Source: an uncultured Clostridia bacterium
GTDB taxonomy: Bacteria > Bacillota > Clostridia > TANB77 > CAG-508
Direction: 5' to 3'
Length of the DNA: 64,000 bases
Assembly (NCBI GenBank): GCA_904387305.1
Contig: CAJFLB010000011.1
Coordinates: 10,156 to 74,155 of the forward strand
Shown here: positions 1 to 64,000 of the stretch, in pieces
Layout: the number at the start of each line of letters is the position of its first letter
How positions within the stretch are numbered: position 1 is the first letter of the stretch
Made by a program: the position numbers and the translations under genes
Notes under the pieces: generated by a model
What the model saw: only the letters and a program-made list of their open reading frames with translations
What the model was told of the DNA's origin: nothing
Databases searched by the model: none

Positions 1-851
1 ATAAGAAGAATATAGAAGGCGTAACGGAAAAATATCTCCAACCTATATTAGAAGTATTAGATAGAAAAAATATAAAAGGGGTAAGGCTATTAAAACAAGG
101 TAATAGAGTAATGCTTTTAATAGATAAAAGTCAATTAAATAGTATGAACACAGATATATTACATGCTATGAATATGGTGTATCCCAATCATGTAGTTTGT
201 ATTGAGGATATAGAAAATCCATTTGATTACGAAGAATTATATGAAGATATACCATCAAAAAGAAATAAGAAAGTAAGACCGTATCAGATATTTAATGAAT
301 ACTGGACAACAGATATAAGTAGTTACAGAGAATACTATAAACGTTATCCATTTGCTGGAATAGAATTAGATACTAGAAAATTAGGCCCAGTTATGCAATT
401 AGGATATTTTTTAGAATTTGTAAATACATTACAAACGCAAAATCCATTAGAACAAGAAGAGAGAAAAATCAGAAAAGGTGTAGAGGTATATTCACCAGAA
501 ACTTTAAGAAGATATGATGAATATATTAAGCAAGGATGCCCTAATAAACAAGGAATAAGTCTTTGGCTAATATATAATGAAGCCATTCAAGATGATGTGT
601 CTAATGGATTAGAATTAAAAGGAGATCCTTATTTTAATAGAGAAGTTAGAATGTATTTTAATGCAGACAAGGGGATTACACGAAAACTTAGAATGGGACT
701 TTCACCAGAAAGAATGAAAATGAATGTAGATAATTATATTGCAAGTAAACAGCATAAAGCCAATGAAGAACATAGTATACAAGAGGATGATATATTTGAA
801 GCAGCTGAAATACCAGAAGCACCATCTACATCCAGAATACCAGAATTGTAA
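1..851 (+). CDS. hypothetical protein, 5'-truncated at window edge
   Basis: The frame of the 111..851 ORF stays open back to nt 3 (KKNIEGVTEKYLQPILEVLDRKNIKGVRLLKQGNRV before the first Met), so the gene starts upstream of the window. No recognisable motif. Confidence 0.5.
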   Translation, partial: KKNIEGVTEKYLQPILEVLDRKNIKGVRLLKQGNRVMLLIDKSQLNSMNTDILHAMNMVYPNHVVCIEDIENPFDYEELYEDIPSKRNKKVRPYQIFNEYWTTDISSYREYYKRYPFAGIELDTRKLGPVMQLGYFLEFVNTLQTQNPLEQEERKIRKGVEVYSPETLRRYDEYIKQGCPNKQGISLWLIYNEAIQDDVSNGLELKGDPYFNREVRMYFNADKGITRKLRMGLSPERMKMNVDNYIASKQHKANEEHSIQEDDIFEAAEIPEAPSTSRIPEL

Positions 852-876
852 TATAAAAAAGAAAGGAGAAGCATTT

Positions 877-1596
877 TTGGAGGAAATACGATTACAAAAA
901 TATCTAGCAGAAGCAGGAATTGCTTCAAGAAGAAAAGCAGAAGAACGTATCTTACAAGGAAAAGTTCAAGTAAATGGAAAAGTTGTAACAGAATTAGGAA
1001 CAAAAGTGCAACCTGGAAAAGATGAAGTGAAATATGAAAACAAAATTGTGCAAATAGAAAATAAGAAAATATATATTTTACTAAACAAACCAATTGGATA
1101 TGTAACCACTGTAAAAGATCAATTTGACCGTGATTCTGTTTTAGATTTAGTAAAAATAAAAGAAAGATTAGTACCAGTAGGAAGATTAGATATGTATACA
1201 TCAGGAGCTTTAATTCTTACAAATGATGGGGATTTTGTGTATAAAGTAACACACCCCAAACATGAAATTAACAAGACATATACAGTTACGTTAAAAGGAA
1301 TTATCAGTAAAGAAAATATAGAAAATTTAAGAACAGGTGTGGATATTGGAGGATATATTACAAAGCCTGCAAAGGTAAAGATATTAAAAACAGATGAAGA
1401 AAAACAGATAACAAGATTAGAAATTATCATACATGAAGGAAAAAATAGACAGGTAAGAAAGATGTGTGAAGCAATTGGACATAAAGTACTTGCCTTACAC
1501 AGAAGTGCGATTGCAGGCATTGGTGTGAAAGATATAGAACTCGGAAAATGGAGATATTTGTCGAAAGAAGAAGTGAAAAAAATATTACAAGACTAA
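877..1596 (+). CDS. rluB: pseudouridine synthase, RsuA/RluB family (S4 RNA-binding domain plus catalytic domain)
   Basis: N-terminus IRLQKYLAEAGIASRRKAEERILQGKVQVNGKVV is an S4 domain. GRLDMYTSGALILTNDG is the catalytic Asp motif. TTG start at 877, in frame with ORF 739..1596, follows RBS AAAGGAGAA (860-868). Confidence 0.85.
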   Translation: MEEIRLQKYLAEAGIASRRKAEERILQGKVQVNGKVVTELGTKVQPGKDEVKYENKIVQIENKKIYILLNKPIGYVTTVKDQFDRDSVLDLVKIKERLVPVGRLDMYTSGALILTNDGDFVYKVTHPKHEINKTYTVTLKGIISKENIENLRTGVDIGGYITKPAKVKILKTDEEKQITRLEIIIHEGKNRQVRKMCEAIGHKVLALHRSAIAGIGVKDIELGKWRYLSKEEVKKILQD

Positions 1597-1621
1597 AACA
1601 CAAGATTTACTTGTGTTTTTC
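1597..1621 (+). terminator. rho-independent terminator after rluB
   Basis: aacacaag-attta-cttgtgtt stem-loop followed by a T-run. Confidence 0.7.
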
Positions 1622-1864
1622 TACATTTTGTGATTTAATATATATAATTTTAATTTATATATTTTATTCTAAATTTTATCATAAATTTTAAAATCAAAAA
1701 AATTTCCAAAAGTAAGTTTAAAATTTGTTATGTGAGGAGGTGATAATGTCATTTATCAGTTTACATATAAAAACTATATTCAGTGTATTCACAATATCAA
1801 ACAAAAGGACTATTTAGATTTACAAGAAGAGAGTGAAAAATATAGTATTTTAATCGGAAATGAT

Positions 1865-2356
1865 TTGAATACAAGACTTAAAAACATTATTGAATATTTA
1901 TTTAAAGATAAAGAAAGAATTTGCTTTTTTCTTAATCGTTTTTTAGATTGTTATGAAAAAGTAGAAAAAGAAAAATTGGTATATATGGATTTTTATAAAG
2001 GAAAGAAAGGTATAAAAATTATATACAAGCATTCAAAAAAACAAATATTTTATGTAATTATGTATCAGCAAGAAATTTTTCTTGATTTATCATATATTGT
2101 TTTACAAGAATGTATAAAAATCATCCAGAATGCTAAACAAAAAAATGTTAAAAATATGATTATTATTCCTATTGTGATATATGTTAAAGAAAATGTATAT
2201 CCTTATGGAAAAGCAATGAAACGATGTTTTCAGATAACAACCTATGATAATCATATATTAGAATTAAAGTATAATTTAATGAATTTATCAAAATTTTCAA
2301 AACAACCTAAGATGAAAAATACTATATTAGAAGAGTTAATATATATAGAAAATTAA
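1865..2356 (+). CDS. Rpn/YhgA-like (PD-(D/E)XK, transposase_31-like) protein, probably catalytically degenerate
   Basis: The pattern LFKDKERICFFLNRFL ... IIYK ... YVIMYQQ ... MIIIPIVIYVKENVY parallels Rpn-family blocks (F.N.FL, DIIYK, LEFQ, PIVLYNG). The acidic catalytic positions are replaced. TTG start; the frame is open upstream to 1736. Confidence 0.35.
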   Translation: MNTRLKNIIEYLFKDKERICFFLNRFLDCYEKVEKEKLVYMDFYKGKKGIKIIYKHSKKQIFYVIMYQQEIFLDLSYIVLQECIKIIQNAKQKNVKNMIIIPIVIYVKENVYPYGKAMKRCFQITTYDNHILELKYNLMNLSKFSKQPKMKNTILEELIYIEN

Positions 2357-2372
2357 AATAGGATTTGAAGGT

Positions 2373-2410
2373 AATAGAGATGTGTTAAGACACCATCTCT
2401 ATTTATTTTA
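2373..2410 (+). terminator. rho-independent terminator
   Basis: aatagagatgtg / caccatctctatt stem followed by a T-rich tail. Confidence 0.6.
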
Positions 2411-2476
2411 CATAAAATATATTAATGACAAAATAAATGACAGAGGTATCAAAAGATTAGAAAGGAATGAAACTGC

Positions 2477-3244
2477 ATGAAAACCATATTAGAGATAAAA
2501 AATATTTGTAAAACCTATCAAAGTAAAGAAGGGGAAATTTTAGCGCTAGATAATATTTGTTTTAGAGTAAAAGAAGGAGAATTTGTATCTATTATAGGCC
2601 CTAGTGGTTGCGGAAAATCCACTCTACTATCTATCATTAGTGGGTTAGAAGAAAAAACAAAAGGAGAAATCTACATAGATAATAAAAAAGTAGAAGGCAT
2701 TTCAGAAGAAGTAGGATATATGTTACAAAAAGATTGTTTATTAGAATGGAGAAATATATGGAGTAATAGCATATTAGGACTAGAGCTAAAAGGGAAATTA
2801 GATGAAACAAGCAAAAAATATGTAGAAAATTTATTAAAAAAATATAATCTTTATGATTTTAAAGATAAATATCCATCTGAGCTATCTGGAGGAATGAGAC
2901 AAAGAGCAGCTTTAATTAGAACTTTAGCAACAAAACCAAAAATTTTGCTACTAGATGAAGCATTTTCAGCACTAGATTATCAAACAAGAATCATGGTAAC
3001 AAATGATATTTATTCTATATTAAGAAAAGAAAATATGACAGCAATTATTGTAACACATGACATTTCAGAAGCGATTAGTATGTCTGATAGAGTTGTGGTA
3101 TTAACCAAAAGACCAGGGAAAGTAAAAGATATTTATACAATTGATTTTGAGATTGAAAATAGGAATCCCATCAATGTAAGAGAAAGTCCTAAATTTAGTG
3201 GATATTTTAATACTCTATGGAAGGAGTTGGGAGTTGATGAATAA
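2477..3244 (+). CDS. ABC transporter ATP-binding protein (NitT/TauT, sulfonate/nitrate/HMP type)
   Basis: Walker A GPSGCGKST, signature LSGGMRQRA, Walker B ILLLDEAFSALD, H-loop VTHD. Confidence 0.9.
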   Translation: MKTILEIKNICKTYQSKEGEILALDNICFRVKEGEFVSIIGPSGCGKSTLLSIISGLEEKTKGEIYIDNKKVEGISEEVGYMLQKDCLLEWRNIWSNSILGLELKGKLDETSKKYVENLLKKYNLYDFKDKYPSELSGGMRQRAALIRTLATKPKILLLDEAFSALDYQTRIMVTNDIYSILRKENMTAIIVTHDISEAISMSDRVVVLTKRPGKVKDIYTIDFEIENRNPINVRESPKFSGYFNTLWKELGVDE

Positions 3245-4043
3245 TTCGTTATCACAGGAAAGAAAACAATATATCAAACATAATCGAAAAAGAAAAATAC
3301 TGGTATTTACAACACAGGTAGCAATACTAATTGGATTTTTGGCGATATGGGAAATATTAGCAGATATGAATGTGATAGATAGTTTTATCATGAGTCAGCC
3401 AAGTAGAATATGGGAAACACTAACTAACTTAGGTTCAAATGATTTGTTAATGCATATTAAAGTAACTGTATATGAGACAGTTGTTGGATTTTTGATAGGA
3501 ACCATTTTAGGAACAATCATTGCCATTATATTATGGTGGTCTAGATTTCTTTCAGATGTGTTAGAACCTTATTTAGTCGTATTAAATAGTCTACCGAAAG
3601 TTGCTTTAGGACCAGTGATTATCATTTGGGTAGGAGCAGGAACACCAGCCATTATTGTGATGGCAGTTGCGATTTCATTAGTTGTTACCATATTAGAAAA
3701 TTTAAATGGATTTATAAAAACAGATAAAGATTTAATTAAAATGGCAAAAACATTTAAAGCTACAAAATTACAAATATTAACGAAAATTGTTATACCAGCC
3801 AATATTTCTACTTTTATTAATTCTTTAAAAGTCAGTATAGGACTTTCTTTAGTAGGTGTCATCTCTGGAGAATTCTTAGTATCTAAAGCAGGTTTAGGAT
3901 ATTTGATTGTGTATGGTGGGCAAGTATTTAAATTAGATTTGGTTATGGCAAGTGTGATTATACTTGGTGTTGTAGCAGGATTAATGTATTTAGCTGTATT
4001 ATTGCTAGAAAAAATCATATTGAAATCTAAAAAATTTCAATAA
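3237..4043 (+). CDS. ABC transporter permease (NitT/TauT family, BPD_transp_1)
   Basis: Multi-TM protein whose ATG at 3237 overlaps the ATPase stop (ATGA coupling). Typical SsuC/TauC-like LPKVALGPVIIIWVG and EAA-like region. Confidence 0.85.
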   Translation: MNNSLSQERKQYIKHNRKRKILVFTTQVAILIGFLAIWEILADMNVIDSFIMSQPSRIWETLTNLGSNDLLMHIKVTVYETVVGFLIGTILGTIIAIILWWSRFLSDVLEPYLVVLNSLPKVALGPVIIIWVGAGTPAIIVMAVAISLVVTILENLNGFIKTDKDLIKMAKTFKATKLQILTKIVIPANISTFINSLKVSIGLSLVGVISGEFLVSKAGLGYLIVYGGQVFKLDLVMASVIILGVVAGLMYLAVLLLEKIILKSKKFQ

Positions 4044-4055
4044 TGCAAAATATGA

Positions 4056-4195
4056 AAAAGACATAATTCTATGAAAGAAAGTTACAGTTTAGCTCTTATA
4101 CATTTTTATTATTTTTTACACCTTGTGTGTTGCAAAATAATAAAAATGTATAAGAGTTAAACTGTAACAAAAAATTTAGAAATATGTCTTTTTTA
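4056..4195. repeat. about 140-bp near-perfect palindrome (long hairpin, also terminator-like)
   Basis: Left arm 4056-4115 (aaaagacataattctatgaaagaaagttacagtttagctcttatacatttttattatttt) is the reverse complement of 4134-4193. The element ends in a T-run. Confidence 0.8.
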
Positions 4196-4284
4196 TTTAT
4201 ATATAATTCTCAAAATGTGAAAAATGTGTTAAGATATAAATAACAAAATTTTAAGTGAATATAAAAGAGAGGGGAAAAACAGAT

Positions 4285-4494
4285 ATGAATAAATTAAGTA
4301 AAATATTATTGTTAGTAATTGTAATTTTGGTAATTGCATTAGGAATCATGACTTCTTCATATTTTAAAGTAAAAAAAGCTGCACAAGAAAATCTTAGTTT
4401 ATATTTAGAAGCTGAGAAAGAGATAATGCAATTAAATGAAGAAAATTTTAAATTACAAAATGGGAATATGGAAGAATCAGAAAATAATAAATAG
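4285..4494 (+). CDS. small membrane-anchored coiled-coil protein
   Basis: ATG at 4285 follows RBS AGAGAGGGG. N-terminal TM LSKILLLVIVILVIALGIM, then a charged helical tail. Confidence 0.5.
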   Translation: MNKLSKILLLVIVILVIALGIMTSSYFKVKKAAQENLSLYLEAEKEIMQLNEENFKLQNGNMEESENNK

Positions 4495-4607
4495 TTTTTT
4501 AGATTAAAGCAATCATATTTCTTTGATTTACATAAAATAAAACCTATAAAAGGCTTGTTTTTTTCGCAAATTATGGTAAAATATGTATAGTATGAAAAGG
4601 AGAAATT

Positions 4608-5717
4608 ATGTTATTACCAGTAAAATCATTAAAAGAAGTAAAAGATGAAATAAACGAGCAGTTAGGTGTGGCAAAAAAATTAAATCCGAAAAATGGATAT
4701 TATTTTTATGCTAATGGGAAAAGAGAATATAAAATGCTTGATACGAAAGTAGAGGCAACAATGTGTCGCAAAGATGACAATGGATTAATATCAGCATATT
4801 TTAAGTCTAAGAAAGGGTATAATTCTGATTTAAAAAATAATAAGAATTTTGCTAATCATTATGCAGAATATATAGCATACTTAATTTTAAAACAATTAGG
4901 AAAAAAAGTTTGCAAGGAAGAGTTAGGAGAAATCAAGATAAAAAATAAGTATAGTAATAAAGTCATAAATATAGAAGGTGTTTTAAGTCAGTATGAAGTC
5001 ACAGTGACAGAAAGTTTTATACCATTAATGACTATTGTAGAAAGTTATAAAGAAGCTTACCCTAAAAAATATAAAGAAATGATAACACGAGGTAAGACAG
5101 ATTCAGAAGATAATTATGTAAATATTGAAATTATATTAAAAACTTTAGAAGAATATTACAAAAAAAATAGACAAAGTGATAAAATTCCACAAATGCGAAA
5201 AGAATTTTTTGATATGTGTATGTTTGATATGATATTTGCCAATAGGGATAGAAGTGATGACAATTTTGGTGTAAAAGTGAATCAAGTAACAAATGAGATT
5301 AATTTTTATCCATTATTTGATAATGAACAAATTTTAGGAATGCAAGAAGAGAAAGCTGATATTGTAAGATATTTATCAAGTGAAAAAGAATATCAAAAAT
5401 TTAAAAAGGAGAATTTAACATCATGTATTGGTATACCAGGAAATCCAAAAAAAATAGAACCAACTACATTGTTAAAATATTTATTAGAACATTATTATGA
5501 GGAAACAATAGATTCATTAAATGATATAGGAAGATATACATATCAAGATTTGGAAGAAGTTTTAGAAGTGTGTCGAGGTTTATCTGAAGAACATAAAGCA
5601 TTTGCTAAAAAAATATATTTGGAAAGGCAACAGGAAATAAATAATACAATCAAAGATTTCGAGCAAAGAAAGAATGAGGAACATCCGAAACAAGGTGATG
5701 ATTCATTAGAATTATAA
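4608..5717 (+). CDS. HipA_C / PI3-4-kinase-like domain protein, paralogue of 6107..7156, with variant catalytic loop DRSDDN
   Basis: FKSKK, ANHYAEY, FANRDRSDDNFG (5241-5264) and YPLFDNEQILG align with the same blocks in the downstream paralogue and with the HipA catalytic loop D-x-H-x-x-N and Mg-binding Asp. RBS AAAGGAGAA. Confidence 0.6.
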   Translation: MLLPVKSLKEVKDEINEQLGVAKKLNPKNGYYFYANGKREYKMLDTKVEATMCRKDDNGLISAYFKSKKGYNSDLKNNKNFANHYAEYIAYLILKQLGKKVCKEELGEIKIKNKYSNKVINIEGVLSQYEVTVTESFIPLMTIVESYKEAYPKKYKEMITRGKTDSEDNYVNIEIILKTLEEYYKKNRQSDKIPQMRKEFFDMCMFDMIFANRDRSDDNFGVKVNQVTNEINFYPLFDNEQILGMQEEKADIVRYLSSEKEYQKFKKENLTSCIGIPGNPKKIEPTTLLKYLLEHYYEETIDSLNDIGRYTYQDLEEVLEVCRGLSEEHKAFAKKIYLERQQEINNTIKDFEQRKNEEHPKQGDDSLEL

Positions 5718-5733
5718 TAAAATGGGAGGATAA

Positions 5734-6105
5734 ATGGAGTACTTATATTTAAAATGGGTAGATTATAGAACAAATAAAAAATATTTAATAGGTGCATTAT
5801 TTAGGGATAAAGAAAAGAGAAAGTATTATTTTAAAATGAGTAGAAAACATGTGGAAAAAGCAATTCAAGAAAAAGTAATATCAGAAGCTTTATTACCCTT
5901 TTATGATTTAGATAAGATTTATGAAAGTGATGAAATTTTTGCCATTTTTAAAGTGAGATTACCTAAAATTGAAACATATTCTCAAGAGGAAATGAAAGAA
6001 TTATTAGAAGATTTAGAAATGGATGAATATGATGAGTTTGAGTATTTAAGGAAAACAAAGGGGATGTTGGTAACAGATAAATATATATTAGAAGAGGAGA
6101 AATAA
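5734..6105 (+). CDS. small HipS-like protein (resembles the HipA N-terminal subdomain)
   Basis: IGALFRDKEKRKYYFK ... LLPFYDL ... IFAIFKVRLPK ... YDEFEYLRKTKGMLVTDKYILEEE follows the HipA N-terminal/HipS pattern (G.L..-F.Y, LP, F..LLP, D.F.LL...G.D..GA). Its stop is 1 nt from the next start. RBS GGGAGGA. Confidence 0.45.
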   Translation: MEYLYLKWVDYRTNKKYLIGALFRDKEKRKYYFKMSRKHVEKAIQEKVISEALLPFYDLDKIYESDEIFAIFKVRLPKIETYSQEEMKELLEDLEMDEYDEFEYLRKTKGMLVTDKYILEEEK

Positions 6106-6106
6106 T

Positions 6107-7156
6107 ATGTTCGAATTTAGAAATATTGATGGATTTATACCATATAAGTTCGAAACAGTGGGAGAGTTAAAAGGAAAAAGATGGTATATAGATTCTAAAA
6201 AACGTAAAATGGGATTATTTAAGCCGAAAAGATATGAATTTAAAGACCAAAAGGTATTTTGTGCAAACCATTATGGAGAGTTTGTAGGAAATGCTTTAGC
6301 AAGGGAGGCAGACATACCAACTTGCAAAGCAGAATTAGCACATCTCAGTAAATATTATGCCAATATACATAAAGAAAGAAATCATGGAACACCAGAGGAA
6401 AAAGATGGTTGTATCATTTATAGTCAATTAGGAAAAGAAGATACACTAGAAGCAGGAAAAATTACAATAGAAAGTTTTAAAGAAAAATATAGAGAAGACT
6501 ATGAAAGAATTACAAAAGATGATAAACATAAAGGAGATGCCAATGATAATGTAGAATTAGTTCTTGCCTCTAGCATTTCTCGAGTAGCAGATTTTTACAG
6601 AAGGAAAGGGATTTATTCAGAAGAATTTATACAAGCCAAAATACAACAAACTAGAAAAAGATTCATAGAAATGATAGTATATGATTGTTTATATGGAAAC
6701 TATGATAGACATGATGAGAATTGGTCTATGCAAATCAAAGGAAATGAGAATATTGATTTATATCCATTATATGACAATGAAAGAGTATTAGGTCTTTATG
6801 AAAATCAAAATTTTATTGAAGATACATTAAGAAATCAAGAAGTGGAGAAGAAAACAGATGAAAACTTCTTCTCTAGGATGCATGTACCAGGAGAAACCAA
6901 GAAAAATTCAACATATAAAGAGATGTTAGAGTATTTGATGAATACATATCCACAAGAGACAAGAGAAATGTTACAAAAGATGTTAAGTAGACATACAGCT
7001 GAAAGTATAAGAAAACATTTAGAAAAATGTACGGGATTACCTAGCGTATATATTGATTTTGGAACGCAAATGTATACATATAGAGAGGCTTTTGCAAAAG
7101 AATTGTTAGAGCGTAATAAAAATATTGAATTATTAAAAGAAGGTCAAGAAAGATAG
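6107..7156 (+). CDS. HipA_C-like serine/threonine kinase lacking the HipA N-terminal domain (HipT-like)
   Basis: GLFKPK (ATP Lys), ANHYGEF, canonical catalytic loop GNYDRHDENWS (6704-6721), LYPLYDNERVLG (Mg-binding Asp). Translationally coupled to 5734..6105. Confidence 0.65.
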   Translation: MFEFRNIDGFIPYKFETVGELKGKRWYIDSKKRKMGLFKPKRYEFKDQKVFCANHYGEFVGNALAREADIPTCKAELAHLSKYYANIHKERNHGTPEEKDGCIIYSQLGKEDTLEAGKITIESFKEKYREDYERITKDDKHKGDANDNVELVLASSISRVADFYRRKGIYSEEFIQAKIQQTRKRFIEMIVYDCLYGNYDRHDENWSMQIKGNENIDLYPLYDNERVLGLYENQNFIEDTLRNQEVEKKTDENFFSRMHVPGETKKNSTYKEMLEYLMNTYPQETREMLQKMLSRHTAESIRKHLEKCTGLPSVYIDFGTQMYTYREAFAKELLERNKNIELLKEGQER

Positions 7157-7262
7157 AAGAATTGCTATATAACATAGTAATTCTTTTTTACATTATAAAA
7201 AAGTAAATTTCACACATCTTTATTATAAACATAAAATATATAAGAAAATAAGGAGGTGTGAA

Positions 7263-8282
7263 ATGAGTAAAAAAGGAAGAATTGTGCTAGTATTAGTAAT
7301 CTTAGTCATTGCCGTTGTTATTGCCGTTGTCATTATAAAAAGTCAAAAAGGAAATGGTAAAAATAATTTACAAACCATCAATGTTAGTGAGGTAACACGT
7401 TCTGTTTTTTATGCACCACAATATGTAGCAATCAATAATGGATACTTTAAAGAAAAAGGACTGGAAATTGAATTATCTACTGGTCAAGGTGCAGATGCAG
7501 TTATGACAAGTGTATTGGCTAATCAAGTAGAAATTGGATTTGCAGGTCCAGAAGCTTCTATATATGTATATAATGAAGGAAAAGAAGACTATACAGAAGT
7601 ATTTGCTCAATTAACAAAAAAAGATGGTTCTTTATTAGTTTCTAGAACAGAGGAAGAAAATTTTAGTTGGGAAAATTTAAAAGGCAAAACAGTCATTCCA
7701 GGAAGAAAAGGTGGAGTACCATATATGACATTAGAATATGTATTAAAAAAGAATGGAATTAATCCAGAAACAGATGTGGTATTAGATGACAGTATTAAAT
7801 TTGATTTAATGGCAGGTGCATTTGCAGCTGGAAATGCTGACTATGTAACGTTATTTGAACCAACAGCGTCTTTAACAGAGCAAGAAGGAAAAGGATATGT
7901 TGTGGCATCAGTTGGAGAAGAGGCAGGAGAAATACCATATACAGCGTATTTTGCTAAAAAAAGTTATATTGATGCAAATGAAGATATTATTCAAAGATTT
8001 ACAGACGCGATTTATGAAGGGCAAACTTGGGTGAAGGAACATACAGCAGAAGAGATTGCAACTGTTATACAAGACTTTTTCCCAGATACGAGTATTGAAA
8101 TGTTAACAGAGGCAATACAAACATATAAAGATATTGATGCATGGAATGAAACACCTGTATTAGAAGAAGAAAGTTTCAATAGACTTCAAGAAGTAATGAC
8201 CTTGGCTGGAGAATTAGAAAATGCAGCACCTTATGACAAAGTTGTTAATAATACGTATGCATTTAAAAGTATTGAAAATTAA
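7263..8282 (+). CDS. ABC transporter substrate-binding protein (NMT1/THI5-like, SsuA/ThiY type)
   Basis: N-terminal TM anchor, then VFYAPQYVAINNGYFKEKGLEIEL, typical of the NMT1/THI5 periplasmic-binding fold. Logical partner of 2477..4043. Confidence 0.8.
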   Translation: MSKKGRIVLVLVILVIAVVIAVVIIKSQKGNGKNNLQTINVSEVTRSVFYAPQYVAINNGYFKEKGLEIELSTGQGADAVMTSVLANQVEIGFAGPEASIYVYNEGKEDYTEVFAQLTKKDGSLLVSRTEEENFSWENLKGKTVIPGRKGGVPYMTLEYVLKKNGINPETDVVLDDSIKFDLMAGAFAAGNADYVTLFEPTASLTEQEGKGYVVASVGEEAGEIPYTAYFAKKSYIDANEDIIQRFTDAIYEGQTWVKEHTAEEIATVIQDFFPDTSIEMLTEAIQTYKDIDAWNETPVLEEESFNRLQEVMTLAGELENAAPYDKVVNNTYAFKSIEN

Positions 8283-8309
8283 TTTTTACTATTATGTAAA
8301 AAAAATCTA

Positions 8310-8338
8310 TTGACAAATAAAACTCATAATGTTATATT
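8310..8338 (+). promoter_or_regulatory. sigma-A type promoter for the XRE regulator
   Basis: TTGACA (8310-8315), 17-nt spacer with TG extension, TATATT (8333-8338). Confidence 0.5.
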
Positions 8339-8362
8339 TACCAATGAAGGAGAAGTGATAAT

Positions 8363-8695
8363 ATGAACATGGATTTTTCTAATATTGGTAAAAGAATACA
8401 AGCAACAAGAATGGAAAATAAAATTAGTCAAAAAGAAATGGGAGATTTCTTAGGAATATCTATGAATTATATAAGCAGATTAGAAAATGGAAAAACGAAA
8501 GTAGAATTAAAAACATTTATGAAAATATGCGATTTTTTAAATATTTCTATTTATGATATTCTAAACGAAAAAAGTGATCATATAATAAGATATATGGATA
8601 AAGAATTATATGAGTTAATTATTAAATGTAATTTAGAGAAACAAAGATTAATATGTAATATGGTAAAATTATTGATAAAAAACCAAGTGGTATAA
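8363..8695 (+). CDS. XRE-family helix-turn-helix transcriptional regulator
   Basis: ISQKEMGDFLGISMNYISRLENGKTKVELKTFMKICDFLNISIYDIL is a classic HTH_3 motif. Confidence 0.85.
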   Translation: MNMDFSNIGKRIQATRMENKISQKEMGDFLGISMNYISRLENGKTKVELKTFMKICDFLNISIYDILNEKSDHIIRYMDKELYELIIKCNLEKQRLICNMVKLLIKNQVV

Positions 8696-8710
8696 ATTGA
8701 AAATTCTGGA

Positions 8711-8737
8711 AAAAAGTCAAAAATTTGACTTTTTTTT
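8711..8737 (+). terminator. rho-independent terminator
   Basis: aagtcaaa-aa-tttgactt followed by a T-run. Confidence 0.7.
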
Positions 8738-8805
8738 AGATTTATAGTATACTATTTCGGTACTACTTTTTTTAAAATATAAAATATTTAAGGAGAAGGA
8801 TTACA

Positions 8806-10113
8806 ATGAAAAGTAAAATGAATATAAAAAGCATTTTTATCATGGCAATTATATCATTAGCTAGTTTGCTTTTTATAAATATCAGCTTAGCAGCCAATAC
8901 TGGAACAATCAACGTAGATGTTGCTAATTTAAGAGAGACAGCAGACGCTGAAAGTAAAATCTTGGAGCAAATTACTTTGAATCAAGAAGTCGAAATTGTA
9001 GGAGAAGAAGGTGACTGGTACCAAGTTACATACAACAAAATTACAGGATATGTAAGTAAAGAACTAGTTACGGTAAATTCAAACTCACAAACTACAGAAA
9101 GTAATAATCAAGTAAGTGAAAATATTACACAAGAAAACACTACAGTAGAAGTAAATACAACAGAAGAAGGTACTGAGACAAGCAGTACAGAAGAAATAAC
9201 ATTGGGAGAATATAAAATTTCAGAAAATACAAGACTAAAATTAATTCCATCAATTAATGCAACAGATGTGATAGAATTGAAAGCAGATGAAACAGTTACT
9301 GTCACAGAAATCATGAATGGATGGGCATGTGTAGAAACACAAACAACAAAAGGTTGGTTAAGAAAAGATAAATTGAAAAAAGACGAGCCAGTGGAGGAAT
9401 CAGTAGAAGAGGTACAAGAAGAACAACAAGAACCAGCTCAAGAAACACCAATCAAAACACAATATGTAAATTCTACAACTGTTAATGTAAGACAAGAAGC
9501 AAATACTTCTAGTACAATTGTAACGACTGTAGATTTGAATACAGAAGTTCAAGTTTATAGTGAAGAAAATGGCTGGAGCAAAGTAAAAGTAAATAATGTA
9601 GAAGGATATATTTCATCTTCATTATTATCAAATAGTAAACAAGAAACATCACGAAGCCAGAGTACTTCTAGAAGAACAAGTAGTACAAAAACAACCACAA
9701 AGGCAACAAGTCAAACAACAACACAAACAACAAATGTACCAGCATCTGGTAATGGCTCATCAATTGTAGCAACAGCAAAACAATATTTAGGATCTAAATA
9801 TACTTATGGAGGAAGCTCACCAAGTACAGGATTTGACTGTTCAGGATTTACTTCATATGTATTTAAACAACATGGAATATCTTTAAATAGAACTGCTGCA
9901 GCACAATATAGCAATGGAGTTGCTGTTAGTAGAGCAAACTTACAACCAGGTGACTTAGTTATGTTTGGAAAATCTGGAATTAATCATGTGGCAATATATA
10001 TCGGTGGAGGTCAGATTATTCATGCATCAACACCATCAACAGGAGTTAGAATCGATTCTTTAAGCACAGGATATTATAATAATAATTATGTAGGTGCAAG
10101 AAGAGTACTATAA
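8806..10113 (+). CDS. secreted cell-wall hydrolase: three SH3b domains plus a C-terminal NlpC/P60 (C40) peptidase
   Basis: Signal peptide, repeated VNVRE..A...S.I......V...GWYKV..N...GYV blocks, Ser/Thr-rich linker, and catalytic DCSGFTSYVF ... HVAIYIGGGQIIHA. Confidence 0.85.
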   Translation: MKSKMNIKSIFIMAIISLASLLFINISLAANTGTINVDVANLRETADAESKILEQITLNQEVEIVGEEGDWYQVTYNKITGYVSKELVTVNSNSQTTESNNQVSENITQENTTVEVNTTEEGTETSSTEEITLGEYKISENTRLKLIPSINATDVIELKADETVTVTEIMNGWACVETQTTKGWLRKDKLKKDEPVEESVEEVQEEQQEPAQETPIKTQYVNSTTVNVRQEANTSSTIVTTVDLNTEVQVYSEENGWSKVKVNNVEGYISSSLLSNSKQETSRSQSTSRRTSSTKTTTKATSQTTTQTTNVPASGNGSSIVATAKQYLGSKYTYGGSSPSTGFDCSGFTSYVFKQHGISLNRTAAAQYSNGVAVSRANLQPGDLVMFGKSGINHVAIYIGGGQIIHASTPSTGVRIDSLSTGYYNNNYVGARRVL

Positions 10114-12698
10114 TGATAATGAAATTGGAGGAGATAATATTAAAAGACCAATTGTCGTTATGGTTATAGGATATATCATTGGAATTATATGGGGGCTATA
10201 CTTTGATTTTAGTATAGTCCTTTTATATATCTTAATAACCTTTCTTTATGGTTTAAAAATATGTTTTAAAAACAAAAAACATAAAGAATTTCAAATTTTA
10301 TCTATCTATCGATATGTTCGATATATCAAATTAATTTTAACGAAACAAGTTATTTTTTTAATCGCTATTAGTTCTATTATTTCTAATACAATTCTCATAT
10401 TCCAAGAAAATCGATATGAAAATTTATATCTTGAAGAAAATATCATAGTAGAAGGGATTATTGTTAGTAATCAAGAAGAAAGAGAATATAAAAATCGATA
10501 TAAAGTAAAAGTATTAACAGTAAATGATTCTAATAAATATCAATCTACACAAATTTATATAGAAGTAAAAAAAGATATCCAATTTGAGTATGGTGACAAA
10601 GTACGATTGCAAGGAGAATTTCGAAAAGGAAGTGAACAAAGAAATACAGGTGGATTTGACTATCAACTATATTTAAAATCTATCAATATATATGGTACAT
10701 TAAAAGTCGAAAACTATCAAAAAATATCTTCGGACAATGTAAGTAAGATTGAAAAAAGTATTAATAAAATCAAGTTAACCATTACAAAAAATATTGAAAA
10801 AGTATTAAAAAAAGAGGAAGAACAAATTGTAAAAGGATTAATCTTAGGAGATACCACAGTTTTAGAAGAAGAGCTAAAAGAAAAATTTCAAATAGCGAAT
10901 ATTTCTCATGTTTTAGCAGTATCTGGTATGCATATTATTTATATCATTATTGGAATAGAAATGATTTTTAAGAAATGGTTAGGAAAAAGAAATGTGAAAT
11001 ATGTTGTTATCATAGGATTAGTATTCTATATGAGTATAACAGGTTTTACAAGTTCGATTGTAAGAGCAGGTATTATGGGAATCATGAGTATAGTAGCTTT
11101 TTTAGTGTATAGAAAAAACGATATTTGGACATCGATTGCCATTTCATTAGGAATCATATTAATACAAAATCCATATGCCATTACAGGTGTAGGATTACAA
11201 TTATCGTATTTAGGTACGATTGGGATTATCTTATTTAATAAAAATATAAAGCAATATTTGGATAATATAAAATGGATAAAAGATAATATCCAAATAAAAA
11301 GAAGTAAACGAATTTCTAAGATTGTAGAAAATTTAAAAGACATGGTATCTGTTACACTTTCAGCACAAATGCTGATTCTTCCTATCATGCTTTACCATTT
11401 TAATATGCTAGGAATCTATTTTGTGATAACCAATATTTTGGTAAGTAGTATTATTGGTCCAATTATGTTTTTAGCTATTATTTTTGTTTTTAGTTCATTT
11501 ATTCATTTACAAATTTCACAGTTTATTTCTATTTTTTTATCATTTGGTATTAAGTGCTTAATACAAATTTCTAATTTAGCCAATTTACCATTTTCAAAAA
11601 TATATGTTTCTACACCAAGCATTTTATTTATCATTATTTATTACATTATGATTTTGGCGGGGAATCAGATATACACGATTTATGTAAACAAATATTTAAA
11701 TAATACGAAAAGAAGAGTAAAAAATCTAATTGCACTTATGAAATATAGGTTATATGAAAAAAAGAAGAAGACGAGGAAAATATATCAGAAAATTTTAAAA
11801 GAAAGAAATGTAAAAGCATGTATTTTAAGAACGTACAAAGCAATTTTTTTAATAATTTTCTTGATAGGAATTTATCAATTTCCTAAAAATTTAGAAATTC
11901 ATTTTTTAGATGTAGGGCAAGGAGATTCTTGTTTTATTATAACACCAAATCATAAAACGATTTTAATTGATGGAGGGGGAAGTACTTCAAATACATTTGA
12001 TGTGGGAAAAGATACAGTAATACCGTATTTACTAGATAAAGGATATACAAAAATAGATTATATATTTATTTCCCATTTTGACCAAGATCATGTAGGTGGT
12101 ATATTGACTGTATTAAAAGAATTCAAGGTAGGGCAAATATTTATTAGTAAACAAGGAGAAGAAAGTGAAAATTATGAAACATTTTTAAATATTGCGGAAC
12201 AAAAACAATTAAAAGTACGAGAAGTAAAGATGGGTGACAAAATTACAATAGGAGATATTACTTTTCATATTTTGTGGCCAATAGAGAAACAAATAGAAGA
12301 AAATATATTAAATAATAATGCTATAGTTATGAAATTACAATATAAAAGTTTTAGCATGTTATTTACTGGTGATATAGAAGAAGTGGCAGAAAAGAAGATT
12401 TTAGATACATATAAAAATCATCTAGATATATTAAAATCTTCTGTCTTAAAAGTAGCCCACCATGGTTCTAAAAGTTCATCAACCAATGAATTCTTGGAAG
12501 CAGTAAATAGCAAGGTGGCTATTATTGGAGTAGGAGAAAATAATATGTTTGGACATCCAAACAATGCTGTTTTAGAAAGATTACAATCGTTTCGGCATGC
12601 AGATTTTTAGAACAGATGAAAACGGAGAAATTAGTATAAGTGTTAACCATAAAGGTAGGATTCATGTAAAGAAGTTTATAGAGAAATATAGCGACTAA
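10094..12698 (+). pseudogene. comEC: DNA internalization competence protein ComEC/Rec2 (competence domain plus metallo-beta-lactamase domain), with an apparent frameshift near 12590
   Basis: Polytopic competence domain and MBL motif FISHFDQDHVGG ... VAHHGS. The annotated frame stops at 12610, but the conserved C-terminus GMQIFRTDENGEISISVNHKGRIHV continues in another frame to the TAA at 12696-12698. The start is uncertain (GTG 10094, ATT 10139 after GGAGGAG, or ATG 10160). Confidence 0.75.
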
Positions 12699-12736
12699 AA
12701 ATAGTTGCAAAACATAAAAGAAGGGAGTATAATAAA

Positions 12737-12994
12737 ATAAGTAAATTAGAAAAAGAAATAGACAGACTAAAATCGAAACCAAAAGATTATACATATGAAG
12801 AAGCAAAAACATTATTAAATAAATTAGGATTTTATGAAAATAATAAAGGAAGAACTTCTGGTTCGAGAGTTGTGTTTATGAACAGAAATAATATAAAAAT
12901 AGAACTACATAAACCACATCCAAGCAATATTTTAAAGCCATATCAAGTACATAATTTGTTGAAAAAATTAAGTGAAATGGAGGAATTTAAATGA
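12737..12994 (+). CDS. hicA: HicA-family mRNA interferase toxin, no canonical start codon (ATA at the expected Met position)
   Basis: Translation (I)SKLEKEIDRLKSKPKDYTYEEAKTLLNKLGFYENNKGRTSGSRVVFMNRNNIKIELHKPHPSNILKPYQVHNLLKKL matches the HicA pattern (GS.V.F ... LHKPHP). RBS AAGGGAG at 12721-27. The stop overlaps the hicB start (ATGA). No ATG, GTG or TTG is in frame upstream. Confidence 0.6.
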   Translation: MSKLEKEIDRLKSKPKDYTYEEAKTLLNKLGFYENNKGRTSGSRVVFMNRNNIKIELHKPHPSNILKPYQVHNLLKKLSEMEEFK

Positions 12995-13332
12995 AAAATA
13001 TTATGAAATATAGAGGATATTGGGCAGAAATTAAATATAGTGATGAAGATGAATGTTTTTGTGGAGAAATAGAAGGATTAAAAAATGATAGTATCTCATT
13101 CGAAGGGGAAACAGTTAAAGAATTAAAGAAAGATTTCAAAGATGCCATAGACCATTATTTAAGTGTATGTAAAGCAAATAATTTAGAGCCTGAGAAACAA
13201 GCAAAAGGATCTTTGAATGTGAGATTAGGTGTAGAGCTTCATAACAAAGCCAAAATGAAATCAATTGAAAAAAATATTTCTATTAATGAATTGATAAAAC
13301 AAGCCGTTATTGCTTATTTAAAAGAAAATTAA
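12991..13332 (+). CDS. hicB: HicB-family antitoxin with C-terminal RHH-like DNA-binding region
   Basis: YRGYWAEIKYSDEDECFCGEIEGLKNDSISFEGETVKELKKDFKDAIDHYL, then SLNVRLGVELHNKA, typical of HicB. Confidence 0.8.
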   Translation: MKNIMKYRGYWAEIKYSDEDECFCGEIEGLKNDSISFEGETVKELKKDFKDAIDHYLSVCKANNLEPEKQAKGSLNVRLGVELHNKAKMKSIEKNISINELIKQAVIAYLKEN

Positions 13333-13456
13333 AAAATACAAGAAAATGTATAAAGGATAAAAAAAGGTAAATAATACTATAAAAGGTGAGAAAAGGTAGA
13401 ATTGATAATTATAAGGACTTTAAATCAATTTAATCTTTGGAAAGGACTGTAAGAAT

Positions 13457-14062
13457 ATGAAAAAAAGTATAATCATTTCAGCCATTATCGTATTATTTAT
13501 CTTAGGAACAGTGATTGGTGTTATTTTAATAAATAATTTTTCAGGTGAAAAAAAAGAAACAGAAATAGCAGAGCAAAATCAAGAAGAAATTTATGATGAA
13601 TGCACAGATGAATATGAGGAAATGGTACAAAGTAATACATTAGTAGAGGAGACAAGTTCAGAAGGAGAAAAAATATCTCCCAATTGTTCTATCATATTTA
13701 GAAGACATTATAATGATTGTGGACATACGATTGAACAATATTCTAGTATTCCAACAGAATTAGTTAATAAAACAGAAGAGGATTTACAAGAACAATATCA
13801 AGGGTGGACAATTGAAGAATTTTCACGAAATCAAATTATTTTATATAGAGATTTTGATAGTGAATGTGGAGAACATTATGTCTTAAGAGAAAAAGATGGA
13901 AAAGTGGTTGTATATCTAAAAACAGGAGATACAGAAGAATTAGTAGAGGAAACAGATATAGCAACTGAATTCTTGACAGAAACAGATAGAATTGAATTAC
14001 AAAATGGTATTGAAGCAAATGGGAGAGTGGAGTTAAATCAATTGATAGAGGATTATGAGTAA
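13457..14062 (+). CDS. BofC-like C-terminal domain protein (membrane-anchored, sporulation-associated)
   Basis: N-terminal TM. The block Y.DCGH ... YQGWTIEEFSRNQIILYRDFDSECGEHYVLREKDGKVVVY ... LQNGI follows the BofC_C pattern. Confidence 0.5.
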   Translation: MKKSIIISAIIVLFILGTVIGVILINNFSGEKKETEIAEQNQEEIYDECTDEYEEMVQSNTLVEETSSEGEKISPNCSIIFRRHYNDCGHTIEQYSSIPTELVNKTEEDLQEQYQGWTIEEFSRNQIILYRDFDSECGEHYVLREKDGKVVVYLKTGDTEELVEETDIATEFLTETDRIELQNGIEANGRVELNQLIEDYE

Positions 14063-14121
14063 ACGATAGGGACGTGTCAAATTGTTCAAAAATTGAACAA
14101 AAGGGACAGACCATCAAAAAA

Positions 14122-14152
14122 AGATAAAACGCCTTAACGGGCGTTTTCATCT
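14122..14152. terminator. bidirectional terminator between convergent genes
   Basis: gataaaacgcc-ttaac-gggcgttttcatc with A-run and T-run flanks. It overlaps the pgsA stop codon. Confidence 0.6.
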
Positions 14153-14748
14153 TTTTTTCTTTCTTTTCTCTCTTTTTTATCAATTGTAACTTCTTTATTC
14201 AAATCTTGCTTATCAATAAATCCTTTCTTATATACATCTTTAATATACATTAATAAAGAAAATACAGTAGCAAATAAAGCTAAATAGAATAACCACAAAT
14301 CTAAATTAGACCATATAGATGGTAATTCAAATTGATTAATTAATAATGAAAATACAATAGCAACATAGAAAAGGACGGTTGCTAATTTTCCATACCATTT
14401 GCTATATACCACCACATCTTTACCATAAAGGAAAGAAGCGCCTGCAATCATAATTAATTCTTTTAATAGTACAATTGCTAATATCCAAATAGGAATGATA
14501 TCTTTTAATGTCAAAGAAGCAATGGTAGCAATTTGTGTTAATTTATCTGCCAAAGGATCCATTAATTTTCCAAAATTAGATATTAAATTAAATTTCCTTG
14601 CAATAAATCCATCAGCAATATCTGTGATACCAGATACTGTGAAGAAGATAAAAGCAATGATATAATCTCCATTAAAAATACTTATTACAATAACTGGTAT
14701 TAATAAAAATCGAATAATTGTTAGTGCGTTTGGTACATGTTTTAACAT
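14134..14748 (-). CDS. pgsA: CDP-diacylglycerol--glycerol-3-phosphate 3-phosphatidyltransferase
   Basis: CDP-alcohol phosphatidyltransferase motif DGFIARKFNLISNFGKLMDPLADK, with PNALTIIRFLLIPV at the N-terminus. Confidence 0.85.
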   Translation of the reverse strand: MLKHVPNALTIIRFLLIPVIVISIFNGDYIIAFIFFTVSGITDIADGFIARKFNLISNFGKLMDPLADKLTQIATIASLTLKDIIPIWILAIVLLKELIMIAGASFLYGKDVVVYSKWYGKLATVLFYVAIVFSLLINQFELPSIWSNLDLWLFYLALFATVFSLLMYIKDVYKKGFIDKQDLNKEVTIDKKERKERKKDENAR

Positions 14749-14757
14749 AAAAATCTC

Positions 14758-17121
14758 CTATTTTACTTCAAATTTTAAATTTCCATCTACAAAATCAATA
14801 TTGACAGTTTGTCCGTCTAATAATTGTTGTCTTAAAATCATTTCAGATAGTTCATCTTCAACATATCTTTGGATAGCTCTTCTTAGTGGTCTAGCACCAA
14901 ATTTAATATCTGTTCCTTTTTCCAAGATATAGTTTTTAGCAGCTTCTGTCATATTCATTTTAATATCTTTGTCTGACAACGCTTTGACTGTATCATTTAA
15001 CATTAAATCAACGATTTGTAATAATTGTTCATTTGTTAATGGGTCAAAGGTAACAATTTCGTCAACTCTATTTAAGAACTCTGGTCTAAAGACATCTTTT
15101 AGACTATCCATAATTTTATTCTTATTTACCATAGAGTTTCCAAATCCAATAGAATTATTATTTAAGTTAGAACCTGCATTAGATGTCATAATGATAATCG
15201 TATTTGAGAAACTAACAGAATTTCCTTGACTATCTGTTAAGATTCCATCATCTAATACTTGTAATAAAATATTAAATACATCTGGATGTGCTTTTTCGAT
15301 TTCGTCAAGCAAAATGATAGAATATGGTTTTCTCTTTACCTTGTCAGTTAATTGTCCCGCATCATCATAACCAACATATCCTGGAGGTGCACCAATTAAT
15401 TTAGAAGTAGAGTGACTTTCCATATATTCTGACATGTCAATTCTAATAATAGAATCTTCAGAGCCAAACATTTCATAAGCTAAACTTTTGGCAAGTTCTG
15501 TTTTACCAACACCAGTAGGACCAACAAAGATAAATGAAGGTGGTCTCTTGGTTGATTTTAATCCTGCTCTATTTCTACGAATTGCTCTAGATACAGCACT
15601 TACGGCCTCATCTTGCCCGATAATTCTTTTATGAAGATTGGTTTCTAGGTTCAATAATTTTTGTGTTTCTGCTTCTGTAATTTTTTGTACAGGTATTTTT
15701 GTCCAGCTTTCAATAACATTGGCAATATCTTGAACTGTTATTTGTCTAGGCTTCATAGTTTCATTTAATTTATCAATTTGTTCAATTAATTGACATTCAC
15801 GTGTTTTTAAATCAGCTGCTTTTTGATAATCTTCTGTAGAATCAGCAGCAATCACTTCTTCTTTTTCAGCTTGAACTTGTTCTAATTCCTGTTTTAGTTT
15901 TTCTAAAGTAAATAATTCTTTGTTCTCTAAATTAATTCTTGAACAAGCTTCGTCTAAAATATCAATAGCTTTATCTGGTAAAAATCTATCATGAATATAT
16001 TTTTCAGACATAATAACTGCTTGCTTAATGACATCTAAAGAAATTTTTACTTTATGATATTCTTCATAATATTTTTTAATACCCTCCAAAATACCAATAG
16101 AATCATCAATATTTGGTTCTTCTACTAAAACTTGTTGGAATCTTCTTTCTAAAGCAGAATCTTTTTCAATATATTTTCTATATTCTTTTAAAGTGGTAGT
16201 ACCAATTAATTGGATTTCACCATTGGAAAGCGCTGGCTTTAAGATGTTAGCAGCATTCATAGAATGTTCACCATCACCAGCACCAATAATATTATGAATT
16301 TCATCAATTACTAGAATGATATTTCCATATTCTTTACATTCATCAATAATACCTTTCATTCTAGACTCAAATTGTCCTCTAAATTGTGTTCCTGCAATAA
16401 CAGCTGTCATATCTAAAAGATATACCTCTTTATTTAATAATTTTGCAGGTACATTTTGATTAGCAATTCGAATAGCCAATCCTTGAGCAATAGCTGTTTT
16501 ACCAACACCTGGCTCACCAATCAAGCAAGGATTATTTTTAGAACGTCTATTTAAGATTTGGATAATTCTTTTAATTTCATTGTCTCTTCCAATAACGATA
16601 TCTAATTCATTATTTTTTGCTTTTGTTGTCAAATTCGTACCATAGGTATCTAAAAACTTTTTCTTTTTATTTTGCTTGGTATTTTTCTTTTTTTCTACTT
16701 TTACTTTTTTTCTGCCATTATTTAGTTCTTGCTCATTATTACCATTATTATTATTTGAATTTCCAAACATATTAGAAAATAATGAACTTAATGGAATGGC
16801 TGCACCAGATACTTTACTAGAACCATCTCCATTGTCATCGACATTATTTTCAAATGTGATGGCACCATCAATATTTTCAATATCTTCTAAATTAATATTT
16901 TCAGCTAAATCCTTAAAAATGGTTTCAAATTGTTTTGTCATATCATTTAAATTTACATTATCTTTAGATAAAATTTCGTTTTGTCTATATAATACTTCAT
17001 TAGGGTTAATGCCTTTGGCTTTTGCACAATCATAGCAATATCCTTCTAAAGATTCTTTGCCATTTTCAATTTTTTTATAAAAAAGTATAGCTGGGTTTTT
17101 ATTACATTCTGAACATAACAT
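14758..17121 (-). CDS. clpE: ATP-dependent Clp protease ATP-binding subunit, ClpE-like (N-terminal Zn-ribbon, two AAA+ modules)
   Basis: CSECNKNPA ... CYDCA zinc ribbon. Walker A GEPGVGKTAIA and GPTGVGKTELA. UVR-like coiled coil between the two modules. Confidence 0.8.
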   Translation of the reverse strand: MLCSECNKNPAILFYKKIENGKESLEGYCYDCAKAKGINPNEVLYRQNEILSKDNVNLNDMTKQFETIFKDLAENINLEDIENIDGAITFENNVDDNGDGSSKVSGAAIPLSSLFSNMFGNSNNNNGNNEQELNNGRKKVKVEKKKNTKQNKKKKFLDTYGTNLTTKAKNNELDIVIGRDNEIKRIIQILNRRSKNNPCLIGEPGVGKTAIAQGLAIRIANQNVPAKLLNKEVYLLDMTAVIAGTQFRGQFESRMKGIIDECKEYGNIILVIDEIHNIIGAGDGEHSMNAANILKPALSNGEIQLIGTTTLKEYRKYIEKDSALERRFQQVLVEEPNIDDSIGILEGIKKYYEEYHKVKISLDVIKQAVIMSEKYIHDRFLPDKAIDILDEACSRINLENKELFTLEKLKQELEQVQAEKEEVIAADSTEDYQKAADLKTRECQLIEQIDKLNETMKPRQITVQDIANVIESWTKIPVQKITEAETQKLLNLETNLHKRIIGQDEAVSAVSRAIRRNRAGLKSTKRPPSFIFVGPTGVGKTELAKSLAYEMFGSEDSIIRIDMSEYMESHSTSKLIGAPPGYVGYDDAGQLTDKVKRKPYSIILLDEIEKAHPDVFNILLQVLDDGILTDSQGNSVSFSNTIIIMTSNAGSNLNNNSIGFGNSMVNKNKIMDSLKDVFRPEFLNRVDEIVTFDPLTNEQLLQIVDLMLNDTVKALSDKDIKMNMTEAAKNYILEKGTDIKFGARPLRRAIQRYVEDELSEMILRQQLLDGQTVNIDFVDGNLKFEVK

Positions 17122-17269
17122 ACTTTAAACTCCTCATTTCTATATAAATATACAATATATATCATACCCCAAATTCTACGAATAGTCAATAAATTTAATC
17201 ATATTCATGTTGAAATATTTATATAGAAATGCTATAATAAAATGAGATTTTAATATAAGAGGTATTCGT

Positions 17270-18127
17270 ATGAATGTAAATTTGCCAAAGAGGGCAAAAA
17301 TTAATGTTAAAGCTGTTATTATATATGCAATTTCCATAATTACGTGTGTAATAGCAATTATAATAGCGGGATTATCAATTTATTATGGAACTGATGAATT
17401 AGATAGATTAGTAGCAATTGGTGGTTCAAGTTTGACAAAGACGGAAGAGGAGTATCAATTGTTAGAAGCTAATTTTGAGGATATATTTCAAAATCAATTA
17501 GAAGAATATACGACAGACATAAATATAAAAAAAATAGATGAAGAAAGAGCGATAGTATATACATATTATACAAAAGATGAGGATAAAGAAAATAGTTATG
17601 ATATAAATTTAAATATTCCATATATTAATATTGATAATGAAATAATAGCAGCATATAATGAAGAAATTAAGCAGACTTATGAAGAAAAAGCAGAAAATAC
17701 ATTACAATCGGAAAATGGAAATATTATTTATACGCTTCAATATGAGGCAACAATAGAAAATGATATTTTGTCACTCATTATTAGATCTAATTTAAAAGAA
17801 GGATCAAGTGCACAAAGATTAATTATTCAAACATTTAATTATGATTTGAGAAATAATAAAGAAATAAGTTTAGAAGAACTAATACAACTAAAACAATTAA
17901 ATGTAAATGATGTACAAAACAGAATTGATGAGGAAATAAGAATAGAACACCAAAGAGTAGAAGATTTGAAGCGTTTAGGTTATCCAATTTTTGAAAGAAA
18001 TCCAGAAGACGACATGTACAAAATAGAAAATTCGCAAGACTTTTTTGTGAAGGATGGAAACATCTATATTATATATGCTTATGGAAATGAAAACATAACC
18101 AGTGAAATGGATTTAGTAATTGTATAA
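17270..18127 (+). CDS. membrane-anchored hypothetical protein (possibly DUF4163/DUF3298-like)
   Basis: N-terminal TM, then a soluble domain. Only a weak resemblance to RsiV-like folds. Confidence 0.4.
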   Translation: MNVNLPKRAKINVKAVIIYAISIITCVIAIIIAGLSIYYGTDELDRLVAIGGSSLTKTEEEYQLLEANFEDIFQNQLEEYTTDINIKKIDEERAIVYTYYTKDEDKENSYDINLNIPYINIDNEIIAAYNEEIKQTYEEKAENTLQSENGNIIYTLQYEATIENDILSLIIRSNLKEGSSAQRLIIQTFNYDLRNNKEISLEELIQLKQLNVNDVQNRIDEEIRIEHQRVEDLKRLGYPIFERNPEDDMYKIENSQDFFVKDGNIYIIYAYGNENITSEMDLVIV

Positions 18128-18500
18128 TTTTGTCCAATTGGGGACGTTTCTGTTTGGGACATTTAGGGATTTTGGGGACAGACTCATTTTTCCTTTTTTG
18201 AAGTTATAAAATCTAAAAATATAGAATATAACGTCATTACACAATTTTGTATAAGCTAAATTTTCATAGAAATTCTATAATAAAACTGTGGTTTTCTTGC
18301 ATTGTTACTTTTGATAAAAAGCAAAATGCAAAGAAAATCACAGTTTTATTAATAATTTCTAAACTCAAATTTAGATACGCAAAATCGTTTCATTTTTTAT
18401 ATTCTATATTTTTTTATCCCAAATTAAAAAAGGGAAAAATGAGTCTGTCCCCAAAATTCCTTAAAATGTCCCAAACAGAAACGTCCCCAATTGGACAAAA
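18127..18500. repeat. family A palindromic intergenic element, copy 1 (about 375 bp, MITE-like)
   Basis: Terminal arms ttttgtccaattggggacgtttctgtttgggacatttagggattttggggacagactcatttttcc (18127-) and their reverse complement (-18500). The interior is also an imperfect palindrome centred near 18310. Highly similar to 25925..26293. Confidence 0.85.
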
Positions 18501-18768
18501 ACATTCCAATGAACAAAAAAAGAGAGAAGCTGCGAAGCTTCTCTTTTGAAAATAAAAGGGGATGTTTTTTTATTTCAATCAGTATTGATTACTGATTATG
18601 ATTGTATTATAAATTGTAAATTTGTCCATTTTGTGAACTAGAAGTGAAAAAGAAGTAATTATTAAAACAATTTAAGGTTTTTATTGTAACAATAAAGCTT
18701 AGAAAATGTTTAATAAAAACATATCTAAGCTTCTGTTAAATTAAAGTTTTATTAATATTAAAGTTTAG

Positions 18769-20037
18769 CTAAGGTTGTTCTCCTAATCTAATTGTTAAAT
18801 CTTTTTGCTCACCATTTCTATTAACTGTAATCGTCATTTCATCACCAATATTATGTGAATTTTTAATCTCATTTAATTCATCCATTGTTTTAACATCTTT
18901 TCCATCTGCTTTTATAATAACATCACCAATTTTTATTCCACCTTTTTCAGCAGCTGAAAATGTTTCAACATTTTTTACATAAATACCTTCTACTAAATTA
19001 TTTTTCTCAGCGGTTTCAGCATTTAAATCCATTCCTGTAACACCAATATAAGGTCTTCTTACTTTACTATATTGAATTAATTGAGAAGTAATATCTGTTG
19101 TTGAGTTAATTGGTATAGCAAATCCCATACCTTCAACATCACTACCTGTTAATTTCAAGGTGTTAACACCAATGACTTTTCCTTCGCTATTTACTAAGGC
19201 ACCACCACTATTACCAGCATTGATAGCTGCATCTGTTTGGATTAAAGTATAGGTTTTTCCGTCTGTATCGGTAACTTCTCTGTTAACAGCACTAACAACA
19301 CCACAAGTAATTGTACTTTGTAATCCTAAAGGACTACCAACAGCCATTGCAAATTCTCCTACTTTAATAGAATCTGAATCAGCAAACTCTGCTTTTGTTA
19401 AACCAGTTGCATCGATTTTTATAACAGCTAAATCTGTTTCTGCATCAGTACCAACAATTTTTGCTTCATATTGCTTATCGTCATTAAATAATGAAACTGT
19501 AATTTTTGTAGCTTCTGATACTTGATAATATGCTTCTGCTTCACTAGAAGAAACAACATGGTTATTTGTTAAAATATATCCATCATCACTAATGATAATA
19601 CCTGAACCTGTTGCACTAGCAGTAGATGTTTGACTTCCTCCAAACATAGAAAACATAGATGTTACATTATATTCAATTTGAATACCAACAATTGATGGTA
19701 AAATTTTATTTGCTGCATATACAGCTGTATCAGAATAATTAGATAAAGAAACTTGATCAACATATCCACTTGATTGTGAACCAGAAGAACTATTAGATAA
19801 ATTAGAAGCTCCAGTTCCCATAATTTCATTTCTTATAGATGGAATACCAAAACAAGTACCTAATACAACTGCACAACCAACAACTCCACTGAAGAAGGGA
19901 ATAACAACATTTCTTCCGAAATTTGATTTCTTTTTAGGTTTGTTATCAATTTCATATACTGCTTTGTAATTATTTGGATTTGAAACAGTTTTAAATTTTG
20001 AATTATTTGTTTGATTTTCTTGATTATTGTTTTCCAT
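18769..20037 (-). CDS. htrA: HtrA/DegP-family serine protease (trypsin-like domain plus PDZ)
   Basis: Catalytic triad context ILTNNHVV, DLAVIKI, GNSGGALVN. C-terminal PDZ. N-terminal TM. Confidence 0.9.
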   Translation of the reverse strand: MENNNQENQTNNSKFKTVSNPNNYKAVYEIDNKPKKKSNFGRNVVIPFFSGVVGCAVVLGTCFGIPSIRNEIMGTGASNLSNSSSGSQSSGYVDQVSLSNYSDTAVYAANKILPSIVGIQIEYNVTSMFSMFGGSQTSTASATGSGIIISDDGYILTNNHVVSSSEAEAYYQVSEATKITVSLFNDDKQYEAKIVGTDAETDLAVIKIDATGLTKAEFADSDSIKVGEFAMAVGSPLGLQSTITCGVVSAVNREVTDTDGKTYTLIQTDAAINAGNSGGALVNSEGKVIGVNTLKLTGSDVEGMGFAIPINSTTDITSQLIQYSKVRRPYIGVTGMDLNAETAEKNNLVEGIYVKNVETFSAAEKGGIKIGDVIIKADGKDVKTMDELNEIKNSHNIGDEMTITVNRNGEQKDLTIRLGEQP

Positions 20038-20322
20038 ATATATTACCTCCTAATTTATATATATATTAACCTATTCTGAAGATATCATACAATATATTTG
20101 TGAATTTTATGTGACGGAAATAGGATTTTTTATAACTATTTTTCCTATAAATATTATATAAAATTTATAGAAAATAAGAAAGAATTCCAATGATTTTTAT
20201 TGAAAAAAATATAATAAAAAGATATAATATAAGAAAATTAACCTTGTTGTAACAAAAAATCAAGATAAAAATAACGTTGCACAGAAAAATAAATGATTTA
20301 GAGCAATAGGAGAAAAAGTAAA

Positions 20323-20850
20323 ATGAAAAAAAATAATCAAAAAGGTATTACGTTAGTTGTATTAACAATAACAATAATTATTCTAGTAATTTTAGCAGGA
20401 GTAACTATTTATACAGGGAAAGATTCTATTCAAAAAGCAAATTTAGAGGGGTTAAAAACCAATATGCTATTAATTGAAGCAAAATCAAAAGAATATTTAG
20501 AAAATGCAAGTTTTAAATTAGGTGTTAATCCTAACAGAGATACAATGTACAATGATGCAAAAGAAAATTTAAGTGGGGAAGATAAAGGAACAGCTGTTAC
20601 TGCAGATGATGGAATTGTGGAAAAGTTATTAAGTATTGGAATTAAACAAGAAGATATAGATAAGGGAAAAGTATATAAATTAACAACAGAAAATTTGGAA
20701 AAAATGGGAATTAATGATGTAAAGTCAAATGATGAAGAAGGATGGTACATTATTGTATATAATTTAGAAGAAACAACAGCTGAAATATACCATACAATAG
20801 GTTATCAAGAAAAATATTCCTTAACAGATATTGAACAAATAGAAATATAA
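20323..20850 (+). CDS. hypothetical protein with prepilin-like N-terminus
   Basis: MKKNNQKG/ITLVVLTITIIILVILAG resembles a class III (prepilin) signal, but the conserved Glu+5 is absent. Confidence 0.3.
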   Translation: MKKNNQKGITLVVLTITIIILVILAGVTIYTGKDSIQKANLEGLKTNMLLIEAKSKEYLENASFKLGVNPNRDTMYNDAKENLSGEDKGTAVTADDGIVEKLLSIGIKQEDIDKGKVYKLTTENLEKMGINDVKSNDEEGWYIIVYNLEETTAEIYHTIGYQEKYSLTDIEQIEI

Positions 20851-20918
20851 GATGCTTAACCTTTTTATATACAAAAAAATCTAAATAGGGAATAAAAGTG
20901 ATTTTTTAATAGGAAAGC

Positions 20919-21593
20919 ATGTATACTAAAATGAATGAAAGAAATAAGGAAAGAAGAGTGGAGACAATAAAAGAAAAAGAATTAGAACGACTAACCAATT
21001 TAAAGAAAATGGAAAAAGAACTTTATAATAAAGGATTTGAATATATTTGTGGAATAGATGAAGCAGGAAGAGGACCATTAGCTGGTCCTGTTGTTGTTGC
21101 AGGGGTAATTATGCCTAAAGACTCTATGATAGAAGGGGTAAACGACTCTAAAAAAGTTTCAGAAAAGAAACGAGAAAAGTTATATGACGTGATTTTAGAA
21201 GAAGCAATCAGCTATTCAGTTGCTATTGTCGGACAAGATGTTATAGATGATATCAATATTTTAAATGCAACCAAACAAGGTGTTACAAAAGTAGTAGAGG
21301 AATTAGAGGTAAAACCTAATTTAATATTAGTAGATGCACTAACACATATTAATACCAAAGGGATTCCTTATGATTCTATTATTAAAGGAGATGCTAAATG
21401 TTATAACATAGCAGCTGCATCGATTATTGCAAAAGTAACAAGGGATAGAATTATGCGTGAATGGGATGAAATCTATCCTCAATATGGTTTTATTAATCAT
21501 AAAGGATATGGGACAGCTAAACACATTGAAGCATTAAAAGAATATGGACCATGTCCAATCCATAGAAAGACATTTATTAAAAATTTTATATAG
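20919..21593 (+). CDS. rnhB: ribonuclease HII
   Basis: GIDEAGRGPLAGPVVVAG and the DSKK motif. The start could be a downstream Met. Confidence 0.9.
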   Translation: MYTKMNERNKERRVETIKEKELERLTNLKKMEKELYNKGFEYICGIDEAGRGPLAGPVVVAGVIMPKDSMIEGVNDSKKVSEKKREKLYDVILEEAISYSVAIVGQDVIDDINILNATKQGVTKVVEELEVKPNLILVDALTHINTKGIPYDSIIKGDAKCYNIAAASIIAKVTRDRIMREWDEIYPQYGFINHKGYGTAKHIEALKEYGPCPIHRKTFIKNFI

Positions 21594-21603
21594 AGGAGAG
21601 TAT

Positions 21604-22908
21604 ATGAACATTTTAGAAATTATAGAAAAAAAGAGAGATAAAAAAGAATTGTCAAAGGCGGAAATTGAATATTTTATTGAGGGATATACAAATGACCAAA
21701 TAGCAGATTATCAAGCTTCTGCACTAATCATGGCAATTTATTTAAATGGAATGACAAAACAAGAAACCACAGATTTGACGATTGCAATGGCAAACTCAGG
21801 AGAACAATTAGATTTATCAAGCTTAAACGAAGTGATTGTTGATAAACATTCAACAGGAGGCGTAGGAGACAAAGTATCACTAATCTTATTACCACTTGTT
21901 GCATCTTTAGGCGTACCAGTGGCAAAAATGTCTGGAAGAGGATTGGGATTTACAGGAGGAACAGTTGACAAATTAGAATCTATACCAGGATATCAAACAG
22001 GTATCAATATCCACAAATTTGTAGAAAATGTGGAAAAAGTAGGAATCAGTATGATTTCTCAAACGTTAAATTTAGCACCAGCAGATAAAAAAATATATAG
22101 TTTGAGAGATAGTATTTCTTGTGTAGAAAGTATTCCATTAATTGCTTCTAGTATTATGAGTAAAAAAATTGCAAGTGGTGCACAAAAAATTGTGCTAGAT
22201 GTTACTTGGGGTTCAGGGGCTTTTATGCAATCTAAAGAGAGAGCAGAAGAATTAGCAAGTGAAATGATTGAAATCGGAAAATTAGCCAATAGAGAAACCG
22301 TGTGTATACTTACAAATATGGATGAACCATTGGGATATGCGGTAGGAAATTCTTTAGAAGTGATAGAAGCTATTCAATTTTTAAAGGGTGACATGCCAGA
22401 AGATGTAAAAGAGGTAGTATTAGAATTAGGAGCTTATATGGTACAACTTGCAGGAAAAGGGGAAGACATTCAAGAAAATAAAGCAAGATTGTTAGAAAAT
22501 ATAGAAAACGGAAAAGGATATGAAAAATTCATACAATTAATAGAAAACCAGGGAGGAGATTCTTCATATATTAGAGATATTCATCTATTTCCAAAGGCAA
22601 ATTATATAGAAAAAATATATAGTCCAAAAGATGGATATATACAAAGTATGAATGCAAAAAAAATTGGAAAAATTGTCTGTGATTTAGGAGCAGGGAGAAT
22701 TCGAAAAGAAGATAGTATTGATAATGCAGTAGGGATTGTATTGAATAAGAAAGTTTCAGATAAAGTAAAGAAGGAAGAATTATTAGTTACAATATTTGCA
22801 AATTCAAAGGAAAAGCTAGAAGAAGCCAAAAAGAAACTAATAGAGGTTATACAAATAGAGAATACAGGAATAGAAAAGCCTAAAATGATATTAGAAATTA
22901 TGAAATAA
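21604..22908 (+). CDS. pdp: pyrimidine-nucleoside (thymidine) phosphorylase
   Basis: ILEIIEKKRDKKELSKAEIEYFIEGYT ... DKHSTGGVGDK ... SGRGLGFTGGT. ATG at 21604 follows RBS GAGGAGAG; the upstream part of the track ORF overlaps rnhB. Confidence 0.9.
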   Translation: MNILEIIEKKRDKKELSKAEIEYFIEGYTNDQIADYQASALIMAIYLNGMTKQETTDLTIAMANSGEQLDLSSLNEVIVDKHSTGGVGDKVSLILLPLVASLGVPVAKMSGRGLGFTGGTVDKLESIPGYQTGINIHKFVENVEKVGISMISQTLNLAPADKKIYSLRDSISCVESIPLIASSIMSKKIASGAQKIVLDVTWGSGAFMQSKERAEELASEMIEIGKLANRETVCILTNMDEPLGYAVGNSLEVIEAIQFLKGDMPEDVKEVVLELGAYMVQLAGKGEDIQENKARLLENIENGKGYEKFIQLIENQGGDSSYIRDIHLFPKANYIEKIYSPKDGYIQSMNAKKIGKIVCDLGAGRIRKEDSIDNAVGIVLNKKVSDKVKKEELLVTIFANSKEKLEEAKKKLIEVIQIENTGIEKPKMILEIMK

Positions 22909-23233
22909 TAGAAGGGATTAAATAGAAAAAATTATTAATAGATGCAATTTAATAGGATATAAAAAATAGAGAAAAAATCATGATTAGATAATGAAGGTCT
23001 AATCATGATTTCCATTTATGTGCTTTACCCAATCAGTTGTATATAAAATTTTTATTTAATTATAAATAAAAATAAAAATTTTACCGAAAACTATACAAAA
23101 AACAAGAAAATAGTGATATAATATAAATGTTAATACAAACTTTTAGAACTAAAGTAAATATTTAAATATATAGGGGAAATCATATATAAAATCAATAAAA
23201 AAATGGATTTTCTCATGTAATAAAAAGAAAGGA

Positions 23234-23395
23234 ATGAATGAAAACATGAAAAAAGAAAAAAAACAACAAGAAAAAGTAAAGAAAACAAAGAATTATGATA
23301 AGGGAAGAATTTTTGTAAAAATAATGGCTGGTATTTTGGCAGCATTAATGATACTTGCTACAGCTTCAACATTAATATATTCACTAATGATATAG
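23234..23395 (+). CDS. small Lys-rich membrane protein (DUF4044-like), not in the ORF track
   Basis: MNENMKKEKKQQEKVKKTKNYDKGRIFVKIMAGILAALMILATASTLIYSLMI. RBS AAGGAA. Lies directly upstream of cdaA. Confidence 0.45.
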   Translation: MNENMKKEKKQQEKVKKTKNYDKGRIFVKIMAGILAALMILATASTLIYSLMI

Positions 23396-23413
23396 TAAAA
23401 AAGAGGTAAAAAT

Positions 23414-24361
23414 ATGATAATTGATTTTGGAATGAATTGGGAAAATTTTTATACAGATAATATAGTAGGATACATAAAATCATTGCAAGAAAATCCTTCT
23501 GAATTGATTACATTAATCATCGACTTAGCAATTGTAATATTTTTAATATATTCTTTTTTAAAAATTGTAAAAGGATCTAGAGCATGGCAGTTAATAAAAG
23601 GAATTGTATTATTAATTGTAATTACTTGGCTTAGTGGATTATTCAATTTACAAATTTTAAATTGGATTTTAACAGGTATTATGAACTTAGGAGTTATTGC
23701 CATTATTGTTATATTCCAACCAGAATTAAGGAGAGGACTTGAACAATTAGGAACCAACAAATTTACAAAGTTCTTTGGAATTGATAAAGATTTAGCAACA
23801 AAAACAAAGGAAGATATTTATAAAATTGTTATTGCAGCAGTAGAATTGTCGAAAAGTAAAATAGGAGCCTTAATTGTTATAGAAAGAGACATAAAAATAC
23901 AAGATGTCATATCTAGTGGAATTCCAATGAATGCTGATGTATCACCACAGTTATTAGTAAATATCTTTGAGCCAAAAACGCCATTACATGATGGAGCAGT
24001 TATTATTTCAGGAAATAAAATAGCAGCTGCAGCATGTGTATTACCACTTGCAGATGATAATGATATAGCAAAAGAATTAGGAACAAGACATAGAGCAGCA
24101 ATTGGTATATCTAAAGAATCTGACAGCATTGTAGTTGTTGTTTCAGAAGAAACTGGAAAAATATCTATTGCAAAAGATGGAACATTGATTGCAGATGTAA
24201 GTGAAGATGCCTTGAAAAAAATATTAATTAGTAATGTGGTAACAAAGAGATTTGCAGTAGAAAAAAGAGAAAGAAGAAATAAAATAAAAGAAATAAGAGA
24301 AAAGTTACATAGGGAAAAGCAAGAAGAAACAGTAAACGAAAAGGAAGAAAAGAAAGAATAG
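23414..24361 (+). CDS. cdaA: diadenylate cyclase CdaA (three N-terminal TM helices plus DAC domain)
   Basis: DAC motifs TPLHDGAVII and GTRHRAAIGISKESDSIVVVVSEETG. Has a Lys/Glu-rich C-terminal tail. Confidence 0.9.
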   Translation: MIIDFGMNWENFYTDNIVGYIKSLQENPSELITLIIDLAIVIFLIYSFLKIVKGSRAWQLIKGIVLLIVITWLSGLFNLQILNWILTGIMNLGVIAIIVIFQPELRRGLEQLGTNKFTKFFGIDKDLATKTKEDIYKIVIAAVELSKSKIGALIVIERDIKIQDVISSGIPMNADVSPQLLVNIFEPKTPLHDGAVIISGNKIAAAACVLPLADDNDIAKELGTRHRAAIGISKESDSIVVVVSEETGKISIAKDGTLIADVSEDALKKILISNVVTKRFAVEKRERRNKIKEIREKLHREKQEETVNEKEEKKE

Positions 24362-24414
24362 AAAGTCGCTAATGTGCGACTTTTACTATTTATAAAAAGA
24401 AAGGAAATAAAATT

Positions 24415-25158
24415 GTGAGAAATATTAAATTAGTAATTGAATATGATGGAAAAGATTTTAACGGATGGCAAAAACAACCAACGAAATTAAATATTCAAGG
24501 AGAGATTGAAAGGGCTATTAAGCAAATAACAGGTGAAGAAGTGGACTTAACAGCATCAGGAAGAACTGATGCTGGTGTTCATGCTCTTGGACAAGTAGCT
24601 AACTTTAAAACAAATTCTAATATACCAATTGAAAAAATTCCAATAGCATTAAATTCAAACTTAAAAAAATCTATTGTTATAAAGTCAGCAGAAGAGGTGG
24701 AAGAGAGATTTCATAGTCGATTAAATTGCAAAAGAAAAACTTATCGATACATTATAAATAATTCAAAATATGGAACAGCAATTTATAGGAATCTAGAAAC
24801 GCATATACCAATGAAACTAGATATACAAAAAATGCAAGAAGCAGTAAAATATTTTGAAGGAGAACATAACTTTAAAGCATTTAAAGCAAGTGGGACAAGT
24901 AGTAAAAGTAGTGTAAGAACAATCTATAAAGCAGAAGTAATCGATGCAGGAAATGAAAAAATTTACATAGAATTAACAGGGAATGGTTTTTTATATAATA
25001 TGGTAAGAATCATTTCAGGAACACTTGTAGAAGTAGGATTAGGGAAAATAAAACCTAGTGAAATACAAACAATTATTGAATCTCAAAAAAGGGAAAACGC
25101 AGGAAAAACATTGCCTCCACAGGGACTATACTTAGTTAATGTAGAATATGAGAAATAA
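24415..25158 (+). CDS. truA: tRNA pseudouridine(38-40) synthase
   Basis: IEYDGKDFNGWQKQP ... ASGRTDAGVHALGQVANF. GTG start. Confidence 0.9.
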   Translation: MRNIKLVIEYDGKDFNGWQKQPTKLNIQGEIERAIKQITGEEVDLTASGRTDAGVHALGQVANFKTNSNIPIEKIPIALNSNLKKSIVIKSAEEVEERFHSRLNCKRKTYRYIINNSKYGTAIYRNLETHIPMKLDIQKMQEAVKYFEGEHNFKAFKASGTSSKSSVRTIYKAEVIDAGNEKIYIELTGNGFLYNMVRIISGTLVEVGLGKIKPSEIQTIIESQKRENAGKTLPPQGLYLVNVEYEK

Positions 25159-25278
25159 AATAATTCAAGTAAAAGTAAATTATCGTATGGTTACATTTAC
25201 TTAATGATTTTTTCATAATATGAACAAAGCAAATGGATTATGCATAAAATATAGTAAAAAGAAAAAAGGAGAAAGCAT

Positions 25279-25917
25279 ATGAATACAATTTTACTTATAT
25301 TTTTTGCAATACCATTAGCTGTTATTATATTTTCCATAGCTTTACAGAAAATATTGAAATGTCCATCATTAGTAGCAGGAATCATATTTGTAATAGGAAT
25401 TATCATTACATTTATTATAGGAAATTTAATCTTTTTAGCAGCAACATTGGTATACACATTTATTAGTTATATAACAGCATTGATTATCTGTTTACTAAGT
25501 AGATACAACAATCATGATAACGATAATAGTTGCTGTAGAAGAAATCGTTGTTGTAATAACAATAATAATGAAAATGACTTGCTAACCATAAGTAGCTGTT
25601 GCCAAAACAACGGAAATGGTGATTTATTGACAATCAATAGTAGTTGTGCAAATGGGAACAGCAATAATTTACTTACAATTAGTAGTAATAATAATAGAAA
25701 TGGTTGTTGTAATAATGACAACAATAATGGTTGTGGATGTGGAAATAATAATGGCATAAGCACAGCCAATACAATAAATGGTGTTATCAGAATTGTGGAT
25801 AGTAATGGAAATAGTTCTTGTAATAATGATGAAATAACAACTAGAATCAATGTAGTTCCTAATAATGCCAATAATGGTAGAACGGGATGTATTTGTGGAA
25901 GATATAGAAGAAGATGA
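25279..25917 (+). CDS. membrane protein with an Asn/Cys-rich repetitive C-terminal domain
   Basis: Three predicted TM helices, then NSCCRRNRCCNNNNNENDLLTISSCCQNNGNGDLLTINSSCANGNSNNLLTISSNNNRNGCCNNDNNNGCGCG, i.e. three degenerate 16-aa (48-bp) repeats. RBS AAGGAGAA. Confidence 0.55.
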   Translation: MNTILLIFFAIPLAVIIFSIALQKILKCPSLVAGIIFVIGIIITFIIGNLIFLAATLVYTFISYITALIICLLSRYNNHDNDNSCCRRNRCCNNNNNENDLLTISSCCQNNGNGDLLTINSSCANGNSNNLLTISSNNNRNGCCNNDNNNGCGCGNNNGISTANTINGVIRIVDSNGNSSCNNDEITTRINVVPNNANNGRTGCICGRYRRR

Positions 25918-25924
25918 TTTTGGG

Positions 25925-26293
25925 AGCAATTGGGGACGTTTCCCTTTGGACATTTTGAGGGAGTTGGGGACGGACTCATTTTTTCCTTTTCATATTGTGA
26001 TTTATCTAAAAAATATAGAATATAAAGTCATTACACAATTTTGTATAAGCTAAATTTTCATAGAAATTCTATAATAAAACTGTGATTTTTTTGCATTGTT
26101 ACTTTTGACAGAAAGCAAAATGCAAAGAAATCACAGTTTTATTAATAATTTCTAAATTCAAATTTAGATACGCAAAATCGTTTCATTTTTTTATATTCTA
26201 TATTTTTCATTTTAGTCAAATTCGAAAAAGGGAAAAATGAGCTCGACCTCAACTCCCTCAAAATGTCCAAAGGGAAACATCCCCAATTGTCCC
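25925..26293. repeat. family A palindromic intergenic element, copy 2
   Basis: gcaattggggacgtttccctttggacattttgagggagttggggacggactcatttttt and its reverse complement at 26226-26293. The interior is near-identical to copy 1. Confidence 0.85.
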
Positions 26294-26355
26294 ATTTTTT
26301 TATTGAATAGGAAACAATATGAAACTTTTGGATTTCACAATACAACGAGAACTTA

Positions 26356-26473
26356 AATATATATAGTTAAATTAGGAAGGTAGAGAAAAGTTCTCGCGAA
26401 GCGAGATTTGTCATTGTATAGGAAAAATCAAGTTTTTCCTATACAAGAACGTCGCTTCGCTCTAGTGATTGCA
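26356..26473. repeat. family B intergenic repeat, copy 1
   Basis: Module atatatagttaaattaggaaggtagagaaaagttctcgcgaagcgagatttgtc, hairpin tataggaaaaatcaagtttttcctata, and module gtcgcttcgctctagtgattgca. The modules recur at 34025-34176 and 38997-39063. Confidence 0.75.
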
Positions 26474-26529
26474 GGGTTGAAATTTTGTGGAATTTGTGGT
26501 AATATATATCATACGAAAAGGAGGAGAAG

Positions 26530-27384
26530 ATGTTAGAAATTATAGAAGATACAATAATAGATAGTGTAAGATTAATTCCTTTCTTATTTCTTACATATTT
26601 ATTAATGGAATATATAGAACATAAGACTAAAGAAAAAACAAAGGAAACCATAAAAAAATCGGGAAAATTTGGACCATTTTTTGGCGCATTACTTGGAATT
26701 GTTCCTCAATGTGGATTTTCTGTTTCTGCAACTAATTTATATGCAGCAAGAGTGATAACTTTAGGAACACTAATTGCAGTTTATTTATCAACATCTGACG
26801 AAATGTTGCCAATTTTCTTATCAGAAGGAGTAGCTATTGATGTTATTATAAAAATATTAGCTATTAAATTAATTATTGGTATGGTAGCAGGATTTTTAAT
26901 TGATTTAGTTATAAGTCTAAAGAATAAGGGCAAGAATGAAGAGGAAAAAATTATTGATTTATGTGAAAAAGAACATTGCCATTGTGAACACGGAATATGG
27001 AAATCTGCATTAAAACATACTGTCAATATATTTATATTTATATTTATTATAACATTTGTCATTAATTTAGCAATTTACTTTATTGGAGAAGAAACGATAG
27101 CTGGATTTATGCTAGATAGACCAATATTAGGACCAATTATATCTGGAATTATTGGATTAATTCCAAACTGTGCTTCATCAGTTATTATTACACAAATGTA
27201 TTTAGAAAATATCATATCTGTTGGTACAATGATTGCAGGCTTGTTAGTTGGGGCAGGTGTAGGACTAGCAGTTTTGTTTAGAACGAATAAAGGTATAAAA
27301 GAAAATATAAAAATTACAGTTTTATTATATGCAATAGGTGTTATATCTGGTATTATATTAGAATTGGTTGGATTGACAATTTAA
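26530..27384 (+). CDS. putative metal (Mn/As) transporter, ArsP_2 / DUF2899 family 10-TM protein
   Basis: IDSVRLIPFLFLTYLLMEYIEHK ... GALLGIVPQCGFSVSATNLYAARVITLGTLIAVYLSTSDEMLPI, with an internal duplication (LIPNCASSVIITQMY). Confidence 0.7.
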   Translation: MLEIIEDTIIDSVRLIPFLFLTYLLMEYIEHKTKEKTKETIKKSGKFGPFFGALLGIVPQCGFSVSATNLYAARVITLGTLIAVYLSTSDEMLPIFLSEGVAIDVIIKILAIKLIIGMVAGFLIDLVISLKNKGKNEEEKIIDLCEKEHCHCEHGIWKSALKHTVNIFIFIFIITFVINLAIYFIGEETIAGFMLDRPILGPIISGIIGLIPNCASSVIITQMYLENIISVGTMIAGLLVGAGVGLAVLFRTNKGIKENIKITVLLYAIGVISGIILELVGLTI

Positions 27385-27472
27385 AAAATATTTTTACCAA
27401 AATCGAATATTCGATGTAGGAACAAAATTTTCACAATTTAAAAGAAACTGAAATTTATTAATATCAAACCAG

Positions 27473-27505
27473 AAAGACTTACGAATGGTAATCGTAAGTC
27501 TTTTA
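27473..27505. terminator. bidirectional terminator
   Basis: aaagacttacga-atggtaa-tcgtaagtcttt. Confidence 0.7.
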
Positions 27506-27511
27506 AGCATT

Positions 27512-29839
27512 TTATTTTTTTTCATTTCTTTTGAAATTAATAACGACTGCATCATCATTATCAAATAAATATCTAGAATCTGTAGTATCTGTTTGAACCG
27601 GGTTGATTTCATCTCTTTCGTCTTTAAAATCTAAATTTTTTAAATCAAATTTCTTTTTTGTTGAAGTATCATCTTCTGTAGTAGTAGTAACACCATCAGA
27701 ATATTTACCAAAATCAAAAGTTTTAATTTTTTGTTTTTCTTTATATTTAGATTCCAAATAATTAAATCTACCAGGTCCAACCATTGGTTTCCCATTAAGA
27801 TCTTTTACTTTAAAAGCACATAATTTATTTGTAAGCATTGTCTGCAATTTACCAGCTGTGAAATAATTAACATATGCCCATTTTGCATCACCATATTTAG
27901 AACCATATTGTGTTTTTTCAGTATCGAAATCAACTTTGTAAGTCCATTCTCTGTGTTGGCCAAATTCTGATACCCACCATTCTAACTCATCTATAACAGC
28001 ATTTCCTGTAAATACTTTGTTTGCACAGTTTGATAAAATAGTATTTCTATAATTTTCTCTAGATTTTGGCGTTTCTAATTGTGCTAAGTTTTGAGCAGAG
28101 ATAATAGTTCCAACACGATATTTTCTATACATTGTAAAGATAGCTTCTGTTGCTTTACAAATAAAGTCAGGGAATTCATCAACATATAGAAAATTAGGAA
28201 CTCTTGAATTTTCCCCACCAGGTCTTCTTAAAACAGCATTTTGCATTGATATTAAGAAGAATAATCCAAATGCTTGATGTGTTGATGAACCTAAATCACC
28301 ACGTCTTGTGCATACAAATGTTATTTCTCCATCTGCCAAAGCTTTATCAAAATCAATATTATTAAATCGATTACATAAGATAGATTTAACACCAGGTAAT
28401 CTTAACAGATTATCTAATTGTGTAACCGCAGCATAAATATCTTTTTCAGTTTGCTCTCTAGCAGGTCCATTATTATAGAAACATTTTCTAAAATATGCAA
28501 GTTGTATAGAATATTTTTCTTTTAATTCTTCATCATGTGCTAATATCTCACACATTTTTTCTATTAATTCAAAGTTGGTGAACATTTTTAGCATATCTTC
28601 CATGTTAGGAAGAGCACCTTCATTCATTCTAGGATACATTTCTTTTAGTAAAATAGCTAAATTTTCAATTGCTTGAATAATAAAGTCTTCCCTATATGCA
28701 TCTTCTACTTCTTCATGAGCGCTATTATACATAGCTTTTAAAGCAGAAGAAATAGTAACGGCTATTTTTGAAGGATCATCATAAACAAAAGGATTTAATC
28801 CCATTGAGTTAGAATTTGATGGATCAATCATATTATATTTAAATCCATAATTATCACAAACTTGTGTCATATGGTCTATTAGCTCATAATCTGGAGACAT
28901 GATTTCCAATCCCAAATTTTTATATACATTTTCACCATTTAGTGGTCCTAAAATCATTTTTTTCATATAAGTATTATAAACTGCTTCTTTTCCTTCAGTA
29001 GGAGCAAGCATTTCTAATTTAAAGTTTTGATTTAGGTATTCATTATCATATGGTCGTTTCAAATGAGCAATACCTGTTTTTAAAGCTGTAAATCCCATTT
29101 CCTTAGAAACTTCTCTGAAAAAGAATTTTTTCTCAATATCTCTTGCAATCATTGGTTCAAATACTAAAGATGTTTTTCCTGTACCAGAACCTCCACATAC
29201 AAATAAAGATAAATATCTAGAAGCTTCCGGAATGGTAATAACTGTTCCATAATCATGATCTGTGCATAAGAAAACTTCGCAAGTATATATACCTTTATCC
29301 TTTTTAGGATCAGATAAATCAATACCAGGATAATCCCAAATAGAACGGATTTGATCTAAGTTGTCATTAATACCCAAATATAACCATTTAAATAATGGAA
29401 ATATAGTAACAAGTGGTAAATAAAGCGAAATACTAATAAATGCAGGCTTTACAATATCAGAAAAATCAGTGATTAATTCTACATAATTAGGGACAGATAG
29501 TAATAATAACCAAGCTCCCATATTTAGCCATTGAGTGAACATAGAAACGGCAATGATATATAATCCAATGACATATACATAGAATATGGCAACCTTTTTC
29601 ATGTTAGAAGTAGCAAATTCAGATTTACCTGAAAATAAGAATGCAAAAACTGGACATGCTAAAGCTAGAGTGTATTGTATAGGTCCCCAATAAGAATAGG
29701 ATACACCTGTAAATATCATAAGAAGCATTTCTACTAGTCTATCTACAGCTAAATATACAGTTAACAATGTTAAAATATATGTTGCAAATGTATTTCTATT
29801 GATATTCAATTTCTTTAAAAATTTATCGATTAGCTTCAT
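27512..29839 (-). CDS. membrane-anchored TraD/TraG/VirD4-like (type IV coupling protein-like) P-loop ATPase, orphan
   Basis: About five N-terminal TM helices. Walker A VCGGSGTGKTS, Walker B FLYVDEFPDF, TIISAQNLAQLE (T4CP SxQxxxQL-like), and an acidic/Thr-rich C-terminal tail. Confidence 0.55.
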   Translation of the reverse strand: MKLIDKFLKKLNINRNTFATYILTLLTVYLAVDRLVEMLLMIFTGVSYSYWGPIQYTLALACPVFAFLFSGKSEFATSNMKKVAIFYVYVIGLYIIAVSMFTQWLNMGAWLLLLSVPNYVELITDFSDIVKPAFISISLYLPLVTIFPLFKWLYLGINDNLDQIRSIWDYPGIDLSDPKKDKGIYTCEVFLCTDHDYGTVITIPEASRYLSLFVCGGSGTGKTSLVFEPMIARDIEKKFFFREVSKEMGFTALKTGIAHLKRPYDNEYLNQNFKLEMLAPTEGKEAVYNTYMKKMILGPLNGENVYKNLGLEIMSPDYELIDHMTQVCDNYGFKYNMIDPSNSNSMGLNPFVYDDPSKIAVTISSALKAMYNSAHEEVEDAYREDFIIQAIENLAILLKEMYPRMNEGALPNMEDMLKMFTNFELIEKMCEILAHDEELKEKYSIQLAYFRKCFYNNGPAREQTEKDIYAAVTQLDNLLRLPGVKSILCNRFNNIDFDKALADGEITFVCTRRGDLGSSTHQAFGLFFLISMQNAVLRRPGGENSRVPNFLYVDEFPDFICKATEAIFTMYRKYRVGTIISAQNLAQLETPKSRENYRNTILSNCANKVFTGNAVIDELEWWVSEFGQHREWTYKVDFDTEKTQYGSKYGDAKWAYVNYFTAGKLQTMLTNKLCAFKVKDLNGKPMVGPGRFNYLESKYKEKQKIKTFDFGKYSDGVTTTTEDDTSTKKKFDLKNLDFKDERDEINPVQTDTTDSRYLFDNDDAVVINFKRNEKK

Positions 29840-29959
29840 TTAAAATATCCTTTCAAAATTCATAATCATACATATATATTATCCTACAAAATAGCGAAAA
29901 AAACAAGACTTTTAGCGAAATTTATCTACTTTTTTATAGTGAAAGTCTAATAACTATAA

Positions 29960-30215
29960 AACACGAAACGCGAGGGAGGAAGTTTCTCCTTTGCAAGTTG
30001 GGTGATAAACACCCGACACATGGATAGCTACTATAGAGAACACAATCACTACTATGCGATTGGGAGAAAGCCGGAGAATACCAGGAGAATTCCAAATTGG
30101 AGTTGGAACCAAGCCAGATCGTGAGTATCACGAAACTGGCCAGGCCTTCAGTTTGACTCCAGAAAAACAGAAAACGTCACTATGCGGTGGCGTTTTCTAC
30201 TTTTCTGGGGTTAAA
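29960..30215. ncRNA. candidate structured RNA of unknown class (G+C-rich island), strand unresolved
   Basis: Local hairpins: GUUGGGUG-AUAAA-CACCCGAC (29996-30016), GCCAG-AU-CGUGA-GUA-UCACG-AAA-CUGGC (30112-30139), and ccagaaaaacagaaaacg...cgttttctacttttctgg (30159-30207). Tandem GGAGAAnnCC repeated three times (30061-30091). No credible ORF or RBS. Confidence 0.4.
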
Positions 30216-30224
30216 CATGAACAT

Positions 30225-30250
30225 TAAAAAAGGAACTAAGTTCCCTTTTT
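30225..30250. terminator. bidirectional terminator
   Basis: aaaaaaggaact-aa-gttccctttttc. Confidence 0.7.
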
Positions 30251-30418
30251 CTGTATGTGCTCTAATGTGATTAAAAGTAGAAATAAACATTTACGACATT
30301 TTGCTATTCTTTTTTTTATATTAAAATAGTAATTCAATTATCATAAAATGTGTAAAAGAGAGTATAAAAAAACATATAAGTGTATATATTATTATGAAAA
30401 AGGTGTGGGAGGAAAGCT

Positions 30419-30703
30419 ATGGAAGATGGATATATACAAGAGAACGAATTGGAAAATTTAGACGAAAGAGAAAAAGAAATAGAACTAATCAAAAATATTA
30501 TTCATACAAGGAGAGAGTTAAAAAATGTGGATAAAAATTTTGAATATGCACAAGATGATTTGGTAGATTATTATATTTATGAAATGAAGGCAAATCAAGC
30601 AAAATTAAATTATTTAATCAAAATGGCAAAAATGAAAGGAATCACAGTAGATATGATTAATGATATAAAATATAGACTTTCTAGTGATGAAGAAGTAGGA
30701 TAG
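30419..30703 (+). CDS. yaaL: YaaL-family protein (DUF2508)
   Basis: LIKNIIHTRRELKNVDKNFEYAQDDLVDYYIYEMKANQAKLNYLIKMAKMKG matches the DUF2508 pattern, and the gene precedes bofA as in Bacillus. Confidence 0.7.
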   Translation: MEDGYIQENELENLDEREKEIELIKNIIHTRRELKNVDKNFEYAQDDLVDYYIYEMKANQAKLNYLIKMAKMKGITVDMINDIKYRLSSDEEVG

Positions 30704-30922
30704 GTCTATTTGTCCAATTGATAGCATAATAATGAGTAAGAGGATATATATGTTATCAATTGGAGGAGAAGGTTGAAAAATAATTACAATTTTGGCTGTG
30801 CGCAGTGGCGAATTTCATTTAAAACGAGGTTACATATAAACATATGCTCCCTTGCCTTTTAAATAAAATTTTTCTTGCCAAAATTTAATTCTTTTCCAAC
30901 CAGAATGTGCCTTCCGAAAGGA

Positions 30923-31195
30923 ATGATTGCGGAAATGGATTTAAATATAGTTACATATTTGGCTTGTATTTGTTTTATATTTATCATTGGAAGAATTTTT
31001 ATTGTCCCACTAAAGAAGATATTAAAACTCATTATCAATTCAATATTTGGTGGGCTTATTATATATGTGATTAATTTAATAGGAGCTAATTTTGGGTTTC
31101 ATATAGGATTAAATATTGTGAATAGTATCATCATAGGATTATTGGGATTACCTGGAGCAGTATGTTTAATCGTTGTAAAATTATTAATAGCATAA
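30923..31195 (+). CDS. bofA: pro-sigma-K processing inhibitor BofA
   Basis: Two-TM protein with IFIVPLKKILKLIINSIFGGLIIYVINLIG ... IGLNIVNSIIIGLLGLPGAV. The start is uncertain (ATG 30923 or 30935; the track ORF starts at TTG 30875). Confidence 0.75.
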   Translation: MIAEMDLNIVTYLACICFIFIIGRIFIVPLKKILKLIINSIFGGLIIYVINLIGANFGFHIGLNIVNSIIIGLLGLPGAVCLIVVKLLIA

Positions 31196-31316
31196 TGTAA
31201 GATAAAAATATAGAATCTAATTTAAAGAAATATAACAAAACTTTTGATATTGTACTAACAAATGGAGAAAGTTTTAAAGAAGTTTTGAAAATAATAGATT
31301 TTTAAGTAAGAAAAAA

Positions 31317-31354
31317 TAAAAAGACAAAATCAATTTTTTGATTTTGTCTTTTTA
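31317..31354. terminator. bidirectional terminator between bofA and glmS
   Basis: aaaagacaaaatca-attttt-tgattttgtctttt. Confidence 0.75.
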
Positions 31355-31381
31355 GCTATTTATAAATATACTTTTCTTAAT

Positions 31382-33223
31382 TTATTCAACTGTAACAGAT
31401 TTTGCTAAGTTTCTTGGTTTATCAACATCTAATCCTTTTTCCTTTGAAATATAATATGATAATAATTGTAAAGGAATAATTGATAAGATTGGTGAGATAT
31501 ATGGGCTAGTTTTAGGAATTTCTAATACAATATCAAACATAGATTTATCAATTTTTTGATTTGTAACAATAAATGTTTTAGCTCCACGAGTGATAACTTC
31601 TTGAAGATTGCTAACAGTTTTTTCAACTAATGTTGGTTCTGTCATAATTCCTACAACGGTTACATCTTTTTCAATTAAAGCAATAGCACCATGTTTTAAT
31701 TCGCCGGCGGCATAACTTTCTGAGTGAATATATGAAATTTCTTTTAATTTTAAAGAACCTTCTTTAGCAACAGTTTCATCTATCCCTCTACCAATAAAGA
31801 AAACATCTTTTTCTTGATAAATTTCTTTTGCAAAATCTCTAATTTTATCTTCTAGTGTTAAACAATCCTCAATTTGTCTAGGTAAATCTAAAATTTCCTT
31901 TTTTAATTCATATAACATTTCAGAATTTTTTTCTAGTATTTCTGCAAAATAAATAGCTAATATAACAATTAAAACAACTTGTGAAGTATATGCTTTTGTA
32001 GAAGCGACTGCAATTTCTGGTCCTGCGTGTGTATAAATAGAATAATCTGCTTCTCTTGTAATAGAACTTCCTATAACATTGGAAATAGCAAGTGTTTTAG
32101 CACCTTTTTGTTTTGATAATTTTAATGCAGCAATCGTATCTGCGGTTTCTCCAGATTGAGAAATAAAGATACATAAAGTTTTATCATCAATTAATGGATC
32201 TCTATATCTAAATTCAGAAGCAATATCTACTTCAGTTGGAATTCTACAAAGTTTTTCGATAATATTTTTTCCTGCTAATCCAGCATGCATAGCTGTACCA
32301 CAAGCGACAATGTAGATTTTATTTAAACTTGATAAATATTCTTTTGTGAATTTTAATTCATCAAATTCACATTTTGAGTTTTGGCTAAACTTAGCTCCTA
32401 TGGTTTCACGAATAGCTGTTGGTTGTTCATGAATTTCTTTTAGCATAAAATCTTCATAACCATTTTTTTCACTGCTAGCAGCATCCCATTCAATACTTTG
32501 TGTCTTTTTGTCTACTTTATTTAAATCTTTATCATAAAATTCAGCAGAATCTCTTGATAAAAATACATATTCAAAATCATTTAAAAGATAGAAGTTTCTT
32601 GTAAATGATAAGATAGCAGGAATGTCTGAAGAAATATAATTTTCATCAATTCCTTTTCCAATAACTAAAGGACTATCTTTTCTAACAACAATCATATTGT
32701 TAGGAAAATCTTTACAAATAATTTCTAAAGCAAAACTTCCTTTTAAATCATTACAAGCATTTTTTACTGCTGTTAAAAATTTCATTTTTCCCGTTTCTTT
32801 TGATTCTTTTGTATAATAATAATGAATTAGATTTGGCACAATTTCTGTATCTGTATCAGAATAAAATTTATATCCATTATCTACTAAAAATTTCTTTAAT
32901 TCATTATAATTTTCAATAATACCATTATGAACAACACTAAATGATTTTGAATTATCTTGATGAGGGTGTGCATTTTCTTTAGATGGTTTTCCATGTGTTG
33001 CCCATCTTGTATGTGCAATACCAATCGTACCTTTTAAATCATCAATTCCTTTTATATCATATAAATTTTTTACTCTTCCTTTATCTTTCATAACAACCAA
33101 ACCTTCTGGTTCAATTGTTGAAATACCTGCAGAGTCATAACCTCTGTATTCCAATCTTAAAAGTCCATTGATTAAAATTGGACTTGCTTTTTGTTTTCCT
33201 ATATAACCTACAATTCCACACAT
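31382..33223 (-). CDS. glmS: glutamine--fructose-6-phosphate aminotransferase (isomerizing)
   Basis: The N-terminus MCGIVGYIG requires a start at 33223 after RBS GGAGGA. Two SIS domains; C-terminal KPRNLAKSVTVE. Confidence 0.95.
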   Translation of the reverse strand: MCGIVGYIGKQKASPILINGLLRLEYRGYDSAGISTIEPEGLVVMKDKGRVKNLYDIKGIDDLKGTIGIAHTRWATHGKPSKENAHPHQDNSKSFSVVHNGIIENYNELKKFLVDNGYKFYSDTDTEIVPNLIHYYYTKESKETGKMKFLTAVKNACNDLKGSFALEIICKDFPNNMIVVRKDSPLVIGKGIDENYISSDIPAILSFTRNFYLLNDFEYVFLSRDSAEFYDKDLNKVDKKTQSIEWDAASSEKNGYEDFMLKEIHEQPTAIRETIGAKFSQNSKCEFDELKFTKEYLSSLNKIYIVACGTAMHAGLAGKNIIEKLCRIPTEVDIASEFRYRDPLIDDKTLCIFISQSGETADTIAALKLSKQKGAKTLAISNVIGSSITREADYSIYTHAGPEIAVASTKAYTSQVVLIVILAIYFAEILEKNSEMLYELKKEILDLPRQIEDCLTLEDKIRDFAKEIYQEKDVFFIGRGIDETVAKEGSLKLKEISYIHSESYAAGELKHGAIALIEKDVTVVGIMTEPTLVEKTVSNLQEVITRGAKTFIVTNQKIDKSMFDIVLEIPKTSPYISPILSIIPLQLLSYYISKEKGLDVDKPRNLAKSVTVE

Positions 33224-33344
33224 AATATAAATCCTCCATTCATGCAATATTTAAAATTGCTTAATATTTATTTTTAATTATATATAAATTTATCTCTAAC
33301 TTATCAAAGAAAGAGATTGTTGGAATTAAAGGTATGCAAATAAA

Positions 33345-33495
33345 ACCTATATGTATTGACCTTTGTTACAGTATTGCTACTGCTCTTTAATCAATACTTA
33401 TGACCATAAGTGAAAGCCATCAGAGCATCCGCCGAATCTTTCGATAACTCTGAACCTCGTCAACACCCTCAAAAGAGTGTCCAGGCGCTATATAT
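33345..33495 (-). promoter_or_regulatory. glmS ribozyme (GlcN6P-dependent self-cleaving leader)
   Basis: The minus strand reads AUAUAUAGCGCCUGGACACUCUUUUGAGGGUGUUGACGAGGUUCAGAGUUAUCGAAAGAUUCGGCGGAUGCUCUGAUGG. This contains the conserved AGCGCC, GACGAGG, AUCGAA and UUCGGCGGAUGC blocks, directly upstream of glmS. Confidence 0.85.
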
Positions 33496-33626
33496 GAACG
33501 AAATATTGCCCTCCTTTCAAAATATTTTCTTGCATACTTTTAATTTACTGTTATTATATTACACTAAAATGGAAAAATAAGCAAGTCCTGGTTAAAAAAT
33601 TTTATTTTTCCAAAAAAGTATCAAAC

Positions 33627-33655
33627 TTGAAAAAGTAAGTAAAAGGTGATATAAT
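33627..33655 (+). promoter_or_regulatory. strong sigma-A promoter (extended -10) driving the 33.66-34.02 kb RNA
   Basis: TTGAAA (33627-32), 17-nt spacer ending TGa, TATAAT (33650-55). Confidence 0.6.
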
Positions 33656-33793
33656 ATAATATGTACAACCCAAAGCGGTTGTAGTACATTGAAAAATAGG
33701 TGCATTGCACCTCATATAAACTGAGGCTGTCTTTGGCCTATTTTTCTTTGTGCAACTAATGATTTAGCCTACAATAAAAAAGGAGGAAAAAGC

Positions 33794-33928
33794 ATGGCTA
33801 AAGAATTGAGAAGTTTACTTGAAATTATTGGCGAGGACGGAATTTTAGGACTGGATTCTATTGACGATCCAGCAGATTCCGAAGACTTCCAGAACCAGGA
33901 ATCCTGGGGAATAGAGTCAAGCCAGTAA
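33794..33928 (+). CDS. 44-aa acidic small ORF embedded in a structured RNA
   Basis: The perfect RBS AAAGGAGGAAAAAGC precedes the ATG. Product: MAKELRSLLEIIGEDGILGLDSIDDPADSEDFQNQESWGIESSQ. Codons are unusually G/C-ending for this genome. Not in the ORF track (below the length cutoff). Confidence 0.45.
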   Translation: MAKELRSLLEIIGEDGILGLDSIDDPADSEDFQNQESWGIESSQ

Positions 33929-33987
33929 CTGACTGGCAACTTGCTCATTCGCAGGTGCCAGTGCCTCAGTTTGTATGTGAAGAAAAA

Positions 33988-34021
33988 GCAAGTTGCCCCC
34001 ATTTGGGTAACTTGCTTTTTT
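33988..34021 (+). terminator. rho-independent terminator with an upstream competitor (anti-terminator) sequence
   Basis: gcaagttgccc-ccattt-gggtaacttgc plus a T-run. The 5' half is also perfectly complementary to ggcaacttgc at 33935-33944. Confidence 0.7.
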
Positions 34022-34024
34022 CTT

Positions 34025-34176
34025 ATGGTATAGGAAAAATCGCTTTTTCCTATACCATAAAAAACAACATTGCACAGAAAAATTGCATAGCAATTTTTCG
34101 CGTCGACAAATCTTTACGCTTTATATATAGTTAAATTAGAAAAGTAGAGAAAAGTTCTCGCGAAGCGAGATTTGTC
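34025..34176. repeat. family B intergenic repeat, copy 2 (rearranged modules)
   Basis: Hairpin atggtataggaaaaatcgctttttcctataccat, then an inverted partial module (cgtcgacaaatct), then atatatagttaaattagaaaagtagagaaaagttctcgcgaagcgagatttgtc, almost identical to 26356-26412. Confidence 0.75.
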
Positions 34177-34219
34177 CTTGTTCTAAAAAAGATTGAAAAT
34201 ATAAAACAGTTTATATATA

Positions 34220-35125
34220 ATGCAATTAGTTACAAAAAACAAAAATATGAAAGGTAATAAAAATATGGACATAGAATTTCAAGAATTTTTAAATAAAGAT
34301 ATTGGATATGGCAATACATTAAAAAATAAAAAAATGAAATTGTTAAATGAGATAAAAGAAAGTATCAAAAAAGACAAACAATTTCTTGAACAAGCAACGG
34401 ATATAGATTTCAAAAAATGGAAAAAGAAAATTGATTTTGATATATTTTCTAACATTATTGATGAATATATAGAAACGGAAAAAAAGAATCATACCGCAAT
34501 GCTAGAAGAAGGAAACTCTCAAATAGAAAAAATAGTGATAAGCTATTATGGAAATCCATATGTGACATTTATTTTATGCATTCAAGCAATTATCAATCAA
34601 AAGCAATTATTATTAGAAGCAGGAGAATTTATGCTATCTACTAATACTTTTATTATCAATATGATAAATCAAATATTACAAGAAAATCACCTTCCTAAAT
34701 TGCTGACACATTGTATAGAAATTGTAGAAGAAAAATCCATAATTGAAAAAGAAATAAAAACAATCATTATTGGTGCTACTCAAAACAAAGCAAAATATTT
34801 AGGAAAATATATTTACATACCATATAATAATTATATCATTTATTGTGTAGATGAAGAATTAGAAGAATTAAGTAACAGCATTTATGATTATGCCTTTAAT
34901 AATTTTTTTGAAGCAGAAGTTTTATTCGAAGAAGATATAGAAGAAGCCATCGAGATAATAAATCTTAAAAAAGATTGTATTGCAGTAATATTAACAAAAG
35001 ATATAAATTTACAAAATTTGTTTAAAGAAAGAATACAAAATAAATTATATATTAATGAAAATCCATTTGTAAAAGAAGAAATCAATATTCCTGTGAATTG
35101 TTTAGAAATTAAGAAAGAGAAGTAA
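34220..35125 (+). CDS. truncated, degenerate ProA/aldehyde-dehydrogenase-like protein (probable pseudoenzyme)
   Basis: [32 protein letters not shown] parallels ProA [48 protein letters not shown] ... LYINENPF parallels AI.HIN.YGS.HT.AI.T ... VYVNASTRF. The catalytic Cys region is missing. The start is uncertain (34220, 34247 or 34265). Confidence 0.4.
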   Translation: [301 protein letters not shown]

Positions 35126-35318
35126 AAAAGTGTTTCAAAATAATAAAGAGGGATTTGAGGAGGAAATTTAACAACAAAGTTCACTTTTTTTGTAATAAAT
35201 AAGACAAAAGGATTGAAAATATAAGAAAATTCATATATAATACAATTATTCAAAATGAGATTACATAAAAGAAAATAGGTAACCATAAAAGCCTAAATAT
35301 GAAATAAGGGGAATAGAC

Positions 35319-35837
35319 ATGAATGTACTAATTAATGAAACAAGAATTGAAAAAAGATTAGATGAAATGGCAAAAGAAATAGACAAAGATTACGAGGGAA
35401 AAGAAATTATTTTAGTTGGTATTCTAAAAGGTTCAGTTGTATTTATGGTAGAACTAGCTAAAAGATTAAAAAACAAAGTACAATTTGAATTTATAGAAGT
35501 ATCTAGTTATGAAGGAACAGAAAGCACAGGAAAAGTAAAGATTGTAAAAGACATTAAGAACAGTATTGAAGGAAAAGATGTGTTAATTATAGAAGATATT
35601 ATTGACACAGGAACAACTTTATCATTTTTAAAAGAGTATTTAAAATTAAAAAGACCAAATAGTTTAAAGATTGCAACTTTGCTTAGTAAACCATCAAGAA
35701 GAACAAAAGAATTAGAAGTAGAATATATTGGATTTAGAATAGAAGATAAGTTTGTAGTAGGATATGGTTTGGACTATAATCAAAATTATAGAAATCTACC
35801 ATATATTGGATATGTAGAAAGTGAAGATGAATTTTAA
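35319..35837 (+). CDS. hpt: hypoxanthine phosphoribosyltransferase
   Basis: PRPP-binding motif VLIIEDIIDTGTTL, with GYGLDYNQNYRNLPYIG at the C-terminus. Confidence 0.9.
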   Translation: MNVLINETRIEKRLDEMAKEIDKDYEGKEIILVGILKGSVVFMVELAKRLKNKVQFEFIEVSSYEGTESTGKVKIVKDIKNSIEGKDVLIIEDIIDTGTTLSFLKEYLKLKRPNSLKIATLLSKPSRRTKELEVEYIGFRIEDKFVVGYGLDYNQNYRNLPYIGYVESEDEF

Positions 35838-35985
35838 GAAAGGGGAAGTTTTCAAACTTCTCTTTTTTCTATTCAACAAAAAAATAAAGTTACACAGAAA
35901 AATTACTTTTTCATAGCCCACAAAATAAACAGGGAAATTGACTTTATGTAAAGTGAAGTGATATAATGGATAGTGAGGTGAAAAA

Positions 35986-38895
35986 ATGAAACGTTTAGAT
36001 GAAATATCAATTGAAGAAATGGAGAGAGTTTGTAGATTACAAATTTTGAAAACGGATCTTATATCTGTCATAAAACCAGAAAAAAGACAAGAAGTTCTTT
36101 CAAAGTACTCAAAATTTGAAAGACGTGAAAAACGTAAAAATCAGAATGACTATTTAAATGACGGTATATCAAGATTTTTAGTTGAAGGCGAAAAGAACAA
36201 TAAAAGTGAACGTGATATTGTTACACAATTTTTAATAGAAAATGAAGGAGCTGTTGATAAAGGAAATGTATTGTTAATTACTTTGAAAAAATATTTAAAC
36301 AGCAAAGATGCATTAAATGATAGAAATCATCCATTACACAACACATATATGAAAGAAAAGGAAAGAATTGAAGAAGCTTTAGGAAGAACAGAAGTGATGG
36401 CAGAAGATATTTTGAGAGATGAAGATATTGTTGTTTCTCGAGTGATAAAAAATTTAGAGGAAAAGTACTATTCAGTACAAGTGCTTATGAGTAAAGAAAT
36501 CGTAGATAAAATACCTTTGCCAGGTGAAAGAAAAAGAGAAAGAGAATCAAAAAAAGTAATCAATGCATTACCTAATAAAGCACTTTTAATAGCAGTATTA
36601 ATAGGAAATGAAAGTATGGCAGATAAAGACATATATAAAGTTCCAAATTTAGGACGAAATATTTTGGATACTACTTTAGAAAATGCGGTAGTAGAAGAAA
36701 TTATAACTCCTGGACTAATAGAAAAGTTTCAGAATAGTCTCAAAGAATATTCAACCAATTATATAACTAATGAAATTCAACCAGTTGTCAAGAAATCATT
36801 TGCAGGCATTGAAAAATACATAGATATGGATAAAATGTGTTTAACAGCATGTGTGGAAATCATTAAAGCATCAGAAAGTGGACAATTTATTTTTACAGAT
36901 GGAGAATGGGAAGAAAATAAAAAAGCGCATGAAAAAGATGCGTATTTAGGAGCGGAAGAATATTTATCAGATTATTATGCAGCGATAAAGGATAAGGAAG
37001 TAGAAGTTGTTTTTAACGGACAAAACTTTACAACAGAAGATATTAAGAGAGTAATGGTGAACTATATAGATGGAAGATATATGTCACGTCCTTTCGTAAC
37101 AAGTCTTATTGAATTAATTATGTTTGGTGATAAACAAGTATCAGATATTACAGAGAAACAATTGGAACGTATTAGAGAAGTTTTAATTGAAGGTAACGGG
37201 AATATGATAATAGAAGATTTAAAAAGAATGATAGAAAAAGGGTTATTAGATGAGACAACCGTTTTACAATTATATGAAAATAGAAAACTTAGTTTAAATG
37301 ACATTCACGAAGTAAAAGAAATGTTACATTTAGAAGATAAGATAACACCTAAATTTATCTTACAACAGTTGGATGAATTAATGACGATTGACAAAAAAGA
37401 TGATCAATATGAAAAAGAAACTATCAAAAGGTATATAGATTTATACAAAGAATTGTATTTAGAAGGAAAATCAGAAGAGGAGTTAGAAAAAGCAGGAAAA
37501 GCATTAATTGAGGAGATTGAAAAAGAACAACAAAAAGATGAAGAAAAAACAGAAGAGCAAAAGCAAGAAGGAATCTTACAAAATAAATTATTATCTGAAA
37601 AAACTTATGCAGTTTTGGCTTCTAAAGGAGTAGTAAAACCAGAAAATCTTATGCATATGTATCAAAAAGATGTTGTTCAATTGGAAACTTTACAACAATT
37701 GAAACAAGAAAATGTTTCTTTTGATAATTTAGATATAGAACAACAAATCATTGATAGTTATATGAAAATAAGAGAAGAAAAAAATCCAGATGACCAAAAA
37801 TTAAAGAAATATATTACTTTATATAAAACTTTACAATTAAAAGGACTATCAGAAAATGATAGAGCAGAAGGAGCAGATGAATTTATTGTTAAACTTGGTG
37901 ATAGAATAGAAACGGATATACAAGAAGGAAAACAAACAAGAGAATTTGGAGCAGAAGATAGAAGACAACTATATGAATTAGGTGCGATTCCAATTGATAC
38001 AGTGGTACTTTGGGGAGAAAAAGAAGAAATTATTGATTTATTAAAAAGTAAAACATTACTTCCCAAAGATATCAAAAAATTGTATCAAGATAGGAGAATC
38101 ATATTGCATGATTTTCAAGAAATTATGGAAGCACCAGATATAGAAGTGGGGCAAAAACTTCATCTAGTTAATACAGTATTTTCTAGTCATGAAGTTGCTG
38201 AGATAAGACAAGATTTAATGGCAAGGATAAAAGGACTAAAAAATACAGCCAGTTCAGAAAAGACAAAGGGAAAACAAAAAAGTGCAGATAAAAAAGAAGA
38301 AAATACAAATAAATATAATGATAGAAATCGATATATCTTTGACACAGCAGAAAGATATAATGCTTGGATAGAATCAGACGAAGATGTTAGGATGTCACTT
38401 TTTGATGATGGACATGTGGCATTCCAATTGCCAAATGTAAAAGATGGTATTGTTGTAATAGAAGAATTGTGGAAAACAAAAACTGTTGAAGAAGATGGCA
38501 TAAAAGAAAAACAATTAATAGACAAGTATGGAGCCAATGGATATGTATTGACAATAGAGGAATATGAAAAATATAAAGACAGATTTATAACAACAGATAA
38601 TAGAATAAAAAGATCAAAATTAATTGAACTTGTGCAGGAACTTCCTAGTTTAGAGGAAGAAGGAATTTTAAGAGAATTGCTTCATACAAAAAATAAATAT
38701 ACCATAGATGTCCAAACATTATTAGGAATACCAAAGAGTTTGGCAGGCGCGAGAACAGAAGGACAAAAAGAAAAAGCTCTAAAAACATTGGATGAGAGTA
38801 CAGAATATACTCCAGAGGAAAAGGAAAGAATAAGAAAAATACATACCATGTGGGAGCAAGTAAGAGAAAGCAGAGATCATTATAGAGAGCAATAG
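35986..38895 (+). CDS. large (969 aa) Lys/Glu-rich helical-repeat protein of unknown function
   Basis: Good RBS (GTGAGGTG). No enzymatic motif was seen. Internal repeats, e.g. IKRYIDLYKELYLEGKSEEELEKAG versus LKKYITLYKTLQLKGLSENDRAEGA. Confidence 0.5.
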   Translation: MKRLDEISIEEMERVCRLQILKTDLISVIKPEKRQEVLSKYSKFERREKRKNQNDYLNDGISRFLVEGEKNNKSERDIVTQFLIENEGAVDKGNVLLITLKKYLNSKDALNDRNHPLHNTYMKEKERIEEALGRTEVMAEDILRDEDIVVSRVIKNLEEKYYSVQVLMSKEIVDKIPLPGERKRERESKKVINALPNKALLIAVLIGNESMADKDIYKVPNLGRNILDTTLENAVVEEIITPGLIEKFQNSLKEYSTNYITNEIQPVVKKSFAGIEKYIDMDKMCLTACVEIIKASESGQFIFTDGEWEENKKAHEKDAYLGAEEYLSDYYAAIKDKEVEVVFNGQNFTTEDIKRVMVNYIDGRYMSRPFVTSLIELIMFGDKQVSDITEKQLERIREVLIEGNGNMIIEDLKRMIEKGLLDETTVLQLYENRKLSLNDIHEVKEMLHLEDKITPKFILQQLDELMTIDKKDDQYEKETIKRYIDLYKELYLEGKSEEELEKAGKALIEEIEKEQQKDEEKTEEQKQEGILQNKLLSEKTYAVLASKGVVKPENLMHMYQKDVVQLETLQQLKQENVSFDNLDIEQQIIDSYMKIREEKNPDDQKLKKYITLYKTLQLKGLSENDRAEGADEFIVKLGDRIETDIQEGKQTREFGAEDRRQLYELGAIPIDTVVLWGEKEEIIDLLKSKTLLPKDIKKLYQDRRIILHDFQEIMEAPDIEVGQKLHLVNTVFSSHEVAEIRQDLMARIKGLKNTASSEKTKGKQKSADKKEENTNKYNDRNRYIFDTAERYNAWIESDEDVRMSLFDDGHVAFQLPNVKDGIVVIEELWKTKTVEEDGIKEKQLIDKYGANGYVLTIEEYEKYKDRFITTDNRIKRSKLIELVQELPSLEEEGILRELLHTKNKYTIDVQTLLGIPKSLAGARTEGQKEKALKTLDESTEYTPEEKERIRKIHTMWEQVRESRDHYREQ

Positions 38896-38996
38896 GAAGC
38901 AAAGAAATTTCTATCAAGTATTTGGAAATTGTATTATTGTATGATATACTATACAAAAGAAAGACTTATGATTCAAATAGAAGATATAAGCCTTTC

Positions 38997-39160
38997 TTTT
39001 CATACAATAGGAAAGTTATCCTTTCCTATTGTATGAAAGTCGCTTTGCTCTGACGATTGCACACAAATTTTACTAACGTAAAATTTGGTGCACGAACAAT
39101 AACGCGGGCTTTAAAATGTTAAGAACAGAAAAAATATTAAAAAAAGCCCGCTATTGTTCT
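38997..39160. repeat. family B-related repeat, copy 3, plus two further long hairpins
   Basis: Hairpin ttttcatacaataggaaagttatcctttcctattgtatgaaa, module gtcgctttgctctgacgattgcaca, hairpin gcacacaaatttt...aaaatttggtgc, and hairpin gaacaataacgcgggcttt...aaagcccgctattgttc. Confidence 0.7.
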
Positions 39161-39243
39161 CATAAAGCATTTTACAATAAATGAACTTTGGGAGTAAATA
39201 CCGCTAATAGAGAATTTCAATAAAGACAAAGGAATGAAATGAA

Positions 39244-41103
39244 ATGTTTGATATAGAAGAAGAATTAAAAAAATTACCAGGAAAACCTGGTGTATATATT
39301 ATGCATGATAAAGATGATAACATTATCTATGTTGGAAAAGCGATTTCATTAAAAAACAGAGTTAGACAATATTTCCGAAAAACAAATAAAACCGCTAGAA
39401 TTGAAAAAATGGTTTCTTTAATTGACCATTTTGAATATATCGTGGTAGATAATGAGGCAGAAGCTTTAATTTTAGAATGTAATTTAATTAAAAAGAATAG
39501 GCCAAAATTTAATGTGTTATTAAAAGATGATAAAACTTATCCCTATATAAAAATTGATGTAAAATCAGAATATCCTGGAGTTTATTACACAAGAAGGGTG
39601 ATAAATGATGGCTCAAAATATTTTGGACCATATGCCAATCCAGGTGCAGCAAAAGAAATGTTAGATTTTATTAAAGAAAGATATAAAATTCATCAATGTA
39701 GAACGTTAAAAGAAAGAACAAGACCATGCTTAAATTATCATATAGGTAGATGTTTAGCACCATGTATGGGAAATGTAGATAAGGAAGAATATCGAAAACA
39801 AGTAGACGAAATCACTGATTTATTAGAAGGAAAAACAGATAAAGTTTTAAAAGATCTAGATTTACAAATGCAAGAAGCAGCTCAAAAGATGGAATATGAA
39901 AAAGCAGCCTATTTAAGAGATAGAAAACAAGCAATCGAAAGAGCTTCAGCAAAACAAAAAGTATCTAACATATCAGAAAATAGTATTGATGTTATCGGAA
40001 TTGCAAAATCAGATTTAGAAGTTTGTATAGAAATCTTTTTTGTAAGAGGAAGTAAAATGATAGGAAGAGAACAATATTTCTATAAAGACCTAAAAGATAT
40101 GGAAGATAAAGAAATTCTTTCAGGATTTATCAAACAATATTATTTTGACAATCCAAACATTCCTAGTAAAATTATGATGAGAGAAGAAATCGAAGATAAA
40201 GAAGCAATTGAAAGTTGGTTGTCCACAGAGTTAGGAAAAAAAGTGGAAATCAAATCACCTAAAAAGGGTGAAAAATTGAGATTTGTAGAAATGGCAGAAA
40301 ATAATGCAAAAGTAACGCTAGATAATAAAGAAAAAGATAAAAGTGAAATTTTATTAGAATTAAAAGAAGTATTAAAAATGGATATATTACCAAGAAAAAT
40401 TGAAACATTTGATATATCTAATATATCTGGAGAATATATGGTAGCTGGAATGTGTGTTATGCAAGATGGTGTTATTAAAAAGAATTTATCTAGAAGATTT
40501 AAAATAAAAACGGTTTATGGACAAGATGATCCAAAATGCATGGAAGAGGTTATAACCAGAAGATTAAGACATTCTGTCGAAAATCCAAATGGTGGATTTG
40601 GAAAACTTCCAGATGTCATATTTGCAGATGGTGGTATTACACAAATACATGCAACCAAACAAGCAATTGAAAATGTTTTGAATGAAGAAAAAGAAAAGAT
40701 TATACAAGAAGATATGACAGAGCAAGACAAAAAAGAAAAACTAGAAATGATGGAAAAAGAATTAGATATTAAAGTATTTGGCATGGTTAAAAATGATAAA
40801 CACCAAACAAGAGCTTTAATGGATGAAAACAGAAATGAACTAAAAATTTCAGAAAACTTAATGAAACTAATTACCAGATTTCAAGATACAGTTCATAACA
40901 CAGCTATTACTTATCATAGAAAATTAAGAGATAAAGAAATTACGAAATCAGAACTAGATGATATCAAAGGAATTGGTAAAGTCAAAAAACAAGCTTTATT
41001 AAAACAGTTTGGAAGTGTAGAAAAAATAAAACAAGCATCTATAGAAGAATTAATGAAAGTAAAAGGGATTACAAAAGAATTAGCAGAAAGATTAAAGCAA
41101 TAG
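39244..41103 (+). CDS. uvrC: excinuclease ABC subunit C
   Basis: GIY-YIG (PGVYIMHDKDDNIIYVGKA), UVR domain, endonuclease V-like domain and C-terminal HhH2. Confidence 0.95.
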   Translation: MFDIEEELKKLPGKPGVYIMHDKDDNIIYVGKAISLKNRVRQYFRKTNKTARIEKMVSLIDHFEYIVVDNEAEALILECNLIKKNRPKFNVLLKDDKTYPYIKIDVKSEYPGVYYTRRVINDGSKYFGPYANPGAAKEMLDFIKERYKIHQCRTLKERTRPCLNYHIGRCLAPCMGNVDKEEYRKQVDEITDLLEGKTDKVLKDLDLQMQEAAQKMEYEKAAYLRDRKQAIERASAKQKVSNISENSIDVIGIAKSDLEVCIEIFFVRGSKMIGREQYFYKDLKDMEDKEILSGFIKQYYFDNPNIPSKIMMREEIEDKEAIESWLSTELGKKVEIKSPKKGEKLRFVEMAENNAKVTLDNKEKDKSEILLELKEVLKMDILPRKIETFDISNISGEYMVAGMCVMQDGVIKKNLSRRFKIKTVYGQDDPKCMEEVITRRLRHSVENPNGGFGKLPDVIFADGGITQIHATKQAIENVLNEEKEKIIQEDMTEQDKKEKLEMMEKELDIKVFGMVKNDKHQTRALMDENRNELKISENLMKLITRFQDTVHNTAITYHRKLRDKEITKSELDDIKGIGKVKKQALLKQFGSVEKIKQASIEELMKVKGITKELAERLKQ

Positions 41104-41147
41104 AATGTGTGGATTTACCTATATTAAAAGATTTTATATAAAAAAAT

Positions 41148-41192
41148 GGGGAGGTGCCTCCCCGTGTGGACGTATTAGGTACGTCCTCTTTT
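41148..41192 (+). terminator. tandem hairpins terminating uvrC
   Basis: ggggaggtgcctcccc, then ggacgtattaggtacgtcc followed by tctttt. Confidence 0.6.
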
Positions 41193-41324
41193 AATTTTGC
41201 CATACACGGCGAATGATGGGTAGCGACTGGCTAACCCATAAATTACCCTGTGTGTCTGTATAATTTGGTAGAGAAGCCCTCCAACCAACAGACCAACAGG
41301 AATTAAAATAATTGCTTTTTTCAT
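41175..41324 (-). CDS. 49-aa small membrane protein with a basic C-terminus
   Basis: MKKAIILIPVGLLVGGLLYQIIQTHRVIYGLASRYPSFAVYGKIKRGRT. RBS AAAGGAGGA. Promoter TTGCTA-17-TATAGT upstream on the minus strand. More G+C-rich than the flanks. Confidence 0.5.
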   Translation of the reverse strand: MKKAIILIPVGLLVGGLLYQIIQTHRVIYGLASRYPSFAVYGKIKRGRT

Positions 41325-41465
41325 AAAGTAGTCCTCCTTTTCGTATAAAAAGCAATTTATAGAGAGTTTTCCCTGCATCGATACTAAAATACTATATCAC
41401 AAATTTTATAGTATAGCAATTGATTTTTTTAAATAAGTAAATATAAACTTATAACATCAAAAAAG

Positions 41466-41494
41466 TTGAAAAATTGCTGAATTTGTAGTATAAT
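41466..41494 (+). promoter_or_regulatory. consensus sigma-A promoter for the 72-aa membrane protein
   Basis: TTGAAA (41466-71), 17-nt spacer, TATAAT (41489-94). Confidence 0.6.
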
Positions 41495-41526
41495 TAAAGT
41501 ATCAATCAAAAGAGGAGGAGTATAAA

Positions 41527-41745
41527 ATGAGAGAAACAATGAAGCGGTTAATGATAGCACTTAGTTTAGGAGTGGCAACATATGTAATAGGAGTTGCCCT
41601 TCTGTTTCTCAATTACAACTGGGATGTTTTTATCCAGTTTGTAAAAGACTTTAACATCGAGGTCGGAATAACACTTGTTGTTCCAGCTCTGGTTGCAGGA
41701 TGGATTATGCGTGGACGGTGGCCTCGAAGAACAAAGAAGTCGTAA
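41527..41745 (+). CDS. 72-aa two-TM small membrane protein with a basic tail
   Basis: RBS AGAGGAGGAG. Product: MRETMKRLMIALSLGVATYVIGVALLFLNYNWDVFIQFVKDFNIEVGITLVVPALVAGWIMRGRWPRRTKKS. Confidence 0.55.
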   Translation: MRETMKRLMIALSLGVATYVIGVALLFLNYNWDVFIQFVKDFNIEVGITLVVPALVAGWIMRGRWPRRTKKS

Positions 41746-41854
41746 GACTTCGGGACTGTTGACAGGATATGCAAATATCTAGTCGATGGTCTTTTTTATA
41801 TATTAGGAATAATTAATTGAAGTAATGCATATACATATATTAGGAGGGATGGAT

Positions 41855-42067
41855 ATGCAAAATACAAATGAAGGGATTTTTATATGTACATATGATAGTG
41901 AAGTATTGAGAATGAGAGAGAAAGCAGAGAAAAATTGGAAGGACAAGTTATATACAAGTATAACAAGGCATAAATTTATGTCATTGGTTATATTAGCATT
42001 TATTATGTTGTCTAGCATAAATGCAATCATGATATATAATTTCTTTAAAATTTTACAAAACATTTGA
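41855..42067 (+). CDS. 70-aa tail-anchored hypothetical protein
   Basis: ATG at 41855 after RBS AGGAGGG. C-terminal TM FMSLVILAFIMLSSINAIMIY. Confidence 0.4.
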   Translation: MQNTNEGIFICTYDSEVLRMREKAEKNWKDKLYTSITRHKFMSLVILAFIMLSSINAIMIYNFFKILQNI

Positions 42068-42118
42068 ATTTATGAAAAAAAAGGAAGTATAATATGTAAC
42101 AAGGAAGGTGCTAAAAAT

Positions 42119-42274
42119 ATGAGTATAAAATATAATGTTATGATACAAAAAGAAGAAGAATGGTATGTAGCAAAATGTTTAGACAATAATGTTGCATCAC
42201 AAGGAAAAACAATAGAAGAAGCATTAAAAAATTTAAAAGAAGCATTAGAACTATATTTATATATAGAGAATTAG
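42119..42274 (+). CDS. small HicB-like / UPF0150-family antitoxin, orphan (not in the ORF track)
   Basis: MSIKYNVMIQKEEEWYVAKCLDNNVASQGKTIEEALKNLKEALELYL is the classic UPF0150 pattern (Y.v.i.ee.g.y.A.cp.l.g..sqG.T.EEAl.N.kEAi.l). RBS AAGGAAGGTG. Confidence 0.65.
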   Translation: MSIKYNVMIQKEEEWYVAKCLDNNVASQGKTIEEALKNLKEALELYLYIEN

Positions 42275-42400
42275 AAGAATTTTAAAAATATTTAAAATCG
42301 TAAAATTTTTAAATCGTTAAATACCCTTGGAAAAATCAAAAAAATATGATAAAATATAGCTATTCTAATAATAGGAGGAAGAGTAGTTTATTAATGCTAC

Positions 42401-43279
42401 TTGAAAAAAATTATGAAAATAGCAAATGAATGGAAAGATTATAAAATATTAGACATGGCAGATGGACAAAAATTAGAAAAATGGGGAAATGTCATTTTAT
42501 CTAGGCCAGACCCACAAATTATTTGGAAAAATAAAAGTTTTCCAAACAAGTGGAAAGAAATGAATGCTGTATATAATAGAAGTAAAACAGGAGGAGGTTC
42601 ATGGGAATTTAAGAAAAAGGTACCTTCTCAATGGCAAATTAAATACAAAAATTTAACATTCAATATTAAGCCAATGGGATTTAAGCATACAGGATTATTT
42701 CCTGAACAAGCAGTTAATTGGGATTGGATGATACAAAAAATTAAAAGTGAAAAAAGACAAATAAAAGTATTGAACCTATTTGCCTATACAGGAGGAGCAA
42801 CTGTTGCTTGTTTATCAGCAGGAGCTTCTGTATGTCATGTAGATAGTTCAAAAGGAATGACCACTTGGGCAAAAGAAAATGTAACATCTTCAAAATTACA
42901 AGATAGGTCAGTTCGATTTATTGTAGATGATGTTGTAAAATTTGTAAATCGAGAAATTAGAAGAGGAAATACTTATGATGCCATCATTATGGATCCACCA
43001 TCTTATGGTAGAGGCGCTAAAGGAGAGGTATGGCAATTTGAAAATAATATCTATGATTTAGTGGAATTATGTACAAAAGTATTATCAGATAATCCTTTAT
43101 TCTTTCTAATTAATTCCTATACAACAGGGATATCAAGTAAAGTGCTAGAAGATATTTTATATTTAACTGTATCAAAGAAATATAAAGGAAAAGTAGAATC
43201 TGGAGAAATTGGTCTTCCTATGGAAAATTCTAAGTTGGTTTTGCCTTGTGGAATTTATGGAAGATGGGAACTAGTTTAA
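42401..43279 (+). CDS. class I SAM-dependent methyltransferase (RlmI-like catalytic domain, no PUA)
   Basis: VLNLFAYTGGATVA (motif I), HVDSSK, IIMDPPSYGRG (motif IV). The start is uncertain (TTG 42401 or ATG 42413). Confidence 0.7.
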   Translation: MKKIMKIANEWKDYKILDMADGQKLEKWGNVILSRPDPQIIWKNKSFPNKWKEMNAVYNRSKTGGGSWEFKKKVPSQWQIKYKNLTFNIKPMGFKHTGLFPEQAVNWDWMIQKIKSEKRQIKVLNLFAYTGGATVACLSAGASVCHVDSSKGMTTWAKENVTSSKLQDRSVRFIVDDVVKFVNREIRRGNTYDAIIMDPPSYGRGAKGEVWQFENNIYDLVELCTKVLSDNPLFFLINSYTTGISSKVLEDILYLTVSKKYKGKVESGEIGLPMENSKLVLPCGIYGRWELV

Positions 43280-43281
43280 AA

Positions 43282-43390
43282 GATAATCAGTATCTTGCGT
43301 CGTTAAACATCATTTTAAATTTAATCGATGTGCAAAGAGCACACCTCTTAAATTTAAAACTCGTTTGCCTAGCAATATACTAATTCTTTT
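43282..43390. repeat. about 110-bp imperfect palindrome
   Basis: gataatcagtatcttgcgtcgttaaacatcattttaaatttaa pairs with ttaaatttaaaactcgtttgcctagcaatatactaattc around a gtgc-aaaga-gcac centre. Confidence 0.55.
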
Positions 43391-43439
43391 TTTTAACTAG
43401 TATTGTAGAAAAAATAGAGAAATTAGAAGAGGAATTTAA

Positions 43440-44141
43440 ATGAGCAAACTAAAAATCATATATGAAGATAATCACATAATTGTTGTTGAAAAAATACCCA
43501 ATATTCCTTCACAATCTGACAAAACTGGAGATATGGATATGCTAACACTTGTGAAGGAATATATAAAAGAAAAATACAATAAGCCAGGAAATGTATATTT
43601 GGGATTGGTGCATAGACTAGATAGACCTGTTGGCGGAGTTATGGTATTTGCAAAAACTTCAAAGGCAGCTTCGAGATTAAGTAATCAAGTAAGAGAAAAA
43701 GTGTTTAAAAAAGAATATTTAGCAGTTGTTGATGGAAAGATTGAAAATACAAAAGGAACCTTGGTTGATTATTTATATAAAGATGAAAGAAATAATATGA
43801 GCAGGGTGGTTCATAAAGAAAAGAAAAATGCTAAAGAAGCAAAATTAGATTATGAAGTTTTAAAATATAATGAAATAAAAGATTTATCTCTGGTAAAAAT
43901 AAATTTACATACAGGGAGACATCATCAAATTCGAGTACAATTGTCTCATTTTGGACATAGTATTTTTGGAGATCAAAAGTATGGAACGAGAGGAAAAGGA
44001 AAGCAAATTGCTTTATGGGCATATAAATTAACAATTGAACATCCAATAACAAAAGAGAGCATGGAATTTAAAGATTTACCAGAACCCATTGGGACATGGT
44101 GTATATTAAGAAATGAACAGAATATGATTGAAGAAATATAG
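43440..44141 (+). CDS. RluA-family pseudouridine synthase (no S4 domain)
   Basis: Catalytic motif HRLDRPVGGVMVFAKT, with TGRHHQIRVQL near the C-terminus. Confidence 0.85.
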   Translation: MSKLKIIYEDNHIIVVEKIPNIPSQSDKTGDMDMLTLVKEYIKEKYNKPGNVYLGLVHRLDRPVGGVMVFAKTSKAASRLSNQVREKVFKKEYLAVVDGKIENTKGTLVDYLYKDERNNMSRVVHKEKKNAKEAKLDYEVLKYNEIKDLSLVKINLHTGRHHQIRVQLSHFGHSIFGDQKYGTRGKGKQIALWAYKLTIEHPITKESMEFKDLPEPIGTWCILRNEQNMIEEI

Positions 44142-44338
44142 TTGAAAGTTAAGAATTCAACTATATTTTTATATTTTTAGGAAAAGTCACCCAAGACGTG
44201 TTTTTTATATTATCTAAAATTATTTTATAAAATAATTAGAAAGAAATTTTTGTAAAAGAAAATGAACGTTTTACAAAATAAAAGACATTTACAAATTATA
44301 GAGTGCTACAATCAAATTAGCAAGAAGAGGTGAAGAAA

Positions 44339-44956
44339 ATGATAGATACAATCTGCACATTCTTGACTAATAGAATCAGAAAAGAAATGCCAGAAATAGA
44401 TGATGAAAGAGCAGAGGTAATCAATTATGGATTACAAAATATAGTAGGAGAAATACCAAAAATCTTCTTATTATTCATTATTTCATTTATTCTGGGAATG
44501 TTAAAAGAAGTATTATTTATGTTTATTGTATTAACACCCTATAGAGGAGCATCAGGAGGATTTCATTTAAAAACACATCTAGGTTGTATCATAGGGACAA
44601 CTGTTTTCTATTGTGGAACAGTACTTCTTTCTCAACATGTTATATTAGAAGACATAACAAAATATATTTTAATAGGAATTAGTTGGATATTTGGAATGTT
44701 TATGATAAAACTTTATGCACCAGCAGATACAGAGAATGTTCCTATATTATCCAAAAACGATAGAAAAAAGAAACAAATAATAGCATATATAGCATATTCT
44801 ATAGGTCTTATTGCTGCTTTATTGATTCAAGATAATGTAATTTCTAATATAGTATTGTTTGGAAATCTTTTACAAACATTAACAATTACAAAATTGGCAT
44901 ATAGATTAACAAAAAATAAATATGGATATGAAGTGTATGGTGATGCTTCAGTTTAA
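44339..44956 (+). CDS. agrB: accessory gene regulator B (AgrD-processing membrane peptidase)
   Basis: Polytopic protein with VINYGLQNIVGEIPKIFLL ... TPYRGASGGFHLKTHLGCI (conserved H and C). ATG at 44339 follows AGAGGTG; the track ORF starts at GTG 44330. Confidence 0.85.
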   Translation: MIDTICTFLTNRIRKEMPEIDDERAEVINYGLQNIVGEIPKIFLLFIISFILGMLKEVLFMFIVLTPYRGASGGFHLKTHLGCIIGTTVFYCGTVLLSQHVILEDITKYILIGISWIFGMFMIKLYAPADTENVPILSKNDRKKKQIIAYIAYSIGLIAALLIQDNVISNIVLFGNLLQTLTITKLAYRLTKNKYGYEVYGDASV

Positions 44957-45017
44957 AAAAGTTTAAAAAACATATACCGGTGTGTTTTTAAAAATATATA
45001 GTAAGGGGGAATCTATT

Positions 45018-45137
45018 ATGTTCAAATTTTTATCTAAAGTAGCAGAAAAATATGCTAAAGTAACAAATACATCTTGTTTTGTTGCATGGGTTTTACATCA
45101 ACCTAAAATGCCAGAAAGCATGATAAAAAAAGACTAA
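45018..45137 (+). CDS. agrD: autoinducing-peptide precursor AgrD (39 aa, not in the ORF track)
   Basis: MFKFLSKVAEKYAKVTNTSCFVAWVLHQPKMPESMIKKD: amphipathic leader, a single Cys, and a charged Pro-containing recognition tail. RBS AAGGGGGA. Immediately downstream of agrB. Confidence 0.75.
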   Translation: MFKFLSKVAEKYAKVTNTSCFVAWVLHQPKMPESMIKKD

Positions 45138-45293
45138 TTACTTGGCAAAAATAGGACGAAAAATTATTTTTGCCATCCCATATATAACTTAAAAAGTTAT
45201 ATATTTACAATCCAATACAAGACAGCTTTTGAAAGCTGTTTTTCTTTTTGAATAAAAATAGATATGAAAAACTAATTCATATCTATTTTTGGA

Positions 45294-46640
45294 CTAATAA
45301 TATATTTCGATTTGTTGAGAAAAATATTTTTCGTTTTTAGTAGTATGTAAGTTTAAATTTTTACTTTTATTTAAAATTTTTCTGACTTCCCATAAACCTA
45401 ATCCAGTATGATTTTCTTTTCCAGTAAAACCTTTATTGAATATTTTTTCAGTATCGACATTTTTATCTTTATATGTGTTTTCTACGATGATGAGTTGTCT
45501 ATGATTTTTGGCGTCATCTCTAAAAATGATATTCACTAGTTTTTCTTTGCATTCACTACTTGCATCTATAGCATTATCTAAAAGAATACCTAAAACTCTG
45601 GTAAATTCATAAATCTTCATATTTAATTTGCTCAAATCAAGTAAAAGTGACATATTGACCTTTATTCCTTTTTCTTCAGCTTCATGATATTTTGTAGTTA
45701 ATAAACTATATACACCAGGATTATTAATTAGTTTAGGGTTTAGAACATATAAATTGTTTACTTTTTGACAATCATCTTCAAGTTGCACATAATATTTTTT
45801 TAATCCTTCTATATCATTGGTTTTTACATATCCACCAATAGTTGTTACAATATTATCAAAGTCGTGTTTAAAACCTCTTACGTTATCATGTAAAATACTT
45901 AACGTTTTATTATATTCTTCTGCATTTTGTAATTTTTGTGTTGTAGAAGCTAATTTCATGACTCTTGTTAGGCTATAGATACTTATTGCAAAATATGCTA
46001 ACATAGATAAGAAACTTAAAAAGGTTATAATCAAAGGAAGATTATCTATATAGTAAACAGTAATAACAGCTTCTATTAAAAGAGTGAATATACCAAATAT
46101 TAAATTAGCATAAATTATCTTTTTATTTTTTTTGTCAATTTCATCAAAGATTTTTAGAGAAAGATGTTTTTTTCTGAAAAATATATAAATTGCAAAAGCA
46201 ATGATGTATTGTAAAAAGACATAGGTTATTCTATATAAAGGTATTGTTGATAAAGAATCAAAAGAAATATTTGCTATAGCAAGATATGGATTCATTATAA
46301 ACATACCTATTAAGGCAAAAATTATGATTGGAATAATAAAAGCTATTATAGTTTTAAATACATTAGTTTTGAAAAGTAAGTGTATAAAGATAATCATAAA
46401 AGTATAATTAATAATTAAATTGAAAGGACTAGTTAGTAGAAAATTGCTCAAGATACTAATGATACTGATTACAGATATATACAATATTTTATTTTTATAA
46501 TTAGACTTAATGTCTAGAATAGATATAAAAAGAAACATGAGTAAAGTAGTTTCTATTATCGTAAACGGTATAGATAATATATTTATCAAGCATTCATTAG
46601 GCGTAGTTAACGCATTCCATATATTATTCAATAATTCCAT
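45294..46640 (-). CDS. agrC: AgrC-like sensor histidine kinase (HPK10, polytopic sensor plus GHKL ATPase)
   Basis: Six or seven TM helices. H-box region RGFKHDFDNIVTTIGGY. ATPase region LGILLDNAIDA ... GFTGKENHTGLGLWEV. Confidence 0.8.
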   Translation of the reverse strand: MELLNNIWNALTTPNECLINILSIPFTIIETTLLMFLFISILDIKSNYKNKILYISVISIISILSNFLLTSPFNLIINYTFMIIFIHLLFKTNVFKTIIAFIIPIIIFALIGMFIMNPYLAIANISFDSLSTIPLYRITYVFLQYIIAFAIYIFFRKKHLSLKIFDEIDKKNKKIIYANLIFGIFTLLIEAVITVYYIDNLPLIITFLSFLSMLAYFAISIYSLTRVMKLASTTQKLQNAEEYNKTLSILHDNVRGFKHDFDNIVTTIGGYVKTNDIEGLKKYYVQLEDDCQKVNNLYVLNPKLINNPGVYSLLTTKYHEAEEKGIKVNMSLLLDLSKLNMKIYEFTRVLGILLDNAIDASSECKEKLVNIIFRDDAKNHRQLIIVENTYKDKNVDTEKIFNKGFTGKENHTGLGLWEVRKILNKSKNLNLHTTKNEKYFSQQIEIYY

Positions 46641-47340
46641 GATTTTTTATAACCTCCATAAATTCCTTTTTATATTTAGGTCCAATACTACAAAATGTAT
46701 CATTATTAAAATACACAGTTAAAGCAACAGGATCCACATTTTTAATATTGTTTAAATTAACAATATAGGATTTGTGACATCTTACAAAATTATCAGGTAA
46801 CTTATCCTGAATTTTATTAAAAGAACTATAAGACTCATAATCACGAGAAGAGGTATGAAAATTTAATTTCATACCATCTCTTTTAATATATTGAATTTGC
46901 GTTTCATCTACAAGTGTGTTTTTATTATCAATTTTAATATATTTCTTTGGTAATCCATAAACATCATCGAAAAGCCTTTTTACTGTATCTTCTAATCTTT
47001 CATAAGTAATAGGCTTAGCTAAATAATCAAATGTTTTATATTTATAAGCCATCATAGCATATTCTAAATGACCCGTTGTAAATATAAGATAAACATCTTT
47101 ATTTTTCTTTCTAATTTCTTCAGCCAAATCTAAACCAGTTTTTTGAGATTTTAAATTAATATCTAAAAGTAAAACATCGATTTGATTTTCATTGTCAAAA
47201 CAAGCCAATAAATCTTCAAAGTTATTAAATTTGAAAGATACTTGACCTTCAAGATTATTTTTTGTAAATATATTTTCTAAAAGTTTTTCTAATCTATCTA
47301 AAATATTCACATTATCATCACAAATGACAAAATTTAACAT
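46624..47340 (-). CDS. agrA: LytTR-family response regulator (AgrA-like)
   Basis: Receiver domain (ICDDN ... LLDINL), and a LytTR domain ending FVRCHKSYIVNLNNI. Overlaps the kinase start. Confidence 0.85.
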   Translation of the reverse strand: MLNFVICDDNVNILDRLEKLLENIFTKNNLEGQVSFKFNNFEDLLACFDNENQIDVLLLDINLKSQKTGLDLAEEIRKKNKDVYLIFTTGHLEYAMMAYKYKTFDYLAKPITYERLEDTVKRLFDDVYGLPKKYIKIDNKNTLVDETQIQYIKRDGMKLNFHTSSRDYESYSSFNKIQDKLPDNFVRCHKSYIVNLNNIKNVDPVALTVYFNNDTFCSIGPKYKKEFMEVIKNHGIIE

Positions 47341-47703
47341 ATAGTATATCCTCCTTTTATTCGATAAAAAATAAGATGTTTTGACAACAAAAAAATAATT
47401 ACCTTATTTTTCCAGTAACAACAACAATATATTCTAAAAAAATCATCTTGTCAATACTCTTATAATAATTTTATATTGCAGATAAAAGCGTTAATACCAG
47501 TGGAAAGTGAAAGAGGAATGAAAAAGGTGATAAAAAATGAATTTACAGTAATTAGGAAATTTGATTTGGATGCACTATAAATATGAAACAAAATTTTAAA
47601 ATTTAATTTCATATTTATATTTTATAACAGACCTTGATGGCAAAGGAATAATTTAAAATATCATTCATACAATTAAACAAAAGAAAATAAGAGGAGGAAC
47701 ATA

Positions 47704-48522
47704 ATGCGTAATATGATAAAAAAACAACCAGTTAGAAATATAATGATAATGGTATTGCTTATAGCAATACTATCATTCACGATTATACAAAATCAGCAAG
47801 AAAAGCTTATAAATACGAATGTAGGCACAGTAAACACTAAAAAAATAGAATGGGGAATAAAAAGAAATGATAACCATGAACAACCAGATGTTGGAAGTGA
47901 AAATCGAAAAGTATTAGAAGAAAATAATGGAATAGCTTTAGGAAATAGTGAATCAAAAGCAATTTATTTGACATTTGATGAAGGATATGAAGCAGGTTAT
48001 ACGAGTCAAATCTTAGAGACACTAAAAGAGAATGATGTAAAGGCAACCTTTTTTCTAACAGCACATTATATTAATACACAAGAAGAATTAGTAAAACAAA
48101 TGATTGATGAAGGACATATCATAGGAAATCATACAGTCAATCATAAAAGCATGCCAAGTTTAACAGCAGAAGAAATAAAAAAAGAAGTAATGGATTTACA
48201 CCAAAGTGTATATGAAAAATTTGGATATGAAATGAAATATATAAGACCACCAAAAGGAGAGTTTAGTGAAAAAACACTACAAGTGACAAATTCATTAGGA
48301 TATAAAACTGTTATGTGGTCATTTGCTTATGAAGATTGGAATGAAGAAAAACAACCAGATGAAGAAAAAGCAAAAGAAAAGATATTAAAAAATCTTCATA
48401 ATGGAGAAATTATGCTATTACATGGAAATTCAAAAACAAATACAGATATTTTAGACAGTGTCATAAAAGAAGCAAAGAATATGGGATATGAATTCAAATC
48501 ATTAGATGAATTTGAAATGTGA
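47704..48522 (+). CDS. pdaA: polysaccharide deacetylase, PdaA-like (delta-lactam-biosynthetic de-N-acetylase)
   Basis: NodB motifs YLTFDEGYE and IIGNHTVNHKSM, LLH near the C-terminus. N-terminal TM/signal. Confidence 0.8.
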   Translation: MRNMIKKQPVRNIMIMVLLIAILSFTIIQNQQEKLINTNVGTVNTKKIEWGIKRNDNHEQPDVGSENRKVLEENNGIALGNSESKAIYLTFDEGYEAGYTSQILETLKENDVKATFFLTAHYINTQEELVKQMIDEGHIIGNHTVNHKSMPSLTAEEIKKEVMDLHQSVYEKFGYEMKYIRPPKGEFSEKTLQVTNSLGYKTVMWSFAYEDWNEEKQPDEEKAKEKILKNLHNGEIMLLHGNSKTNTDILDSVIKEAKNMGYEFKSLDEFEM

Positions 48523-48580
48523 TGGGTCCAAATGGACCTGGTCCCAATGGTCCCAATTTTAGAAAGGACAGATCATAAAC

Positions 48581-48859
48581 ATGAAAAAAAATAGAATGCG
48601 TAAATTAAATAAAATATTGGAAATTCCAGAAGAGGTGTATTCTGATGTTCCTAAAATTTCTCTAATAGGGTTTGACGAAATGATTATAGAAAATTATAAA
48701 GGAATTTTAGAATATGAGGAATTTTTTATAAGAATTAGTACATATAAGGGATTAATTAGTATTAATGGATATAATCTAAAGTTAGAGACTATGACTAATG
48801 ATGATATACGTGTAACAGGAAAAATTGAGAGTTTTGATTTTGAAAGAATAACAGATTAG
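48581..48859 (+). CDS. yqfC: sporulation protein YqfC
   Basis: LEIPEEVYSDVPKISLIGFDEMIIENYKGILEYEEFFIRIST..GLISINGYNLKLETM matches the YqfC/YabP fold pattern, and yqfD follows. Confidence 0.8.
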   Translation: MKKNRMRKLNKILEIPEEVYSDVPKISLIGFDEMIIENYKGILEYEEFFIRISTYKGLISINGYNLKLETMTNDDIRVTGKIESFDFERITD

Positions 48860-48875
48860 ATATAAGGAGAGATAC

Positions 48876-50060
48876 ATGATTATAAAAAAAATCATAAATT
48901 ATATATATGGATATTTAAGAATTGTCGTAGAAGGCTATTATATTGAAAGATTTATTAATATTTGTAGAAATCGAAATTATATGATGTGGAATATAAAAAA
49001 AGTAAATGATATAAACATAGCATTAAATATAGAAATAAAACATTTTAGAGAAATTTGTAAAATTGCGAAAAACACACAAAGTAAGATATCCATTAAATCC
49101 AAAAAAGGATTACCTTTCCTTATTAATAAATATAAGAAGAGAAAATTGTTTGCTCTATTTTTAATTTTGGTTCTTGGTATCATCTTTTTAAGCTCGAATT
49201 TTGTATGGAATATAGAAATCATAGAAGAAAATGGATTGGCAATTGAAAACATTATGGAAGATATTCAAGAAGCAGGACTAAAAATTGGAACATTAAAAAA
49301 CGACATAGACACAAAGGAAATTATTAATAAAGTAAGATTAGAAAGAGACGATATTGCATGGATAGGAATTGAATTAAAAGGAACCAATGCAATCGTTAGA
49401 TTAGTTAAAGCGGACGAAAAACCAGAAATTGTAGATGAAGATGAATACTGTAATATTGTTTCAAATAAAAATGGTGTCATTACCAAAATAAATGCACAAG
49501 ATGGAACAGCAAATGTAAAAGTAGGAGATACGGTAAGTGTTGGAGATGTATTAATTAATGGATGGATGGAAGGAAAATATACAGGAATTCGATATGTTCA
49601 TGCAAAAGGAGAAATAGAAGCAAGAGTTTGGTATACCATGAACAAGACAATTGAGTATAAAGCTACGGAAAAACAGTATACAGGAGATGTTGAAACAAAT
49701 TATGGAATAAAAATGAATAATTTTAAAATAAATTTTCCGAAAGGGGTTTCAAAATTTGAATTTTATGATACAATAGAGAATGAAAATAAAATTAAGTTAT
49801 TTTCTAACTTCTATTTGCCCATTTCCGTAGTAAAAACGACGTATCAACAATATGAAGAAATAGAAAAGACATATTCTGTTGAGGAAGCAAAAAATTTAGG
49901 TATACAAGAAATAGAAAAGGAATTGGAAAGCCAAATAGAAAATAAAGAAAACATTGTAAATAAAAATATAAATACTTATGAACATGAAAATAGTATTGAT
50001 ATTTATGTTACATATGAAGTGCTGGAGACGATAGGGACAAATGAAAAAATTGTGTTTTGA
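48876..50060 (+). CDS. yqfD: sporulation protein YqfD (stage IV)
   Basis: GYLRIVVEGYYIERFINICRNRN, central TM, correct size (394 aa) and synteny. Confidence 0.8.
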   Translation: MIIKKIINYIYGYLRIVVEGYYIERFINICRNRNYMMWNIKKVNDINIALNIEIKHFREICKIAKNTQSKISIKSKKGLPFLINKYKKRKLFALFLILVLGIIFLSSNFVWNIEIIEENGLAIENIMEDIQEAGLKIGTLKNDIDTKEIINKVRLERDDIAWIGIELKGTNAIVRLVKADEKPEIVDEDEYCNIVSNKNGVITKINAQDGTANVKVGDTVSVGDVLINGWMEGKYTGIRYVHAKGEIEARVWYTMNKTIEYKATEKQYTGDVETNYGIKMNNFKINFPKGVSKFEFYDTIENENKIKLFSNFYLPISVVKTTYQQYEEIEKTYSVEEAKNLGIQEIEKELESQIENKENIVNKNINTYEHENSIDIYVTYEVLETIGTNEKIVF

Positions 50061-50073
50061 AGGGATGATATAA

Positions 50074-51288
50074 ATGGAAGAAAAAAGTTTGAGAATCACA
50101 GGAACAGATAAAACATTTTTTAACAAAATTACAAAAACATTAACCAAAATGTTAATACCAACAAAAATTGGAATTAACGGCATGCTAATTTCAATAAAAA
50201 GAAATAGCTTATTAAAAGCGTTTGAAATATATGAAAATACTGGTGAAAATTATAACCAAAAAGAAGATGAAGAGAAATATGATGCAGCATATGAAAGTTA
50301 TTTAGAAGCATTAGATAAATATGTTATGGATTCTATATATAAAAAAGTAAAAAATAATACTGCATCAGATTTTGAAAAAGAAGCACTATCTAAATATTAT
50401 GAAGTAACCAGTTTAAAAGAAAATGAATATGTAGAATATAAACATAGAAAACAAAAATATTTATTAGAACTAGATAATGAAGGAGTTCAGCTATCTGGAA
50501 AAGAAAAATTAGTTGAAAGATATAATCAATTTTATGTTTCAAAAATGGATATGTTGTATAAAGGAATTTTAAAGAATTATTCAATAAAATTAGCAGATAC
50601 GATGAATACTTATGAGGCTTCAAAAGAATGGATATATACAAAAATATTCTATACATTAGAAGAATATATACAAAATATTCTGGCATTAAAAATAAGAATT
50701 GGAAATGATACGATTGCAAAAGATGTGATAAAAGAATATGAAAATTATGAAACATATACAGTAGGAAAATTAGACACAAAAGATAATATAGAGAAAAATG
50801 TATTATTATTAAGTATTAGTAGAAAATTGTTTACCCATAGTTTGCCATTAATTGTTGCAATACAATGTTATGAAAAAGTTTTAAAAGATGCAAGAATTTT
50901 AGTTCAAGACACAAAAATAGCTACAAAGAGAGAAAGAGCATATGGTATGTTAATTAATCTATTTGAAGACTATAACGTAAAATTATTATCTACAAAAGTA
51001 TATTGGGAAAATCCAAAAGATAGAGAAGAATTTAAAACTTTCTGGAATCAATATAAAGAAATATGTAAATTAAAAGAAACTAACTTTATTGAATATGTAA
51101 GACAAAAAGAAGTTTTATTTATCAAAAATGATATGAAAAAACTAAAAGAAGGCAATACAAAAACAGATTATAGTAAATTGATTACCTATTATAAAAGAAA
51201 ATTAATTGACTATGGTGCATTGAGAGAACTAAAAAATGCATATATATCAGAAGGAAAATATACAAAAAAATTAAAGGAAGTTGCATAG
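50074..51288 (+). CDS. hypothetical Lys/Tyr-rich protein (404 aa)
   Basis: Tightly packed between yqfD and ybeY (the ybeY ATG directly follows its stop). No recognisable motif. Confidence 0.5.
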   Translation: MEEKSLRITGTDKTFFNKITKTLTKMLIPTKIGINGMLISIKRNSLLKAFEIYENTGENYNQKEDEEKYDAAYESYLEALDKYVMDSIYKKVKNNTASDFEKEALSKYYEVTSLKENEYVEYKHRKQKYLLELDNEGVQLSGKEKLVERYNQFYVSKMDMLYKGILKNYSIKLADTMNTYEASKEWIYTKIFYTLEEYIQNILALKIRIGNDTIAKDVIKEYENYETYTVGKLDTKDNIEKNVLLLSISRKLFTHSLPLIVAIQCYEKVLKDARILVQDTKIATKRERAYGMLINLFEDYNVKLLSTKVYWENPKDREEFKTFWNQYKEICKLKETNFIEYVRQKEVLFIKNDMKKLKEGNTKTDYSKLITYYKRKLIDYGALRELKNAYISEGKYTKKLKEVA

Positions 51289-51765
51289 ATGGAAACATAT
51301 GAAATTATATATAAAGATATTGAAAAAGTAGAAAAGTGGGAAAATATTGTAAAAAAAGTTTTTGAAAAATGCTTTGAAGAAGAAGGATTGCAAGATTCGA
51401 AATTATATATAACTGTAACCTTTACAAATCCTGAAAATATACAAAGTATAAATAAAGAATATAGGAATATAGATAGACCAACAGATGTACTTTCATTTCC
51501 TATGTTTGAAAAAGAGGAATTAAATAAAAAAATACAAGAAAAAGAGTTTCAATATCAAGACATATTAGGAGATATTGTCATCTCTATACCAAAAGTAGAA
51601 GAGCAAGCAAAAGAATATGGACATAGTTTTGAAAGAGAATTAAGTTATATGTTGGTTCATGGATTTTATCATTTAATGGGATATGATCATATGGAAGAAG
51701 AAGATAAAAAAGAAATGCGCACAAAAGAAGAAAAAGTATTAGAAACATTGAATATATTGAGATAA
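51289..51765 (+). CDS. ybeY: rRNA maturation RNase YbeY
   Basis: Zn-binding motif HGFYHLMGYDH. DVLSFP upstream. Confidence 0.9.
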   Translation: METYEIIYKDIEKVEKWENIVKKVFEKCFEEEGLQDSKLYITVTFTNPENIQSINKEYRNIDRPTDVLSFPMFEKEELNKKIQEKEFQYQDILGDIVISIPKVEEQAKEYGHSFERELSYMLVHGFYHLMGYDHMEEEDKKEMRTKEEKVLETLNILR

Positions 51766-51788
51766 AAGAAAATAAGAAGGGAGAACAA

Positions 51789-52871
51789 ATGGAAAAAGGT
51801 GGAGTAAAAGTTTTAATTGCCATATTAGTTATTTTAATTATTGTAGCCGGTGGGGTATTAGCATATAAAATTACAAAAGATAAAAATAATACAGAAACGA
51901 TATCTGGTGAAGAAAATAAGGAAACGGTGGTAGCAGAAGAAGAGGAAAAAACTGTACAAATTTTTAGTGGAAATGATAGACCAATTGCAGTTATGATTGA
52001 TAATCACAGTGATGCTTGGCCACAAGCAGGATTAAATCAAGCATATATGGTATATGAAATCATTGTTGAAGGTGGAGAAACCAGATTAATGGCTTTATTT
52101 AAAGGTGCTGATTTAGATAAAATAGGACCAGTGAGAAGTGCCAGACATTATTTCATAGATTATGCAATGGAAAATGATGCAATATATGTACATTTTGGAC
52201 AAAGCCCACAAGCACAAAGTGATATTAAAAAATATGATATAGATGATATCAATGGTATAGCAGAAGATGGAACAACTTTCTGGAGAGTAAAAGATAAATA
52301 TGCACCACATAATGCAGTAACAAGTACAGAAAAATTATTAGAATCTGCAAAGAGCAAAAATTATAGAACAACATCTACTGAAGAAAGTGTGTTAAACTAT
52401 GTAACAGATGAAGTAAATTTAGAAGAGGGGCAAGTAGCAGATGCAGTTACAATACCACATTCAGATTTACAGACTGTAAGATATGAATATGATAAAGAAA
52501 ATAAAGTATATGTAAGATATGCAAGAGGAGAAGAACAAACAGATTGGGATACAGAAGAGCCTGTTACAACTAAAAATATTATCATTACTTTTTGTAATAA
52601 TTATACTTTATCAGATTCAGAAAACAAAGGTAGACAAGGTTTAAAAAATATAGGAACTTTTGATGGATATTATATTACAAATGGAAGAGCAATCCAAATT
52701 CAATGTATTAAAAATTCAAGAGAGGAAAAAACAATTTATCAAGATATGAATGGAAATGAAATTCAAGTAAATGATGGAAATACATTTGTAAATATATGTC
52801 CGACAAATGCGAATGTAGAAATTGAAGGAACAGAAGAAGTAACAGAAATAACCAATACAGTAAGTGAATAG
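51789..52871 (+). CDS. DUF3048 domain protein (YerB-like)
   Basis: RPIAVMIDNHSDAWPQAGLNQAYMVYEIIVEGGETRLMALF is the hallmark DUF3048 N-terminal block. N-terminal TM. Confidence 0.75.
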   Translation: MEKGGVKVLIAILVILIIVAGGVLAYKITKDKNNTETISGEENKETVVAEEEEKTVQIFSGNDRPIAVMIDNHSDAWPQAGLNQAYMVYEIIVEGGETRLMALFKGADLDKIGPVRSARHYFIDYAMENDAIYVHFGQSPQAQSDIKKYDIDDINGIAEDGTTFWRVKDKYAPHNAVTSTEKLLESAKSKNYRTTSTEESVLNYVTDEVNLEEGQVADAVTIPHSDLQTVRYEYDKENKVYVRYARGEEQTDWDTEEPVTTKNIIITFCNNYTLSDSENKGRQGLKNIGTFDGYYITNGRAIQIQCIKNSREEKTIYQDMNGNEIQVNDGNTFVNICPTNANVEIEGTEEVTEITNTVSE

Positions 52872-52888
52872 AAAGAAAGGACGTATGA

Positions 52889-53224
52889 ATGATGAATGTA
52901 TATGACACAGCCAATAGGTTAGCAGCAGAAATAAGACAATCAGAAGAATATGTGAATTATAAAATGGCAAGAGAAGCATTGGCTTTAAATCTTGACCTAA
53001 AAAAGAAGATAAGTGAATTTGAAGGAGCAAGGTATGATGCACAATTAACACAAATGCAAACAGGAAAAGAAGATATAGATAAAACAAATAAAATGAAGGA
53101 ATTATATGCAGAATTGATACAAATAGATGATGCAAAAAAATATTTTGATGCTGAAATGAAATTTAATATTTTATTGACAGATGTCAATAAAATTATTGGT
53201 GAAGCAGTAAGAGATGTTATGTAA
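52889..53224 (+). CDS. ylbF: YlbF/YmcA-family regulatory protein (UPF0342)
   Basis: VYDTANRLAAEIRQSEEYVNYKMAREAL ... typical YlbF helical pattern. Confidence 0.7.
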   Translation: MMNVYDTANRLAAEIRQSEEYVNYKMAREALALNLDLKKKISEFEGARYDAQLTQMQTGKEDIDKTNKMKELYAELIQIDDAKKYFDAEMKFNILLTDVNKIIGEAVRDVM

Positions 53225-53410
53225 TACAATATATTTAATATAATACATGGATATATAAGTTTAAAGCAAAGCTAATGTATGTAAGATGATATAAAATCTT
53301 ATATGTATTAGCTTTGTTTGAAATTAGAATAGTATATAATTCTGATAGTACATGTTTTTTTAAAGAAAAATTAACTTAAAGTCATGTATATAGAAGGGAA
53401 TGAATAAAAA

Positions 53411-54100
53411 ATGGAATTTGGAATCATTATTATTTTTTTAATTTGTATAATAGTTATTTTAAGAATCTTGTTTGGAAGTAGCAAAAAACAAATCGAGGAA
53501 ATTGCTAAAAATGAAACACTAGATGAGTTGGCAGAAAAATATCCAAGTAATGTAGAAATGTGTAAAGAATATTTAAAAATGTTACATAATGAAACAGTTA
53601 TCGTTGAAGAAGATAAAAATGCAACTAATTCACTATATATTGCAATATCTAATAAAATTATGATTGCAGATGTGAGGGGAAGTTTTACAAGAATACAAAC
53701 TATTGCACATGAATGTTTACATTCTATTCAGAATAGAAAAATATTAATATTTAATTTTATATATTCTAACATATATATCTTATATTTTATTATCATATCT
53801 ATCTTGAAACTATTTAACATACTTCCATATGAAATGATGTTTTTAGCAATTTTAATTATGGGAGGATTTATTTATTATTTTGTCAGAAGTTATTTAGAAA
53901 ATGATGCAATGATAAAAGCAAGATTTTTGGCTAAAGAATATATGGAAGACAAAAAAATATTTTCACAAGAAGAAATTAATAAAATTGTACATCATTTTGA
54001 TAAACTAAATGATATAGGCATAAGGTGTGTGAATTATACATTACTACTTAATATTGTTATTGAAATCCTTATTTTTTGTGTTATATGTATGATAAGATAA
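53411..54100 (+). CDS. membrane protein with an HExxH motif (putative Zn-metallopeptidase-like)
   Basis: IAHECLHSIQ between an N-terminal TM helix and several C-terminal TM helices. Confidence 0.4.
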   Translation: MEFGIIIIFLICIIVILRILFGSSKKQIEEIAKNETLDELAEKYPSNVEMCKEYLKMLHNETVIVEEDKNATNSLYIAISNKIMIADVRGSFTRIQTIAHECLHSIQNRKILIFNFIYSNIYILYFIIISILKLFNILPYEMMFLAILIMGGFIYYFVRSYLENDAMIKARFLAKEYMEDKKIFSQEEINKIVHHFDKLNDIGIRCVNYTLLLNIVIEILIFCVICMIR

Positions 54101-54134
54101 ATCTTGTTTATATTTAGCTTATGTGCAAGTCATA

Positions 54135-54301
54135 GTGATTCATAAACGATTTATTACTCGGCTCAATACAAGCATACAGAAAATCTAATTTTAAATAAAT
54201 GACACTCCCCAAAAGGATTTGGGTTCCTTCATTTATTTAAAATAAAATTTTCTAGTATGCTTTCCAATCACATTCGTAACAGATAGTTTATAAATCATAA
54301 C
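54135..54301. repeat. family C long imperfect palindrome, copy 1
   Basis: Left arm gtgattcataaacgatttattactcggctcaatacaagcatacagaaaatctaattttaaataaatga. Right arm tcatttatttaaaataaaattttctagtatgctttccaatcacattcgtaacagatagtttataaatcataac. Confidence 0.7.
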
Positions 54302-54434
54302 AACTTCTACAAGGAATGGTCCAAAACGAAATGTTTGAACAAGTAGTATAAAACCATAAAAAAATATTGCAATATTCAGTGTTTACATATATAATATAAA
54401 CATTGATATATCATGTTGAAAGGATGTTTAGAAA

Positions 54435-55004
54435 ATGAATAAAACAAAAAGAAAAATTTTTGAAACATCAATGAAATTGTTTGCTGAAAAGGGATATGAT
54501 GCTACAAGTATTGAAGAAATTACCGCAACAGTAGGTGTAGCAAAAGGAACTTTGTACTATCATTTTTCAAGTAAAGAAGAAATTTTTAATTTCTTAATTG
54601 AAGAAGGTATGAAACTATTACAAAATAGTATTGATATAAAAACAGCGAAATATGATAATTACATAGACAAGCTAAAAGCGATAGTTTTAATACAAATTAA
54701 GATTGTTATGAAATATGAAGATTTAATCACGATTCTACTAAGTCAATTTTGGGGAAATGAAGCAAGAAATCAAAAGTGTAAAAAACATGTTTATGATTAT
54801 ATCAATAAAATTGAAGAAATTGTCAAAGAAGGAATCGATAAAAAGCAAATAAAAAAAGGAAATCCAAAAGTTATTGCGTCTGAGATATATGGATTAATTT
54901 GTTCAACATTGGTATATAAATTGAGAAATGAAAAAGAAATTGATATTATGAAATTGTACAAGGATTTTGAAAATACAGTTATTGAAGGATTGATTGAAAA
55001 ATAA
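54435..55004 (+). CDS. TetR/AcrR-family transcriptional regulator
   Basis: KIFETSMKLFAEKGYDATSIEEITATVGVAKGTLYYHFSSKEEI. Confidence 0.9.
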   Translation: MNKTKRKIFETSMKLFAEKGYDATSIEEITATVGVAKGTLYYHFSSKEEIFNFLIEEGMKLLQNSIDIKTAKYDNYIDKLKAIVLIQIKIVMKYEDLITILLSQFWGNEARNQKCKKHVYDYINKIEEIVKEGIDKKQIKKGNPKVIASEIYGLICSTLVYKLRNEKEIDIMKLYKDFENTVIEGLIEK

Positions 55005-55056
55005 TGAACAGTTGAAAATAGTGAACGAATTTTCAACCAAGGAAAGGGGTTAAAAC

Positions 55057-56772
55057 ATGAGAGAGCCAATACATGATTTTGTGAAATTTACAGATTTGAG
55101 AGATATGTTAGAAAAGTCTGAAAAACTTTATGGGGATAAACCTGCTTATGTTTTTAAAACTGAGGAAGAAGGAAAATTTAGAGAAATTACACATAAAGAG
55201 TTTAGAGATGATGTAAAAGCATTAGGAACAAAATTTGTAAATATGGGATTAAGAGATAAAAGAATTGCCGTTATATCAGAAAATAGATATGAATGGGGAA
55301 TTGTTTATTTAGCAGCTGTTACTGGAACAGGAGTGATTGTTCCATTAGATAAATCTTTACCAGAAAATGAAATAGAAAGTCTAATGATTCGTTCAGAAGT
55401 AGAAGCGATTGTATATTCTCAAAAATATAATGACATTATGGACAGAATAAAAAAAGAAAAAAATACAAAAGTAAAATATTTCATTTCAATGGACTTAGAA
55501 AAAGAAGAGAATGGAATATATTCTGAATATGAATTGATAAGACAAGGAAAAGAATTATTAGAAGCAGGTAATAGGGAATTTTTAGATGCAAAAATCGATG
55601 CAGAAAACATGGCTATTATGCTATTTACATCAGGAACAACAGCTATGTCAAAAGCAGTTATGTTATCACATAAAAATATATGTGCCAACATAATGGATAT
55701 TACATCTGTTTTAAGAATATATGATACAGATAGATTCTTATCTTTTTTGCCATTGCATCACACATTTGAATGCACAACTGGATTTTTATATCCATTATCA
55801 AGAGGTTCTTCAATTGCATTTTGCGAAGGTATTAGGCATATAGCAGACAATTTAAAAGAATATAAAGCAAGTGTCATGGTATCAGTTCCAATTTTGTTTG
55901 AAGGAATGTATAAAAAAGTAATGAAAACAATTGAGAAAAAAGGCAAATTGAAAACAGTACAAAAAGGAATAAAAATTAGTCAATTTTTATTAAAATTTGG
56001 AATAGATATCAGAAAAAAATTATTTAAAGAAATTCATGACACATTAGGTGGAAATATAAGAATTTTTGTGGCAGGAGGAGCTGCTCTAGATCCAGAAACA
56101 GAAAAGGGATTTAATGAACTAGGATTTACATTATATCAAGGATATGGACTAACAGAAAGTTCACCAGTTATTTCTGTGGAAGACGATAAATATCAAAGAT
56201 TAGGTTCTATTGGAAAAGCTTTTCCAAGTTTAGATGTAAAAATAGAAGATCCTAATGAAGAGGGCGTTGGAGAATTGATGGTTAAAGGTCCATCTGTTAT
56301 GCTTGGATATTATAACAATGAAGAAGCAACAAAAGAAACTTTAACAGAAGATGGTTGGTTACATACAGGAGATTTAGCAAAAATAGACAAAGATGATTTT
56401 ATCTTTATTTCAGGAAGAAAGAAATTTGTGATTGTCTTAAAAAATGGAAAAAATATATATCCAGAAGAAATAGAAGCATTGATAAACAAAATTGAAGGGG
56501 TAAAAGAATCTTTTGTTTATGGAAAACCAGAAGATGATGGTGATTATAAAATATGTGCAAAAATTGTGTATGATGAAGATTTAGTTGAAGAAATTTTTGG
56601 AACAAAAAATCCAGAGGAATTGAAGGAAAAAATTTGGCAAGAAGTTAAAAAAATCAATAAGGCAATGCCTGCATATAAATATGTAAGAGAAATTAGTGTG
56701 ACAAATAAAGAATTAATTAAAACAACGACCCAAAAAGTAAAAAGATTTGAAGAAATAAAGACAGTTTTATAA
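55057..56772 (+). CDS. fadD: long-chain-fatty-acid--CoA ligase (AMP-binding enzyme)
   Basis: AMP-binding motif LFTSGTTAMSKAVMLSHKN, then YGLTESS, GWLHTGDL and GRKKFVIVLKNGKNIYPEEIE. Confidence 0.85.
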   Translation: MREPIHDFVKFTDLRDMLEKSEKLYGDKPAYVFKTEEEGKFREITHKEFRDDVKALGTKFVNMGLRDKRIAVISENRYEWGIVYLAAVTGTGVIVPLDKSLPENEIESLMIRSEVEAIVYSQKYNDIMDRIKKEKNTKVKYFISMDLEKEENGIYSEYELIRQGKELLEAGNREFLDAKIDAENMAIMLFTSGTTAMSKAVMLSHKNICANIMDITSVLRIYDTDRFLSFLPLHHTFECTTGFLYPLSRGSSIAFCEGIRHIADNLKEYKASVMVSVPILFEGMYKKVMKTIEKKGKLKTVQKGIKISQFLLKFGIDIRKKLFKEIHDTLGGNIRIFVAGGAALDPETEKGFNELGFTLYQGYGLTESSPVISVEDDKYQRLGSIGKAFPSLDVKIEDPNEEGVGELMVKGPSVMLGYYNNEEATKETLTEDGWLHTGDLAKIDKDDFIFISGRKKFVIVLKNGKNIYPEEIEALINKIEGVKESFVYGKPEDDGDYKICAKIVYDEDLVEEIFGTKNPEELKEKIWQEVKKINKAMPAYKYVREISVTNKELIKTTTQKVKRFEEIKTVL

Positions 56773-56887
56773 GAAGCTTAATCTTGTTGTATACGAAAAA
56801 AATCCATATTGGGCCAAGATAAAAGCAGAATTTTCATTCTGCTTAAATATTTTTTCTTACTATTCACAGATTTAAATAGAAACTAAT

Positions 56888-57076
56888 CAGAATGTTGATA
56901 TATAAATATTTTTAAAGTTTCTCGGCTACCCTTCATTATGTTTAACAAATTCTAACAATAAAGCCATAACAATACCCGGAAACAGGACCATTTATGGCTT
57001 TATCTTAAGAATTTGTAAAACAATTCCGGTCACATTCGAATTCTTTAAAAATATTTATTTATCAACATTCTATTGG
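56888..57076. repeat. family C long imperfect palindrome, copy 2
   Basis: Arms of about 85 bp (cagaatgttgatatataaatatttttaaagtttctcggct ... versus ... ccggtcacattcgaattctttaaaaatatttatttatcaacattctattgg). Shares the ctcggct / cacattcg submotifs with copy 1. Confidence 0.7.
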
Positions 57077-57336
57077 TTGTAAATTGTATTGAATAGAAAA
57101 ATCGCTTTTTCGTAAACAAATATAAATCTGGATTCACTTTTACAAATGCAAATGCTACGGAGAAAACAGAAAATGGGCAAAAATACGAAGAAATAGGAAA
57201 TGTTACAAAAATGTAATATTTTTGTAACAAAAACTTAAAAAAAAAATCTTCCGTTAGTATTGTAGTTTTTTGTAGGTTAATGTATAATTATAATTGTATA
57301 AAAAACATATGCTTAAGATAAAAGGAGGTAATTTAC

Positions 57337-58188
57337 ATGTCTAAATCTGGCATAGTAAATGTGAGAATGGTTATCACTGAGGAGAAAATATTATCAAATA
57401 TAGATAAAGTACATAAACTTATTAATCCAAAAAGTAAAAAACAAATTATACAATTGGAAGATGATTCTTATTTTAAAGATTTAATAGAATCAATTAAAAC
57501 ATATTTAATTGAATATCCAAAAAAGAAAAATTTTCCAATAAGTGTTTATAAGGCTGCTTATGAATTAGTGGAATATGCTACAAATCAATTTGAGGAAAAT
57601 ACAAAAAAAATTGAAGAATTAATTAGACAAAGAGAACAAAATATAGCTTTATCAGGAAGATTAAAAGAATTAATTGAGATTGTAGATAATAAAGAAAAAA
57701 ATTGGAAAGATCAAGTAAAAGACGCAGAAGAAGAATTTTCAGAAGATATTATAGAGACATTGAATATTGTTGGAAAATGCAAAGGAAAGAAATCTCAAAA
57801 CTATCAAGATGCTATGAAATTGTTAAATGCTAGAGTAACAAATCTTGAATCTAATTTACATATAGAAATTGATATGGAAAGAATAGAAGATAGATCAAAG
57901 GCATTAAGCTATATTGGAATTGAAATAGCAGACGCATTAAAATCTATTCCAGCACCAGCAGAAGAAAAAACACCATTAGTGGAACAAGAACAAGTACAGG
58001 CAGAACAAAAAGAGCAAGTAAATGTAGAACAACAACAATATGAACAAGAAGTAACCTTTGAAAAGAAACCAAGTCTATGGCAAAGATTTAAAAATAGTAA
58101 ACTTGTAAGAACAATTCGATATATTACAAAAATTAGAATTGTTATACAATATCCAGCATTGCCAGAAGGAAAAGGTTCAGATAATTAA
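57337..58188 (+). CDS. hypothetical protein (283 aa, Glu/Gln-rich)
   Basis: RBS AAAGGAGGT. No recognisable motif. Confidence 0.5.
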   Translation: MSKSGIVNVRMVITEEKILSNIDKVHKLINPKSKKQIIQLEDDSYFKDLIESIKTYLIEYPKKKNFPISVYKAAYELVEYATNQFEENTKKIEELIRQREQNIALSGRLKELIEIVDNKEKNWKDQVKDAEEEFSEDIIETLNIVGKCKGKKSQNYQDAMKLLNARVTNLESNLHIEIDMERIEDRSKALSYIGIEIADALKSIPAPAEEKTPLVEQEQVQAEQKEQVNVEQQQYEQEVTFEKKPSLWQRFKNSKLVRTIRYITKIRIVIQYPALPEGKGSDN

Positions 58189-58320
58189 TAAAGGAAATTC
58201 ATAAAAGGAGTTAGTTTTCAATCTAACTCCTTTAATAAGTATAAAATAGAATTATATTAAAGAAAAATAGAATTTTAAATGAATAATTAGCAAGAAATTA
58301 TAGGAATTTGAAAAAATGTC

Positions 58321-58349
58321 TTGACAACTAAATAAAAATAGTTTATACT
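58321..58349 (+). promoter_or_regulatory. sigma-A promoter for the tRNA pair
   Basis: TTGACA (58321-26), 17-nt spacer, TATACT (58344-49). Confidence 0.55.
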
Positions 58350-58370
58350 GTAACTTGCGTTAAGGAAAAC

Positions 58371-58447
58371 GCTCCCTTAGCTCAGTTGGTCAGAGCAACC
58401 GGCTCATAACCGGTGGGTCCAAGGTTCGAATCCTTGAGGGAGCACCA
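58371..58447 (+). tRNA. tRNA with a CAU anticodon (elongator type; acceptor stem resembles lysidine-modified tRNA-Ile2, otherwise tRNA-Met)
   Basis: Cloverleaf: acceptor GCUCCCU/AGGGAGC, D stem GCUC/GAGC, anticodon stem ACCGG/CCGGU with loop CUCAUAA, T stem CAAGG/CCUUG, encoded CCA. It lacks initiator features. C4 and C5 match Ile2-like acceptor stems. Confidence 0.85.
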
Positions 58448-58457
58448 TTATACATAT

Positions 58458-58772
58458 GGGTAGGTGGCCGAGTGGCTAAAGGCGGCAGACTGTGGTCTTT
58501 GGTTAATCAAAACCTAAACTTGCAGCTCATATAAGTGATTATATGATGAACACCGGGCTAATTCGGGGAACTCTTAACAGTTAGGCTGATGACAATCCCG
58601 AGCTAGGAAAGAAATTTCCGAGTGTAGAGACTTTATACCTGGTATCTTGAAAAAGATAAAGAGAAAGTCCAGACTACAAACATAATATATTTGGTTATGG
58701 TAGTGAAAACTATAGTAGTAAGAAATCTGTTCTCATTTGAGTACGAAGGTTCGAATCCTTCCCTGCCCACCA
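58458..58772 (+). tRNA. tRNA-Tyr(GUA) interrupted by a group I intron in the anticodon loop (exons 58458..58493 and 58723..58772)
   Basis: Joined exons give acceptor GGGUAGG/CCUGCCC, a long D loop AGUGGCUAAA, anticodon stem GCAGA/UCUGU with loop CU-GUA-AA, a long variable arm (CUCA-UU-UGAG), T arm GAAGG-UUCGAAU-CCUUC, discriminator A and CCA. Confidence 0.8.
58494..58722 (+). mobile_element. group I intron (229 nt, ORF-less), inserted between U35 and A36 of tRNA-Tyr
   Basis: The 5' exon ends in U and the intron ends in G. Core elements: P UAAUUCGGGGAAC (58559-71), Q AAUCCCGAGC (58594-603), R GUCCAGACUACAA (58667-79), S AACUAUAGUAGUAAG (58708-22). P4 pairs CGGG/CCCG; P7 pairs ACUAC/GUAGU. Confidence 0.75.
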
Positions 58773-58773
58773 T

Positions 58774-58803
58774 AAAATACAAGGAAACTTGTATTTTATT
58801 TTT
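58774..58803 (+). terminator. rho-independent terminator after the tRNA pair
   Basis: aaaatacaag-gaaa-cttgtatttt plus a T-run. Confidence 0.75.
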
Positions 58804-58846
58804 ATATAAAAAACAAACAAATGTTTTAAAAGAAAGGAAAGAGCCT

Positions 58847-59230
58847 ATGAATTTTGATACTAATAAAGAAAAAGGAAATTCGGGTTTAGGAATGGCAATA
58901 GCATATTTTACAACAAAAGGATATACGGTATCAATACCATTAAATGATACACAGGATTATGACTTAGTAATCGAAAAATGTAATAAATTATATACAGTGC
59001 AAGTAAAAGCAACAGGATGTAAAACAAAATATAATGTATATCAAGTAGCTTTAAAAAGCTGTGGCGGAACAAAAGGAAAGGAATATAAAACAGTAGTAAA
59101 CACAAATGTAGATTATATATTTATATTAGATGCTGAGCAAAAAATGTATTTAATTCCAAGGATAGAAATTGTAAATAAAAGTACAATTAATTTGGGGAAA
59201 AGAATGGAAACATATAGAGTGAATATTTAA
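58847..59230 (+). CDS. PD-(D/E)XK endonuclease (group I intron-associated, I-Ssp6803I-like family), free-standing
   Basis: MNFDTNKEKGNSGLGMAIAYFTTKGYTVSIPLNDTQDYDLVIEKCNKLYTVQVKATG carries D ... D/E-x-K spacing (DYDLVIE ... VQVK). ATG at 58847 after RBS AAAGGAAAGAG. The upstream part of track ORF 58691.. overlaps the tRNA exon and is spurious. Confidence 0.55.
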   Translation: MNFDTNKEKGNSGLGMAIAYFTTKGYTVSIPLNDTQDYDLVIEKCNKLYTVQVKATGCKTKYNVYQVALKSCGGTKGKEYKTVVNTNVDYIFILDAEQKMYLIPRIEIVNKSTINLGKRMETYRVNI

Positions 59231-59288
59231 AATATGGGAAGTAATTAATTATGAAGACATCTTTGATGAATTTGGCAAAAAATATGAC

Positions 59289-59708
59289 TTATAGCATATG
59301 CCATAAGTCATCAAAATCGTTCTTATCAATAATCTTCAAATCAAATGCTAATTGAATTTGATCTCTTCTTTTTTCATCATCATTGATATTTTGTAAGTAA
59401 TTTAATACCGCTTCTTTTCCACCTATATTAGAATAAATTTCTTGCATTTCTTCATTAGAGAATTTTCTTTTTTCATTAGTATGTCTATCTACCATAGTAA
59501 AACTTTTAGATAATTCATTATACATTGCAAGTTTAATCATTCGGTCATTTTCATTTTCTACTTCGCTTGTAAGAATTTTTACTGCTTGTTCCAAGTTTTC
59601 TACTTGCATAGGAGTTCTATATGTTTTATAAGCCATAAAAACACCAAATGAAACAGCCACTATTATAAGTATGATTAAAATAATTATTAGAATTTTAGTT
59701 TTGTTCAT
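59289..59708 (-). CDS. membrane-anchored hypothetical protein (139 aa)
   Basis: N-terminal TM ILIIILIILIIVAVSFGVFMA. Last gene of a three-gene minus-strand operon. Confidence 0.5.
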   Translation of the reverse strand: MNKTKILIIILIILIIVAVSFGVFMAYKTYRTPMQVENLEQAVKILTSEVENENDRMIKLAMYNELSKSFTMVDRHTNEKRKFSNEEMQEIYSNIGGKEAVLNYLQNINDDEKRRDQIQLAFDLKIIDKNDFDDLWHML

Positions 59709-60006
59709 TTTTATTTTCTCCTTTCATATTTTCTAATTTTTCATTTAACTTTTTTATCATATATTTATCATATTTATGAACTATAATTGCTATCAATAGG
59801 AAAAATATTGTATATACTCCGACATACCAAGGAAGAAAATAAAACAAATTATGAGGAATCATTTGTAATTCTAACAAAGGTATAATAGTATTATCTGTTA
59901 AAAGTGAAAACAATGTTATATGGATAATATAAGAAATTATTGTAAATAGTATTAAACCCACTATATAATAAATACTCAAGTTAAAAATTAATTTTCTTTT
60001 CTTCAT
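59695..60006 (-). CDS. small polytopic membrane protein (DUF3021-like partner of the LytTR protein)
   Basis: Two or three TM helices. Overlaps the downstream gene and abuts the LytTR gene. Confidence 0.45.
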   Translation of the reverse strand: MKKRKLIFNLSIYYIVGLILFTIISYIIHITLFSLLTDNTIIPLLELQMIPHNLFYFLPWYVGVYTIFFLLIAIIVHKYDKYMIKKLNEKLENMKGENKNEQN

Positions 60007-60008
60007 AA

Positions 60009-60473
60009 TTATATCATCCTTTCTTCTAAAATTTTCATAATTTGTCTAGTCCTTCTTCTTGAAACAACTTCTTCTGTTGAATCATCCAACTTGACAATTA
60101 TTCTTCCAACTTCACTTATATCAAATTTATCTATATGTTTGATATTTACAATGCAGCTTTTTGATATTCTTATAAAATTATTATCCATATTCTCTAACTC
60201 ATATAATTTACTTTTTATCTTATATGTTTCATTTTTAGTCCTACAATAATTAGACTTTTTATCACTATAAAATGCAACAATATCTATATATTTTATTTCT
60301 ATTAAATTATAATTTTTATCTGTTACTATTACTTTATCATGATTGAATTCATAATTGTTTAAGTATTCAATAAAATCGTATAAATCTTGATTATTATTTG
60401 AAAACTGTATTTCTATTATGACTTTGTCATTTTCTAAACTATTATTTATTTTTTTTACAATCTCAAATTTCAT
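60009..60473 (-). CDS. LytTR-family DNA-binding protein (no receiver domain)
   Basis: IKYIDIVAFYSDKKSNYCRT ... FIRISKSCIVNIKHIDKFD is a LytTR domain. Confidence 0.75.
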   Translation of the reverse strand: MKFEIVKKINNSLENDKVIIEIQFSNNNQDLYDFIEYLNNYEFNHDKVIVTDKNYNLIEIKYIDIVAFYSDKKSNYCRTKNETYKIKSKLYELENMDNNFIRISKSCIVNIKHIDKFDISEVGRIIVKLDDSTEEVVSRRRTRQIMKILEERMI

Positions 60474-60755
60474 AATTGTATATGTTACACAGTTTTAAAG
60501 CTGTAACAATATACCTCCTTTCATTATTTTTATCCATACTTTATTTCTGAAAAGATTATAAAACATACATTTTTAATTGACAATATTTATACTATAAGAG
60601 GCTTAATAAAATGATAAACGGCTTAAATAGAGTAAAAGTTTCAAACTAACAAAAAATAGAAACAAATGGAAACCAAAAACAGTAAAGAATTATTGAAATA
60701 AAAAAGAGTATATGATACCATTAACTTAAAGTAATCATAAAAGGAGTAAAAGGGT

Positions 60756-61475
60756 ATGTTTAGAAATAGAGGAGAGGTTCCTAATATTGATATAGGACAA
60801 GACAATGGAAATAGGGGATATGGAGTACCACATTATTCACACTATTGGAGGCATAGATATATTATTATACATTATGATAAAACTTTTATTGCCATGGAGT
60901 TAATTTCAGCTTTTCTTATCATTCTAATAGCAGTTGCGGTATATTTGTTTGCTTATCAAATTACATTTTATGATCCAATAGCAGAAATAAAGGAAACATT
61001 TTTAAACTTTCAATTGATTAGTATCCTTGCAACAGTTATCTTAGCCGCATTGATTACAATATTATCCAAACAAAAAGAAACAATCATAAAAGGGTTAAAA
61101 TTAGTAGGAATATTATCCTTATTAATTGTTTTTATTCATTTAGGATTAAAGATTTATTTGGACAGTCAATATAGTGAAGAAACATTTGGGGAATTTTATG
61201 AAATATATGAACAAGGAGATACAAATTCAAAAAGAGTAACGGTAGGATTATCTGGAATACAATATTTAGATGACAAAGAAGCATATATAGAAGATAGTGT
61301 AAATGCTTATACAAATTTCAAAATAAAAACAATATTATATATGGTCATATATTTCATAACCATATGTATCATATTCTATTTAGCACATAGGTTAGAAAAT
61401 ATAGAGGACAAGAAAGAAGAATTACATAAAGATGATGATATATTATTTGATGAGGAAGAAAATATAAAATTTTAA
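60756..61475 (+). CDS. hypothetical polytopic membrane protein (239 aa)
   Basis: RBS AAGGAG 9 nt upstream. Four predicted TM helices. Confidence 0.5.
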   Translation: MFRNRGEVPNIDIGQDNGNRGYGVPHYSHYWRHRYIIIHYDKTFIAMELISAFLIILIAVAVYLFAYQITFYDPIAEIKETFLNFQLISILATVILAALITILSKQKETIIKGLKLVGILSLLIVFIHLGLKIYLDSQYSEETFGEFYEIYEQGDTNSKRVTVGLSGIQYLDDKEAYIEDSVNAYTNFKIKTILYMVIYFITICIIFYLAHRLENIEDKKEELHKDDDILFDEEENIKF

Positions 61476-61527
61476 AAAAAGATAGTTATCTAGTTTAAGT
61501 TTTTAAATAGATAACTATCTTTTTTTT
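61475..61527. terminator. bidirectional terminator
   Basis: gatagttatcta ... tagataactatc, flanked by an A-run and a T-run. Confidence 0.7.
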
Positions 61528-61551
61528 ATTGTAAAAGACAACAAGATTTTT

Positions 61552-62061
61552 TTATAATTTATTGTAAAATGTATCTGCATAACTGTTTGATACTGTGGTC
61601 CCATCAGCCTTGTTAACAGATGAATAAGATTTGTACAATAATACAATTAATGAAATTAATGTTACATCAACAAGATAAGGACCTAAAAAGTAAAAAAATT
61701 GATCTATACTAGTATAGTAATTAACTACTTCTCTTATAACTTCACCTAAATTTGCTAGTAAGTTAATAAAATCATAAATGATTAACCAACCTATAGGAAT
61801 CATAGCGATAACAATTGTTTTTTTAGATGATTGTAACTTATGTTGTTTTAATCTATCAATAGATAATAGTACAAAAATAAAAGAAATGATTTCAAAAATA
61901 AGTCCAAAATCAAAAAGATTATATGCAAGAGCAATTAAATAAGTAATCCCACTAAGTGCAAAAATACCTATGCAAAACTTTAATAAACGAATAGCCTTGT
62001 CTACATATACTTCTTGAACATGTGCTTTATTTTTCATCTCAAGATTTTGATTATCAGTCAT
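61552..62061 (-). CDS. hypothetical membrane protein (169 aa)
   Basis: Four TM helices. RBS AAGGGGGA on the minus strand. Confidence 0.5.
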   Translation of the reverse strand: MTDNQNLEMKNKAHVQEVYVDKAIRLLKFCIGIFALSGITYLIALAYNLFDFGLIFEIISFIFVLLSIDRLKQHKLQSSKKTIVIAMIPIGWLIIYDFINLLANLGEVIREVVNYYTSIDQFFYFLGPYLVDVTLISLIVLLYKSYSSVNKADGTTVSNSYADTFYNKL

Positions 62062-62266
62062 AAAATAAATCCCCCTTAAAAATATTTTATATGAAATTAT
62101 AGAATATTACAACATAATAAATAAAATTAGGAAATTTATTTAATAAATAACCAAAAAGTAAAAATTGAACTTTTCCTCTTGAAAATCTATTGTTGAAAAA
62201 AGTCGAATATGCTAGAATATGATTAATGGATGTGTGAACTTAGAGAAAATTAAGGGGGGGAATGAT

Positions 62267-62836
62267 TTGGAAAATAAGCAAGTAGCAACAGTTAGAACAA
62301 TAACAGGAGAATTAATAGGTGGATTTATCCTTTATGGAATCGTATTTGGTATATTGTATAGTTTTATATATTCAGCAATAACCAATAGGATTTCAGAAGA
62401 TTCATTAATATTAACAGCTATTATAGCCATTATTTTTCAAGGAATAACAGTATTTTGTGTATGGAGATGTAGTATTGCCACTACTTTTAGAAAAAGATTA
62501 ATAGAAACAAATGATGTAAAAATAGTTATGAAAAACCTTATGATTTTTACTGTTATAATTTGTTTTTTAACTACATTGATGAATTTTGCACAAGTTAATG
62601 AAACAGTAGAGGATGCAATAAATTCAAATGCTAATGTAATGATGGCAGAATCTTATATGAAATATTTATATGATGATGAAGAAATTGCTCAATATGAAGC
62701 AGAAAAAGAAAAAATAGTTAATGAAACTAAAGGAAAATTATATGTTTATTTAGCTGTTTTGGAAATTGGTTTATTAGCTGTGTATTTAGGTGTAGTACCA
62801 TTACAAAAAAAGGCAATTTTAAAATATGCAGTATAA
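62267..62836 (+). CDS. hypothetical membrane protein
   Basis: TTG at 62267 lies 7 nt after AAGGGGGG; the track ORF starts at ATG 62219. Four TM helices. Confidence 0.45.
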   Translation: MENKQVATVRTITGELIGGFILYGIVFGILYSFIYSAITNRISEDSLILTAIIAIIFQGITVFCVWRCSIATTFRKRLIETNDVKIVMKNLMIFTVIICFLTTLMNFAQVNETVEDAINSNANVMMAESYMKYLYDDEEIAQYEAEKEKIVNETKGKLYVYLAVLEIGLLAVYLGVVPLQKKAILKYAV

Positions 62837-62855
62837 ATAGAAAGGAGAAAATAAG

Positions 62856-63125
62856 ATGACGATAGTATCTATAATAATATTAGTAGCGATGGGAATACTT
62901 TGTGCTTTTATACATAAAAATAAAGGATATTCTCCCATTGCTGGATTTTGTTGGGGTTTTTTCTTTTTTATAATAGGACTAATTATAGTTTTATTAGAAA
63001 GAAATAAAGGAGAACAGATAGAAGCAGATAAAGGAAAATTATCTATGACACAATGGTTATTAATCTTTTTAGGAGTGGGAATTGTGTTAATTATCATATT
63101 CTTTATTATAATGAATTTGATGTGA
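62856..63125 (+). CDS. small membrane protein (89 aa)
   Basis: RBS AAAGGAGAA. Three TM helices. Confidence 0.5.
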   Translation: MTIVSIIILVAMGILCAFIHKNKGYSPIAGFCWGFFFFIIGLIIVLLERNKGEQIEADKGKLSMTQWLLIFLGVGIVLIIIFFIIMNLM

Positions 63126-63129
63126 TAGA

Positions 63130-63167
63130 AAAAAAGCTGAGACTCTGGATAGAGTCTCAGCTTTTTG
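63130..63167. terminator. bidirectional terminator
   Basis: agctgagactc-tggata-gagtctcagct, flanked by an A-run and a T-run. Confidence 0.75.
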
Positions 63168-63168
63168 C

Positions 63169-63354
63169 TTACTCAGAATGCGTCTCTATGTAAGCCAAAG
63201 CTAGGTGAACAAAGAACACGATTACCGCTAAAACGGAAATAGCAGCTAATGATTCCGTTTCTAGGGGAATGTTCTGACACCAATTGAATAAAAGAAGTCC
63301 GATGAATGCTCCACATACAAAGGACAACGTCCGGACTAACGCTTTTTTTAACAT
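63169..63354 (-). CDS. 61-aa two-TM small membrane protein with a structured 5' leader
   Basis: RBS AAAAGGAGGT. Product: MLKKALVRTLSFVCGAFIGLLLFNWCQNIPLETESLAAISVLAVIVFFVHLALAYIETHSE. More G+C-rich than the flanks. Confidence 0.5.
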   Translation of the reverse strand: MLKKALVRTLSFVCGAFIGLLLFNWCQNIPLETESLAAISVLAVIVFFVHLALAYIETHSE

Positions 63355-63567
63355 AAAGCTAACCTCCTTTTTATTACTCGGAGGTTTGCACCTCCGAAAG
63401 TTTTACCTTTTCAAAGGTGCAACAAATGTTACTAAATTTATTATACAGCATTTACATAAAGAAATCAAATTTTGTATAAGTTGGATATCTAAAAATAAAG
63501 TAAATATTGCGAAAAGAATAAGAATGTAATATAATGAAACACATAAGAAAAATTAAAGGTGAGAAAT

Positions 63568-64000
63568 ATGAGACAGAAAATAAAATATATATTAGCAATC
63601 TTTATTTTTAGTATCATTATTATGCTAATAGATGTACATAATGGATATATTAAAGGACATGATACGGACTTTCATTTATCAACGATAACAGCGATTGTAG
63701 ACCAATTATCTTGGAATAACTTAACAGTACAAGAACCCTTAAAATATATAGGAAATGATTTAGGATATGGAACAAGATTTTTCTATCCTCCAATTCCACA
63801 TTTGACGGCAGCCTATATCACAAAAATATTAAGTATTTTTCATATTGGTAATGTTGCTATTGGAATGCGTATCACGCAATGGTTAACTTTTTTTGCTTCA
63901 GGTGTTACCTTTTATCTGTTAGGAGAGAAAATTTTCAAGAGCAAAAAAATAGCGATGCTATTATCTCTATTTTATATGGCAGCACCATATCATTTAGCAG
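63568..64000 (+). CDS. polytopic membrane protein, 3'-truncated at window edge (glycosyltransferase-39/YfhO-like topology)
   Basis: ATG at 63568 after AAAGGTGAG. MRQKIKYILAIFIFSIIIMLIDVHNGYIKGHDTDFHLS ... the frame runs to the end of the window. Not in the ORF track. Confidence 0.45.
   Translation, partial: MRQKIKYILAIFIFSIIIMLIDVHNGYIKGHDTDFHLSTITAIVDQLSWNNLTVQEPLKYIGNDLGYGTRFFYPPIPHLTAAYITKILSIFHIGNVAIGMRITQWLTFFASGVTFYLLGEKIFKSKKIAMLLSLFYMAAPYHLA

What the first reader, a model, noticed from the sequence alone, without database searches (positions are those of the whole stretch)
4608..7156. Kinase-like paralogue / HipS-like small protein / HipT-like kinase: an atypical three-gene HipA-family module
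- **Two paralogous kinases.** The 369-aa and 349-aa proteins share the blocks FK(S/P)K, ANHY(A/G)E, DR(S/H)D(D/E)N and YPL(F/Y)DNE..LG. These correspond to the ATP-Lys, catalytic loop (D-x-H-x-x-N, shared with PI3/4-kinases as DRHxxN) and Mg-binding Asp of HipA_C kinases.
- **Missing N-terminal subdomain.** Neither protein carries the HipA N-terminal subdomain.
- **A separate HipS-like protein.** A 123-aa protein follows the pattern of that subdomain (IGAL..KYYFK, LLPF, FKVRLP, YDEFEYLRKTKGMLVTDKYILEEE). It is encoded between the two kinases and is translationally coupled to the second one (stop 6105, start 6107).
- **Comparison with HipBST.** This recalls HipBST, where HipS is the split-off N-terminal subdomain acting as antitoxin. 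Here the first gene is a second kinase-like protein rather than a HipB HTH protein.
- **Novelty.** I do not recognise this kinase-HipS-kinase order as a described arrangement. It is a candidate toxin-antitoxin or phage-defence module.
Basis: partly seen in the sequence, partly recalled or inferred. Interest (0 to 1): 0.8.

Follow-up and report, generated by a model that had tools for sequence, protein, structure and literature searches.

The report
Two-kinase HipA-family module with HipS
This is a real, conserved three-gene operon in uncultured gut Clostridia: two fast-evolving HipA-type protein kinases flank a small, highly conserved HipS-like 'lid' protein, a duplicated form of a known but untested toxin-antitoxin / phage-defence candidate.

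Summary
ORFs 4608-5717 (K1, 369 aa), 5734-6105 (S, 123 aa) and 6107-7156 (K2, 349 aa) exist.

- **Kinases:** K1 and K2 are paralogues (29% identity, E 2e-28) with the HipA/CtkA kinase fold and no N-subdomain 1.
- **S:** it is a stand-alone HipS-like (Couple_hipA) domain.
- **Closest known kind:** not HipBST but the short-kinase hipJS/hipIN group of Gerdes et al. 2021, which is PADLOC's untested candidate PDC-M03.
- **Conservation:** K1-S-K2 order holds in all 45 loci carrying all three genes. It usually lies between uvrB and uvrA; in the window's clade it lies between ABC-transporter genes.
- **Selection:** all three genes are under purifying selection. The kinases evolve about five times faster (dN/dS 0.26-0.29) than S (0.05).
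- **Catalytic residues:** invariant in K2. K1 has Ser for the catalytic-loop His in this lineage.
- **Extras:** some genomes add a catalytically dead third paralogue, alone or paired with a second S.

Most likely S restrains one or both growth-arresting kinases, but toxicity, defence and pairing are untested. I rate it a new variant of a known kind, of moderate interest.

The parts
4563..4591 (+). Promoter-like site (TTCGCA-17-TATAGT) upstream of K1. This is weak evidence only.
   Evidence: The consensus scan scored it 9 of 12, and such sites are no more frequent here than in shuffled sequence. The sequence is shown.
4608..5717 (+). K1: 369-aa HipA-family kinase paralogue. Putative ATP Lys is K66; the catalytic loop is D214-R-S216-D-D-N219; the Mg-binding Asp is D238. 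Ser216 replaces the family's His.
   Evidence: - ORF confirmed.
- PADLOC PDC-M03A, E 8.5e-28.
- 29% identical to K2, E 2e-28.
- AlphaFold2 model pLDDT 91; Foldseek finds CtkA at E 2.4e-11 and HipT at 9e-6.
- Motif conservation across orthologues.
- dN/dS 0.26.
5734..6105 (+). S: 123-aa stand-alone HipS-like (Couple_hipA) domain with no HIRAN domain.
   Evidence: - Matches the N-terminal half of PADLOC PDC-M03B, E 4.5e-19.
- Distant homologues carry Pfam Couple_hipA over the aligned region.
- The family profile hits HipS and the HipA N-terminus in the PDB.
- dN/dS 0.05.
6107..7156 (+). K2: 349-aa HipA-family kinase with a canonical catalytic loop D200-R-H202-D-E-N205, Mg-binding Asp D223 and Lys K39. 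It is translationally coupled to S.
   Evidence: - Pfam HipA_C, 32.0 bits against a cut-off of 30.5.
- PADLOC PDC-M03A, E 4e-26.
- Sequence alignment to CtkA.
- Motifs invariant in 35 orthologues.
- One-base gap after the S stop.
- dN/dS 0.29.
7155..7189 (+). Terminator-like hairpin with a U-tract, starting in the K2 stop codon. It closes the operon.
   Evidence: The RNA fold gives -12.8 kcal/mol, z = -5.8, and none of 200 shuffles folds as well. The consensus scan missed it because the stem is A+U-rich.

Best explanation
**What it is.** The locus is a self-contained operon that encodes a split HipA-type Ser/Thr kinase system in duplicated form. S is the detached N-subdomain-1 'lid' of HipA, a HipS-like domain. 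K1 and K2 are two anciently duplicated core kinases that lack that lid.

**How it most likely works.**
- S binds the kinase core or cores near the active site and holds them inactive, as HipS does for HipT.
- When S is displaced or outpaced, for example by phage infection or another stress, K2 and probably K1 phosphorylate an essential cellular target.
- By analogy with HipA and HipT, that target would be a translation factor such as an aminoacyl-tRNA synthetase, so growth stops.
- K1-S copies the hipJS gene order and S-K2 copies the hipS-hipT order, so one S probably serves two kinases.

**Shown here:** homology, fold, gene order, conservation, selection and catalytic-residue status.

**Inferred only:** S-kinase binding, inhibition, toxicity, the trigger and the target.
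For: **Kinase identity.**
- K2 passes Pfam HipA_C.
- Both kinases match PADLOC PDC-M03A at E about 1e-26 to 1e-28.
- The K1 model matches CtkA, HipT and HipA.

**S identity.**
- S matches the N-terminal half of PDC-M03B.
- 31 of 48 S-family members hit Pfam Couple_hipA.
- 11 of the 12 PDB hits of the S-family profile are HipS or the HipA N-terminus.

**HipS precedent.** HipS inhibits HipT by binding at the Gly-rich loop (PMC10627512).

**Conservation and coupling.**
- K1-S-K2 order holds in all 45 loci with all three genes, from 35 species-level genomes plus metagenomes, in at least three genomic contexts.
- The gap from the S stop to the K2 start is 0-5 bases in 42 of 45 loci.

**Selection.**
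- All three genes are under purifying selection.
- K2 catalytic residues are invariant, and the K1 Asp, Asn and Asp are invariant.
- The kinases average only 43-47% identity between genomes whose UvrB averages 89%. Such rapid divergence is typical of conflict systems.

**Loss pattern.** The one decayed locus (L047) has lost both kinases and kept a truncated S. No locus has a kinase without S.

**Wider family associated with defence and mobile elements.**
- A hipJS-like pair lies beside type I-B CRISPR-Cas, and an orphan S lies beside QatABCD.
- A hipIN pair lies beside the integrase of C. difficile phage phiCDKH02.
- PHROG families 8728 and 8026 match the kinases and S.
Against: - Nothing here shows toxicity, binding or defence, and PDC-M03 itself is an untested candidate.
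- The module sits at a fixed chromosomal site in a narrow clade. No mobile-element genes lie beside it, and it has no plasmid hit and no close phage or viral-contig hit.
- S has no residue equivalent to HipS Trp65. Its only Trp is W8, and the aligned segment reads RLPKIE.
- The module has no DNA-binding autoregulator: no HipB and no HIRAN domain.
- S is as constrained as the housekeeping flanking genes (dN/dS 0.05), which is unusual for an antitoxin.
- Separate S-like plus dead-kinase (X) pairs are also under purifying selection. S-type proteins therefore do something besides neutralising an active toxin.
- The distance correlations tie S to K1, not K2 (partial r 0.67 against 0.007), while the gene spacing ties S to K2. 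Which kinase S regulates is unresolved.
Confidence: 0.55

Rival explanations
1. A lineage-specific signalling or housekeeping kinase system that is not a toxin. S would be the obligatory structural lid that completes each kinase, as N-subdomain 1 does inside active HipA. K1 and K2 would phosphorylate physiological substrates. The placement between uvrB and uvrA might tie expression to DNA-damage repair.
For: - The module sits at the same site, uvrB-K1-S-K2-uvrA, in most species of the clade, and the K1 and K2 subtrees are congruent, which indicates vertical inheritance.
- In L013 the gap from the uvrB stop to the K1 start is only 5 bases.
- S is under very strong purifying selection.
- The module has no autoregulator and no mobile-element neighbours, and is absent from plasmids and viral contigs.
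- HipA-family kinases without a partner antitoxin exist, namely YjjJ/HipH and CtkA.
- Conserved S-plus-pseudokinase pairs fit scaffolding or signalling roles.
Against: - The kinases diverge very fast relative to the flanks: 43-47% identity against 87-89% for UvrA and UvrB.
- The module is dispensable: it is lost in L047.
- It has moved to another locus in the window's clade, and it stays there when the flanking ABC genes are absent (L018).
- No GAACN4GTTC LexA-type box was found in any locus.
- In the window it has its own terminator and a promoter-like site.
- Relatives lie in defence neighbourhoods and prophages.
Confidence: 0.25
2. K1 is not a second effector. It would be a regulatory or decoy paralogue that controls K2 or S by scaffolding, trans-phosphorylation or sensing, filling the third-component slot that HipB fills in HipBST. 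In the window's lineage it would be on its way to becoming a pseudokinase.
For: - The catalytic-loop His is Ser in the window's clade, Asn or Ala in others, and Ser in the outgroup L055. In K2 it is invariant.
- The fully dead paralogue X branches from the K1 lineage and is kept under purifying selection.
- S distances track K1 distances after controlling for K2.
- K1 carries a distinct N-terminal extension.
Against: - Most K1 orthologues keep the full DRHDEN plus FDNE set, and the catalytic Asp, Asn and Asp are invariant. That argues for retained catalysis.
- K1 and K2 have the same dN/dS.
- There is no evidence for a K1-K2 contact.
Confidence: 0.15
3. The module is a decaying duplicate or an annotation artefact with no current function.
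For: - K1 has no Pfam hit.
- One species has a degraded locus.
- The outgroups L055 and L056 show frameshifted kinase genes.
Against: - The ORFs are intact in dozens of species, with dN/dS between 0.05 and 0.29.
- The K1 fold prediction is confident.
- Motifs are conserved.
Confidence: 0.02

Closest known systems
hipJS and hipIN modules (HipJ/HipI kinases of clade XI, Gerdes et al. 2021, PMC8262856), which PADLOC lists as candidate PDC-M03
   Same: - Both have a short core HipA-family kinase without N-subdomain 1, followed by a gene for a HipS-like domain.
- The PADLOC A and B models hit K1, K2 and S.
- S aligns along its full length with the N-terminal domain of HipN-type proteins.
- Like HipS of hipJS, S has no HIRAN domain.
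   Different: - A second kinase gene follows S and is translationally coupled to it. It is conserved in every locus examined, so the module has three genes rather than two.
- The kinases are longer: 349-369 aa against 279-321 aa.
- There is no HIRAN domain, so S is not HipN.
- Some genomes carry extra dead-kinase paralogues.
- Neither hipJS/hipIN nor PDC-M03 has been tested experimentally.
HipBST (E. coli O127, Legionella, Haemophilus)
   Same: - Both are three-gene modules with a HipS-like gene immediately upstream of a kinase that lacks N-subdomain 1.
- The S-family profile detects HipS structures 7czo, 7ab3 and 7ab4.
- The K1 model matches HipT.
   Different: - There is no HipB HTH gene. 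The first gene is a kinase paralogue.
- S lacks the Trp65 wedge residue.
- The kinases are much closer to CtkA and PDC-M03A than to HipT.
- No conserved Ser/Thr lies next to the Gly-rich-loop-like motif.
CtkA (Helicobacter pylori JHP940, PDB 3akj/3akk/3akl)
   Same: - It is the best match for both kinases by sequence (E 1e-3 and 4e-3).
- It is also the best structural match (E 2.4e-11, TM 0.75 normalised to the target).
- It shares the GN(x)DRH(x)xNW and (Y/F)D motifs.
   Different: In the PDB entry CtkA is described as a single proinflammatory kinase. From my own knowledge, which I did not check here, it is a secreted protein with no HipS-like partner and no paralogue pair.
HipBA (E. coli K-12 HipA)
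   Same: - Same kinase superfamily.
- S corresponds to HipA residues 9-92, which are N-subdomain 1.
- The only full-length Foldseek match of the S model is a HipA N-terminus (TM 0.57), though it is not significant.
   Different: - The lid is a separate protein rather than fused to the kinase.
- There is no HipB.
- There are two kinases.

Membership tests
HipA-like kinase superfamily (Pfam HipA_C, PF07804) | Significant match to the HipA_C profile or fold | tested here: met
   - K2 scores 32.0 bits against a cut-off of 30.5.
- K1 has no Pfam hit, but it is a paralogue of K2 (E 2e-28).
- The K1 model (pLDDT 91) matches CtkA, HipT and HipA.
HipA-like kinase superfamily (Pfam HipA_C, PF07804) | Catalytic loop D-x-H-x-x-N plus a downstream Mg-binding Asp, in K2 | tested here: met
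   K2 has D200-R-H-D-E-N205 and D223, invariant in 35 unique orthologues.
HipA-like kinase superfamily (Pfam HipA_C, PF07804) | Catalytic loop D-x-H-x-x-N plus a downstream Mg-binding Asp, in K1 | tested here: inconclusive
   - D214, N219 and D238 are present and invariant.
- The His position is Ser216 in the window's clade. It is His in most species and Asn or Ala in a few.
- The effect on catalysis is unknown.
HipA-like kinase superfamily (Pfam HipA_C, PF07804) | Ser/Thr kinase activity | not testable with these tools
   This needs an in-vitro kinase assay.
HipBST | HipB HTH gene as the first cistron | tested here: not met
   - The first gene is the kinase K1.
- The nearest HTH_3 gene (8363-8695) lies beyond the SBP gene and beyond the terminator.
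- That gene is not detected in the uvrB-uvrA-context loci.
HipBST | HipS (Couple_hipA) gene immediately upstream of a kinase that lacks N-subdomain 1 | tested here: met
   The S-K2 gap is one base in the window and 0-5 bases in 42 of 45 loci. The identity of S rests.
HipBST | HipS Trp65 that wedges into the Gly-rich-loop cavity of the kinase | tested here: not met
   - Profile position 75 aligns to HipS residue 63, so Trp65 corresponds to S Glu80.
- That segment of S reads RLPKIE, and the only Trp in S is W8.
- The role of Trp65 comes from PMC10627512.
HipBST | Kinase belongs to the HipT clade | tested here: not met
   - Sequence searches of the PDB find CtkA but not HipT.
- Foldseek TM is 0.75 to CtkA against 0.44-0.49 to HipT.
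- The PADLOC hits are to PDC-M03A.
- I did not build a formal tree that includes HipT.
hipJS / hipIN (clade XI), PADLOC PDC-M03 | Short core kinase matched by PDC-M03A-type models and lacking N-subdomain 1 | tested here: met
   K1 scores E 8.5e-28 and K2 scores E 4.1e-26. Neither kinase has a Couple_hipA hit.
hipJS / hipIN (clade XI), PADLOC PDC-M03 | HipS-like gene directly downstream of the kinase | tested here: met
   K1 is followed by S after 16 bases in the window and after 2-48 bases in the other loci, except one where the longest ORFs overlap.
hipJS / hipIN (clade XI), PADLOC PDC-M03 | C-terminal HIRAN domain on the HipS-like protein (HipN and the PDC-M03B architecture) | tested here: not met
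   S is 123 aa and covers only the first ~115 positions of the ~240-position PDC-M03B models. The HIRAN domain is present in distant relatives but not here. This fits the hipJS type instead.
hipJS / hipIN (clade XI), PADLOC PDC-M03 | Two-gene organisation with one kinase | tested here: not met
   A second kinase gene follows S in every locus long enough to show it.
hipJS / hipIN (clade XI), PADLOC PDC-M03 | Toxin-antitoxin or anti-phage activity | not testable with these tools
   The published families are themselves predictions.

The most novel reading that the evidence does not exclude
One slowly evolving HipS-like lid protein is shared by a pair of rapidly diversifying paralogous kinases, and catalytically dead paralogues have spun off from the K1 lineage. 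Together these would form a two-tier or guard/decoy immune sensor. K1 or X would act as bait or regulator, for example for phage anti-kinase factors or through trans-phosphorylation of K2 or S. K2 would be the executioner. No such architecture has been described for any Hip toxin-antitoxin or defence system.
Probability: 0.15. Interest if true: 0.8.

Novelty: new variant of a known kind. Interest (0 to 1): 0.55.

Why it matters
HipA-family kinases are a model for persistence and toxin-antitoxin biology, and short Hip kinases with HipS-like partners are predicted but untested defence candidates.

This module offers a natural experiment with three features:
- The same lid protein is flanked by two kinases that have co-diverged for a long time.
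- The lid is frozen while the kinases race.
- Dead-kinase derivatives are retained.

It could show how a detached N-subdomain regulates HipA-type kinases when it lacks both the HipS tryptophan wedge and a DNA-binding partner. It could also show whether kinase duplication creates regulatory layers. If it is a defence system, it adds a new architecture that is common in abundant uncultured gut Clostridia.

Tried and rejected
- **Functional link to the flanking ABC transporter: rejected.**
  - The module lies between uvrB and uvrA in most species.
  - In L018 it persists with no ABC genes around it.
  - In the window it has its own terminator.
- **SOS control through the uvrB-uvrA position: not supported.**
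  - No GAACN4GTTC box occurs in any locus, and the spacing to uvrB and uvrA is very variable.
  - The 64-kb window contains no uvrB or uvrA.
- **K1 as a generally dead pseudokinase: rejected.** Most orthologues keep DRHDEN, and only the His position varies.
- **Direct fold proof for S: inconclusive.** The model has pLDDT 76 and no Foldseek hit is significant. Only HipA 4pu4_B covers the whole domain, at TM 0.57 and E 2.9. The identity of S therefore rests on profile and transitive sequence evidence.
- **Direct Pfam and NCBIfam scans of S:** they gave only chance-level hits.
- **Presence on mobile elements:**
  - There is no plasmid hit.
  - The only phage hit is a 24%-identical hipIN kinase.
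  - IMG/VR holds only a HipN-type relative.
  - The broad alignment A3 was too divergent for a locus scan.
- **Mirror-tree test of which kinase S partners with:** it favours K1. The pairs of sequences are not independent and one deep split dominates, so I treat this as a hint only.
- **The simple terminator scan:** it missed the A+U-rich hairpin after K2, which folding then recovered.
Full report
**1. The observation**

The window is A+T-rich (about 27% G+C). The three ORFs lie on the + strand exactly as described: K1 at 4608-5717 (369 aa), S at 5734-6105 (123 aa) and K2 at 6107-7156 (349 aa).

K1 and K2 align over 287 residues at 29% identity, E 2e-28.

Each gene has a strong ribosome-binding site. 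The S stop codon is separated from the K2 ATG by a single base.

A 14-pair hairpin followed by U residues begins in the K2 stop codon. It folds at -12.8 kcal/mol with z = -5.8. A weak promoter-like site lies at 4563-4591.

The three genes therefore look like their own transcription unit. That unit sits between the ATPase and permease genes and the substrate-binding-protein gene of an NMT1-type ABC transporter.

**2. What the proteins are**

*K2.*
- It passes the Pfam HipA_C gathering threshold, 32.0 bits against 30.5.
- It aligns to the catalytic region of the HipA-like kinase CtkA.

*K1.*
- It has no Pfam hit.
- It matches the same PADLOC kinase models as K2 (PDC-M03A, E 8.5e-28 and 4.1e-26).
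- An AlphaFold2 model built from 46 homologues has pLDDT 91.
- Foldseek places that model with CtkA (E 2.4e-11, TM 0.75 normalised to the target), then HipT of HipBST (E 9e-6), then HipA.
- Neither kinase carries a HipA N-terminal domain.

*S.*
- It matches only the N-terminal ~115 positions of the ~240-position PADLOC PDC-M03B models (E 4.5e-19).
- An exhaustive HMMER search found 132 representative relatives. In the 106 with a near full-length S-like domain, 52 are stand-alone proteins of at most 145 aa and 36 carry a C-terminal extension.
- Those extensions are HIRAN domains. The region that aligns to S is Pfam Couple_hipA, the HipA N-terminal domain.
- One relative is a kinase + HipS-like + HIRAN fusion (HipL-type). 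Another is an RNase_T + HipS-like fusion.
- 31 of 48 S-family members hit Couple_hipA.
- A profile of the family finds 12 PDB sequences. Eleven are HipS (7czo, 7ab3, 7ab4) or residues 9-92 of HipA. Each E-value is marginal on its own, from 0.04 to 0.6.
- The S structure model is only moderate (pLDDT 76). Its one full-length Foldseek match is the N-terminus of a HipA, and that match is not significant.

I conclude that S is a HipS-like lid domain. The basis is transitive sequence evidence rather than fold evidence.

**3. Place among known systems**

Gerdes et al. 2021 (PMC8262856) described ten Hip gene organisations. Clade XI contains short kinases without N-subdomain 1. These are followed either by HipN (HipS-like + HIRAN, the hipIN type) or by a bare HipS (the hipJS type).

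PADLOC's PDC-M03 corresponds to this pair. The PDC systems are untested candidates predicted by guilt-by-embedding.

The window's K1-S pair has the hipJS order, and its S-K2 pair has the hipS-hipT order. None of the ten organisations has two kinases, and further literature searches found no such description.

S lacks the HipS Trp65 wedge that blocks HipT. No HTH or HIRAN domain belongs to the module.

**4. Distribution and evolution**

*Breadth.* Close homologues of all three proteins are numerous in gut metagenomes and uncultured Clostridia MAGs. A scan of species-representative genomes found 35 loci.

*Gene order.* Scripted annotation of these and the metagenome loci shows K1-S-K2 in that order in every locus carrying all three genes. 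The contexts are:
- between uvrB and uvrA in most species, including the most divergent ones (K2 only 38-42% identical);
- between ABC-transporter genes in the window's clade;
- at that same second site without the ABC genes in L018, and with different neighbours in L023.

*Divergence.* Among 14 species with the uvrB-uvrA context, mean identities are UvrB 89%, UvrA 87%, S 70%, K1 43% and K2 47%.

*Selection in the window's clade, 36 pairs.*

| Gene | Median dN/dS |
|---|---|
| ABC ATPase | 0.044 |
| ABC permease | 0.063 |
| SBP | 0.095 |
| HTH | 0.13 |
| S | 0.052 |
| K1 | 0.26 |
| K2 | 0.29 |

- All three module genes are functional.
- S is as constrained as the housekeeping flanking genes, while both kinases accumulate replacements about five times faster.
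- Synonymous divergence is mosaic along the module, which indicates recombination inside it.

*History.* A neighbour-joining tree puts all K2 in one clade and K1 plus X in the other, with broadly congruent subtrees. This points to one old duplication followed by co-divergence.

*Catalytic residues.* They are invariant in K2. In K1 the catalytic Asp, the Asn and the Mg-binding Asp are invariant, but the loop His varies. It is His in most species, Ser in the window's clade and in an outgroup, and Asn or Ala elsewhere.

**5. Variants seen elsewhere**

- Three genomes carry a second module: an S-like gene (120 aa) coupled to X, a 341-aa kinase paralogue that has lost every catalytic residue.
  - Two other loci (L001, L036) place an X gene upstream of K1.
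  - X is under purifying selection in close pairs, dN/dS 0.12-0.30.
- One species (L047) retains only a truncated S between uvrB and uvrA.
- Outside the clade:
  - L055 has a frameshifted K1-like gene, then S, then a 431-aa kinase.
  - L056 has S and then a fragmented kinase.
  - L057 has kinase then S beside a type I-B CRISPR-Cas locus.
  - L054 has an orphan S beside QatABCD.
- A hipIN pair sits next to the integrase of C. difficile phage phiCDKH02, and PHROG families exist for both components.
- The K1-S-K2 form itself was not found on plasmids, phage genomes or IMG/VR contigs.

**6. Mechanism**

*Shown:* two HipA-fold kinases without a lid, a detached lid domain between them, tight S-K2 coupling, long-term co-inheritance, purifying selection on all three genes, and rapid kinase divergence.

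*Inferred:* S binds the kinase cores at the N-subdomain-1 position and restrains them. The released kinases phosphorylate an essential target and stop growth, giving a toxin-antitoxin or abortive-infection outcome.

*For this reading:*
- the HipS-HipT precedent;
- the defence and prophage neighbourhoods of relatives;
- the fast kinase evolution;
- the loss pattern, in which kinases are lost and S is kept, and never the reverse.

*Against it:*
- the fixed chromosomal position in a narrow clade;
- the absence of mobile-element genes and of an autoregulator;
- the missing Trp wedge;
- the extreme conservation of S;
- the conserved S-pseudokinase pairs.

These points keep a non-toxic signalling role alive as the main rival.

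Which kinase S controls is unresolved. Gene spacing points to K2. Distance correlations point to K1, with partial r 0.67 against 0.007, but I treat that as a hint only.

**7. Verdict**

The reference family should be hipJS/hipIN (PDC-M03) rather than HipBST.

The two-kinase arrangement is conserved and, as far as I could find, undescribed. It is a new variant of a known but experimentally untested kind. I rate its interest as moderate. That would rise if the kinase pair and the pseudokinase derivatives prove to form a regulatory or decoy layer.

Noticed in passing
L048, L049, L051 and L052 at 7001-8390; L001 at 3786-4826; L036 at 4786-5826: There is a second kind of module: an S-like gene (120 aa) translationally coupled to X. 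X is a 341-346-aa kinase paralogue that has lost the catalytic loop and the Mg-binding Asp. It occurs in genomes that also carry K1-S-K2, or directly upstream of K1. X is under purifying selection in close pairs (dN/dS 0.12-0.30).
   Followed up: partly
L047 at 6988-8829: One species has only a truncated S (105 aa) between uvrB and uvrA. Both kinase genes are gone, and a SAICAR-synthase-like gene lies on the opposite strand.
   Followed up: partly
window 4608-7156 compared with L019, L021 and L022: Synonymous divergence is mosaic along the module. For example, window against L021 gives K1 dS 0.07 but S dS 0.43. Window against L019 gives S dS 0.07 while the ABC ATPase and SBP flanks give 0.44-0.47. 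This suggests recombination breakpoints inside the operon.
   Followed up: partly
window 2477-4043 and 7263-8282: An NMT1-type ABC transporter is split by the module, with the ATPase and permease upstream and the substrate-binding protein downstream. In L018 all three transporter genes are absent but the module remains. In L023 the neighbours differ again.
   Followed up: partly
window 4255-4494: A small predicted membrane protein (79 aa as the longest ORF, called as 69 aa in L005-L007) lies between the permease gene and K1. No such gene is called in L010-L012, where that spacer is only ~130 bases long.
   Followed up: no
window 1865-2356: A 163-aa ORF has a partial YhgA-like putative transposase match (PF04754, E 1.4e-6), just upstream of the ABC ATPase gene.
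   Followed up: no
proteins P0264 (306 aa) and P0259 (261 aa): The HipS-like (Couple_hipA) domain also occurs fused behind an RNase_T-type exonuclease domain (P0264) and behind an unassigned N-terminal region (P0259). Gerdes et al. 2021 do not list these architectures.
   Followed up: no
L054 at 1-5399; L057 at 3843-10345; L056 at 2112-6385: Relatives outside the clade show three contexts. An orphan S-like gene lies next to QatABCD. A kinase-then-S pair lies next to type I-B CRISPR-Cas genes. An S-then-fragmented-kinase pair lies directly after split hisS fragments and a RelA_SpoT-domain gene.
   Followed up: partly
L053 at 4007-6805 (Clostridioides phage phiCDKH02, PP767789.1): A canonical hipIN pair, annotated as a HipA domain protein plus a HIRAN domain protein, sits between the lysogeny-control genes and the integrase of a temperate C. 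difficile phage.
   Followed up: partly
L001-L003 and L036 at the uvrA position; L004 at the uvrB position: uvrA is called as two ORFs (584 + 374-382 aa) in L001, L002 and L036, and uvrB (510 aa) is shorter than the ~650 aa seen elsewhere. In L004 uvrB is split into 313 + 198 aa. These may be frameshifts or assembly errors in the repair genes that flank the module.
   Followed up: no

Follow-up and report, generated by a model that had tools for sequence, protein, structure and literature searches.

A single-copy, G+C-rich insertion between a T4CP-like gene and yaaL in one Clostridia species: a candidate orphan small RNA at an intergenic insertion hot spot

The spacer between a T4CP-like gene and yaaL in an uncultured Clostridia bacterium holds a non-coding, structured, G+C-rich island outside known RNA families. 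This island is the core of a lineage-specific, single-copy insertion of ~425 nt, located at ~29935–30362 of the window (i.e., the whole stretch of 64,000 nucleotides that was analysed). The spacer itself is a recurrent intergenic insertion hot spot, at which at least four different inserts are found at one position in related lineages. The insert is tentatively best explained as an orphan plus-strand sRNA candidate of ~240–285 nt, which would have been acquired with foreign DNA.

A preliminary description, made by reading the letters of this DNA, had pointed to a G+C-rich island at 29960–30215, and its composition bears this out: G+C measured per 100 nt is 0.42–0.49 between 29950 and 30199 versus 0.15–0.32 on both flanks, and the compositional island of 42–49% G+C spans 29960–30255 in a genome with a mean of 0.28. 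Only ~70 stretches genome-wide (1.89 Mb) reach 45% G+C over 150 nt, and the G+C content of the island is at the level typical for structural RNAs of the same 28% G+C genome. G+C-rich islands in A+T-rich genomes have reportedly been used to predict structured non-coding RNAs (hyperthermophile work, around 2002). The impression that the island holds no credible ORF or ribosome-binding site also holds up: no ORF in it has a Shine-Dalgarno (SD) site, and four frames match no family in Pfam and have a single chance-level match in PHROGs (E 0.1). One plus-strand frame is open from stop to stop over 54 codons, ending 20–25 nt before a long hairpin; in a phmmer search of 1.84 billion representative proteins, this frame had two matches, both being tandem-repeat translation artefacts. 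A pseudogene or gene fragment was rejected for lack of translated similarity in phmmer, Pfam and PHROGs. As a separate observation on composition, contig C67 of the same genome (G000; ~2.5 kb) has 63–67% G+C versus 28% for the genome, and is probably contamination of the MAG.

The left neighbour of the insertion encodes a TraG/T4CP-like membrane ATPase of 775 aa (27512–29839, minus strand). This gene was found in all 61 genomes compared from the genus and order, and thus provides a stable anchor for comparison of the spacer. The genus and most other families have one copy per genome; family f2 was scored with two adjacent copies, and one genome of f4 with two split pieces. Conjugation genes were not seen around it within the window, and it behaves as a housekeeping gene outside any mobile element. 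In three independent metagenome assemblies of one sister lineage (L082–L084), ORF calling yields two overlapping frames for the gene (589 aa and 198 aa), which points to a frameshift or to splitting of the gene in this lineage.

The spacer between the T4CP-like gene and yaaL was compared in 21 congeneric species, and closer lineages were represented by metagenome contigs fetched via YaaL variants. In the 21 species, the spacer is usually 140–220 nt and the island is found in none. BLAST homology with sister loci (L065, L068, L070, L072, L082 and L085) ends at 29915–29934 and restarts at 30352–30361, which indicates the insertion of ~425 nt. Among the closer lineages, loci with a YaaL identity of 100% and 99% (10 loci from ENA assemblies, L064 and L089) have a spacer of 579 nt with the island and 0–3 SNPs per spacer. 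The contig of L088 (YaaL 98%) begins inside the island at 30052, so that its spacer is incomplete, and is identical to the window over the part covered. The spacer is empty at YaaL identities of 96% (L082–84; 136 nt) and 95% (L065–67; 156 nt), contains a ~280-nt element with terminal inverted repeats of ~60 nt in other lineages at 95% and 94% (L085–87 and L070–71; ~431–435 nt), and contains a ~60-nt hairpin element at 94% and 91% (L068–69 and L072–74; 219 and 210 nt, respectively). In all the lineages at or below 96%, the flanking genes are ~84–92% identical to those of the window and the island is absent.

Two further observations concern this neighbourhood. A second lineage-specific insertion of ~135 nt lies between yaaL and bofA (30797–30932); it is missing in the sister lineages and L088, and makes the apparent ORF of bofA longer at its upstream end (106 aa, starting at TTG, versus 86 aa in relatives). 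The L088 contig (ERZ28615355 scaffold_41985), which lacks this yaaL–bofA insert, is identical to the window over 30052–30371 and diverges sharply from 30522; L088 represents a recombinant strain, or else the metagenome assembly is chimeric.

Thirteen contigs of its own species contain the island in nearly unchanged form; the DNA assemblies in which it occurs include ENA ERZ2915935, ERZ4883044, ERZ24773333 and ERZ28614305. Among the 13 contigs, the island itself has only two SNPs, 30096 A>T and 30185 C>A, and each lies in the apical loop of a hairpin; such a placement has a probability of ~0.013, which with n = 2 is only a hint. As diversity within the species is ~0.2%, the fixation of the island is uninformative on selection. 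Neither terminal inverted repeats nor a target duplication mark the ends of the insertion, where only chance-level short repeats are seen, and its junctions share only a 3-nt microhomology (AGT). Further copies were not found in the same genome by blastn at word size 7 or by nhmmer.

Homologues were sought at several depths. BLAST in 60 related genomes found no homologue of the island, and a covariance model of 29967–30147 gave only chance-level matches (E 0.01–0.3 per genome) in genomes of the same genus (100), order (400) and class (399). Pattern and peptide-pattern scans, which covered 185,579 species with one genome each as well as JGI metagenomes and IMG/VR, yielded one further contig, which is of the same species; such scans reach copies of roughly at least 85–90% identity, and a more distant donor may exist. 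Exact patterns of the individual structural elements (H1, H2, the repeat block, H3 and the long hairpin; see below) had no match in the genome and viral contig collections, nor did blastn match any plasmid or phage record. The search for homologues and covariation proposed with the preliminary description returned nothing beyond the species itself, within which the only two SNPs are in loops. Poor conservation without covarying pairs, named there as counting against the proposal, is what was found insofar as the element is confined to one species. The island was therefore rejected as a conserved structured RNA class, a term that does not apply to an element absent outside one species.

Nor does the island belong to a described RNA family. 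With the covariance models of Rfam 15 at gathering thresholds, including ribozymes as well as raiA and ROOL, to which the preliminary description had pointed, no family was found on the island, and the only matches elsewhere in the window are glmS and one tRNA. When the threshold was relaxed to E ≤ 10 on 29800–30420, the best score was 28.6 bits versus a cutoff of 66 bits, for a plant miRNA hairpin model; models of this type match the long hairpin on both strands and represent hairpin noise. The Rfam results agree with the earlier by-eye mismatch with 6S RNA, tmRNA, RNase P, T-box and riboswitches. SRP RNA, which had also been judged not to fit, was rejected: the real SRP RNA of the genome is on another contig (G000:C19:22126–22267), where its scores of 64 bits (RF01854) and 59.5 bits (RF00169) exceed both cutoffs, and the island has no SRP match even at E ≤ 10. 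The resemblance that had made bacterial SRP RNA (scr) attractive is limited to the neighbouring yaaL–bofA, as in the scr–dnaX–recR–yaaL–bofA order of B. subtilis, and to a size near that of large SRP RNA.

The point of insertion is shared with other inserts. All the differing inserts are located at one point between AAATTTATTTAAyTTTT and (T)AGTATAAAAA, which corresponds to 29927–29940 and 30355–30368 of the window (loci L034, L065–L074 and L082–L087). At this point, sister lineages have an empty site, the ~60-nt hairpin element (CCAATTGGG...), the ~280-nt element or other inserts (G030, G032, G017 and G033). Two of the sister insert families have 27–51 BLAST matches in the genome of the window, and are thus multi-copy and MITE-like. 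The sequence of the island is unlike that of the other inserts at the hot spot.

Conserved blocks lie on both sides of the insertion. On the left, 29866–29908 is near-invariant in the 21 congeneric species, with a consensus of ~43 nt (CATACATATATATTATCCTAyAAAATnGCGAAAAAAACAAG), and the surrounding intergenic DNA varies freely. On the minus strand, this block contains TTGTTT-17-GATAAT (29879–29907), probably serves as promoter for the T4CP-like gene and adjoins its 5′ UTR. On the right, the yaaL-proximal block at 30363–30418 (plus strand) has the conserved arrangement (T)AGTATAAAAA ... TGAATATAmTATTATG ... GGAGG, and reads as the own promoter-proximal region of yaaL, with a putative promoter, and its ribosome-binding site.

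Several discrete hairpins account for the predicted structure of the island. The region 29955–30255 folds with −113.1 kcal/mol (z −9.55) on the plus strand and −98.4 kcal/mol (z −7.89) on the minus strand; with the terminators excluded (29966–30150), the values are −60.6 kcal/mol (z −4.7) and −56.7 kcal/mol (z −3.5), respectively. The middle part (30020–30150, plus strand; −32.9 kcal/mol) is not significant (z −1.7), suggesting that the fold signal comes from the discrete hairpins and that there is no single global fold. About eight G·U pairs of the plus-strand helices, as counted from the sequence, are A·C mismatches on the minus strand, which argues that the structure is specific to the plus strand. 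In these predictions the plus strand is the better-folding one.

From 5′ to 3′ on the plus strand, the first of these elements is H1, an 11-bp hairpin at 29970–29994, which appears in both MFE and centroid structures. H1 has four G·U pairs and is absent from the minus-strand folds, indicating that it would form on the plus strand only; in its arms, an SD-like GGGAGGA pairs with the anti-SD-like UUCUCCUUU. It is followed by H2 (29997–30017), in which the 8-bp helix GUUGGGUG–AUAAA–CACCCGAC is seen both in the sequence and in the folds, and by an A-rich linker of 44 nt (30018–30061), which is mostly unpaired in the folds apart from one weak 5-bp helix (30043–30062). The next element is a purine-rich block at 30062–30104 with four GGAG motifs and a two-copy 11-nt repeat (GGAGAATACCA/GGAGAATTCCA); the small hairpin within it (30088–30104) carries the strain SNP 30096 A>T in its apical loop. 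H3 (30113–30141) is predicted to fold as GCCAG-AU-CGUGA-GUA-UCACG-AAA-CUGGC. Both H2 and H3 had been recognised in the preliminary description, as had the terminal hairpin and the bidirectional terminator behind it, all of which were recovered here.

The 3′ part of the island consists of these latter structures. The long hairpin (30151–30216; 30 bp, 83% paired) was found by repeat search and in the folds, and its inner 13-bp stem (30169–30198), followed by ACUUUUCU, scores as an intrinsic terminator on the plus strand (T1); this stem carries the second strain SNP, 30185 C>A, in its apical loop. A second terminator (T2; 30226–30250), composed of an A-tract, a GGAAC/GUUCC stem and a U-tract, is bidirectional according to scan and folds. 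Terminator-like sites number three versus 0.2 expected from shuffles, two of them on the plus strand (30169–30198 and 30232–30244) at the 3′ end of the island. An intrinsic terminator at this end of the plus strand is a feature looked for in a stand-alone sRNA. Beyond the terminators, the A+T-rich tail of the insertion (30256–30362) has no recognisable feature.

The repeat and the GGA motifs, on which the preliminary description had placed weight, are more modest than proposed. Of a triple tandem GGAGAAnnCC repeat, two clean 11-nt copies stand (Tandem Repeats Finder reports 2.0 copies of GGAGAATACCA at 30073–30094), and the presumed third copy, GGGAGAAAGCC, is degenerate. All eight GGA motifs are present, yet the excess is mild (8 versus 4.1 expected, p ~0.03). 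The excess of GGAG is larger (5 versus 1.0 expected, p ~0.001), partly owing to the single 11-nt tandem duplication. Two GGA motifs are within the H1 stem and the rest are partly unpaired, with most lying outside hairpin loops. The speculation that the island is a sponge for CsrA-type proteins was rejected, as CsrA (PF02599) is missing from the genome, which is 99.6% complete; the positive controls (E. coli, B. subtilis and T. maritima) all match PF02599. Like the CsrB/RsmY-type sponges, the island has repeated purine-rich GGA/GGAG motifs, some of them unpaired; in addition to the lack of CsrA, it differs from them in the mildness of the GGA excess, the position of most motifs outside loops and the lack of an Rfam match.

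These features can be combined into a scheme in which an insertion of ~425 nt entered the ancestor of one species at the hot spot between the putative divergent promoters of the T4CP-like gene and yaaL–bofA. The inserted unit would be read on the plus strand in the order promoter-like site, H1, H2, A-rich linker, GGAG block, H3, T1 and T2. The promoter-like site, TTTATA-16-TATAAA (29933–29960), was recognised by eye, with a predicted start at ~29966–29968, such that H1 would begin 3–4 nt after the start. The consensus promoter scan, which demands T at position 6 of the second hexamer, does not report this site; its matches number 6 versus 4.0 expected, and such matches are common in an A+T-rich genome. 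The site is thus a putative promoter, for which this resemblance is a weak indication. The predicted RNA would be ~240 nt long when ending at T1 or ~285 nt long when ending at T2, with no coding capacity. If functional, this RNA might act in trans, either by base-pairing via the unpaired linker and GGAG block or as a decoy for an SD-binding factor. The analysis shows the insertion, its uniqueness, its predicted structure and strand bias, and the exclusion of known families and of CsrA; we infer transcription, RNA ends and mode of action from these elements. The stand-alone plus-strand sRNA of the preliminary description thus remains the best reading, favoured by the 3′ terminators and the plus-strand fold, with a transcript and ends that are predicted ones.

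The candidate sRNA resembles the species-specific (orphan) trans-acting sRNA genes that Firmicutes have acquired with foreign DNA, which likewise are intergenic, combine a promoter-like site and a stem-loop at the 5′ end with unpaired stretches and a terminator, lack an ORF, have a narrow range and are G+C-rich relative to an A+T-rich genome. It differs from them in its predicted length (240–285 nt) and its two tandem terminators, and in being known here from sequence alone, with no identifiable target or partner protein and no place in a described family.

The main rival, only somewhat less probable, is that the insert is a neutral, non-functional remnant of foreign or mobile DNA, for instance what is left of a lost gene or element at its 3′ untranslated end, including the terminators, possibly without any discrete RNA. 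The hairpins would then be inherited terminators or DNA-level structures, and the RNA fold would not be a selected one. Such a remnant would suit a position that holds four different inserts or none in sister species, where insertion appears to be frequent and tolerated, and would explain why the island is missing in every other genome searched. The 54-codon frame, which stops shortly before the long hairpin in the manner of the 3′ end of a gene, also fits this possibility; however, none of the frames has a protein homologue, and H1 and H2 are strong hairpins within the supposed coding frame. Although the central part of the island is not significantly structured, the G·U bias, the 5′ hairpin after a promoter-like site and the tandem terminators together look like a complete unit, not a fragment. 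The two SNPs give no power to show constraint, but both are in loops.

That the insert is a solitary non-autonomous mobile element (MITE-like or of IS200/IS605 type), targeted to the MITE site and with hairpins acting at the DNA level, is unlikely. The hot spot is indeed used by the multi-copy MITE-like families of the sister lineages, and elements of IS200/IS605 type are without terminal inverted repeats and target duplication, as is the insert. However, the insert remains single copy even in the most permissive searches of its genome, differs from the other inserts at the hot spot, is not found in the other genomes searched and has no match in Rfam, IscB/HEARO RNA included. It was also rejected as a MITE or other non-autonomous transposable element in the strict sense on the grounds of its single copy, its lack of inverted repeats and its junctions with only AGT in common. 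Compared with the MITE-like palindromic elements of the genus, it shares the insertion point, small size, non-coding nature and richness in hairpins, whereas it is unrelated in sequence, G+C-rich and internally asymmetric with oriented terminators.

Still less probable is that the insert acts in cis on yaaL–bofA as a leader, attenuator or insulator, which would be transcribed from a promoter in the upstream conserved block, stopped at T1/T2 and thereby modulate or block read-through. Both T1 and T2 are oriented towards yaaL, and the block at 29866–29908 carries CATACATAT on the plus strand, which we take to resemble the −10 element of a sporulation sigma factor; this is a lead only. Against such a role, the conserved proximal promoter block of yaaL and its ribosome-binding site are downstream of both terminators, the two terminators are unconditional and are followed by 170 nt of A+T-rich spacer before yaaL, sister species manage without the island, and no riboswitch matches it. 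For the same reasons, i.e., the position of the yaaL-proximal block downstream of T1 and T2, the sister species without the element and the lack of an Rfam match, a riboswitch or 5′ leader of yaaL–bofA was rejected. The leader or riboswitch of the minus-strand T4CP-like ATPase that had been offered as the alternative to an sRNA fares no better: the putative promoter at 29879–29907 separates the gene from the island, and sister species have the gene with a spacer that lacks the island. With the putative promoters of both neighbours outside the insert and the island dispensable in sister lineages, the island is probably not a cis-regulatory leader of either the T4CP-like gene or yaaL.

A further reading, in which the GGAG repeats and the SD/anti-SD-mimicking H1 of a recently acquired functional orphan RNA form a decoy for the 16S anti-SD or an SD-binding factor, is a long shot. 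If true, it would represent a new kind of translation-modulating sponge in a Clostridia lineage devoid of CsrA, and its site of capture would be an intergenic 'safe harbour' in which MITE-like elements otherwise accumulate.

Overall, the island is not a widespread new RNA class, is probably not a riboswitch and shows no link to the T4CP-like gene. Among the side results, the most instructive is that at least four different inserts have come to occupy a single nucleotide position. If the candidate sRNA is transcribed, the island would be a clean case in which one species has gained an entire sRNA gene and its sisters keep the empty site, and would thus be a usable case for how bacteria acquire regulatory RNAs and where insertions are tolerated.

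Follow-up and report, generated by a model that had tools for sequence, protein, structure and literature searches.

A strongly promoted gene for a 44-residue acidic protein with probably paired mRNA ends in uncultured gut Clostridia

Introduction

To our knowledge, self-pairing of the ends of bacterial mRNAs has been studied experimentally in only a few cases, namely hok, icaR and hbs. The hok/Sok system occurs on plasmid R1 and as chromosomal homologues. In the hok mRNA, a long-distance helix joining the 5′ UTR to the 3′ UTR (tac/fbi) closes the full-length message and lets an upstream segment sequester the Shine-Dalgarno (SD) sequence; the nascent transcript adopts a different, metastable local fold (PMC9841398). 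In B. subtilis hbs, a 14-bp helix between the two UTRs modulates the access of ribonucleases (PMC5737220). [quoted passage not shown] Here, the region 33627-34021 of a 64,000-nucleotide stretch of DNA from an uncultured Clostridia bacterium (the window) was analysed and compared with its relatives. The comparison set consists of few, closely related lineages, all of them metagenome-assembled genomes. The region is a genuine, strongly promoted gene whose product is a 44-residue acidic protein. The two conserved UTRs of its mRNA probably base-pair with each other, so that the message is stabilised and its translation limited.

Results

A G+C-rich transcription unit with its own promoter

In 150-nt windows the locus has a G+C content of 41-49%, whereas the whole window has about 27%. 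All features are given on the forward strand unless stated otherwise. A sigma-A type promoter is located at 33627-33655. It consists of the -35 element TTGAAA (33627-32), a 17-nt spacer and the extended -10 element TGaTATAAT (33647-55), with TG at 33647-48 and TATAAT at 33650-55. Its score is 11/12 with TG. Sites matching the consensus are not rare here (5 observed, 5.6 expected); this one is kept in front of every homologous cassette in all relatives, which bears out the near-consensus extended -10 promoter described in an earlier note on this DNA. Transcription is predicted to start at about 33661-63. A leaderless mini-ORF from the ATG at 33661 (MYNPKRL and a stop) was dropped, as it is not conserved in relatives. 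On the minus strand no promoter-like site was found within 33600-34250 by a consensus scan, a kind of scan that can miss promoters.

Folding of the whole transcript (33660-34025) gave a minimum free energy (MFE) of -137.8 kcal/mol, with z = -8.9. An independent, strongly promoted unit of about 360 nt carrying a structured RNA is predicted, as the earlier note had held. The sequence features listed in that note were all found in place when checked against the sequence. Among them are a perfect ribosome-binding site, AAGGAGG at 33780-33786, 7 nt before the ATG, and the 44-codon ORF at 33794-33928 (MAKELRSLLEIIGEDGILGLDSIDDPADSEDFQNQESWGIESSQ; ATG at 33794, TAA at 33926-28).

Complementary boxes in the leader and the 3′ UTR are conserved

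A perfect 10-mer pairing that encloses the ORF (33718-27 with 33963-72) had been noted before. It is real and conserved, but the helix has 15 bp and not 10: it extends over 33713-27 with 33963-77 and includes one G.U pair. The 5′ partner is the leader box CAUAUAAACUGAGGC (33713-33727), which overlaps the apical hairpin of the leader and the 5′ strand of hairpin P3 (see below). The 3′ partner is the 3′ box GCCUCAGUUUGUAUG (33963-33977); the same box is found behind a 437-aa gene in relatives. RNAduplex energies were uninformative because of large interior loops, and the longest complementary run was tested instead. A 15-bp run was reached by 4/1000 shuffles with Watson-Crick pairs only and by 2/1000 with G.U allowed.

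Ten distinct box pairs were compared. By hand count they hold 7 one-sided changes, and 6 of the 7 keep the pairing through G.U or A-U. In locus L028, GAGGG in the leader and CCCUC in the 3′ box make a compensatory change from C-G to G-C. The support for the helix consists mostly of wobble-compatible one-sided changes, together with one clean compensatory change and a swap of the boxes. From the clade that shows the swap, only the 437-aa gene is known. The 437-aa homologues of the distant clade L041, L044 and L045 have about 41% identity, and the genomic context of L041 is different. The boxes of L041 are unrelated yet complementary (GUUAAUAGAAGCUU/AAGCUUCUAUUAAC, 14 Watson-Crick pairs, 0/300 shuffles). 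An 11-mer complementarity is seen in L044 (0/300 shuffles), and only a partly palindromic 8-mer is left in L045 (64/300 shuffles). The distant-clade boxes sit in the 5′ strand and the apical part of a hairpin like H1 of the leader. At the distant 437-aa loci L043 and L046 the complementarity is an AT-only 10-mer; no box complementarity was found in L048 and L050, where the ORFs look disrupted. For 13 homologues, the helix is predicted to form at equilibrium with a probability of 0.62-1.00 and to be worth about 10-18 kcal/mol.

As judged by these sequence comparisons, the two boxes (33713-27 in the leader, 33963-77 in the 3′ UTR) have stayed complementary through evolution. A conserved pairing of 5′ and 3′ UTRs, by which end-pairing mRNAs are recognised, is thus predicted at this locus as well; such mRNAs form a mechanistic class and not a homology family.

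The leader RNA may adopt alternative folds

The 5′ end of the transcript forms hairpin P1 (33664-33683), in which UACAACC (33664-70) pairs with GGUUGUA (33677-83). The letters of the stem vary in relatives and the hairpin is kept (GCAAUC/GGUUGC, UGCAAC/GUUGCA and AUAUAUGGC/GUCAUAUAU, read by eye). Two folds are predicted for the rest of the leader. The first is the long hairpin H1 (33684-33753), where GUACA-UU-GAAAAAUAGGU (33684-701) pairs with GCCUAUUUUUC-UU-UGUGC (33736-53) below an apical stem CCUCA/UGAGG (33710-14/33722-26). H1 is the MFE structure of the leader alone (-37.8 kcal/mol, z -6.15), and the RNAalifold consensus agrees with it. It is 98.8% paired in 20 leader copies, which are too invariant for covariation statistics. 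One of its pairs varies between U-A, U.G and C-G; the lone C-A cell comes from a shifted row, L026, which reads C-G when unshifted. In the distant clade, GUACA...UGUAC of H1 is replaced by GUACG...CGUAC.

The second fold (33698-33749) is attenuator-like. It contains hairpins P2 (AGGUGC/GCACCU, 33698-703/33707-12) and P3 (AGGCU/GGCCU, 33724-28/33735-39), followed by AUUUUUCUUU at 33740-49. P1, P2 and P3 together make up the MFE structure of the transcript truncated at 33740, that is, of the nascent leader. P2 is present in the MFE of the whole transcript as well and absent from that of the finished leader alone. The two 5′ hairpins of the earlier note, P1 and P2, were both recovered. The P2 and P3 fold is 95% paired across leader copies. 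Both folds agree with all leader copies, and covariation is uninformative for H1 versus P2 and P3, because the leader is almost invariant in the clade of the window. The loop of P2 differs in sequence and in length, from 3 to 8 nt, between invariant strands. A search of the leader for an aptamer or a ligand-, tRNA- or protein-binding domain gave no Rfam aptamer, and the P2 loop is variable.

Further downstream, UUUAGCC (33763-33769) is complementary to GGCUAAA at codons 1-3 (33796-802). This local hairpin has -9.5 kcal/mol, and covariation around the start codon is mixed in relatives. Relatives carry a second leader module, and UUUAGCC appears to be what is left of its loop. A complementarity between the leader and the promoter/5′ UTR of the 301-aa gene was rejected as chance: its arms are not colinear, it is AT-rich, and it is not conserved in L029.

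The second fold could point to a genuine transcription attenuator. P2, P3 and the U tract would end most transcripts, and CCUCA/UGAGG would be the anti-terminator. Nascent leaders, both of its own gene and of the sister 437-aa gene, would be targeted in trans by the 3′ box, which could be part of the full mRNA or of a 3′ UTR piece released by processing; by sequestering the 5′ strand of P3 the box would favour read-through, with RNA-mediated positive feedback and a coupling of the two genes. The segment 33724-39 is indeed scored as terminator-like with the U tract behind it, and the P2/P3 fold is the nascent-leader MFE in both cassette types. P2, the apical hairpin and P3 are mutually exclusive, and such a set of three short helices with a U tract in the first 90 nt is like that of Firmicute intrinsic-terminator attenuators and riboswitch platforms. 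The 5′ strand of a P3-like hairpin shares nucleotides with the leader box in both clades, and cross-pairing between the two cassettes is possible because the same boxes occur on both. However, P3 has only 5-6 bp, is weak, and is impaired in L012 and L039 (GGACU), L026 and L028. Unlike the known attenuators, the leader has no recognisable aptamer, leader peptide, T-box, RAT or effector module and no Rfam match; no effector is known, and only about 20 nt would be transcribed in the time left for a trans RNA to act. Moreover, the pairing in this genome segment can be only with itself, because the 64-kb window holds one leader copy. We consider an attenuator of this kind unlikely.

The same UTRs flank an unrelated gene in relatives

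The promoter, 5′ leader, 3′ UTR hairpin, 3′ box and terminator are all conserved, and in relatives the same 5′ leader and 3′ UTR flank an unrelated 437-aa gene, which is absent from this window. What lies downstream differs among relatives: a 958-aa gene, the gene of 286-301 aa, or the 437-aa gene, which has a promoter and a leader of its own. Searches of the 301-, 437-, 958- and 969-aa neighbours against Pfam, NCBIfam, PHROGs and PADLOC gave no family. Among the neighbouring proteins scanned, only hpt has a significant Pfam domain; in the genes flanking the homologous loci, only glmS, hpt, HAD, BofA and integrase-type domains were seen. A sequence search of the 437-aa protein against PDB gave nothing significant. 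AlphaFold2 gave a good model (pLDDT 85), for which no credible match was obtained from PDB and BFVD by Foldseek (best E = 0.08 at TM 0.14, E = 1e-3 at TM 0.16).

As an alternative to an RNA-RNA interaction, the boxes could be DNA-level inverted repeats, serving as recombination or mobility sites of an invertible or mobile gene cassette. Two unrelated ORFs occupy the same frame, and their order differs: the small gene precedes the 437-aa gene in L011, and the order is reversed in L022. Some close relatives have the 437-aa cassette and others lack it, the G+C content of both ORFs exceeds that of the host (GC3 0.40-0.45 vs 0.10-0.21), and a tyrosine integrase lies beyond glmS in some loci. Nevertheless, nearly all substitutions in the boxes keep the RNA pairing through G.U yet make mismatches at the DNA level. 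An inverted arrangement was seen in none of about 40 loci examined, no recombinase is consistently adjacent, and searches of viral contigs, phage records and plasmid records gave no matches to the cassette. Every copy has its promoter and terminator in the expected orientation. A recombination function of the boxes is therefore very improbable.

The ORF is under purifying selection

The ORF itself evolves as a protein-coding gene. The dN/dS ratio is 0.15-0.37 in the more diverged pairs, and substitutions pile up at third codon positions (e.g. 5/4/18 and 3/4/12). Indels across the family, whose members have 39-49 aa, are all in frame. Every relative retains the start, the stop and the peptide motifs, and those with a short leader also the SD, while the nucleotide identity of the ORF decays. 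Purifying selection acts on the ORF. The dN/dS and frame checks suggested in the earlier note thus come out in favour of one of its proposals, an unrecognised small-protein gene. Its remark on the atypical G/C-rich codon usage also holds, with a GC3 of 0.40 against 0.10-0.21 in five neighbouring genes.

A non-coding or dual-function RNA with an incidental or secondary ORF would agree with the highly structured, G+C-rich RNA in an AT-rich genome, with the ORF segment folding better than shuffles (z = -3.0), and with the near-invariance in nucleotides of the C-terminal two thirds of the ORF in close relatives. It fails against the dN/dS values, the third-position excess, the in-frame indels and the motifs that outlast the nucleotide identity, and is highly unlikely. 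A trans-acting role beside coding is conceivable.

A family profile search recovered 23 protein clusters, and only 7 representatives at 50% identity were found among 1.84 billion proteins. The family is lineage-specific, belonging to a clade of uncultured, AT-rich gut Clostridia. The peptide is strongly acidic and hydrophilic and is without a transmembrane segment; most family members are Cys-free. The AlphaFold2 model has a helix at residues 2-12 and a low-confidence remainder without secondary structure (mean pLDDT 64), so the protein is probably largely disordered. The conserved short motifs of the family, LG-x-D/N-S and a C-terminal G-x-D/E/N-S-x-x, suggest that it may act by binding a partner. 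A RiPP precursor was considered and rejected, as no modification enzyme lies by the gene (Pfam scan of the 437-, 286-, 292-, 301-, 457- and 969-aa products).

No family match was obtained for the peptide in Pfam, NCBIfam, PHROGs and PADLOC. Rfam 15 detected only glmS (33343-33500, minus strand) and one tRNA in the whole window. A permissive Rfam scan of 33500-34250 gave only sub-threshold, hairpin-like matches, the best being Phe_leader on the minus strand at 30.3 bits vs 55, and nothing relevant was found in relatives at gathering and permissive thresholds. The locus therefore falls into no RNA or peptide family of these databases, in line with what had been claimed for it.

The 3′ UTR forms a local hairpin and a terminator

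The first 3′ UTR hairpin (33933-33961) pairs CUUGC with GCAGG (33940-44/33951-55) and is extended in this clade by CUGGCA/UGCCAG (33933-38/33956-61). It is 100% paired in the comparison, with covariation from C-G to U-A and from G-C to A-U. The intrinsic terminator (33983-34021) has a stem at 33983-99/34004-20 with the core GCAAGUUGCCC/GGGUAACUUGC, followed by a U run; the stem is 99.3% paired, with two compensatory pairs. Over 13 distinct 3′ UTRs the two hairpins are jointly 99.5% paired with 4 compensatory pairs, and 0/500 shuffles were as good.

The earlier note had read this region as a translation-sensing switch, in which pairing of 33935-44 with 33988-97 competes with the terminator and sets read-through into a downstream 'ProA-like' gene. 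The complementarity is real (10/10, and 88% over 16 nt) and lies 7 nt past the stop codon. The switch itself is not upheld: the pairing is only 64.6% paired over the 13 distinct 3′ UTRs, and 119/500 shuffles do equally well. In most close relatives a U-to-C change breaks it (C x A) and improves the local hairpin (U.G to C-G), and in the clade of the window a 12-bp local hairpin, transcribed first, ties up this segment. An attenuator for the downstream gene is not supported either: that gene has its own promoter (34193-34221, 11/12), and the neighbour in this place varies among relatives. The name 'ProA-like' was not sustained either, as the 301-aa product has no Pfam match and reaches NCBIfam PRK00197 with E = 0.095 and 11.4 bits vs a cut-off of 289. 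There is very little chance that this switch operates.

The 5′-3′ helix is predicted to mask the SD

The effect of the helix on the SD was predicted from equilibrium thermodynamics, in which folding kinetics, ribosomes and proteins are ignored. In ten short-leader homologues, the SD is predicted to be unpaired with a probability of 0.16-0.74 when the helix is formed and of 0.53-0.99 when the 3′ box is blocked. Predicted accessibility rises in 10/10 on blocking the 3′ box, in 8/10 of them from <=0.45 to >=0.84. In the long-leader L027 and L029, it shifts little or not at all.

Discussion

From these predictions we infer a fold-back mechanism resembling those of hok, hbs and icaR. The nascent leader would first fold locally into P1, P2 and P3 with the U tract behind, and may be a weak attenuator at this stage. 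The long hairpin H1 would form next and leave the SD free. Once transcribed, the 3′ box would invade the top of H1 and form the 15-bp 5′-3′ helix. The displaced, U-rich 3′ strand of H1, GGCCUAUUUUUCUUU, would pair with the purine-rich ribosome-binding region. With the helix formed and the displaced strand on the ribosome-binding region, the finished mRNA would be compact, with a hairpin at each end and the ends tied together. In this tied form the mRNA should withstand nucleases and have its translation lowered, for as long as the 3′ box is neither removed nor occupied.

Three elements of this model have their counterpart in hok: the pairing of the leader box and the 3′ box, that of the U-rich strand and the SD, and H1 or P2/P3 as the nascent fold. 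In contrast to the hok membrane toxin, the product here is acidic and hydrophilic. From the sequence, neither an antisense RNA like Sok nor an overlapping frame like mok was found at the locus, and the two mRNAs share no similarity in sequence or in Rfam. Like hbs, which has a structured 5′ UTR and encodes a small protein expressed at a high level in a Firmicute, the message has a predicted helix of comparable length (15 bp) and placement, just upstream of the terminator. The protein and the sequences are unrelated to those of hbs, whose pairing has not been proposed to mask the SD. In icaR, the UCCCCUG motif pairs directly with the SD and makes an RNase III substrate, whereas the predicted partner of the 3′ box here is a leader hairpin located some 55 nt upstream of the SD, and the masking would be an indirect one. 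The 3′ UTR is also short here, with 93 nt. The small protein could also be read as the toxin of a type I toxin-antitoxin-like module with hok-style mRNA folding. This would agree with the small ORF, the stable 5′ hairpin and the predicted masking of the SD by fold-back as described for hok (PMC9841398). It is scarcely credible for a strongly acidic, hydrophilic product without a transmembrane segment, at a locus where a consensus scan found no antisense promoter, and with a frame that also serves a soluble-looking 437-aa protein.

As a whole, the locus is best explained as a monocistronic gene for a 44-residue acidic protein with fold-back control of its mRNA, an explanation that we judge to have about an even chance of being right. 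Counting against this model, we know of no gene product needing fold-back control that resembles this acidic protein.

One and the same UTR frame serves two unrelated genes, and this speaks for the frame itself being a regulatory device under selection. One could envisage a portable RNA 'expression frame' that has come to surround no fewer than two unrelated genes, in which the 3′ box acts in cis, by fold-back silencing and storing of the finished mRNA, and in trans, as an RNA-driven anti-terminator on the sister leader. This extension is quite doubtful. If true, the two products would be synthesised jointly, either in a timed burst or once the 3′ end has been processed, and the hok-style logic of activation by processing would be extended to non-toxin genes in spore-forming gut Clostridia.

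At this locus the partner sequences co-vary across clades, which adds to the few natural examples of end pairing. New are a lineage-specific small-protein family and, in relatives, a covarying 5′ UTR motif and a 437-aa family without structural relatives, all of them from uncultured gut Clostridia. A G+C-rich island in an AT-rich genome need not mean a non-coding RNA, but can be a small protein gene whose UTRs are heavily structured.

Genomic setting of the small gene

The small gene, a 44-codon ORF at 33794-33928 (+ strand), lies in an AT-rich window (27% G+C) with spore-former genes (BofA, DUF2508/YaaL, hpt, glmS). The locus is flanked by the divergent glmS (31382-33247, minus strand) and by a 301-aa gene (34220-35125, +) without recognisable domain. 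A canonical glmS ribozyme (33343-33500, minus strand, 87.6 bits) occupies the 5′ UTR of glmS, and is found next to the small-gene cassette in relatives as well. The conserved gene order is YaaL, BofA, (HAD), glmS (minus) and the small gene. What comes next varies: a 437-aa gene, the 286-301-aa gene together with hpt, or a gene of 958 aa. The last encodes the orthologue (40% identity) of the 969-aa protein of the window (35986-38895, +); the 969-aa and 301-aa genes, both lacking a recognisable domain, are syntenic and conserved in relatives. The label 'ProA-like', given before to the 301-aa protein, is unsupported (NCBIfam E = 0.095).

The contigs carrying the small gene are of metagenome origin. 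A scan for the leader pattern, with one genome per species, returned 9 stretches, all in MAGs labeled as uncultured Clostridia, Eubacteriales or Bacillota. No match to the locus was obtained among viral contigs, phage records or plasmid records.

All the features described in the earlier note were found where it had placed them; its observation stands and its interpretation is partly right. The promoter (TTGAAA, 17 nt, TGaTATAAT) has an extended -10 and scores 11/12, and the region is indeed G+C-rich (41-49% in 150-nt windows). The 366-nt stretch has a folding energy of -137.8 kcal/mol (z = -8.9); when folded separately, the leader, ORF and 3′ UTR give z = -6.15, -3.0 and -5.86, respectively.

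A second G+C-rich intergenic island is present at 29950-30250 (+), upstream of the DUF2508/YaaL gene (42-49% G+C vs 15-30% around it). Its predicted fold is strong (-85.4 kcal/mol over 244 nt, z = -6.2), and it ends in terminator-like hairpins (30169-30198 and 30232-30244) and matches no Rfam family even at a permissive threshold. The island is a candidate for an uncharacterised structured RNA.

The 44-codon ORF encodes a lineage-specific acidic protein

That the small ORF is real is borne out by comparison with relatives, among which every length difference is in frame. In codon-aligned, more diverged pairs dN/dS is 0.15-0.37, and the excess of third-position changes is clear (5/4/18, 3/4/12 and 3/3/11 at the three codon positions). 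These comparisons show that the 44-codon ORF is a gene. Peptide search gave 9 clusters of 82-100% identity and profile search 23 clusters; when 1.84 billion representatives were searched exhaustively with an HMM, just 7 turned up at 50% identity, and the family motif occurred in no larger protein. The acidic-protein family is small and lineage-specific. Its members, 39-49 aa long, begin with M-A, carry the motifs L-x-E-(I/L)-(I/L)-G and (T/I)-L-G-x-(D/N)-S, are acidic in the middle and have G-x-(D/E/N)-S-x-x as their C-terminal motif. Given the family alignment, AlphaFold2 models a short N-terminal helix (residues 2-12) and a remainder without secondary structure, at low confidence (mean pLDDT of the model 64). 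The peptide has no family match in Pfam, NCBIfam, PHROGs or PADLOC.

A conserved helix joins the 5′ leader and the 3′ UTR

The pairing proposed to enclose the ORF is real; its length is 15 bp with one G.U pair (33713-33727/33963-33977), not 10 bp, and is reached by shuffles in 2-4 of 1000 cases. Ten distinct combinations of leader box and 3′ box, the two strands of the helix, were tabulated, the window type being added by hand. Pairing is kept in 6 of the 7 one-sided changes counted (A-U to G.U, G-C to G.U, G.U to A-U), and the sole non-pairing change sits at the helix end. A true compensatory change is seen in the relative L028 (leader GAGGG, 3′ box CCCUC).

The strongest evidence that the helix is conserved is given by the distant clade L041/L044/L045, whose 437-aa homologues show ~41% identity and of which L041 lies in another genomic context. 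Here the box sequences are entirely different and complementarity is retained. L041 pairs GUUAAUAGAAGCUU with AAGCUUCUAUUAAC through 14 Watson-Crick pairs (0/300 shuffles), L044 has an 11-mer complementarity (0/300), and in L045 only a partly palindromic 8-mer is left (64/300). The 5′ partner in this clade sits within the 5′ strand and the apical part of a hairpin resembling the leader hairpin H1. The evidence from the other distant loci is weak or uninformative: the sole complementarity is an AT-only 10-mer in L043 and L046 and, in L047, an AT-only 9-mer no better than shuffles (55/300), and in L048 and L050 the ORFs are disrupted.

The leader is predicted to adopt alternative folds

The finished leader (33663-33765) forms the long hairpin H1, in which GUACA-UU-GAAAAAUAGGU pairs with GCCUAUUUUUC-UU-UGUGC and CCUCA/UGAGG makes the top; the RNAalifold consensus is the same fold. 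When cut off at 33740, as a nascent leader would be, the RNA folds differently, into hairpins P1, P2 and P3. P1, the 5′-end hairpin, varies in sequence among relatives and is kept as a hairpin, as judged by eye; P2 is the AGGUG/CACCU hairpin noticed before. AUUUUUCUUU lies directly 3′ of P3, which makes the arrangement attenuator-like. All 20 leader copies are compatible with both folds (H1 98.8% paired, the P2/P3 fold 95%), and covariation statistics are uninformative because the leader is too invariant. One H1 pair varies as U-A, U.G or C-G; a single C-A cell at this pair comes from the shifted row of L026, which pairs C-G when unshifted. The distant clade has GUACG...CGUAC in place of GUACA...UGUAC. 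The varying pair and this replacement support H1 independently.

Helix formation is predicted to affect Shine-Dalgarno accessibility

In partition-function calculations on 13 homologous transcripts, the predicted probability of the long-range helix is 0.62-1.00, and the helix-bearing fold is ~10-18 kcal/mol more stable than the best fold available once the 3′ box is blocked. For the ten short-leader forms, the predicted unpaired probability of the Shine-Dalgarno (SD) sequence rises from 0.16-0.74 with the helix to 0.53-0.99 with the 3′ box blocked. The increase is seen in 10/10 forms, and 8/10 go from ≤0.45 to ≥0.84. This change would arise because the 5′-3′ helix opens H1 and releases its U-rich 3′ strand, which could then pair with AAGGAGGAAAAA and the first codons.

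The proposed terminator switch is rejected

The earlier note had proposed a terminator/anti-terminator switch and, as one possible role, an attenuator for the downstream gene. The complementarity of the terminator half to the sequence after the stop codon (33935-33944/33988-33997) is real in the window. Across relatives, this anti-terminator pairing is 64.6% paired and is matched by 119/500 shuffles; a U-to-C change in most close relatives breaks it and improves the local 3′ hairpin (CUUGC/GCAGG, lengthened in the window's clade by CUGGCA/UGCCAG). The local hairpin and terminator of the 3′ UTR (33929-34021) are 99.5% paired in 13 distinct sequences, with compensatory changes in 4 pairs and covariation reached by 0/500 shuffles. 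The downstream 301-aa gene has its own 11/12 promoter (34193-34221). Since the anti-terminator pairing is not upheld and the downstream gene is separately promoted, both the switch and the attenuator were rejected.

Between the small-gene terminator and the 301-aa gene promoter lies an insertion of ~160 nt (34024-34183). It has a 24-nt inverted repeat (92%; 34016-34039/34044-34067), a second hairpin (34077-34086/34090-34099), a promoter-like site (34103-34131, 10/12) and a terminator-like hairpin (34156-34170). Present as one copy in the window, it is found also in L001 and the distant relative L023, and is absent from L002-L006. The insertion may represent a small mobile element or else a tiny gene for an RNA.

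The UTR frame is shared with an unrelated gene

Many relatives have a second promoter and 5′ leader copy ~470 nt downstream, preceding the 437-aa gene (L011 3560-4873 and homologues P0027-P0063), which is absent from the window. Downstream of this gene comes the 3′ UTR module that also follows the small gene (hairpin, box, terminator). The cassette order varies, with the small gene first in L011 and the large gene first in L022. The AlphaFold2 model of the 437-aa protein is confident (pLDDT 85, pTM 0.69); no credible structural relative was found in PDB or BFVD and no family match in Pfam, NCBIfam, PHROG or PADLOC.

The unusual codon usage of the small ORF, once taken as possibly foreign, holds (GC3 0.40 vs 0.10-0.21 for five neighbouring genes). 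It is not a sign of recent transfer into the window genome, as frame genes are G+C-rich in relatives too. Both ORFs exceed the host genomes in G+C; GC3 is 0.45 in the 437-aa gene, and 0.40 in a homologue of 41% identity at a locus of 30% G+C. The codon usage is thus a long-standing property of genes in the frame.

A second conserved 5′ UTR module occurs in relatives (L011 3440-3562; also L008, L022, L025-L029, L031, L041, L044, L045), in front of members of the 437-aa gene family and, in certain species, of the small gene too. Its order is GCCC, a hairpin, a long AU-rich hairpin (loop UUAGCC), UGGGAACGAAC, a hairpin, GUAGGGAAAGGA and AUGGC. Pairing is possible between the 5′ CCC and the GGG within the SD-like AGGGAAAGGA, and the RNAalifold consensus has compensatory changes in 11/20 pairs. 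The module has no Rfam family and is absent from the window except for a UUUAGCC piece (33763-33769). The module is a candidate for a new cis-regulatory RNA.

Relation to known end-pairing mRNAs

In hok mRNA, the full-length RNA is held closed by the tac/fbi 5′-3′ helix and has its SD sequestered by a complementary box further upstream, whereas a different, metastable fold is taken up by the nascent transcript (PMC9841398). The fold-back proposed for the small gene follows the same logic. The small gene is not a member of the hok family, its product being acidic and not membrane-active; no antisense promoter was found at the locus. The 15-bp helix is close to that of B. subtilis hbs mRNA, where a 14-bp 5′/3′-UTR helix modulates RNase Y access (PMC5737220), and the 5′-3′ pairing is close to icaR as well (PMC3868564). 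The object is a new gene for a small protein, with a UTR frame that is conserved and pairs with itself. It belongs to a known class of end-pairing mRNAs, as a variant that is unusual because its frame is common to two unrelated genes.
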